This document shows positions 1-34,765 of a DNA stretch of 34,765 nt, in pieces; the stretch's first letter is position 1, and each line of letters opens with the position of its first letter. Below the pieces are notes generated by a model. The model made no database searches and was not told where the DNA came from. It was given only the letters and a program-made list of their open reading frames with translations. The DNA is taken from sequence record SRR31156797_39060, one strand, 5' to 3'. Both the position numbers and the translations under genes were made by a program.

Positions 1-1
1 T

Positions 2-28
2 CACGACCATCACGACCATCACGACCAT
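2..28 (+). repeat. 9-bp tandem repeat (CACGACCAT)x3 encoding HDH units of the His-rich loop
   Basis: Read directly; may extend beyond the window edge. Confidence 0.9.
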
Positions 29-469
29 CATTCTCATGGTCATGAACATCACCATGATCACAACCTCAAAGCGGCTTACATGCATGTGTTGGCGGATGCG
101 TTAACGTCTTTGTTGGCAATCGGTGCGTTGTTTATCGGTAAGTATCTGGGATGGGTATGGATGGATCCGATTATGGGGATTGTCGGTGCGCTAGTGATCA
201 CCAAATGGGCGATTGGCCTAATGAAGCAAACAGCTCCGACTTTGCTGGATGCAAACATCAGTCAAGAGTATGAGCAGAAAGTATTGGCTAAATTAAATAG
301 TGCTGGAGCGCAGGTCACAGACATTCACGTGTGGAAAGTCAGTGCTAACCATTACTCAGCAATGATTCGTATCTCGAGTGAACCTGACAAAGATGCGCTC
401 TACTTTAGACAGGTATTGAAAGAGTTTGATAAACTGCACCACCTCAATATCGAAGTGAATCCGCACTAA
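2..469 (+). CDS. dmeF: CDF family Co/Ni/Zn efflux transporter (DmeF-like), 5'-truncated by window edge
   Basis: Frame open from base 2: HDHHDHHDHHSHGHEHHHDHNLKAAYMHVLADALTS. His-rich loop followed by the CDF TM5 HxxxD motif, then WMDP and DIHVW. Confidence 0.85.
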   Translation, partial: HDHHDHHDHHSHGHEHHHDHNLKAAYMHVLADALTSLLAIGALFIGKYLGWVWMDPIMGIVGALVITKWAIGLMKQTAPTLLDANISQEYEQKVLAKLNSAGAQVTDIHVWKVSANHYSAMIRISSEPDKDALYFRQVLKEFDKLHHLNIEVNPH

Positions 470-479
470 AGGCAACTGT

Positions 480-896
480 ATGCACCAACTAACAGAACTG
501 AATAATCTGCTTACCGAGTTTTACGACAAGATGTCTTCTTGGGAGATGTCAGTGGTAAAAGAAACCGGATACTCGTTAGCGCAGATTCACACTCTAGAAG
601 TGTTGGGTTCTCATGGTGCGATGCGAATGAAAGAGTTGGCGAATCGCTTGGGGATTACAACGGGTACGTTAACGGTACAAGTTGAGAAGTTAGTAAAAGC
701 GGGTTTAATAGAACGTCAATCCATCGAAGGTGATCGACGTTCTGTACAAGTGGCGTTAACTGAAAAGGGCAATGAGGTGTTTCAAGAACACAACGCCCTT
801 CATCTGACTCTGACGGATGAGCTGACACGTCCACTGACTTCAGCTCAGCAACAAGAGCTGACCAATATACTTATCCAAATGAATAAACAGTTCTAA
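480..896 (+). CDS. MarR family transcriptional regulator
   Basis: Winged HTH with DRRSVQVALTEKG MarR motif; starts 10 bp after the CDF gene, so probably co-transcribed. Confidence 0.9.
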   Translation: MHQLTELNNLLTEFYDKMSSWEMSVVKETGYSLAQIHTLEVLGSHGAMRMKELANRLGITTGTLTVQVEKLVKAGLIERQSIEGDRRSVQVALTEKGNEVFQEHNALHLTLTDELTRPLTSAQQQELTNILIQMNKQF

Positions 897-905
897 GTCT
901 AGTTA

Positions 906-1490
906 TTAAAGGGTTGGAACCGCAGATAACAATAGTAAACCACCCATTGAGCCGTTAAACCAGCGAACGTATTTCGGGTTGTTCATTACGCTACTCAACT
1001 GTTTTCCTGCCGCTGTCCAAATACTAACAGAGGGTACATTGACCATTGCAAAAGTGATGGCAATGATGCTTAGCCCGAACCAACTTGCACTGGCGTTATA
1101 GACGCTGACCGCCGTCAATGCCATTGACCAACCTTTTGGGTTAACCCATTGGAACATTGCCGCAGATATAAAAGACATCGGGCGATACGATTCGTCTTTA
1201 TCGCTGGGCTTACTCAAAGCTATTTTTATCGCTAGATAAATTAAGTAACTGAGGCACAACCAGTGCAAAACGTCTTGCACGATAGGGTAAGTTTGAAACA
1301 CGCCGGTTAAACCAATCCCTACCGCCAGTATCATCACACTGAAACCAATAGTAACGCCTAACATATGTGGCACGGTTTTGATAAAGCCTACGTTGGCGCC
1401 AGATGTCATCAGCATGATGTTGTTAGGGCCAGGCGAAAACGTTGAAACAAACGCAAATGCGATTAACGGCCACCATTGATACATTTCCAT
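906..1490 (-). CDS. LysE/RhtB family amino acid exporter
   Basis: SPGPNN and FQWVNPKGW motifs; ATG at 1490 follows an AAGGA RBS. Confidence 0.9.
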   Translation of the reverse strand: MEMYQWWPLIAFAFVSTFSPGPNNIMLMTSGANVGFIKTVPHMLGVTIGFSVMILAVGIGLTGVFQTYPIVQDVLHWLCLSYLIYLAIKIALSKPSDKDESYRPMSFISAAMFQWVNPKGWSMALTAVSVYNASASWFGLSIIAITFAMVNVPSVSIWTAAGKQLSSVMNNPKYVRWFNGSMGGLLLLSAVPTL

Positions 1491-1600
1491 AAACTTATCC
1501 TTCGTCACTATTTGTTGATACGGAAATACTAAATGGATAGAAGCGCAATTTTGTGCTTATATTTGTGCTTGTAGAATTATTTGATCAATAAAAGTGCATC

Positions 1601-2044
1601 ATGGATAGATTTGACGAAAGAATATTGCACGAGCTGCAAAAAGACGGCCGTATATCTAATGTGGAGTTGTCAGAGCGGGTTGGGCTTTCGCCTTCTGCGA
1701 CATTGCGACGAGTTCAGGAGCTGGAGCGGACAAAGGTGATAAAAGGTTACCGAGCGGTTCTGGATAAAGCACAGCTTGAAGTGGGTTTTATTGCTTATGT
1801 TTCAATTGGGCTAGGTAGTCATACCAAAGAGTCACAATTAAGCTTTGAAGAGCATGTCAGATTCGCGAAAGAAGTGGTTGAATGCCATAACATTACGGGT
1901 ATGAACGAGTATCTGCTGAGAGTGGAAACCAAAGACTTGCCAGCTTACAAGCGATTCCATTCCGATGTACTGGGTGAGTGTCTGCAGGTGCAGTCAATCT
2001 CGACCATGGTAGTGATGGATTCACCAAAAGATGAAAGGCAGTAG
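1601..2044 (+). CDS. Lrp/AsnC family transcriptional regulator
   Basis: MDRFDERIL..LQKDGRISNVELSERVGLS HTH and ECHNITG motif; divergent from the LysE gene. Confidence 0.92.
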   Translation: MDRFDERILHELQKDGRISNVELSERVGLSPSATLRRVQELERTKVIKGYRAVLDKAQLEVGFIAYVSIGLGSHTKESQLSFEEHVRFAKEVVECHNITGMNEYLLRVETKDLPAYKRFHSDVLGECLQVQSISTMVVMDSPKDERQ

Positions 2045-2052
2045 CAGATAAC

Positions 2053-2080
2053 AAAAAGGCGATAGTGTTCGCTATCGCCT
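2053..2080 (-). terminator. Intrinsic terminator between convergent Lrp and MCP genes
   Basis: AGGCGATAG-tgttcg-CTATCGCCT with an A-run on the left (U-tail on minus strand). Confidence 0.75.
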
Positions 2081-2107
2081 AATGAAAATATGCTTTAACA
2101 CCTAGTG

Positions 2108-3751
2108 TTAAATTTTGAAGTGGCTCAACTGTTGTTTCTGCTGCTCTGCCAGAGTTGAAAGCTCATGACTTGCCGCCGCCGATTGAGTAATACCCGCCAC
2201 GTTCTGGCTAACCAGTTCGTAGATTGTCGAAAGGTTGCGGTTAATATCCGCAGTGACGTGGTTTTGCTCTTCAGAAGCAGAAGCCACTTGGGTATTAATG
2301 TTGCTTAGCTCAGAAATTGCACCACTGATTTCTTTCAAGTAATTGCTGACTTGTTCAGCCAATAGTTGGTTCTCTTCAATCATTTTCAAGCTGGTACTCA
2401 TACTGTCATTCGCTGTGCCTGACTTATCTTGTAGCTCTTCGATGATTTTTTGAATCTCTTTCGTCGATTCTTGCGTTCGAGCAGCAAGCATACGAACTTC
2501 GTCAGCAACCACGGCGAAACCACGGCCACTTTCGCCTGCTCGCGCTGCTTCGATAGCGGCATTAAGTGCAAGTAGGTTCGTTTGCTCAGAAATACCTTCG
2601 ATAACCTCAATAACCTGTCCAATTTGTTCAGACTGTTGCTTAAGGCTGCTTACCACCTCAGCCGCATCATTTAACTGATGTGCCATTGCAATGTTTGCGC
2701 GGTTGTTTTGTTCGAAAATGCCTAAGCTCTGTTGAGCCTGTTGGTTTGCCTGCTGAGCAGCGCTTTGCGCTTGCGCTGCGTTTCCAGTAACACTGGTTGC
2801 TGCGCCTTCAAGTTGGTTAACCGCAGAAGCTACTTGTTCGACTTCTTGCTTTTCCTGATCCGAGTTAACGCTTGATTGTGTCATAACCGCTGCCAGCTCT
2901 GTTGCCGCAGAAGCCACTTCAACACTGATACGAACCAGAGAACCGACAGTTTCACGTAGTTGCTTAGTGGTTGCGTTGACATCTCGAGTGAGGGCTGAAA
3001 CTTCGTTGTTACCTTCCACTTTGGCTTCTACCAGTAGGTTGCCCTGAGCAATTTCTTTCATCGTCAGTTGAAGGTTGCGAATCGGTTTAACAATAATTCC
3101 AGCCAGTACCCAACTGAAAATGGCCGCCAAAATAAGCACTGCAACAAGCCCGAGAATGGAGTTTTGTACTACTGCGTCATGGTGATTCGCAGTTTTGTCA
3201 ATGTATTCAACAGAGAGAGTGTTGACCTTGCTTGATAAAGCGTCAATAGATTTTACCATTGACGCGCCAATATCACGGTACTGGTCTGATGCACGTTGGT
3301 ATTCATTATCAAAGTTGGAACCTAAATTATTCCCACTGTGTTTACGGTTTAACAACGGGATCATGGTGTTCAATGAGTAATTTACGTAGTTGTTTACTGC
3401 CTCTTTTAACGCAGTAACTTCAGGTTGTAAGCCTGGCACTTGGTTAAGACCTTCCAAGCTTTTCAGGATATCGGATTGGCGTTCTTTTAGTACCGACGTA
3501 AGTCGAGCAACTTCATCTGCAGTAAACAAACTATAAATGGCACTAATACGCATAGCGTAGGTGTTGTTAACAATTTTATTGATGTCATCTTTGCTTTGAA
3601 TTACGTTTGTTGAGACAAAGCTGACATCTTTAAAAGCTGATTTTAAGCTCGACGTACTGTATGTGATGCCAGCAATGAGTAGTAGCATCGTTATGAGTAC
3701 AGGAACGACAACCTGTAGCTTGATAGATAACCTAGAGATGAGATTACGCAT
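2108..3751 (-). CDS. Methyl-accepting chemotaxis protein
   Basis: Two TM segments, HAMP domain, and signalling motif [31 protein letters not shown]. Confidence 0.97.
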
Positions 3752-3996
3752 GAATCATACCTGTAAATAAGAGTTGTTATTATTTAATAAAATTATTAGT
3801 CCAACGATACTATCTTCTTATGCTAATAATTCAATTCTTTCTAGTCATAAAATATACAGTTTTTGAGTGTTTTTTTGATGATTGTTCTTTTTGTATTCGG
3901 TTTCATTGAGTTTTTATTCTGTTGGTAACGTTCCATAAGGATGACTTGTCTAATTGGTCAACTTTTGGAGCTTGCTTGTGACTGAAATATTTCAAT

Positions 3997-4052
3997 TTGT
4001 CATCCAGCATTCAAAGAACTGAAACACAACTGTCACATTCGCAGCCTAAAGT
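3997..4052 (+). promoter_or_regulatory. PhoB boxes and -10 element of the pst promoter
   Basis: Heptamers at 11-bp period: TTGTCAT (3997), CATTCAA (4008), CTGAAAC (4019), CTGTCAC (4030). TAAAGT -10 lies exactly 10 bp downstream, the canonical pho-box geometry. Confidence 0.8.
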
Positions 4053-4109
4053 GAATCTCGTTCCATTAAATCAACGGCAAATCAAATAGCCACTTAAGGA
4101 AAGAATGTG

Positions 4110-4931
4110 ATGAAAAAGACAGTAATCGGTGCAATCGCACTTCTAGGCGCACTAGCAATTAACCCAGTTTCAGCAAAAGAAACTATCTCTGCAGTGGGTT
4201 CTAGCAGCGTAACACCACTGATGGAAGTTTTCTCAGAAACATACATGAAAACAAACTCGGACGTTTTCATTGAAGTACAAGGCCCAGGTTCTTCAGCAGG
4301 TGTTAAAGCTGCGAAAAATGGCAGTGCAGATATCGGTATGGCTTCTCGTAACCTGAAAGAGGCAGAGAAAGAGCCGAACCTAGTTGAAGAAGTTATCGCT
4401 CGTGACGGTATCGCTGTTGTTGTACACCCAAGCAACAAAGTGAAAGGCCTTTCTGCTGAACAAATCTCTGCAATTTATAAAGGTGAAATCACTAACTGGA
4501 AAGACGTTGGTGGTGCAGATAAACCAATCGTAGCCATTACTCGTGATACTGCTTCTGGTACCCGTGGTGCTTTCGAAGACATTATGTCTCTGAAGAAAAA
4601 GATTTCTGGTAAGAAAGTATCTGCAATCTCTCAACGCGCGCAAGTTGCTAACGGTAATGGTGGTCTGAAAACAATGGTTGCCTCAAACCCTTACTCAATT
4701 GGCTACATCTCACTAGGTACCGTTGACGGTTCAGTTCACGCTCTAGACGTTGATGGTACTCCAGCGACTGTAGACAACGTAAAAGCAGGTTCTTACAAAG
4801 TGGCTCGTCCTTTCTTAGTACTTTACAAGAAAGGTAAACCATCTGCAGAAGCTCAAAAGTTCCTAGACTGGATGCTAACTGACGAAGCACAAAAAATCGT
4901 TGCTTCTCACCACTACATCTCAGTTAACTAA
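4110..4931 (+). CDS. pstS: Phosphate ABC transporter substrate-binding protein
   Basis: Signal peptide; GSSSV, GSSAG, DIGMASR and RDTASGTRGAF motifs; first gene of pst operon. Confidence 0.95.
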   Translation: MKKTVIGAIALLGALAINPVSAKETISAVGSSSVTPLMEVFSETYMKTNSDVFIEVQGPGSSAGVKAAKNGSADIGMASRNLKEAEKEPNLVEEVIARDGIAVVVHPSNKVKGLSAEQISAIYKGEITNWKDVGGADKPIVAITRDTASGTRGAFEDIMSLKKKISGKKVSAISQRAQVANGNGGLKTMVASNPYSIGYISLGTVDGSVHALDVDGTPATVDNVKAGSYKVARPFLVLYKKGKPSAEAQKFLDWMLTDEAQKIVASHHYISVN

Positions 4932-4950
4932 GATTTAAAGTATTAAATTT

Positions 4951-4980
4951 GCTCAGCCCGTGATTTGGGCTGAGCGTTTT
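4951..4980 (+). terminator. Intercistronic stem-loop after pstS (stabiliser or partial terminator)
   Basis: GCTCAGCCC-gtgattt-GGGCTGAGC followed by GTTTT. Confidence 0.7.
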
Positions 4981-5023
4981 GCTTTCATTCCGACTGATTC
5001 GGTAATTGAAATTGAGAACATCT

Positions 5024-5950
5024 ATGACCATCGCAAATAGTGACAAGCTTATGGATATTGAAAAAGCGCCCACAAACCGTAAGTTGCGCGCTCAAAAGCG
5101 TGTTGATTGGAAAGAACGTTTCTTTCACGGTTTGTTTTTGACCAGTGCTGTTATCGGCATAGTTTCACTAGCTATTATTGCTTACTTCATTGTTAAAGAG
5201 AGTATTCCCGCTTTCCAGGAAGTCGGAGTCTCTGGCATCGTTCTAGGGCAAGATTGGTTGCCGCCTGCGTTGTATGGCGTGGCAACGATGATTGTTGCGT
5301 CAGTCGTTTCGACGTTTGGTGCTGTGATTGTCGGCGTGCCTATCGGTGTGCTAACGGCTATCTTCATTGCTGAAATTGCACCAAAACGCGTTGCCGATAT
5401 TATCCGTCCTGCGGTTGAACTGCTGGCAGGTATCCCTTCGGTGGTTTATGGCTTCTTTGGCCTAGTTATCATCGTACCGCTGATTCAGAACATCTTCCAA
5501 GTGCCCGCTGGTAACACCATTCTCGCTGGTATCATAGTGCTTGGGGTTATGATTCTTCCAACGGTAATCACCGTATCTGAAACTTCGATTCGTGCGGTTC
5601 CTCATTCTTATAAAGAAGGTTCTTTGGCACTTGGTGCTTCGAATATTTTCACCATCTTTAAATTGTTAGTGCCAGCAGCACGCTCTGGGATTATGACTGG
5701 GGTTATTCTTGGTATTGGCCGTGCTCTGGGTGAAACCATGGCAATTATCATGGTCATGGGTAACGCGCCTGCTATGCCGGAAGGTATTTTGGATTCCGCT
5801 CGTACTCTAACGGCAAACATTGCGATCGAGATGTCTTACGCAAGTGGCGTTCATGCTAATGCACTTTACGCGACTGGGGTTGTGTTACTGGTGTTTATCA
5901 TGATGCTTAATGCTGCTCTTCTATATCTAAACCGTGAGAAAGCGAGGTAA
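5024..5950 (+). CDS. pstC: Phosphate ABC transporter permease PstC
   Basis: ELLAGIPSVVYG and GRALGETMA motifs. Confidence 0.95.
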   Translation: MTIANSDKLMDIEKAPTNRKLRAQKRVDWKERFFHGLFLTSAVIGIVSLAIIAYFIVKESIPAFQEVGVSGIVLGQDWLPPALYGVATMIVASVVSTFGAVIVGVPIGVLTAIFIAEIAPKRVADIIRPAVELLAGIPSVVYGFFGLVIIVPLIQNIFQVPAGNTILAGIIVLGVMILPTVITVSETSIRAVPHSYKEGSLALGASNIFTIFKLLVPAARSGIMTGVILGIGRALGETMAIIMVMGNAPAMPEGILDSARTLTANIAIEMSYASGVHANALYATGVVLLVFIMMLNAALLYLNREKAR

Positions 5951-6819
5951 TGACTATGGATCGCGCAAAATTAAAAAAGACTCGTGAGCTCAAAGATAAT
6001 ATCTTACGTGGTTTCATCTGGCTTGCTGCGGCATTAACCGTTGGCTTTCTGTTCTGGATTATCTGGTACATTCTTTCAAATGGCTTAAAGCATGTGGATT
6101 GGGCGTTTGTCACCGATAACTATACCCGTACTGGTGACGAACACGGTATTTTCCCGATGATCGTATCGACCATTTATATGGTTGTTGCATCCATTGCCGT
6201 GGCAGCTCCATTGGGGATTATGACCGCCATTTATTTAACCGAATACGCGAAAATCGGAAGTAAACTGGTCAAAGTGATTCGCTTCTGTACCGAGTCGTTA
6301 GCCGGTATTCCTTCGATTATCTTTGGCCTGTTTGGTATGACATTCTTCGTCGCTATTCTGGGCTTTGGATTCTCAATCTTGTCTGGTGCATTGACTCTGA
6401 GTATTTTGATTCTTCCTGTTATCATTCGTACGACAGAAGAAGCTTTGATGGCAGTACCTCAGACTTATCGTGAAGGCTCATACGGCCTTGGTGCATCAAA
6501 AATCTATACTATCTGGCGTCTGATTCTCCCAAGTGCGATTCCAGGTATTCTAACGTCTGTTATCTTGAGTATTGGCCGTGTTATCGGTGAATCTGCTCCC
6601 GTGTTCTTAACGGCGGGTATGGTTGCTCGTATTCCTGATTCTCTGATGGATTCAGGTCGTACGTTGACGGTTCACCTATACAAATTAACAACGGAACTGT
6701 TCACCATTGAAGAGTGGAACCAAGCGTATGGTACCGCCACGGTACTGATTGTTGTTGTGTTGCTTATCAACATGTTCACCAAGCTAATCGCTAAGCGATT
6801 CAACACTGCAACTTACTAA
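5950..6819 (+). CDS. pstA: Phosphate ABC transporter permease PstA
   Basis: LAGIPSIIFGLFG and RVIGESAP motifs; TAATG overlap with pstC. Confidence 0.95.
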   Translation: MTMDRAKLKKTRELKDNILRGFIWLAAALTVGFLFWIIWYILSNGLKHVDWAFVTDNYTRTGDEHGIFPMIVSTIYMVVASIAVAAPLGIMTAIYLTEYAKIGSKLVKVIRFCTESLAGIPSIIFGLFGMTFFVAILGFGFSILSGALTLSILILPVIIRTTEEALMAVPQTYREGSYGLGASKIYTIWRLILPSAIPGILTSVILSIGRVIGESAPVFLTAGMVARIPDSLMDSGRTLTVHLYKLTTELFTIEEWNQAYGTATVLIVVVLLINMFTKLIAKRFNTATY

Positions 6820-6848
6820 TCCAATACGATTGACAGAATTTAAGAGAT

Positions 6849-7604
6849 ATGAAAATGAACAAGTTTAATATTGAAAATTTAGATTTATTCTACGGTGAAA
6901 ACCAAGCGCTAAAATCGATTAACTTACCGATTCCTACTCGTCAGGTGACGGCACTGATTGGTCCTTCCGGCTGTGGAAAATCAACACTTTTACGTTGCCT
7001 TAACCGCATGAATGACCTGATTGAAGGTGTGACCATTACCGGTAAGTTAGAGATGGATGGTCAGGATATCTATGGCAATGTTGATGTTGCTGATATCCGT
7101 ATCCGTGTCGGTATGGTGTTCCAGAAGCCAAATCCATTCCCTATGAGCATCTATGAGAACGTGGCTTACGGATTACGTGCTCAAGGTGTTAAAGATAAGA
7201 AGCATTTGGATGAAGTGGTTGAACGCTCACTGCGTGGTGCTGCCCTTTGGGATGAAGTGAAAGATCGTTTGAAATCTCACGCATTTGGCCTATCTGGTGG
7301 TCAGCAGCAGCGTCTATGCATTGCGCGTACTATCGCAATGGAGCCGGATGTTATTTTGATGGACGAGCCGACGTCAGCACTTGACCCGATTGCGACCCAC
7401 AAAATTGAAGAACTGATGGAAGAGTTAAAGAAAAACTACACCATCGTGATTGTTACCCACTCAATGCAACAAGCGCGTCGTATCTCAGACCGTACCGCTT
7501 TCTTCTTAATGGGAGAGTTGGTGGAACACGATGATACGCAAGTGATATTCAGTTCACCAAAAGACGATCGTACTCAAGGGTATGTCAATGGTGACTTCGG
7601 TTAA
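6849..7604 (+). CDS. pstB: Phosphate ABC transporter ATP-binding protein
   Basis: [31 protein letters not shown] and DEPTSALDP motifs; no phoU follows. Confidence 0.97.
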
Positions 7605-7685
7605 TACCGCATAGATACAATCAAACAGTTAACTACGTTTACTGGCCAATACGATATAACTATAAAGCGATGGTACTATTGCCCC

Positions 7686-8786
7686 TCATAATGAGGGGCC
7701 TTTTTGTTTGTGCTTCATTGCATACATGTTTTGGTCTGCGATGTGAATTAACTGATTAATATCTTTAGAATCTTTTGGGTAGAAGCTGATACCGATACTG
7801 GTATCTAAAGAGCAGGTCTGATGCTTATTAATTTTGAATGCAGGCTTAAAGCACTCTTTAATCAACTCTTTCATTCCGGAAATATCGTCTTGCGATGGGG
7901 CATTGAGTATGATGGCAAACTCATCCCCTCCCATCCGAAACACCTCAAAATCAAATGTGGGAATGTGGGCTAAACGATGACTGACTTGTTTAAGTACGGA
8001 ATCGCCCGCAATGTGGCCAAATTGGTCATTAATCGCTTTAAAGCCATTTAGATCCAGCAGAAATAAACTGTATGGAACGTATTCTGAACGGTGTGAGATG
8101 GATTGAAACATCGACAGACGGTTACCGACATCGGTTAAAGGATCACTTAATGCAAGAACTCGGTGATACTGGCTCTCTTTGTGCCAAATAAAAATAACCA
8201 GTCCGATAGAAATAAACAGCAGCATAATCAGTATATATTGAATGTTACTGACTCTTTCGGCTTGTTGTTTCTGTTCATGGTAAATTGGGCTTTGAATCTT
8301 AAAGTTGTCATTGATAAAGTAGATTACCGAACGGTACAGCGTGTCCATTTGGGCTACAAACAGCTGCAAAGATGCCTCATCTTGAACATCAAGTAGCATA
8401 GCCTCTATGTCTTTATAATCATTAAAGGCTTGTTCAAAAAACTCTTGTGTTGTGCCAATTTCAAGAAATCCATTGGCTTCACGATTATTCAAAATCACAT
8501 CAAAGCGGCTCCAGGTGAGCTCATACTTGAGTTTTACGTTTTGCAGATCTTGTTCTGAATCCAGAGCGTGAGGCATGATTGCCACTAACTCGGTAAATTC
8601 TTTAGTCAGATAGAACAGAAACCAAGTCGTTTTGTGTTGCTTATAGGTATAGGCGCGGGCGAGCTCTCGGGTCGAATTCAAAGTGTAGAGATTCGCAATC
8701 ATCAGCAATACCGATATGACAAGCAGTACCGACTTGCTTATCTTAATCATTGGATGCAGTTGCTTACTCTTAGATTTTGAAATCAT
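7686..8786 (-). CDS. cdgA: Membrane-bound diguanylate cyclase (CdgA-like) with periplasmic sensor
   Basis: Two TM segments, periplasmic ELTWSRF, DLNGFKAIND and RMGGDEF; no RxxD I-site. Name from recalled synteny with V. cholerae VCA0074. Confidence 0.8.
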   Translation of the reverse strand: MISKSKSKQLHPMIKISKSVLLVISVLLMIANLYTLNSTRELARAYTYKQHKTTWFLFYLTKEFTELVAIMPHALDSEQDLQNVKLKYELTWSRFDVILNNREANGFLEIGTTQEFFEQAFNDYKDIEAMLLDVQDEASLQLFVAQMDTLYRSVIYFINDNFKIQSPIYHEQKQQAERVSNIQYILIMLLFISIGLVIFIWHKESQYHRVLALSDPLTDVGNRLSMFQSISHRSEYVPYSLFLLDLNGFKAINDQFGHIAGDSVLKQVSHRLAHIPTFDFEVFRMGGDEFAIILNAPSQDDISGMKELIKECFKPAFKINKHQTCSLDTSIGISFYPKDSKDINQLIHIADQNMYAMKHKQKGPSL

Positions 8787-9253
8787 TGGTAATTTAACGA
8801 TATCTCTTTAATTTGCCATACCATTTGAGTGTGGTAACCAGGTGAATCGACTTCTTTATATTTTGATAAATTATAGAGGAACCAAAATGGTCCTTTATCT
8901 CTTATCTTCATTGGCTCGTCGTTCATTGAATAAGCAATAATTGGCCGGTACTTTTCAATATCTTGAAAAGGTGCAGAAGCTTTATAGTCATTTAAAGCGG
9001 TAAATGTTACAGATTTCACATTGGTTAGCTTCAGATGAGCGATTAAATCAAACAGGGTAAAACCACTGAAAGTGGCGGTTTCATTTTTGGGTAACCAAGG
9101 CAACACAGTTGTAAACTGAGTGCGAGGAAGTTCGGATTTTAGTTGATTCATCGACATGATGATGGGAGCACGTCCGGGAATATTAACCGTTAACTCAAAC
9201 GCTGAGACTAGCGAGCTAAAGAGCAATAACGGAGAAATAAAAATCCACTTCAT
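8783..9253 (-). CDS. Periplasmic SUOX-fold (molybdopterin-binding-like) protein, PruR-like
   Basis: Signal peptide; TVLPW, F.G, ALNDY, IRDKGP.W and MVWQI motifs; 4-nt overlap with the cyclase. Confidence 0.75.
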   Translation of the reverse strand: MKWIFISPLLLFSSLVSAFELTVNIPGRAPIIMSMNQLKSELPRTQFTTVLPWLPKNETATFSGFTLFDLIAHLKLTNVKSVTFTALNDYKASAPFQDIEKYRPIIAYSMNDEPMKIRDKGPFWFLYNLSKYKEVDSPGYHTQMVWQIKEISLNYQ

Positions 9254-9475
9254 TGAGAAACCACTGGTTAAATTATTAATTGATTGTAGGTTTTTTCTGG
9301 CAAAATTATACGGTGGTTACATGTTAAGCACTATTCTTTTTATTAATAAAATAGTCGATTAAGTGATTAAATAAAACGTTTTGGTGTAAATGATTTCCAT
9401 AGCAGTCGTTTGACGGTATGGGATTCGGATTGAGTTGGGGGAAGGATCGCAGTGATAACCCCTGACGGGTAGAAT

Positions 9476-9506
9476 AAAAAAAGGCTTCACAGTGTCGTGA
9501 AGCCTT
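9476..9506 (-). terminator. Intrinsic terminator of the COG3314 transporter gene
   Basis: GGCTTCAC-agtgtc-GTGAAGCC with an A-run on the left. Confidence 0.85.
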
Positions 9507-9539
9507 CAAACTAATAGCTGAACTAAAGTTTAAGCTAAC

Positions 9540-10919
9540 TTAGAAAATAAGGTGGGCAACACCCGCAATCACAGGCAGTGTGATTAATGTACGTAGAATG
9601 AAGATAACGAACAGTTCTACAAGGTTGACCGGAATACGGCTACCTAACATTAGCGCACCAACTTCAGACATATAGATAAGCTGTGTAACAGACATAGCTG
9701 CAATGACAAAGCGTGTCATTTCATTATCGATTGATGCCGCTAGAATTGCAGGAATAAACATATCCGCGAAACCGACAACGATAGTTTGTGATGCTTGAAC
9801 CGCTTCTGGAACACCTAGTAGCTCAAGGTATGGGATGAATGGTTGGCCCAGTATTGCGAATACAGACGTGTATTCAGCGATGACTAGAGCAACAGTACCT
9901 AGCCCCATAACAACCGGTAGTACACCAAACACCATATCGATGGCGTTACGAACACCTTCACCGAATACAGACTTCACAGATTTCACTTGGCTAGCTTTAG
10001 TTAGCGCTAGCTCCATGCCCCAAGAGAAACTTGTGTGGCCTTCAGGAATCGCGTCCGCGTCTTCTTTAGGCTTAGAACCATCAATGAAAGTGTTTTTCTT
10101 CAGGCTCAGCGGCGGTAAGCGAGGGATGATAATCGCCGCAACAAAACCTGCTAAACAGATAGCGCCGTAGAAAGGAAGGAACAGATGCTCTAGTTCAACC
10201 TGAGCAATAACCACCAAGCTAAATGTAATCGATACGGCTGAGAATGTCGTACCAACCACAGCGGCTTCACGCTGAGTGTAGAACTTTTCTTCGTACTGTT
10301 TGCTTGTGAGTAGGATACCAACACTACCATCACCTAACCATGAAGCGACACAGTCAATCGCACTGCGACCAGGAAGGTTGAACAAAGGACGCATGATTTT
10401 GCTCAGTAGCGCACCCATCAGTTCAAGTAGACCAAAGTTAAGTAGTAGCGGCAGCAATAGACCTGCAAAGATAAATACTGAGAACAACGTAGGTAGTAGA
10501 CCCTCTAAAACTAGGCCACCGGTGTTCTCTTCCCAAATCGCTTTAGGGCCAACTTGGAAGAACGTCATGATGACAGCAGCACCGCCAATAACGCGGACTA
10601 GTAGCCATAACCAAGAAGGGTTAAACAAGCCATTAAGGAATGCGCTATTTACGATGAACGCCGGCTTTAAAATTTTTGTAGTAAAAGAGGCTACCGACAT
10701 AAACGCAATAATAACGGTCAAAATCGCCACCAGAGAGTCACCAAACAGTGCTTGAATCGACTTGGCTAAAATTGCGACAGGGATTGTGAATGAGCCTTCG
10801 TAAGTGACTGGCGCCATAAATAGGAACACCCCGATCAGCGATGGGATCAGGAACATCCATAAGCTACCAGGAGACTTCTTATCTACTGGAGTTTCTAATG
10901 TTTGAGTGTTGTTTTGCAT
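9540..10919 (-). CDS. argW: YjiH/COG3314 family (nucleoside-recognition gate) membrane transporter, likely arginine uptake (ArgW-like)
   Basis: Polytopic; MRPLFNLPGRSAID, GFADMFIP and QLIYMSEVG family motifs; ARG boxes upstream. Confidence 0.7.
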   Translation of the reverse strand: MQNNTQTLETPVDKKSPGSLWMFLIPSLIGVFLFMAPVTYEGSFTIPVAILAKSIQALFGDSLVAILTVIIAFMSVASFTTKILKPAFIVNSAFLNGLFNPSWLWLLVRVIGGAAVIMTFFQVGPKAIWEENTGGLVLEGLLPTLFSVFIFAGLLLPLLLNFGLLELMGALLSKIMRPLFNLPGRSAIDCVASWLGDGSVGILLTSKQYEEKFYTQREAAVVGTTFSAVSITFSLVVIAQVELEHLFLPFYGAICLAGFVAAIIIPRLPPLSLKKNTFIDGSKPKEDADAIPEGHTSFSWGMELALTKASQVKSVKSVFGEGVRNAIDMVFGVLPVVMGLGTVALVIAEYTSVFAILGQPFIPYLELLGVPEAVQASQTIVVGFADMFIPAILAASIDNEMTRFVIAAMSVTQLIYMSEVGALMLGSRIPVNLVELFVIFILRTLITLPVIAGVAHLIF

Positions 10920-10960
10920 TCTTTTTCTCGTGTTACTACTAGTCAATTAACGCCATGTCC

Positions 10961-11065
10961 TTGGCATAATAATTCACTAAACATCCGTATTTACTCATGG
11001 CGCAAGAATATCTACTTTTTCCATTTCTAGCAATACTATTCATTAAAAAAGGTTAAATATTCATT
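10961..11065 (-). promoter_or_regulatory. sigma70 promoter flanked by two tandem ArgR-box pairs
   Basis: Minus-strand TTGCTA (11033-11028), 17 bp, TATTCT (11010-11005). 18-bp boxes at 10961/10982 and 11027/11048, each pair separated by 3 bp. Confidence 0.7.
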
Positions 11066-11156
11066 CCATTGCACTTTGAGAACGTAAAATCGTAGTGATT
11101 TGTTTTGCTATTGTTGCACTGGTTAATTATTTGTTGAAATAAGTTTGTGCTCTTAA

Positions 11157-11172
11157 TGTGATTTTGGGCACA
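11157..11172. promoter_or_regulatory. CRP-like site
   Basis: TGTGA-TTTTGG-GCACA (9/10 match to TGTGA-N6-TCACA). Confidence 0.55.
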
Positions 11173-11327
11173 GACTTGGACATCAAAATGTCCCTTTAAA
11201 GGATAGGGAATGGTCTAAGTGACAGATATATAAAGAAAAGCCCTCAGTTGTTCGACTAAGAGCTTATTTATAGAGGTTGACAATAGAAGCAAATATAGAA
11301 CAGCGAACCATAAAGTGCCGGTGAATA

Positions 11328-13004
11328 TTATTCGTTGTCTGACGCTGTTATCGGTGTGTTATCGAGTTGGAATAAGCTGGAACTTAAGGCTGCATCGAAC
11401 TCGCGATAGAAGTTTTCTTCGCCAATCAGTTGAATAATTCCGGCTCGGTTTAGCTTTTGTGTTACTCGAGAGTTCGCCCCAGAAATTAGCACAGTGACAT
11501 CCTTTTTGTGGAAATTTTCGATGATCTCTTCCAGCGCTTGTAATCCGGTAATGTCCATAAACGGTACCCAGCGTAGACGAATAATCAAAATTTTAGGCGT
11601 TTCTTGAATACTGGTCATAACGCGTTCAAATGTTTCAGCAGCGGCAAAGAAAAACGGCCCTTCGAGTGCATAAATAGCCAACTCTCTCGGTAAAGCGGTT
11701 TTCCCTTGACGTTGAAGGTCTTCTGATAGCTCTTTTGAATCCGGTGTTTTCACTTCTACACTGGCGGCCATACGTTTTACAAAATGCAAAATAGCGATAA
11801 TCACACCGATGTTCACTGCCACAACCAGATCAGCAAATACCGTTAAGCTGAATGTAATGATAAGAATCGCCACATCGGCTTTCGGTGCTCTTTTTACCAG
11901 CTTAATGAAATGAGGCACTTCACTCATGTTCCAAGCGACAACGAATAGAATGGCGCTCAGGGTTGCTAATGGAATATTGACGGCTAACGGGGCTAGGACT
12001 AATAAAATGATAATCAGGGTGAGTGCGTGAACGATACCCGCAATAGGACTGGTACCGCCGTTACGAATATTCGTTGCAGTGCGGGCAATAGCTCCCGTTG
12101 CCGCAATGCCACCAAAGATAGGGGCGATAATATTTGCCACACCTTGGCCAACCAGCTCTTGGTTGGAGTTGTGTTTGGTGCCTGACATCCCATCGGCAAC
12201 CACTGCAGAAAGCAGTGATTCGATTGCGCCCAGCATTGCAATTGCGAATGCTGGGCCGATCAGCTGTAAGATCTGTGAAAACGAAATATCAGGTACCGAT
12301 AGCTCAGGTAAGCCTTGTGGGATGCCACCAAATGCAGAACCAATAGTATTCACCCCTTCGAAGTTCATAAAATATTGAAGGGTTGTGACGGTTACCAGCG
12401 CAAGTAAAGGACCAGGGATTTTCGATAATTTAGGAATTTTGGGGCCACCAATGACTAAAGCCAGTGAAAGCAATGCAAGCAGTGTGGTGGTGACATGAAA
12501 CTGCGGAAAAGCGTGAACGATAGAAATCAGTTTCTGGTGAAAGTGAGCACCGGTGATTTGTGGCAGACCAAAGAAATCTTGCCATTGTCCAACCCAAATA
12601 ATGACACCAATACCGCTAGTAAAACCGACGATCACCGGATCCGGGATATAGCGAATGATGCTACCCAGTTTGGTCAAACCCAATATTAAAAGAATGACGC
12701 CTGCCATCATGGTCGCGATTTGTAAGCCACTAATCCCGTACTTAGCAACGATACCAGCCAGAATGACGATGAATGCTCCGGTTGGCCCTGCAATTTGAAC
12801 TCGCGAACCGCCAAACACAGAAACAATTAATCCGGCGATGATAGCGGTATAGATACCTTGTTCTGGTTTGACACCGGATGCGATAGCGAACGCCATAGCA
12901 AGGGGAAGAGCTACCACACCAACGATTAATCCTGCACTAATATTGTTGAGCCAATGTTTACTTTTGAGTAGTCCTGCTTTGTGAGATTCGTAAATGGCGA
13001 ACAT
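11328..13004 (-). CDS. SulP family anion transporter with STAS domain
   Basis: GVVALPLAMAFAIASG, QIAGPTGAF, IESLLSA and STAS GPFFF/DITG motifs. Confidence 0.95.
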   Translation of the reverse strand: MFAIYESHKAGLLKSKHWLNNISAGLIVGVVALPLAMAFAIASGVKPEQGIYTAIIAGLIVSVFGGSRVQIAGPTGAFIVILAGIVAKYGISGLQIATMMAGVILLILGLTKLGSIIRYIPDPVIVGFTSGIGVIIWVGQWQDFFGLPQITGAHFHQKLISIVHAFPQFHVTTTLLALLSLALVIGGPKIPKLSKIPGPLLALVTVTTLQYFMNFEGVNTIGSAFGGIPQGLPELSVPDISFSQILQLIGPAFAIAMLGAIESLLSAVVADGMSGTKHNSNQELVGQGVANIIAPIFGGIAATGAIARTATNIRNGGTSPIAGIVHALTLIIILLVLAPLAVNIPLATLSAILFVVAWNMSEVPHFIKLVKRAPKADVAILIITFSLTVFADLVVAVNIGVIIAILHFVKRMAASVEVKTPDSKELSEDLQRQGKTALPRELAIYALEGPFFFAAAETFERVMTSIQETPKILIIRLRWVPFMDITGLQALEEIIENFHKKDVTVLISGANSRVTQKLNRAGIIQLIGEENFYREFDAALSSSLFQLDNTPITASDNE

Positions 13005-13174
13005 AGCTATAGCCTTAGGAAAAGTGTGGTAATCGAACGGCGTTTGATTGTACGCCGATTTTATGTACTGTAAAGAGAAGTGAGATCTAAAGCACAACTT
13101 ATACAGTACACAACTTTTCAGTGGAGGGCTTACGTTATAGTGGCGGCCGTTAAAAACAGGCTAAAGTTGGTTCA

Positions 13175-13795
13175 ATGAAAAAGCGTCTTCTTCCTATCCC
13201 TTTAATTTTGCTTACACCTATCGTTTTACTCATCGTTGTTGTTGCCGCAGGTGCCTACCGCTTCTCTCTGTCTGATGAAGAAATAATGGCGAAGTTTCCC
13301 AAGTCTAATGTCCAAATCGATACCATCGCGCAACAAGTGTTTGGGTTAAGGTTAACCAACCCGATTACCGTTCCTGTTCCTGAAACGCATAGTGTGGCCT
13401 TTATGGAACGCTGGGATGAAACACAACGATGGCTCCTGGGTGAATATGACACGGGAAGTGACCGAGGCACTGTAGCATTCGATACGGAACGTTTTCTGAC
13501 ATTAGACACCGACAAGCATGTGTATGCGTCGATTGTCACGATATCCAATCAGGGCAGTGGTGTGTTTCATTACTTGGCATTGTTTAAATTTGATGAGTTA
13601 CGTTCGCGAATGGTCATGGTGCAAAGTGAGTTGCTCGGCGATCGAGTTCAGGTGCAATCGCTTGAGAAAATGAATGATAAAATCGAAGCGGTGTGGTTAA
13701 CCCACACAAAAAATCAGCCTTTTAGTGAGTCACCAACCCAATCTGTGTCTATACTGTTTTCCATAACAGAGAAATATCAACTAGTTCGAGACTAG
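13175..13795 (+). CDS. Hypothetical membrane-anchored protein
   Basis: 206-aa ORF with N-terminal TM segment and GSGVFHYL...LLGDRV motif. Confidence 0.8.
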   Translation: MKKRLLPIPLILLTPIVLLIVVVAAGAYRFSLSDEEIMAKFPKSNVQIDTIAQQVFGLRLTNPITVPVPETHSVAFMERWDETQRWLLGEYDTGSDRGTVAFDTERFLTLDTDKHVYASIVTISNQGSGVFHYLALFKFDELRSRMVMVQSELLGDRVQVQSLEKMNDKIEAVWLTHTKNQPFSESPTQSVSILFSITEKYQLVRD

Positions 13796-13920
13796 CACAG
13801 GTATGTTTCATTAGGGAGTTTAGAAACAGCGAATAATCAGTGCTAACCAGTTGTAACTTTGCGATAGAGTTTCTATGATTTGCATAGCCGGATGATTTTT
13901 GACCAAAAATGGAGTTTGCC

Positions 13921-14220
13921 ATGATAAATAAGCGTTTCTTTAAGACAAAGGATGAGGTTGAAGTGACATTTGAGTTAGAGGCTCCAGAAGTCGCATCGAA
14001 TGTTGCAATTGTTGCGGACTTTCTTGATTGGCAGCCGCAGCCAATGAAAAAAGTGGCTAAGTCGAGCACTTTTAAATTTAAAACTCGTTTGCCTAAAGAT
14101 TCCAATTACCAGTTCCGTTACCTTTTAGATGAGAGCCAGTGGGTGAATGACCCGCACGCTGATCAATACATTCCGAACGGTTTCGGGGAAGATAACTGCA
14201 TGGTTTCAACTCACCAATAA
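13921..14220 (+). CDS. Isoamylase early-set (CBM48-like) domain protein
   Basis: VADFLDW, YQFRYLLD and WVNDPHAD motifs; GGAG RBS before ATG 13921. Confidence 0.88.
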   Translation: MINKRFFKTKDEVEVTFELEAPEVASNVAIVADFLDWQPQPMKKVAKSSTFKFKTRLPKDSNYQFRYLLDESQWVNDPHADQYIPNGFGEDNCMVSTHQ

Positions 14221-14247
14221 GTTATTCACCAAAAAAATGATTGAAGC

Positions 14248-14269
14248 AAAGGCACTTAGGTGCCTTTTT
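14248..14269 (+). terminator. Intrinsic terminator
   Basis: AAAGGCAC-ttag-GTGCCTTTTT. Confidence 0.7.
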
Positions 14270-14355
14270 ACGTTTCTTTACCTGCTAGATAATGACAATT
14301 TGCTTAGAAAGCCTTAACCTGTGGCTCTTTTTTTGCAATATTTACAGGTAAGGTT

Positions 14356-15669
14356 GTGCTTTTGAAATCTGTTGTTTCACGATTCTCAGGGCTTTCTAAG
14401 CGTAAGAAAGTGCTGGTAATGGGGCTTCCCATTGTTGCTATGACAGCCATTTTTTCTTCGACGCAATCACATTCCAAACAGCATTCAATCGCATTGTCAC
14501 TGCCGGAAGCAGAAGTGACGCAAGCGCAATTCAGCGAACCAAAACTGACCGATGTATCTCATCCGGATTATGAATATGTGATTCAGTCAGGTGACAACCT
14601 CAGTTCTATTTTTAATCAACTTGGCTTTCCCTATCGCGAGTTAATGAAAGTGATGGAGACCGATTTAAACTATCTAGCATTAGATACGTTAAGGCCGGGA
14701 GATACCCTTCGTTTTTGGACGGGTTCAAGCAAAAACGTGTTAGCGAAAATGGAGCTGGAGTTTAGTCTGGTCGAGCGTGCTGTCTATTCCCGCTTGGACG
14801 ATGGTAGCTTTGAATATAATGATGTGGTGTTACCAAGCCGTTGGAAAGAGTTAGCGCTGGTGGGTGAGATTCACGGCAGTTTTTCTCAGTCAGCCAACAA
14901 GATGGGGCTAGGTAGTGCGGAGATCGACCAGATCGTTTCGTTGCTCAAAGACAAGGTAAATTTTGTCCGTGATTTGCATGCAGGTGATCGATTCGAGGTG
15001 GTTCAGTCACGTCAATATGTAAATGAACGTTTAACGGGTAACCGTGAAATTCAGGCCATCAAAATTTACAGTCGTGATAATGAAATTTCGGCTTATCTTT
15101 ATAAAGATGGTCAGTATTACGATAAAGAAGGTAACAGCCTGCAACGTGCGTTTCAGCGTTATCCCACTACTTCGGGCTGGCGCTTATCCTCCGGCTTTGA
15201 CCCTAAACGACTTCATCCTGTAACAGGACGTGTTGCGCCTCATAATGGCACTGACTTCGCCACTCCGGTTGGTACATCGGTTGTCTCAACGGGGGACGGG
15301 GTTGTAGTGATGACTCGAAGTCATCCTTATGCGGGAAATTACGTAGTGATTAAACACGACAACACCTACAACACGCGCTATTTGCATCTGAGTAAGATAC
15401 TGGTGCGCAAAGGTCAGAAGGTGAGTCGTGGTCAACGTATTGGCTTGTCGGGCAAATCTGGCCGGGTTACAGGCCCGCATTTGCATTATGAGTTGATCAA
15501 GCGCGGTCGTCCTGTCAATGCGATGACAGCTAACATTCCGATGGCTACTTCAGTACCGAAAAAGGAAATGTCGTTGTTTGCCGCCAGACGAGACGAACTC
15601 GACGAGATGCTTAATGAGCAGCAGAGCATGTTGGCTTCGAACAGCCAGCAAGTTTCTCCGGAAAGTTGA
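14356..15669 (+). CDS. shyA: M23 peptidoglycan D,D-endopeptidase with LysM-like domain (ShyA/MepM-like)
   Basis: YVIQSGDNLS domain, HNGTD (HxxxD) and GPHLHYE (HxH) motifs. Name from recalled synteny with VCA0079. Confidence 0.8.
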   Translation: MLLKSVVSRFSGLSKRKKVLVMGLPIVAMTAIFSSTQSHSKQHSIALSLPEAEVTQAQFSEPKLTDVSHPDYEYVIQSGDNLSSIFNQLGFPYRELMKVMETDLNYLALDTLRPGDTLRFWTGSSKNVLAKMELEFSLVERAVYSRLDDGSFEYNDVVLPSRWKELALVGEIHGSFSQSANKMGLGSAEIDQIVSLLKDKVNFVRDLHAGDRFEVVQSRQYVNERLTGNREIQAIKIYSRDNEISAYLYKDGQYYDKEGNSLQRAFQRYPTTSGWRLSSGFDPKRLHPVTGRVAPHNGTDFATPVGTSVVSTGDGVVVMTRSHPYAGNYVVIKHDNTYNTRYLHLSKILVRKGQKVSRGQRIGLSGKSGRVTGPHLHYELIKRGRPVNAMTANIPMATSVPKKEMSLFAARRDELDEMLNEQQSMLASNSQQVSPES

Positions 15670-15680
15670 GTTGTTTAATC

Positions 15681-15707
15681 AAGCCCTGCCGAGTTGCGGG
15701 GCTTTTT
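15681..15707 (+). terminator. Intrinsic terminator
   Basis: AAGCCCTGC-cgagtt-GCGGGGCTTTTT. Confidence 0.8.
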
Positions 15708-15780
15708 ATTGCTGGTTAACCTTGGAATCATCGGCGTTACGTATATAATCCGCAGCAGATACATATTTGGAGATTCCTTG

Positions 15781-16131
15781 ATGCAACAAAATGAATTCGA
15801 AGCTTTAGTAAAAAGCTTGTGTGAGAAAGAAAACCTTCCTCAAGCACTAGAACAACTAAAAGCGAGTGAATATGAAGAAGTTTCTCAGGTCGCTGAGTCA
15901 TTAACGGGTCAATTTGTATTAGCTGAAGTAGAAGGTGAGAAGCGTATTTATCACGCAACTGTACAACTGAACGACCAAGGTGAAGAGCAAGAGTTTGTTG
16001 AGCATGTGATGAATGAAGGGGATGATGTCATCAAGTTTGTTGCATGGTTCTTTGACGCCAACTTTGATGTTAAGCCGAAGGATACTTATCAAGCTGCGGG
16101 AAAAACCTATAAGCAACCGAAACGAAGCTGA
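15781..16131 (+). CDS. Hypothetical acidic cytoplasmic protein (116 aa)
   Basis: GGAG RBS before ATG 15781; the longer ORF start at 15694 lies inside the upstream terminator. Confidence 0.8.
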   Translation: MQQNEFEALVKSLCEKENLPQALEQLKASEYEEVSQVAESLTGQFVLAEVEGEKRIYHATVQLNDQGEEQEFVEHVMNEGDDVIKFVAWFFDANFDVKPKDTYQAAGKTYKQPKRS

Positions 16132-16173
16132 GTTCCAAAATAGTGTGATCCAAGTCTTGTTATTGCTATTTTT

Positions 16174-16189
16174 TGTGATATAGTTCACG
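16174..16189. promoter_or_regulatory. CRP-like site overlapping a possible extended -10 (TGnTATAGT)
   Basis: TGTGA-TATAGT-TCACG. Confidence 0.55.
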
Positions 16190-16229
16190 TAAATTTAGTG
16201 GCAAACAACAAGAATAACGGAGACACACT

Positions 16230-16370
16230 ATGGATTATCAAATTTGCGCATTGTACATGCTTAGAGGCGAAGCGATTGCAAAGCAATTGATGGATGAGCA
16301 GTTCAACGGTAAAGTGAAAGCGAAAAAACCGTCACGTATCAAAGCATTGTTTAAAAAAATCAGCAAATAA
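16230..16370 (+). CDS. Small protein, 46 aa (not in ORF track)
   Basis: GGAG RBS 7 nt upstream; MDYQICALYMLRGEAIAKQLMDEQFNGKVKAKKPSRIKALFKKISK; terminator follows. Confidence 0.75.
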   Translation: MDYQICALYMLRGEAIAKQLMDEQFNGKVKAKKPSRIKALFKKISK

Positions 16371-16389
16371 CTGGTTTTGTTAGAGAATC

Positions 16390-16427
16390 AAAAAAGCCCC
16401 GAAGCTGTTGTCAGTTTCGGGGCTTTT
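16390..16427. terminator. Bidirectional intrinsic terminator
   Basis: AAAAAA-GCCCCGAAGCTG-ttgt-CAGTTTCGGGGC-TTTT. Confidence 0.88.
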
Positions 16428-16446
16428 GCTATTTACAACCGTATGT

Positions 16447-17067
16447 TTACTTAACTTGTGCTTCTTTTTCTAATGGATGCACATTGTTTGGAATACTCAG
16501 CCTATCTTGTGTTGATAACCATTTTTCCAGCTCGTTACAGCCACCAATGTACTGACCATCCATCCAGATTTGAGGCACTGTCACAGGCGTTTTTTCACCG
16601 ATAATTGCTTTGACTTCTGGGATCATTCGGTACAAAGCCGCACTCTCTTTCACCACGTCGTGATATTGATACTCAATGCCTGCATCCTGTAAAAGTTTTT
16701 TCGCTTTAACACAATATGGACATGTTGCCTTGCCATAAACAATGTTACCGCTCAAAGAGTCACGTTTCGTCCATTCCTGAATGACAGCTTTAATAAGCGC
16801 GCCTCTGTTCAGAGCTTCTCCCTGAGAAACAACTTTACCCTCGACAAGAACGATAGGAGCGTGCCATGCGCCACGGAGTAATGGCTCCCACCAGTAAGAT
16901 AACCAGCCTTTTACTTCCAGCTCGACAGGGACGCCTTCTAGTTCATTATTGAAGGTGTCTTCTAGAATATCTTTGGTTAGCGTGCACTCCCCACAGGGGA
17001 TGTTAACTTTAAAGGGACCAAATTTTCCGGCCCAACGATATAAAGTGACACGAATCGGTTTAGTCAT
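16447..17067 (-). CDS. Two-domain glutaredoxin family protein
   Basis: N-terminal CGEC thioredoxin-like domain; C-terminal CPYC, TVPQI and YIGG glutaredoxin motifs. Confidence 0.88.
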   Translation of the reverse strand: MTKPIRVTLYRWAGKFGPFKVNIPCGECTLTKDILEDTFNNELEGVPVELEVKGWLSYWWEPLLRGAWHAPIVLVEGKVVSQGEALNRGALIKAVIQEWTKRDSLSGNIVYGKATCPYCVKAKKLLQDAGIEYQYHDVVKESAALYRMIPEVKAIIGEKTPVTVPQIWMDGQYIGGCNELEKWLSTQDRLSIPNNVHPLEKEAQVK

Positions 17068-17119
17068 AGTTACCTTTGTACTGAAATCTATTCTTGTTGA
17101 TTAATAGATAAGAACGGAC

Positions 17120-18016
17120 TTAAGCCGTTTTTATTTCAGAACTGAATTTTTTTGATTCCCATTGGGTGATAAACGCCACGGACAACACGATGATAGCCGC
17201 GCCTAGCCATAAACGTCCGGGTGGCGCCCAACCAAACACGACCCAGCCGGCCAGGACGTTCAGTGGCAACTTTGCATGATCAAAAGGTTGTACGAAAGAC
17301 GCATCCGCTATCGAATACGCTTTGACAATAGACCACTGAGCGAGTGCTGTCATAGCACCAGCGGCGATGAGTAATAGCCACAATGTGCCTCCAACCGGAG
17401 TTTGCCAGTCTGGTACAGCGAGCAATAGGTTAAATGGAGTAATAAGCAGGAGTAAATACACAACCATAGTGGAAGGGCTATCGACAGAAGAGAGACGCTT
17501 AACCATCAATGAGTAACAGGCCCAGAAAAAGGCGGCACCGACGGGAAGTAGTGTTGCCCAACTGAAGTCTTCAGACCAAGGCTCTAAAATGATCATCGCA
17601 CCGATAAAGCCAGTGAGCGTCGCTCCCCACCGTGCTTTTCCGACGTTCTCTTTGAGGAATAACCCAGAGCCGACGGTGGCAAACAGTGGTGAGGTCATTA
17701 GTAATGCAATGCCTTGCCAAATCGGCACTGGATACGCCAGTGCCCATAACCACAGTTGAATACCAATCACCGCCAGGAAAACACGAAATACATGCCAGCC
17801 AAAATACTGAGTGCTTAACGACCGACGTATGCCCAGAGTTTTGAGATAAGGCATGATCACCACAATGGCGATGGCGTATTGGATCAGTGCGACGGTGGTC
17901 GAGTTGAGGCCAAAACGAATAGTGGCAATTTGGGTAACACTGTTAACAACGGCAAAAGCAAGACCTGCTGTTAACATCCAAAATGCACCTTGAATAGGTT
18001 GGTGTTTTCCACTCAT
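17120..18016 (-). CDS. ribN: DMT/EamA family transporter, RibN-like riboflavin transporter
   Basis: About 10 TM segments; ADASFVQPFDHAKLPLNV motif; adjacent glutaredoxin as recalled for V. cholerae ribN. Confidence 0.7.
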   Translation of the reverse strand: MSGKHQPIQGAFWMLTAGLAFAVVNSVTQIATIRFGLNSTTVALIQYAIAIVVIMPYLKTLGIRRSLSTQYFGWHVFRVFLAVIGIQLWLWALAYPVPIWQGIALLMTSPLFATVGSGLFLKENVGKARWGATLTGFIGAMIILEPWSEDFSWATLLPVGAAFFWACYSLMVKRLSSVDSPSTMVVYLLLLITPFNLLLAVPDWQTPVGGTLWLLLIAAGAMTALAQWSIVKAYSIADASFVQPFDHAKLPLNVLAGWVVFGWAPPGRLWLGAAIIVLSVAFITQWESKKFSSEIKTA

Positions 18017-18154
18017 ATTGATACTTAGATAAGAAAATAGTTGCGTTAAATAATACGTGCTTATTGAGTGGAAACCAATTGCGAATAGTTGTTTAAATCA
18101 TTCAATAGTTTCGACGACTAAAATGATGTTGGAGCGGACAAGTGAAATTGAGGC

Positions 18155-18253
18155 AAAAAAAAAGACCTTCATAAAGAAGGTCGAAGAACATGAAGTGACC
18201 AGTGATTTCTGCCTTATCACTGAAAAGAAGCACAAACGCTGCCTGCATTTGTA
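18155..18253 (-). ncRNA. Candidate sigma54-dependent small RNA (~99 nt)
   Basis: Starts ~12 nt after a -24/-12 promoter; two hairpins plus terminator GACCTTC-tttat-GAAGGTC-T9; no credible RBS and ORF inside. Confidence 0.7.
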
Positions 18254-18263
18254 CTTAATATAT

Positions 18264-18381
18264 TGCAGCAAGTGTGCCAACTTTTAATATTGTTACATTT
18301 CAATATGTTAAGATGTTTTTGTGTTTTCTTGCACTTGAATTACGTGCATCTTATTGGAGCATCACGCTGTGATCTGGTGCA
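18264..18381 (-). promoter_or_regulatory. sigma54 promoter with IHF site and two NtrC-like enhancer sites
   Basis: TTGGCACACTTGCTGCA (18280-18264); TTTCAATATGTTA (18298-18310); TGCATCTTATTGGAGCA (18345-18361); CGCTGTGATCTGGTGCA (18365-18381). Confidence 0.75.
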
Positions 18382-18409
18382 AAAAAATAGGCCAGATAGA
18401 AATCTGGCC
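18381..18409 (-). terminator. Intrinsic terminator ~180 nt downstream of ohr
   Basis: Minus strand GGCCAGAT-ttct-ATCTGGCC-TATTTTTTT. Confidence 0.85.
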
Positions 18410-18586
18410 AAAAGGATTTACACTGGGAGTATAAACAAAAGTCGTTAAGTGAGTGTGGACAAACGTCTCTTTGTTGCCCCACCGAGATGACGTGATGTAG
18501 ATTATGTGGGTCATATTACGGTTTTATGGCGACTTGTTTACATTTGTATTTATGCTCCACTTTATAATTAAGCTTGATGGGCTTAA

Positions 18587-19012
18587 TTAAGCGATTTTGA
18601 CACCATTCGCTGTTACCGAAACGTCAATGTTGCCGCGTGTTGCGTTTGAGTAAGGGCATACCTGATGTGCTACTTTTACTAGCTCTACCGCTTGTTCTTC
18701 AGTTAGTTCTAACTGGGCATCTAAGCTTACTGTTAACGCAAAACCGCCCGCTTCGTTTGGACCTATCCCCACTTCAGCTGTTACTGGAGCAGATTTCAGT
18801 GCCACCTTGGCTTCACGAGCAACGTGAAGAATTGCGTTAGAAAAACACGCTGAATAACCAGCAGCAAAAAGCTGTTCAGGGTTCGTGGCCGTACCGTTGC
18901 CACCCATCTCTTTAGGGTAGCTTAAATCAACCGATAGTAGACCATCGTCAGTTGCGACTTTGCCGTTACGACCTGCTAGTGCTGTTGCTTTAGTGGTATA
19001 GATAGTTGCCAT
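18587..19012 (-). CDS. ohrA: Organic hydroperoxide resistance protein
   Basis: TNPEQLFAAGYSACF and AHQVCPYSNATRGN motifs. Confidence 0.97.
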   Translation of the reverse strand: MATIYTTKATALAGRNGKVATDDGLLSVDLSYPKEMGGNGTATNPEQLFAAGYSACFSNAILHVAREAKVALKSAPVTAEVGIGPNEAGGFALTVSLDAQLELTEEQAVELVKVAHQVCPYSNATRGNIDVSVTANGVKIA

Positions 19013-19032
19013 AGTATTCACCTTTAATTTAA

Positions 19033-19103
19033 GTTGTGTGCAATCTAATTGTTTGCAATATTAAATCGATCTTTGAGTTGAATGCAAGTATATTGTGCAC
19101 AAT
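19033..19103. promoter_or_regulatory. Probable OhrR operators
   Basis: Three (A/G)TTG-N4-CAAT inverted repeats (19033, 19048, 19092) between divergent ohrA and ohrR. Confidence 0.65.
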
Positions 19104-19117
19104 TTATTTTTGTGAGA

Positions 19118-19591
19118 ATGAAAATGACACTGTGTAACAATCAAAATGAGCTGGATTCGATTCCTAAAGAAGAGTTACTACTTCTGGACAGACAGCTCTG
19201 TTTTCCTCTGTATAGTGCTGCGAATGCCGTTGTTAGAGCTTACCGCCCTTTATTGGATGAGTTAGATCTCACTTATGCTCAGTACCTAGTGATGATGGTG
19301 CTTTGGCAGACGAACGGTATCAGTGTTAAAGCGCTTGGTGAACGGCTGTATTTGGATTCTGGAACCCTCACTCCATTACTTAAACGCCTCGAAGCAAAAG
19401 GCATTGTAGAAAGAAAGCGCAGTTTAACGGATGAACGAGTGAGAGAGTTGTATTTAACACAGCAAGGTGCAGCGCTAAAAGAGCAGGCTCTATCGGTCCC
19501 TAACGCCATGGTATGCAAGCTCAATTTGGAGCTGGATGAACTCATCACACTTAAATCTATTTGTGAAAAGGTTATTAATAAGTTGTCCTAA
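19118..19591 (+). CDS. ohrR: MarR family organic peroxide sensor OhrR (alternative start 19124)
   Basis: QLCFPLY sensing Cys, LDSGTLTPLLKRLE, and additional C-terminal Cys residues (2-Cys type); divergent from ohrA. Confidence 0.93.
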   Translation: MKMTLCNNQNELDSIPKEELLLLDRQLCFPLYSAANAVVRAYRPLLDELDLTYAQYLVMMVLWQTNGISVKALGERLYLDSGTLTPLLKRLEAKGIVERKRSLTDERVRELYLTQQGAALKEQALSVPNAMVCKLNLELDELITLKSICEKVINKLS

Positions 19592-19715
19592 GCGGTTAAA
19601 TCGATCGGTTTTACTTGGGCATATCCCTCAAAACTTAGCATTGAAATCTCAATTTACTTGTTGATTTTATAGGGTAAGTTACACTTTGCGTTCAGTTAGT
19701 ATTCAAGGAAGAATT

Positions 19716-20330
19716 ATGAACTCAGTTCGTTTCGAGCAACAAAGCATCTACCCAACAAAAGTGGTTTGCGTTGGGCGTAATTACGTAGAACATATTAAAG
19801 AGTTAGATAACGCGATACCGGATCAAATGGTGGTGTTTAATAAGCCCAACAGCAGTATCACATCGACTCTGCACTCGTACCACGAAGAAACGCTTCATTA
19901 CGAAACAGAAATCTGCTTTTTAATTAAAGATGGCCAATATTCCGCTGTAGGGTTGGGATTAGATCTGACGAAACGTGAATTGCAATCCAAACTTAAGAGC
20001 CAAGGCTTACCTTGGGAGCGTGCAAAAGGCTTTGACGGCTCTGCGGTGTTTAGTCGCTTTGTGCCATTAGATGGATTAGATATCAATGATCTACAGCTTG
20101 AACTGCTCATTAACTGCGTGCGCGTTCAGCGAGGTGGTGTTCAGCAGATGATGTACAAGCCAGAGGTGATTATGCAAGAGCTGAAATCGTACACCACGAT
20201 GATGGATGGCGATATTGTTATGACGGGTACACCACAAGGCGTGGGTGAGGTGCATCGTGGCGATGTATTTTTAGGACGTCTTAAGTGCGGTGACAACACA
20301 CTGATTGAAATTGAGTGGCTGGCTGAATAA
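19716..20330 (+). CDS. Fumarylacetoacetate hydrolase family protein
   Basis: KVVCVGRNYVEH, HYETE, AKGFDGS and GDIVMTGTP motifs. Confidence 0.93.
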   Translation: MNSVRFEQQSIYPTKVVCVGRNYVEHIKELDNAIPDQMVVFNKPNSSITSTLHSYHEETLHYETEICFLIKDGQYSAVGLGLDLTKRELQSKLKSQGLPWERAKGFDGSAVFSRFVPLDGLDINDLQLELLINCVRVQRGGVQQMMYKPEVIMQELKSYTTMMDGDIVMTGTPQGVGEVHRGDVFLGRLKCGDNTLIEIEWLAE

Positions 20331-20353
20331 GCCAGCTCTATAAGAATTCGCAG

Positions 20354-20671
20354 TTAAGCCCACACCACTAAGTTCAGAATGAGAAATACCGCCATACTGA
20401 TCACCGTGGTTAACAGCACATTCTTGGTCTTCCAAGCAATCACTCCCGCCAGTGCTGCAGCCCATAAGTATGGATTACTACTGCTGACAGTTAAGCTGCT
20501 ATCGTGAGTGAAAACAATCGGTGCCCAAATTGCGGTGAGGACCGCTGGGCTGGAATAACTGAGTAGCCGTTGTACCGCAGGGCTCAAGCGTAAAGGTAGC
20601 TTGGGCTCTAAAAATAGGTAGCGACTGAGAAATACCAGACCGGTCATCGCGAAGATAGAAAGTAAAATCAT
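20354..20671 (-). CDS. azlD: AzlD family branched-chain amino acid exporter small subunit
   Basis: Small hydrophobic protein with SPAVLTAI motif; overlaps azlC by 4 nt. Confidence 0.85.
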   Translation of the reverse strand: MILLSIFAMTGLVFLSRYLFLEPKLPLRLSPAVQRLLSYSSPAVLTAIWAPIVFTHDSSLTVSSSNPYLWAAALAGVIAWKTKNVLLTTVISMAVFLILNLVVWA

Positions 20672-21390
20672 GCCTTTCCTCCTAACGCCAGTTCAGTGGC
20701 ATATCCAGCCAACATCGCGCCAATACTGGCGTACATTAAGCTTCCTTCCACATTTAATACGGTCAGTGTTACTGAAAGTACCAGCGCCACAATGACAGAG
20801 ACCAGTATGGGTACACTTTTGATATTGGGTACCACAATGGCAATAAATGTAGCGGCGACAGCGAAGTCTAGACCAATACTGTTAAGGGATGGAATGTAAC
20901 TGCCTGCGACAATGCCAACCACAGTGGCAAGATTCCATATCAGATAAAAGCTTAATCCCGCTCCCAATGCATACCAGCGGTTAAACTGCTTTTCACTTTG
21001 TTGACCACACAAAGCAAACAGTTCGTCGGTAAGAAGAAAGCCGAGCGCTAGCCGCCATCGGGTTGGCAATGGGCTGATCTTAGTTCGCATTGAAACGCTG
21101 TAGAGCAAGTGTCTTGAAGTTATGAAAAACGTCGTGATCAACATAGTGACTAAACCAGCTCCGGCTTTAATCATTCCAGTGGCGACTAACTGGGCAGAGC
21201 CGGCAAACAAAATGGCGGATAGTGCCTGACTCTCTAACGGTGTTAAACCGGCTTCAATGGCAAAAGAACCTGCGAGAAGTCCCCAGGGCAGTACGGCAAT
21301 ACTGAGAGGCAGCATAGCAATGGTGCCTTGCCAAAACAGGCGGGTTTTGGATTCAATGGGGCTGTTGTTGGACATGGCCGTACTATCCAT
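20668..21390 (-). CDS. azlC: AzlC family branched-chain amino acid exporter
   Basis: FAGSAQL, RHLLYS and LTDELFA motifs. Confidence 0.92.
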   Translation of the reverse strand: MDSTAMSNNSPIESKTRLFWQGTIAMLPLSIAVLPWGLLAGSFAIEAGLTPLESQALSAILFAGSAQLVATGMIKAGAGLVTMLITTFFITSRHLLYSVSMRTKISPLPTRWRLALGFLLTDELFALCGQQSEKQFNRWYALGAGLSFYLIWNLATVVGIVAGSYIPSLNSIGLDFAVAATFIAIVVPNIKSVPILVSVIVALVLSVTLTVLNVEGSLMYASIGAMLAGYATELALGGKA

Positions 21391-21419
21391 AAATCGTCCT
21401 TAATGGAAATAGAAACGTA

Positions 21420-21442
21420 AATAGGCACTTCATGTGCCTATT
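21420..21442 (-). terminator. Hairpin after the MscS gene, probable terminator
   Basis: AATAGGCAC-ttcat-GTGCCTATT. Confidence 0.55.
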
Positions 21443-21458
21443 CGTTAGTTGAGCAGGT

Positions 21459-22544
21459 TTACTGTTTCGGCTGGAAAACCTGACCTTCTTCTGGTTGTAT
21501 CATCAACGTCCGAGTAGGGAAAGCCACATCAGCACCGTTTTGATGAATAATATCCATCACTTGTAGCATGACATCTTGCTTAACTTCATGGAATCGAACC
21601 CAGTTGACCGTTTCGGTGAAGGTATAGATGAAAAAGTCGAGTGATGATGCACCGAATGAGTTGAAGTTGACAATCAGTGTTTGTTTCCCATCAATATCTT
21701 TATGATTTTTCAGCATCTCTTTCACTTGTTCAACGATAACCGCTATTTTGTCGGCATCCTGATAACGAAGCCCTATGGTTTCGTAGATGCGACGGTTTTT
21801 CATGCGTGATGGGTTTTCTACGATGATGTTACTGAACACAGAGTTTGGTACGTATAACGGTCTTTTATCAAAAGTACGAATGATGGTCATTCGCCAACCG
21901 ATTCTTTCAACCGTACCTTCGATTTCACGGTCTGGAGAGCGAATCCATTCACCGACTTTAAATGGTCGGTCGAAGTAGATCATTAAACCGCCAAAAAAGT
22001 TTGATAGGAGATCTTTCGCGGCCAAACCGACGATTAAACCACCGACACCACCAAAGGTAAGCAAGCCTCTTAAGCTTACGCCAAAGGTCTGCATCGCGGT
22101 GAGTAAGCCTAGGCTGATAATAATTAGCCGCGAAACCTTACCGATAGCTTGTACTGTGGTCTCATCGTGTTTATTGGCTTTGAGAATGTAGTGTTCAATG
22201 TTGTTGGCCAGACGGATAAGAATCCAAATAAATACGGTTGCCAGCATCAGCTTCTTGCTGGTTTCAAACCAGTTAAATTTATTCTGAATGTTTTCTTCTA
22301 GGATGAGCCCTAAGGATATCGTCGCCGGCCAACACCAAATCAGAGTACTAATCGGGGTTTTTAACGCATGAAGAATTAAGTCGTCCCAGTGGAACGGAGT
22401 TTTTTCACTTAGAATTGATAATCGGTTGTAGACAAAACGCCATAATACCCAAGCAACTAAGCTGGCTAACGTGATAAACAGGACACTGTTATTCCAGTTT
22501 TTGAAATACGGTGAGGTTTGAATTTCCGTGAGTAATTCGTTCAT
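21459..22544 (-). CDS. MscS family mechanosensitive channel (YnaI-like)
   Basis: GLAAKDLLSNFFGG, DRPFKVGEWI, YVPNS and AFPT motifs. Confidence 0.93.
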   Translation of the reverse strand: MNELLTEIQTSPYFKNWNNSVLFITLASLVAWVLWRFVYNRLSILSEKTPFHWDDLILHALKTPISTLIWCWPATISLGLILEENIQNKFNWFETSKKLMLATVFIWILIRLANNIEHYILKANKHDETTVQAIGKVSRLIIISLGLLTAMQTFGVSLRGLLTFGGVGGLIVGLAAKDLLSNFFGGLMIYFDRPFKVGEWIRSPDREIEGTVERIGWRMTIIRTFDKRPLYVPNSVFSNIIVENPSRMKNRRIYETIGLRYQDADKIAVIVEQVKEMLKNHKDIDGKQTLIVNFNSFGASSLDFFIYTFTETVNWVRFHEVKQDVMLQVMDIIHQNGADVAFPTRTLMIQPEEGQVFQPKQ

Positions 22545-22799
22545 ATCAATCCAATATAAACTCAAGCTCGCATCTGGTGCGAATGATGAGCTGTGTTCAA
22601 GAAACGTAATTGGGAATTGTGCTTCATTACGAAGTCTATGATTCCAATTTTCTGCGTCCAAACTAACAAAAAATTCTTATATTCTCTACATAAGTGGCGA
22701 ATTTCTAACAGCATTCTAAGCTAATTAAAATAGCAGTGAATACTCAACCAGTTGCTTTGAGGTTGTAAAACAAAAGCATTTTAAGAACAAGGCATAATA

Positions 22800-23462
22800 A
22801 TGAAAATAAGAGATAAGCAGTTTGCAGTTATAGGTTTGGGTCGGTTTGGCTTATCGGTTTGTCAGGAGTTAGTGGATTCCGGTGCTCAAGTGCTAGCGAT
22901 TGATGTTAATGAAGATAAAGTAAAAGCGGTTGCCCAGTTTGTTACTCAGGCGATTGTGGCTAATTGCTCGATAGAAGAGACGGCTACTGAGTTGAAGCTC
23001 AGTGATTATGACATGGTGATGGTGTCCATTGGTGAAGATGTGAATGCCTCAATACTGACTACATTGGTGATGAAAGAGTCAGGCGTTAAGTCTGTCTGGG
23101 TTAAGGCGAACGATAAGTTTCATGCCAAGATCTTACAAAAAATAGGAGCAGACCACGTTATCATGCCTGAGCGAGATATGGGCGTACGTGTCGCGCGGAA
23201 AATGCTCGATAAAAGAGTTTTAGAATTCCAAGAACTGGGTAGTAATTTAGCGATGACGGAAGTGGTGATAGGCTCTCGATTAATGGGAAAAACGCTCGGT
23301 GAGTTAAGCCTTTGTCAAACGGAAGACATTCAAGTGCTAGGATTTAAACGAGGCCCAGAAATTGTTAAAGACCCAGCCACCGATAAGGTACTTGAGATCG
23401 GTGATGTGTTAATTGTTGCTGGCGTTAAAGATACGCTGATGGCTAAGTTAAAATCACTATGA
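22800..23462 (+). CDS. ktrA: Ktr potassium uptake RCK subunit
   Basis: FAVIGLGRFG and PERDMG motifs. Confidence 0.92.
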   Translation: MKIRDKQFAVIGLGRFGLSVCQELVDSGAQVLAIDVNEDKVKAVAQFVTQAIVANCSIEETATELKLSDYDMVMVSIGEDVNASILTTLVMKESGVKSVWVKANDKFHAKILQKIGADHVIMPERDMGVRVARKMLDKRVLEFQELGSNLAMTEVVIGSRLMGKTLGELSLCQTEDIQVLGFKRGPEIVKDPATDKVLEIGDVLIVAGVKDTLMAKLKSL

Positions 23463-24823
23463 GCCCATTTCGCAGCGGAGTTTTCTATCCATTAGAAAAA
23501 GATAATGTTCATAAAAAGAACTCAGAGCCGAAGATCATTCTGCTGAGTTTCTTGTGGGTGTTAATTCCTTCAGCCATTTTGCTTACCTTACCGGTTTTTT
23601 CCGTCTCGGGGCTGAGTTTCTCTGATGCCCTGTTTACGGCAACGTCTGCAATTAGTGTAACCGGTTTGGGGGTTGTTGATACTGGTGAGCATTTTACTCT
23701 GGCAGGCAAAATCTTACTGATGGCGCTGATGCAAATTGGTGGCTTAGGGCAAATGACATTATCTGCGGTATTGCTATACCTGTTTGGGGTGAGACTCAGC
23801 CTTAATCAACAAGCGTTAGCCAAAGAAGCATTAGGCCAGGAGAGATCAATCAATTTAAGAAAGCTGGTGGTGAAAATCATTACCTTCGCTCTGGTGACAG
23901 AGCTGATTGGATTTATTTTTCTGTCGTTTCGATGGGTTCCTGAGTTTGGATGGTCAACGGGGTTGTTTTACGCCATGTTCCATTCAATATCGGCATTCAA
24001 CAATGCGGGTTTTTCTCTGTTTTCAGATAGCTTAGTTGGCTACGTAGGTGACCCTCTGGTTATTTTCACCCTTGCCGGATTGTTTATCTTCGGTGGTTTA
24101 GGTTTTACCGTGGTAGGCGATGTGTGGACAAATTGGCATTTAGGTTGGCAGCGGCTGCGCCTTCATACCAAGATTATGCTTACGGCAACGCCGACCTTAT
24201 TGTTGGTGGGAACATTGTTATTTTGGTTACTCGAACGCCATAACCCGAACACCATGCAGTCGCTTGATACCGGTTCACAATGGTTGGCGGCATTTTTCCA
24301 GTCTGCAAGTGCTCGAACCGCGGGATTTAATAGTATTGATCTTGCCCAGTTTAGTCAGCCAGCTCTGTTGGTGATGATCATTTTGATGTTGATTGGTGCC
24401 GGGTCTACTTCAACGGGTGGTGGTATTAAAGTCTCGACTTTCGCGGTGGCTTTTGTTGCCACTTGGGCTTTTTTACGTCAGAAAAAACATGTGGTGATGT
24501 TCAGACGTACGGTGAACTGGTCGACAGTGACGAAAGCGCTCGCAATTATCGTGGTGAGTGGGGCATTGCTTACCCTATCGATGTTTCTGTTGATGCTGAC
24601 AGAGAAAGCACCGTTTGAACGGATACTGTTTGAAACGATCTCAGCTTTCGCGACGGTGGGATTGACCACGGGTCTGACCGCGGAATTATCAGAAGTAGGA
24701 AAATATATCATGGTGGTGGTGATGATTATTGGCCGTATTGGACCGTTAACCTTGGCTTATATGCTCGCCAGGCCAAAACCGACATTGCTCAAATATCCAG
24801 AAGATACGGTGTTGACGGGTTAA
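23459..24823 (+). CDS. ktrB: Ktr potassium uptake membrane subunit
   Basis: Four pore loops (SVTGL, NNAGF, RTAGF, ATVGL) plus STGGGIK and GRIG motifs. Confidence 0.93.
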   Translation: MSPFRSGVFYPLEKDNVHKKNSEPKIILLSFLWVLIPSAILLTLPVFSVSGLSFSDALFTATSAISVTGLGVVDTGEHFTLAGKILLMALMQIGGLGQMTLSAVLLYLFGVRLSLNQQALAKEALGQERSINLRKLVVKIITFALVTELIGFIFLSFRWVPEFGWSTGLFYAMFHSISAFNNAGFSLFSDSLVGYVGDPLVIFTLAGLFIFGGLGFTVVGDVWTNWHLGWQRLRLHTKIMLTATPTLLLVGTLLFWLLERHNPNTMQSLDTGSQWLAAFFQSASARTAGFNSIDLAQFSQPALLVMIILMLIGAGSTSTGGGIKVSTFAVAFVATWAFLRQKKHVVMFRRTVNWSTVTKALAIIVVSGALLTLSMFLLMLTEKAPFERILFETISAFATVGLTTGLTAELSEVGKYIMVVVMIIGRIGPLTLAYMLARPKPTLLKYPEDTVLTG

Positions 24824-24865
24824 TGAGGTAATGAGGAAGAGTGGGCTTCTGTCAGTGTCACAGTG

Positions 24866-25303
24866 TTACTCTCCGGTAAAATGCTGTGACAGCGCATTTC
24901 TGCGTAGCTCAGAAGTGCGCCCATCACTGGAAACCGTATCTTCGTAACCTTCTTTAATAAAACGCTGTGCAGGTGAAACAGGTTCTATTCTTTTCAGTTG
25001 TGGTGATTTTTCAGTGCCTGAAATCATATAGACGGAAAGACCGCTCCCTGTTTCAACTTTAATTTTTTTCCCATCATACTCAAAGTTAGTACTCACCAGA
25101 CGATGGTTGCGGAATACGCCTTGTTCATTCAGTGTTAATACTTCGGTGTGGTAGTTTGGGGCGTTAATTTCTATCCATGAACCGTACACCTGAGTTGGAC
25201 TGGTATACGACTGGTAGCCAAAGAAAATCAGTGCACCGAAGGCGAGAGCGGTCACACCGAGCCCAAATGCAAATACAGATTTCAATAAATTGTGATTAGG
25301 CAT
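24866..25303 (-). CDS. Membrane-anchored protein, DUF2850-like
   Basis: N-terminal TM segment; VYGSWIE...GVFRNHRLVST motif typical of this Vibrio family. Confidence 0.65.
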   Translation of the reverse strand: MPNHNLLKSVFAFGLGVTALAFGALIFFGYQSYTSPTQVYGSWIEINAPNYHTEVLTLNEQGVFRNHRLVSTNFEYDGKKIKVETGSGLSVYMISGTEKSPQLKRIEPVSPAQRFIKEGYEDTVSSDGRTSELRRNALSQHFTGE

Positions 25304-25633
25304 GCTGAAATAACTCTTACTTCTTGTTCATCCAGATTTTGTCTATGTCATGAAGCGGTCAGGCTGGTGTCAGCGTTATGTTTGTTTGATTGTGACAGTT
25401 AAGGCTGTCGTATTGGTTGTCAAAGTGCAAGTAAGGTACAAGAAAACATGATCCTTTGCGCAAAGTTGACTAAATAGTGTACTTTACCATTGTGCTTGAA
25501 AACAACTATGGTTCTCGAATGTAAAACACCGAAAGTTAGGCTTTTAGGTATTGAGTCAAAGAATGTTATGCGTTAAAACAATACGCTGACCTTTGCGATA
25601 GCAGGCAGTAACTAAAATTTTTAAGGAAGAACG

Positions 25634-25915
25634 ATGATTAAGGAAAATACATATTTTGAAGGCGGTGTTAAGTCTTTAGGTTTTACCCAACAAGATGGTG
25701 ATAGCTCGGTTGGTGTTATGGCCCCTGGGACGTATACATTCAGTACTGCGAATCCGGAGTGTATGACAGTAGTAAAAGGTGCTTTAACGATTAAACGTAT
25801 CGGTGATGATGATTGGCAAACTTTCAACGCTGGTGATGCGTTTGAAGTGGCAGGCAATTCGTCTTTTGATGTGAAGGTTGCCGAAGCAACCGCTTATCTG
25901 TGCGAATACCTATAA
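25634..25915 (+). CDS. ppnP: Pyrimidine/purine nucleoside phosphorylase (DUF1255)
   Basis: NTYFEGGVKS, SVGVM.PG.Y.F.T and YLCEY motifs. Confidence 0.93.
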   Translation: MIKENTYFEGGVKSLGFTQQDGDSSVGVMAPGTYTFSTANPECMTVVKGALTIKRIGDDDWQTFNAGDAFEVAGNSSFDVKVAEATAYLCEYL

Positions 25916-25928
25916 GCATTATCAGAAT

Positions 25929-25963
25929 AAAAAAACCACACTAGTGATATACCTAGTGTGGTT
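25929..25963 (-). terminator. Terminator between convergent ppnP and pirin genes
   Basis: AACCACACTAG-8nt-CTAGTGTGGTT with an A-run on the left. Confidence 0.7.
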
Positions 25964-26053
25964 AAACAAAAAAGGGAATGGCAGTGGACTATTCACCTTG
26001 TACATTTAAAACAGTTAAAAATTAAAATGAGTAAGTTGAACAACGGTGCTCAT

Positions 26054-26902
26054 TTAATAGGTTTCAAACAAACCAGAGTTGTAGTCACTGACCGCTTGTT
26101 CAATCTCTTCAATGCTATTCATCACAAACGGACCGTAATGCACGACCGGCTCATCAATAGGTTGGCCAGTAAAAATTAATGTACCGCTGGTATCGTTTGC
26201 CACTAAATCAATCGTCTCACCATTCGATAGGAACGCGAACTCGCCTTGCATCATGGTTTTACCACTCACACTGATACTGCCTTTGTAGACATACAGCATC
26301 GCATTATGGCTGTTTTCAGTGGTCAATGTGACTGAACTGCCAGGCATCGTTTGCCAATCTGCGACGGTAGCCGGTACACCCGTTTGAGTGAGTGGCCCTT
26401 GCAGAGCTTCGTCATCTGCGATGATGTCACCCGCCAACACTCGTATCAGGCCCATTTTTTCACTTCGTGCTTCAGTGATGGTTTCAGGCTGAAAGTCGTG
26501 ATATTGAGCTGGTTTCATTTTGTCTCGAGCGGGTTGATTGATCCAAATTTGGAATCCATGCAACTGTCCGTCTTCCATAATAGGCATTTCACTATGAATA
26601 ACGCCTTGTCCGGCAGCCATCCACTGTGCGCCCCCACTGCGCAGTTCACCCACGTTCCCCATATGATCTTTGTGCTGAAAGTGGCCTTGCAACATATAGG
26701 TTAGGGTCTCAATACCACGGTGAGGGTGGGGAGGAAATCCACCCACATAGTCTGCGCGTTGGTCTGACTTAAGTTCATCCATCATCAAGAACGGTGAGAA
26801 TTTTGCGTTATTAAACCCTGCAACGCGCTGAATTTTTACACCATCCCCATCGGATGTGGGTTGGGCTGGGACCAATTGTCTAATCTGGCGAACCGTATTC
26901 AT
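26054..26902 (-). CDS. Pirin family protein
   Basis: HPHRGIET, WMAAGQGVIHSE and GPFVMN motifs. Confidence 0.95.
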   Translation of the reverse strand: MNTVRQIRQLVPAQPTSDGDGVKIQRVAGFNNAKFSPFLMMDELKSDQRADYVGGFPPHPHRGIETLTYMLQGHFQHKDHMGNVGELRSGGAQWMAAGQGVIHSEMPIMEDGQLHGFQIWINQPARDKMKPAQYHDFQPETITEARSEKMGLIRVLAGDIIADDEALQGPLTQTGVPATVADWQTMPGSSVTLTTENSHNAMLYVYKGSISVSGKTMMQGEFAFLSNGETIDLVANDTSGTLIFTGQPIDEPVVHYGPFVMNSIEEIEQAVSDYNSGLFETY

Positions 26903-27090
26903 AAATTTTCTCCGTTGATGGAATATGCCCGAATTGTAGTAGAACGGTTGCCAAAGGAGGATAGGTAAGAACTGAGGATGTCATTCAATAAATTCGAATA
27001 ACCTGAGTGAAAAATGTTGTTACAGGTTGATCGGTAGTCAGAAAATGAGGTGGTCTATACTTAAAGAAGTAGAGTAACTCGGAGTGGAGT

Positions 27091-27387
27091 ATGGCTGTTT
27101 TACCTAAACATACAGACAGAAATCCTCGTTATGATCCGGATGATGATCTCACACTTGATCAACTGCACCGTTTTACCCGCGCGGCGAATAAGGCGCAAAA
27201 GAAGCGTGAAGTCATTGAGCAAAGTGATGCGCCATCGGTGATAGAGGTTGCGCGTCGTGCGCGTCGAGCTGCTATGAGAGGGGAGAAACAAGATCGTGTC
27301 AGTAAGAAAATGAGTTCTCAACGATACGCTGTTTGGATGGTTTGTATTGCGATAGTGGCTCTATGTGTCATGTATTTGAGCCCTTAG
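27091..27387 (+). CDS. Hypothetical tail-anchored membrane protein (98 aa)
   Basis: Strong RBS (GGAGTGGAG); basic soluble part followed by a C-terminal TM segment. Confidence 0.75.
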   Translation: MAVLPKHTDRNPRYDPDDDLTLDQLHRFTRAANKAQKKREVIEQSDAPSVIEVARRARRAAMRGEKQDRVSKKMSSQRYAVWMVCIAIVALCVMYLSP

Positions 27388-28534
27388 TTTTGATGATAGA
27401 AGTGACATTTTCGTTTGGCTCAGCGTCATCTGACGGTGGCATATTGATGCGCTGGTAATAGCAGTATTGATTCTTGCCACTATGTTTTGCGCTGTACATC
27501 GCTTTGTCTGCGCAGCGAGTTAACTCAGGAAGATTATCCGCATCTTGTGGATACAGTGCAGCCCCAACACTTGTGGTGACATTGTTAAGGAGTTCTCGAC
27601 CTTGATAGTGACTACTAAATAGTTCACATATTCGCTGTAGGATATGGTCTAAATCAACCAGTGTATTTACGTCATACAGAAGCAGCACAAACTCGTCCCC
27701 TGCAAAGCGAGCCACTGAATAGTCATCTTTATTGGTTTTTCTATCACTGGTTCTAAGATTGTTTCTTAATCGATGAGCGAAGTTTTTAAGTACTTTGTCT
27801 CCGATATCATGTCCGTAGTTATCATTAATCTTTTTGAAATCATCAATATCTAAAAATACCAAAGCGGTAATTTTCCCGCTCTTCCGAGTTTCTTCAAGTT
27901 TGGCGGTTGCCCATTTCTCAAAGCTCCACCGATTTGCCAACCCGGTTAGCGGATCGGTATATGCAAGTTTTTCAATACCTTCATTGTATAGGGATTGAAT
28001 ATAGTTAATGGCTCTGGAATAGAAGAATGACGCGGTATTGCAAATGGCACATAAGGTGACAAGGCTAATGAAAAAGCGTTGTGCTGAATAGGGATCTGAA
28101 GAGATGTGAACCAAGTCAGTCAGGATGGTGAAGCCGACAAAAGCGCAGAAACTGCAACTGATTAACAAACCGGCGATAAAGGTATTAATAAAGATGAAGG
28201 ATGCGAGTATTGGGAATAGCCATAACAGTCGGTTTTCAAGTTCTGAGCCATAGAGCAATACCATTACACCTTGAGACAGCATTACTACGGAGAGTATTAA
28301 ATCGGCGTGTTTGGGATTTTGAGCTTTAACTAAATAGACGAGATTTAGCGAAGTCACGATGAGGCAAAGTGTATTGAGCACCCCAAACACGTAATAGTTG
28401 GTGATTAGGTGGTAATAGCCATAGATTGTAAACACCACAATAGAAATGACAGAGCTCAGCATAATCACTTTATGCTGTCTTACTGTGCTGAGTGCTGCCA
28501 TCTCTTTTAGCTGATGCCCAACCAATTTTTGCAT
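27368..28534 (-). CDS. Membrane-bound diguanylate cyclase with AGDEF active site (VCA0965-like)
   Basis: About 6 TM segments; DPLTGLANR, DIDDFKKIND and RFAGDEF motifs; ATG 28534 follows AGGA. Confidence 0.88.
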   Translation of the reverse strand: MQKLVGHQLKEMAALSTVRQHKVIMLSSVISIVVFTIYGYYHLITNYYVFGVLNTLCLIVTSLNLVYLVKAQNPKHADLILSVVMLSQGVMVLLYGSELENRLLWLFPILASFIFINTFIAGLLISCSFCAFVGFTILTDLVHISSDPYSAQRFFISLVTLCAICNTASFFYSRAINYIQSLYNEGIEKLAYTDPLTGLANRWSFEKWATAKLEETRKSGKITALVFLDIDDFKKINDNYGHDIGDKVLKNFAHRLRNNLRTSDRKTNKDDYSVARFAGDEFVLLLYDVNTLVDLDHILQRICELFSSHYQGRELLNNVTTSVGAALYPQDADNLPELTRCADKAMYSAKHSGKNQYCYYQRINMPPSDDAEPNENVTSIIKTKGSNT

Positions 28535-28610
28535 TAAGTCTATTATCCTAAACGTATACAAACCCAATTAAAGTTTAGGATAAATACCAAGTGTTGAATT
28601 GCTAAGACAA

Positions 28611-28638
28611 AAAAACAGTGTGATATATTTCACTGTTT
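28611..28638. promoter_or_regulatory. CRP-like site nested in an inverted repeat that can also act as a minus-strand terminator
   Basis: TGTGA-TATATT-TCACT (28619-28634) inside AAACAGTG...CACTGTTT, with an A-run on the left. Confidence 0.6.
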
Positions 28639-28754
28639 TATCTAAACTTCGCTCCCTATTTCTTAGTGCAAAAGTTTATTTTTAAAGCGCTAATATCAAC
28701 CTAATGACCCAAGTATTAATAGCGGGATGATTTCGTTTATTGGGAATCAACGAG

Positions 28755-29873
28755 TTAGTTTGTCTGCTTTGCTACCAGCCCATAAGGTAAGTTGGCGAAT
28801 ACTTTAGGTTGTTTTGAAACCGTTGGTATTGCGTTTACTTGTTGCCAATCTAACAACATGATGGCTAATACATTACGGTGTTCACCGTAACCAAGGTCAA
28901 AATCTCCCGATGTTGAAGGAATCATCCCTTTGTCCCGGTCAATGGACGCTTTAATATGCTCGCGAGTCTTGGTGACGACCTCGTCGTTTTCCAGACCTGC
29001 GAGCAAAAATGAAATGCCCACTTCGGCGACAATATCTTCTTTAGCTTTTAGCAATATCGTATCGATATTTTTGCGGAAGTAGTCGAAGATCCACTGATGT
29101 TCAGTTTCACTAACCTGATGCTGGTAATACTCTGAATCAGCGAAAATGATATGAGTCATGCCGTAAAGCTTATTGCCATATTGCTGATTGGTGAGAAATT
29201 CATCTTTACTGTCTGGGTAAGTTGCACGGAAAGCATCAATAAAAACATCAACCACATCTTGTTCGCCTAGTTGACGTAACCAGTAGACTTGATTGGCTAA
29301 TTGAGCTGCCCAAGCTTTTATCATGCCTTCATCTTGCACATACTTAGAGAAATCATAGCGTCGAATTATTTCCCGCAGTTTTTCGTCTTGTTCATGCTTT
29401 AGCCCGTATTCATTGGCTCTTGCCATCGAACCGAGCAGACCGACCCCAAGGTAAAAGTATTCAGGATTATGCTTTGTCACGTTGTAGCGAAGCTTTGAGC
29501 GAACGTCATCTTTATCTAGGTATTTCTCCAACCGCTTTTGTGTATACAGATAGATCTGTTCTGGCGTATGAATTTCATTGGCATACCGGCTCAATCGGCT
29601 AGCCACACGAGCAAGATCACTCCATATCGCAGCTCGATACTTTTCGTTTGAGGTTTGGCGATACATTCGCAATGCATAGTGACCCTCTTTGAAAGCTGGC
29701 AGGGTGTATAGCTGGCTTTCATAAGTCTCACGTATCATATCGGCAAAGTACTGATTACTTTGCTCTTCTATCGCCGTTTGTGAATCTGAAGACTCAGCGC
29801 AGTTCGAAAGGAAAATCAATAATAATAGAACTGTGGCTAAACCCAAAAGGGTGTGCTTTTTCCGTAAAGACAT
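28755..29873 (-). CDS. Exported or lipoprotein of unknown function, DUF3541-like
   Basis: Basic plus hydrophobic leader ending LSNC; WAAQLANQVYW, YGMTHIIF and EHRNVLA motifs. Confidence 0.7.
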   Translation of the reverse strand: MSLRKKHTLLGLATVLLLLIFLSNCAESSDSQTAIEEQSNQYFADMIRETYESQLYTLPAFKEGHYALRMYRQTSNEKYRAAIWSDLARVASRLSRYANEIHTPEQIYLYTQKRLEKYLDKDDVRSKLRYNVTKHNPEYFYLGVGLLGSMARANEYGLKHEQDEKLREIIRRYDFSKYVQDEGMIKAWAAQLANQVYWLRQLGEQDVVDVFIDAFRATYPDSKDEFLTNQQYGNKLYGMTHIIFADSEYYQHQVSETEHQWIFDYFRKNIDTILLKAKEDIVAEVGISFLLAGLENDEVVTKTREHIKASIDRDKGMIPSTSGDFDLGYGEHRNVLAIMLLDWQQVNAIPTVSKQPKVFANLPYGLVAKQTN

Positions 29874-29979
29874 GGTGAAAATGGAGTAAGAGAACAATAG
29901 CCAGCAGTATCGTTTCGTTTATTGGTATTTGTGTGAGGCATGAGTCAGCAATCTGTGAATTGTTGTGATTCTGCCAAGC

Positions 29980-30585
29980 TTATTGAATATCACGAAAAGT
30001 AAGGTTGATACGACTTTCTTTAGGCTTAGCGGTTTTAGGAACCGAATGTTGCCAGTAGTGCTGCGTTTCACCCGCCATTACCAGTAATGAACCGTGGCTT
30101 AACTCAATTTCATGTTTCTGTTTAGTTTCGATATGACGTAGTAGGAATCTCCTCGATTCACCTAAAGAGATGGAGGCAATGACGGGGTTAAAACCCAATT
30201 CGGTTTCATTGTCCTGATGCCACCCCATTGAATCTTGTCCGTCCCGATAAAGATTCGCCAACACCGAATTAAACTGAGTTTGAGATGCTTGTTCACAAAG
30301 GTTTTTTAAATATAAAAGCGTTGGGGTCCATGGCTCTGGTGTCATCTCCAAGCCCGAGTAAGTGTAATTTTTATCTCCGTGCCAAGCTTGCAGCCTAGGT
30401 TGTAAAACTGTTTTGCCAAACAGTTTAATCGCTTCCTGCCGCCAGTTTAACTCGAGCGCTAGTTTGGAAAACGCGTCATCGGCTTGTGCTGACGGTAAAA
30501 AGTTTGGCACGTATAGCAAGCGACAGTTGGGTAATTTTATCCAAGGTTCAGGCTGAGAATGTTGAGAAAACAGTGAAAGTTCCAT
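29980..30585 (-). CDS. alkB: AlkB-like 2OG-Fe(II) dioxygenase (ALKBH2/3-type)
   Basis: NLYRDGQDSMGWHQD, HSVPK and RINLTFR motifs. Confidence 0.92.
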   Translation of the reverse strand: MELSLFSQHSQPEPWIKLPNCRLLYVPNFLPSAQADDAFSKLALELNWRQEAIKLFGKTVLQPRLQAWHGDKNYTYSGLEMTPEPWTPTLLYLKNLCEQASQTQFNSVLANLYRDGQDSMGWHQDNETELGFNPVIASISLGESRRFLLRHIETKQKHEIELSHGSLLVMAGETQHYWQHSVPKTAKPKESRINLTFRDIQ

Positions 30586-30743
30586 GGGTTATATCCATAA
30601 TCGTATTAATAATTACTATACTTTAGTTTGATAGCGTCAATATATACGCTGAGTAAAGCTTGTGATCATAGGGAGTGACATTTCAATTATAAAATTTAAT
30701 AACGCGGAATGGTGGTTAATCGTCTCACGAATAGGAATACTGC

Positions 30744-32117
30744 ATGAGGGCTATCTCAAGCAAATTATGGGCAGTCAGACTTTTGTTACTCACGTTTATT
30801 CTGATATTCGTTGGGTTAATTGAAACATTCAATTTTAGTCAGCGTAATTTTATTCGTCAGGGACTCTATACCCAAGCGAAAGAAGAGATGTTATCGATTC
30901 GCTATCGTCTTGAAGCGGCTGTTTTAGCCGATATTTATGCTGCCAATAGCATTCAAGCTTTGGTGAGTGTCAGGCCCGATTATGATTTTGTGGACTGGCC
31001 TAAAATTGCAGCCAACGTACTACGTAAAGGCAACCATATCAAAGTTATTGGGGTCGCACCCAATGATGTCATCAAGTTCATCTATCCACTTAAAGAGAAT
31101 CAAGCCGCTTTGGGGTTAGATTATCGAACGGTGCCTGAGCAGTGGGAGTCGATTCAAAAAGCAAAATTCATCGAAGAGATGTTTATTTCCGGCCCGGTTA
31201 ACTTAGTACAAGGGGGGCAGGGGCTAATCGTAAGGATCCCCATTTTTAACGACCCGCCATTAAATCGAGAGTACTGGGGTGTGTGCAGCCTGATTTTAGA
31301 CTTGGGATCGTTGTTTTTTGCGGCGGGTGTTGAAACCTTTGGCTATTCGTACCATTTTGCGATACGCGGCGTTGATAGCTCTGGTGAACGTGGTGAAGTG
31401 TTCTATGGAGAGCAGAGCACCTTTGACAATGCTTTTGCAAAGGAAACGGTGGTGTTCCCTTATGGTAGCTGGGTTATTGCGGCTGCAGACAAACAAGAAA
31501 TATTAGAACAGCTTCCATGGTATCAAACCAATTATGTTCGTGTTTTAGGTTATCCCGTCTTGATCGTGTTGATGTTTGCGGCGTATGCGATATATCGTTT
31601 GTATACCGTGGCAAATGAACGGGCGATGTTTGATGAGCTCACGAAACTCCCGAATCGACGTTACTTTATTTTTACTCTTGAACACTTTTTCGATCTTGCT
31701 GAAAGGTCTAATGGCCAAAATGGCTTTGCTATTTTGAACATCGATTTGGATAAGTTTAAGTCGGTCAATGACGCTTATGGGCATGATGCCGGAGATAAAG
31801 TTCTGATTGCGTGTGCAGAAAGAATTAAATCGGTGTTGCGGGGTTCGGATATCGTTTCGCGTATCGGGGGCGATGAGTTTTTGATTCTGTTGCCAAGAAT
31901 AGTACGCAAAGCTGATGTGGAGAAAATTAGCCAAAACATCGAGCAAGCCATATCTGATCAACCGATTATCTATGAGCGAATTCTACTCAATATTTCAGCC
32001 AGTATCGGGTTTACCGTCTACCAATCGAAGTTTGCTAACATCGATGAGATGCTGAAAGAAGCAGACGAAAACATGTATCTCGTCAAGTATTCAACCGAAC
32101 GTTCAGCCAAGGCTTAA
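30744..32117 (+). CDS. CHASE-domain diguanylate cyclase
   Basis: GLDY and SGPVNLVQGG CHASE motifs; RGSD I-site; RIGGDEF. Confidence 0.92.
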   Translation: MRAISSKLWAVRLLLLTFILIFVGLIETFNFSQRNFIRQGLYTQAKEEMLSIRYRLEAAVLADIYAANSIQALVSVRPDYDFVDWPKIAANVLRKGNHIKVIGVAPNDVIKFIYPLKENQAALGLDYRTVPEQWESIQKAKFIEEMFISGPVNLVQGGQGLIVRIPIFNDPPLNREYWGVCSLILDLGSLFFAAGVETFGYSYHFAIRGVDSSGERGEVFYGEQSTFDNAFAKETVVFPYGSWVIAAADKQEILEQLPWYQTNYVRVLGYPVLIVLMFAAYAIYRLYTVANERAMFDELTKLPNRRYFIFTLEHFFDLAERSNGQNGFAILNIDLDKFKSVNDAYGHDAGDKVLIACAERIKSVLRGSDIVSRIGGDEFLILLPRIVRKADVEKISQNIEQAISDQPIIYERILLNISASIGFTVYQSKFANIDEMLKEADENMYLVKYSTERSAKA

Positions 32118-32140
32118 TGCATTTTACTTAATTTCCTACA

Positions 32141-32261
32141 TTGCAAAATGCACTAAATTCGCAAAATGCAATTCACTTATGAGATTGGTTGTAATGAAAC
32201 CGCCTATTTTGCACGCAAATAAGCCATTTTTTGCCCGAATAAAGTTGGCACGCTACCTGCA
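32141..32261 (+). promoter_or_regulatory. LuxO-binding sites and sigma54 promoter of qrr
   Basis: TTGCAAAATGCAC (32141) and TCGCAAAATGCAA (32159) match TTGCA-W3-TGCAA; TTGGCACGCTACCTGCA at 32245-32261. Confidence 0.92.
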
Positions 32262-32271
32262 TTATTAAAAG

Positions 32272-32381
32272 TGATCCTTTTAAGCCAAAGGATCACCTAG
32301 CCAACTGACGTTGTTAGTGAATTAATTTTTGTTCACACATATCTATAGCCAATCACCTATTTTGTGATTGGCTTTTTTTTT
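32272..32381 (+). ncRNA. qrr: Qrr quorum regulatory sRNA (paralog number uncertain, possibly Qrr3)
   Basis: Conserved core TCACCTAGCCAACTGACGTTGTTAGTGAA; terminator AGCCAATCAC..GTGATTGGCT-T run; sigma54 and LuxO promoter. Confidence 0.97.
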
Positions 32382-32385
32382 AACT

Positions 32386-33909
32386 TTAATCTTGGTCACC
32401 GCAGTTGGAATAGCAGCTTGGTCTTCTAGGGCAAACCGCGCCTCTTGAGCAGATCAGGCGAGCATCATTTTCTATTCCTCGTTCAATCCAATTGATATTT
32501 AATATCCGCGCAATGGTGACGAGATCTTTCTTAATCGGTTTCGGAATCGCCGTAGTGCCCCCACTGGTCACGCAAGATGCTTTCAATTCTTCAGCAATGG
32601 CATTTGCATCATTGCCTTGTGCTGCGATCGCTGGGTTTAAATCGATACCAGCACACAGAACTCGTGTATTGCCCGCAGGGTCGATGACATTGATAGATTC
32701 ACAGCAGTAAATCCGCGGTTCATCGCCGACATTCAATATGGAAATTTGCGCAGAGCTGCCTTGTTGCTGCTCTGACAGTCTGCGAAATACCGCCCAGTGT
32801 TGGCAAGGATCATGGACTTTACGCATGTTACCCCATGGTAGAGGAATACCATTACCGCGATACACCGCTTTTAACTTACCCGGGCCGTAAGCATCGAAAT
32901 AGTGCCAGTGAGGGTAAGGGGATACCACTGTCATTCTACGCATCGCCACCGAGGGCGAAACGCCGGCTTTTTTGTGGACGTCAATCTCATAGCCATTTCT
33001 GTCCAAAAGCTGTCGAAATGGCACTTTAGGACAAAGCAGAGCACCTGCAAAAAAGCTGGATTCAAAGTCTCTCCATGCTTGTAAGATGTCTTGTGAGTTC
33101 AACACCGATGTCGGTTGATGAGCAGAAGATTCTTCCCAAGTATTGGAATGCCCAACAGAAAGCACGTTTTTTAAACCATCTTTACTATGTAAAACGTGAT
33201 GGCCGATATAGACGGCCAAGTCATACTTCAGGCGAGTTGGGTACTGGCGCAATATCTCATTGAGATAAATGGTACCCGGCGGCTCGAAGAAAGAGGTGAC
33301 CAGTTGTTTTGCACTCACACCTAATTCATCAACCACATCGTGCGGTGTACGTTTAACCCAACGAATTTCTAAGCCGAAGCTTTTTGCCATGTCTATGAGG
33401 TCTTCAACCGCGAGATTCAGTCTTTTCTGGCCCACTTCCTCTGCCGCTCGTTCAAGGTCGGGAAAGTGGTTTTGTAAGCTTTCCTGATGAGCCCTAATTA
33501 ATAGGTGGGCAAATTGTCGTCCTGTGATACCGGTTTGCGACAACATTTCAGGGATCGCAATTTGTAAAATGTCGTTGGAGAATAAAAAGCTTGGCTCTAA
33601 CGCCATTCCGTTAATGCCACCCCGGTTGCCTTTTTCCGGAGTGATGTCCGCTTGCTCGGGTTCGTCATCAAGAAACCAGGCGGGATCTTTTTGGAAAACT
33701 TCGGCAATTACTTTAAGCATTTCCACGCTGGGGACACGCTTTCCTCGCTCAATCATCGATAGGTAAGAAACCGACGGCGCATACTCATTGTTAATACGGA
33801 TACAGCGCGCGGAGAGATCTTCCATCGTTAAGTGATTGCGTTTTCTCAAGTTTCTCACTTTGGTTCCAAGAAAGTGAGATTGACGAACTAAGCTTTTTGA
33901 CACGGCCAT
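32386..33909 (-). CDS. XRE-HTH transcriptional regulator with DUF3612-like C-terminus (RamB/ScfR-related architecture)
   Basis: SVSYLSMIERGKR HTH; NHFPDLERAAE; FFAGALLCP; Cys-rich tail. Confidence 0.8.
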   Translation of the reverse strand: MAVSKSLVRQSHFLGTKVRNLRKRNHLTMEDLSARCIRINNEYAPSVSYLSMIERGKRVPSVEMLKVIAEVFQKDPAWFLDDEPEQADITPEKGNRGGINGMALEPSFLFSNDILQIAIPEMLSQTGITGRQFAHLLIRAHQESLQNHFPDLERAAEEVGQKRLNLAVEDLIDMAKSFGLEIRWVKRTPHDVVDELGVSAKQLVTSFFEPPGTIYLNEILRQYPTRLKYDLAVYIGHHVLHSKDGLKNVLSVGHSNTWEESSAHQPTSVLNSQDILQAWRDFESSFFAGALLCPKVPFRQLLDRNGYEIDVHKKAGVSPSVAMRRMTVVSPYPHWHYFDAYGPGKLKAVYRGNGIPLPWGNMRKVHDPCQHWAVFRRLSEQQQGSSAQISILNVGDEPRIYCCESINVIDPAGNTRVLCAGIDLNPAIAAQGNDANAIAEELKASCVTSGGTTAIPKPIKKDLVTIARILNINWIERGIENDARLICSRGAVCPRRPSCYSNCGDQD

Positions 33910-33910
33910 T

Positions 33911-33959
33911 TGTAAAATTCACACTGTAAAATTTTTGTTGTGAAATTGTATCTAAAATT
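33911..33959. repeat. Four 9-bp direct repeats, probable operator
   Basis: TGTAAAATT (33911, 33925), TGTGAAATT (33939), TCTAAAATT (33951). Confidence 0.6.
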
Positions 33960-34066
33960 GCGCTAGTCTACACAATAAGCAAGTCACAAAGTTGAATAAA
34001 AAATAGCCACAACTTTGAGACCGAAGTGCAGGGAATTTGAACGTTAATATCCATGAGGGAAAGACG

Positions 34067-34648
34067 ATGAATATGCTTACATTTGATAAAACAGAAATCC
34101 AAAAACAACATAAACCCTTTATCGCTGAAGCTGTATTCGCCGTCGAGACAGTGAGTGCGAATCAGTCGAGTGAAAAACAGAGTAAAGCTAAACAACTATT
34201 GGATCGTCTGTTTCCGTTGGAAAGTGGTTCTCACCAAGACGTAACCAGCTACATGGTTGATTACCACCATATCGTTGCTTATTTTAAAAATGGCACCCAC
34301 AGTGGGTTGAAACACCCGAAACACTTTGTCGCTTTTACCGGAAACAAAGAACAGCCAAGTTCAGTATTGTTTAAAGATGCAAGTGGTAGCCACCTAGAAG
34401 TGATCCTTGGGCATCACAAAGGCACAGGTTATGTTGAGCTGGTGGACATCGATGATATTCAGTTAGAAACATGCACAACCTTTATGCAGCCGGATGAGAT
34501 TTCAGTTCCAACTGTTGCGATGCGCCACTGGATTAGTTTGGTAAGAGGGGACGAACGTGGTAAACCTCAAGTATGCAGTGAGGACAAGGAGTACGTGGCT
34601 AAATCTGGTGAAGATTACGTATTGAACTACAGCTACGTGCCAGCCTAA
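34067..34648 (+). CDS. Malate synthase G-related short protein
   Basis: LLDRLFPLESGSHQDV..Y and HLEV...IDDIQLE resemble a GlcB segment; only 193 aa. Confidence 0.7.
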   Translation: MNMLTFDKTEIQKQHKPFIAEAVFAVETVSANQSSEKQSKAKQLLDRLFPLESGSHQDVTSYMVDYHHIVAYFKNGTHSGLKHPKHFVAFTGNKEQPSSVLFKDASGSHLEVILGHHKGTGYVELVDIDDIQLETCTTFMQPDEISVPTVAMRHWISLVRGDERGKPQVCSEDKEYVAKSGEDYVLNYSYVPA

Positions 34649-34682
34649 CTGTATTCCAACCTGTATTAAGTTCTGCTTGTAT

Positions 34683-34708
34683 ACCTCCCTAATGGGAGGT
34701 TTTTTTTT
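34683..34708 (+). terminator. Intrinsic terminator
   Basis: ACCTCCC-taat-GGGAGGT followed by a T run. Confidence 0.9.
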
Positions 34709-34765
34709 GAGTGTCAGCAAATAAGCAATGTTGAGGATTAAAAAGGCATGACGCGATTTCTGCCA

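Follow-up and report, generated by a model that had tools for sequence, protein, structure and literature searches.

The interval between ohrA and ribN in the DNA record SRR31156797_39060 raises a simple question: what, if anything, is transcribed from it, and under whose control? A first-pass annotation of this 34,765-nt stretch of DNA (as a whole referred to here as the window) had proposed that the interval harbors a small RNA driven by sigma54, NtrC and IHF. The comparative analysis described below indicates that a genuine sigma54-promoted small RNA gene is very probably present, as judged from its sequence and that of its relatives. In its full form, the proposal is that of an NtrC/sigma54-driven, Hfq-type base-pairing RNA of about 99 nt, independently transcribed, a reading that we consider moderately probable.

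Following the minus strand from ohrA towards ribN, the interval contains in order a terminator, two 17-bp dyads, an IHF-like site, a sigma54-type promoter and the RNA of about 99 nt (Table 1). Promoter, start point, dyads, IHF-like site and U9 tract were all recovered exactly where the first-pass annotation had placed them. The two ends of the RNA derive from the promoter geometry on one side and from the terminator on the other.

Table 1. Coordinates of genes and predicted elements in the window
Feature	Position	Strand	Sequence or remark
ohrA	18587-19021		OsmC family
Enhancer site A	18365-18381	(-)	TGCACCAGATCACAGCG; start -128; TGCACCA left half perfect, right half degenerate
Enhancer site B	18345-18361	(-)	TGCTCCAATAAGATGCA; start -108, 20 bp past site A; 2 mismatches to TGCACC-N5-GGTGCA
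IHF-like site	18298-18310	(+)	TTTCAATATGTTA, 1 mismatch to WATCAANNNNTTR; -57 to -45, between enhancer and promoter
Sigma54 -24/-12 promoter (predicted)	18264-18279	(-)	TGGCACACTTGCTGCA
Small RNA, about 99 nt (predicted)	18155-18253	(-)	predicted +1 through U9
Stem-loop 1	18232-18252	(-)	nt 2-22: ACAAAUGC-AGGCA-GCGUUUGU
Linker 1	18223-18231	(-)	GCUUCUUUU, nt 23-31; candidate seed
Stem-loop 2	18200-18222	(-)	CAGUGAU-AAGGCAGAA-AUCACUG
Linker 2	18183-18199	(-)	GUCACUUCAUGUUCUUC; U-rich, precedes the terminator
Rho-independent terminator	18155-18182	(-)	7-bp GC-rich stem with 5-nt loop (18182-18164), then U9 (18163-18155)
ribN	17120-18016	(-)	EamA family; riboflavin transporter gene
Qrr gene (RF00378)	32246-32381	(+)	sigma54 promoter TGGCACGCTACCTGCA; LuxO-like sites at -131 and -113; model match 32272-32381, 99.1 bits

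The promoter is found within TTGGCACACTTGCTGCA, at 18280-18264 of the minus strand, with GG at 18278/18277 and GC at 18266/18265. Placed at -24 and -12, these two elements show the exact 12-bp spacing of a sigma54 promoter of the TGGCAC-N5-TTGCW type, from which the +1 is predicted at about 18253. Taken by itself such a motif is not rare: the pattern, with at most one mismatch, is matched three times in the window against 1.87 matches expected by chance, one of the two other matches being the promoter of the window's Qrr gene. It is its conservation that raises this locus above chance. The RNA is represented by 33 distinct copies, that is, the window and 32 related copies (31 loci, one of which carries a tandem pair), and TGGCA[CT]-N6-TGC is retained at the same place in all 32 related copies while its spacer and flanks drift. 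Moreover, sequence conservation across the 33 copies sets in at the predicted +1. The two dyads fall in the region, about 80-150 bp upstream, where the site of an activator is expected, and their position and spacing are kept in 27 of the 33 copies.

The transcript itself is predicted to fold with -33.3 kcal/mol (z -3.74), a value reached by none of 200 shuffled sequences, and the window RNA scores 113.5 bits against the covariance model R1. Column, pairing and covariation counts were obtained from an alignment of 30 sequences, A1. In it, the three-helix structure has 94.5% of its cells paired, against 38-47% in slid registers; compensatory changes occur at nine pairs, and none of 500 shuffles reaches any of five measures. 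The covariation resides in the second and third helices. Specifically, both-side changes are found at five of the seven pairs of stem-loop 2, whose cells are paired at 95.3% and whose loop GGCAG is nearly invariant, and at four of the seven terminator pairs. Stem-loop 1, for its part, has 100% of its cells paired and no variation at seven of its eight pairs, so that it is uninformative as to structure and points instead to selection on the sequence. The search through relatives suggested at the outset, for a conserved promoter, a conserved seed and stem covariation, found promoter and covariation as well as an invariant candidate seed among the Vibrio copies, and the U9 terminator foreseen some 99 nt after the +1 is conserved together with the structure.

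The same alignment allows the putative pairing regions to be weighed. Columns C3-C9 and G11-C27 are invariant, an extent that includes both arms of stem-loop 1 and the adjoining GCUUC. The first-pass annotation had singled out the two pyrimidine-rich linkers as seeds: linker 1 remains a candidate, its GCUUC (G23 C24 T25 T26 C27) being invariant in 30 of 30 sequences, while linker 2 fares less well, its UUCAUGUU being kept in 23 of 30. In addition, the most conserved part of the molecule is stem-loop 1, to which that annotation had not drawn attention. Linker 1 and the 3' arm of stem-loop 1 together would form the candidate seed, and linker 2 might serve as an Hfq site or as a second seed. As in Hfq-type small RNAs, a 7-bp stem followed by U9 is preceded by a U-rich linker, UUCAUGUUCUU, kept in 23 of 30 sequences. 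In V. campbellii-type copies, stem-loop 2 and linker 2 are swapped for another sequence and hairpin, and the 5' domain is kept.

A conserved coding function was ruled out. The sole open reading frame starting inside the RNA (18248-18102, 48 aa) reads through the terminator, and 1-nt indels break its frame in relatives: column 11 of the alignment has such an indel in 7 of 30, column 33 in 6 of 30. These indels, lying in loops, reject a small protein or conserved reading frame and bear out the view that no translatable gene lies inside.

The RNA is followed at 138 nt by ribN, on the same strand, and this order recurs in many loci. Such an arrangement could be that of a ribN leader with an attenuator, in which sigma54 would drive ribN by terminator read-through. 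The comparison of loci speaks against it: in ten of them the gene past the terminator is convergent and encodes a 116-aa protein of unknown function, in two loci ribN is missing and a glutaredoxin gene comes next, and many species without the RNA have a porin gene followed directly by ribN at a distance of about 160 nt. It follows that the RNA is no leader of ribN. Its terminator, ending in U9, is a strong one, and we regard read-through control of ribN as highly improbable. With promoter, start, structure and terminator conserved across the 33 copies, and with the ten convergent loci, the RNA is independent of its downstream gene, as expected of the small RNA first proposed.

What would activate this promoter? 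The NtrC consensus of E. coli is TGCACC-N5-GGTGCA, and a LuxO site is TTGCA-N3-TGCAA. The two NtrC-like 17-bp sites that had been described are indeed centered at about -120 and -100; site A, with its perfect left half, has four mismatches to this consensus and site B has two. Of the 33 enhancers, window included, 27 contain an exact copy of the heptamer TGCACCA or of its complement, and in 27 copies a distance of 19-21 bp separates the two best dyads. The best site deviates from the E. coli consensus by two mismatches in 10 copies, three in 4, four in 16 and five in 3; in shuffled sequences, a best site with at most three mismatches has a probability of 0.017. The IHF-like site anticipated at about -45 to -57 was likewise found, and 22 of the 33 copies have a match with at most one mismatch, where 0.13 would be expected per shuffled sequence; in 19 of these 22 its position is fixed (-57/-56 in reverse or -44 in forward orientation). 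A third inverted repeat, TGCAC-N9-GTGCA at 18330-18348 (-), overlaps the right half of site B and is kept solely in the closest relative (L001).

The textbook NtrC target, glnA, was inspected in four carrier genomes (G001-G004). In each of them a sigma54 promoter precedes glnA, and its enhancer consists of half-good sites of the TGCACCA/TGGTGCA type; G001 and G002 show the heptamer TGCACCA without mismatch. The half-good sites of G001 are 21 bp apart, a periodicity of 20-21 bp being common to the glnA and RNA enhancers, and the distance from TGCACCA to TGGCA is 92 nt at glnA of this genome, compared with 95 nt for the RNA in the window. Just two to three matches per genome were obtained with the composite pattern TGCACCA-N80-110-TGGCAY-N7-GC; these include the RNA in four of four genomes and glnA in two of four, glnA of G003 and G004 having no exact match. 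Five matches remain, of which four fall inside genes and the fifth is a sigma54 promoter between genes, at the end of a contig. This last one (L124, in V. plantisponsor, G002 contig 39, 56-166) reads TTGGCACTTCACTTGCC, with TGCACCA about 90 nt upstream.

The Qrr gene of the window provides an internal control. Its promoter has two LuxO-like sites with at most two mismatches, each matched on both strands, and no NtrC-like site, whereas the promoter of the RNA shows the reverse, with no LuxO-like site at that threshold upstream. This bears on the idea that the RNA could be a divergent, LuxO-controlled Qrr-type quorum-sensing RNA, as might be suspected from the shared class of sigma54 promoter, the similar size and the presence of a true Qrr 14 kb away. 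Even with E values up to 10 allowed, the Qrr model (gathering score 50 bits) finds nothing in 17950-18650; it recognizes the true Qrr clearly (Table 1), and of all the alternatives considered this one is the hardest to credit.

Because of the glnA-like half-site, periodicity and distance, and since it is the Qrr promoter that carries LuxO sites, NtrC appears as the likely activator. The first-pass proposal of NtrC is thus supported by a likeness of motifs, which is not proof. The activator might instead be another enhancer-binding protein whose site resembles that of NtrC and which responds to a non-nitrogen signal, perhaps one linked to the porin described below. In favor of this are the degeneracy of the dyads against the E. 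coli consensus, the best site having at least four mismatches in 19 of the 33 copies, and the conserved linkage to a porin gene (23 loci, 24 of 33 copies). To our knowledge porins are not classical Ntr genes, and vibrios possess several sigma54 activators with unknown binding sites. On the other hand, heptamer, periodicity and promoter distance match the glnA enhancer in G001 and G002, and the sites of LuxO, the sole alternative that could be checked, are absent. We hold such a different activator to be rather unlikely.

The porin gene just mentioned, ending in ...RYDF, is located directly upstream of the RNA in these loci (L039, L065, L086-L111 and L130). The identity of the linked porins to two reference porins, from V. 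anguillarum and V. campbellii, goes down to 37-49%, and such low values suggest an old linkage of porin and RNA. The porin has been lost in the window, as it has in its five closest relatives. A conserved piece resembling the 3' end of the porin gene, with its own terminator, is left there between ohrA and the enhancer; a porin pseudogene remnant was sought in the window by tblastn and none was found. In the window, the piece corresponds to an orphan element of about 100-160 nt at 18382-18540 (-), with the terminator stem at 18409-18390. Its core (AUACUCCC ... UCCUUUUGGCC hairpin, U tail) matches the 3' UTR of the porin gene in V. anguillarum and in other loci; its fold has a z of -3.49, and it gives a weak SorY-like Rfam match (24.4 versus 111 bits). 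The orphan element may be a relic of the 3' UTR of the lost porin, or else a 3' UTR-derived small RNA that has outlived its gene. In another locus (L090, G380 contig 134), ohrA is mostly deleted and its first codons almost abut the enhancer of the RNA.

Targets were searched for with methods that are crude and cover few genes. A 15-mer anti-seed, allowing two mismatches, was run against four genomes and V. campbellii chromosome 2, and its match counts were about those of a reversed-pattern control. None of the 11 best matches is at a start region; eight lie within same-strand coding frames, two opposite a coding frame and one outside long frames, and seven of the eight in-frame matches encode ..EEAQ..-like peptides. 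Pairing with the 5' region of the linked porin in 11 loci gave z values from -1.9 to +0.4, with long, loop-ridden duplexes that are not meaningful. In a windowed search of 14 porin start regions from three genomes, 13 were inside the range of 12 shuffles and all were within about 1.5 SD. As for expression, four RNA-seq runs from four studies yielded, for the V. anguillarum orthologue, assembled contigs of 6-29 kb that span porin, RNA and ribN and are uninformative about a discrete RNA, its ends or its level. Two side observations concern porin leaders. The 5' UTR of the linked porin contains GAAGC, complementary to the invariant GCUUC, a stretch of 5-6 bp from which no claim is drawn. Furthermore, in one porin paralogue each of G004, G003 and G001 (L145, L155 and L157) the ribosome-binding region is AAAGGCAGTGGAT, in which the AAGGCAG of the stem-loop 2 loop recurs; the two are identical, not complementary, and chance is a possible explanation.

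A possibility is that the RNA does not pair with mRNAs, and that it binds a protein or sponges another RNA through its GGCAG loops and stem-loop 1. In favor of this are the invariance of both arms of stem-loop 1, U-G pair included, which exceeds any structural need, the occurrence of AGGCAG in both hairpin loops, and the loop-identical, non-complementary AAGGCAGUGGAU at the ribosome-binding site of one porin paralogue in each of three genomes, to which may be added that the target hunts yielded no mRNA target. Such an invariant hairpin might just as well serve as a protein-binding site. Those hunts were crude and limited to few genes, though; in copies of the V. campbellii type nothing is left of stem-loop 2 with its GGCAG loop, another sequence standing in its place, and a U-rich linker together with a long U tail is the build of Hfq-dependent pairing RNAs. 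A protein-binding or sponging role is accordingly judged improbable, and base-pairing remains the preferred mode of action.

The distribution of the RNA was first approached from a starting set of 80 ribN loci, in five of which it lies upstream of ribN; in V. proteolyticus it lies 1.3 kb away. Nearest to the window come a Vibrio sp. MAG, whose RibN is 98% identical, V. plantisponsor and Vibrio sp. Y2-5. By BLAST, 162 of 401 sampled Vibrionaceae genomes have a match at E<=0.01, mostly a short one to the promoter or the terminator only, and about 50 of the 401 have a match at E<=1e-8 covering the 5' domain, a patchy distribution over a minority of Vibrio species. Carriers include V. anguillarum, V. 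aestuarianus, V. proteolyticus, V. plantisponsor and V. campbellii; chromosome 2 of V. campbellii LJC015, filed as a plasmid in PLSDB, has one copy (63.2 bits). When 401 genomes sampled across the order were searched, no more than two real matches emerged, and both belong to the Vibrionaceae set. A tandem pair is found in one genome (L094, 1503-1600 and 1726-1821), the second copy having its own enhancer and promoter, which start right after the first terminator. In fifteen named species in all, two relatives of V. cholerae among them, the RNA was not detected: it was not found in V. mimicus, V. metoecus, A. fischeri ES114, V. coralliilyticus and V. splendidus, nor did BLAST find it in V. brasiliensis, V. 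nereis, V. europaeus, V. ichthyoenteri, V. tubiashii, V. aquaticus, V. galatheae, V. atypicus, V. rhodolitus and A. finisterrensis. Non-detection is here a BLAST result, the covariance-model search of five named genomes having scored 150 of about 1,600-2,200 first-look candidates.

With respect to known families, no Rfam 15 family matches the RNA at gathering score, and Qrr is the sole such match in the window. The best sub-threshold matches, namely JA04 (24.6 of 81 bits), RyhB (24 of 55) and RprA (23.9 of 70), owe their scores to the shape of the terminator. Qrr RNAs are the closest in kind: they too are independent genes of Vibrionaceae, about 100 nt long, and combine a sigma54 promoter and an enhancer located at about -100 to -130 with several hairpins and a terminator. 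Qrr genes exist in multiple copies, and the present RNA is duplicated in tandem in one genome. They differ in that no similarity of sequence or model is detectable, in having LuxO sites where the RNA has NtrC-like dyads, and in that the RNA has a scattered occurrence, with about 50 carriers among 401 genomes at E<=1e-8. In E. coli, micF adjoins ompC, and the present RNA is comparable as a small RNA gene kept beside a porin gene over a long evolutionary distance; unlike micF, it lies downstream of the porin, in the same direction and with a sigma54-type promoter, and no pairing with a porin start region stood out.

Two further RNAs are related to the proposal through nitrogen. NrsZ is longer, repetitive and processed, whereas the Vibrio RNA is a single unit of about 99 nt that no Rfam family matches at gathering score, NrsZ included if it is in the library. 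The proposed logic, induction of a small RNA by NtrB/C and sigma54 under nitrogen limitation, would be the same: NrsZ of Pseudomonas is reported to be a nitrogen-regulated small RNA dependent on NtrC and sigma54 (PMC4253122). GlnZ of enterobacteria would likewise share with the Vibrio RNA a nitrogen-limitation response tied to the NtrC regulon, but it is reported to come from the glnA 3' UTR (PMC9731577) and is cut from the glnA mRNA, whereas the Vibrio RNA has its own promoter and is far from glnA, which is on another contig in G001-G004. Within the portion of the literature covered, sigma54 dependence is described for no vibrio small RNAs other than the Qrr RNAs and FlaX, which derives from flagellin, and no NtrC- or nitrogen-controlled small RNA of Vibrio was found. 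The main text of a 2023 review of V. cholerae small RNAs (PMC10335731) contains neither NtrC nor sigma54, RpoN appearing in its reference list only. Similarly, the main text of a 2026 V. parahaemolyticus transcriptome preprint (10.64898/2026.08.28.747715) names sigma54 for flagellar genes only and makes no mention of NtrC, RpoN or nitrogen; its supplementary tables may list an orthologue under a VPnc number. The suggestion that this is an unnamed RNA has thus held, given the lack of an Rfam match and, in the sources covered, of a paper describing it. As far as we can tell, it represents a new and apparently undescribed family within a known class of small RNAs.

Putting these elements together, a working model can be outlined. 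RNA polymerase with sigma54 would occupy the -24/-12 promoter, and an NtrC-type enhancer-binding protein, seated on the two dyads about 100-128 bp upstream, would activate it, with an IHF-induced bend joining enhancer and promoter. Given this architecture, the gene is expected to be off in nitrogen-rich growth and to be switched on under nitrogen limitation, presumably alongside glnA. The transcript would present in order the invariant 5' stem-loop, the pyrimidine linker, the covarying stem-loop 2, the U-rich linker and the terminator with its long U tail. Such a build is that of Hfq-dependent, trans-acting RNAs, and would imply Hfq binding and base-pairing; the invariant nucleotides 3-27 would be the likely contact with target mRNAs.

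A broader reading, which we put forward tentatively and hold to be possible rather than probable, is that the RNA is the founding member of an undescribed Vibrionaceae family of nitrogen-stress small RNAs, attached to a porin and reshaping outer-membrane permeability or central metabolism, a Vibrio counterpart of both NrsZ and GlnZ. It would then have been missed because searches of two relatives of V. cholerae did not reveal it and because its promoter would be silent in rich media. The patchy distribution of the gene and its tight porin linkage make it a useful case of small RNA gene gain, loss and carriage, and the architecture of the promoter translates into a clear, testable regulatory prediction. 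Moreover, the invariant 5' domain of 27 nt points to a strongly conserved partner. Carriers comprise the fish and shellfish pathogens V. anguillarum, V. aestuarianus and V. campbellii, as well as the nitrogen-fixing V. plantisponsor group. If true, the proposal would add to the Vibrionaceae a nitrogen-responsive small RNA, of a kind for which no description was found in the portion of the literature covered.
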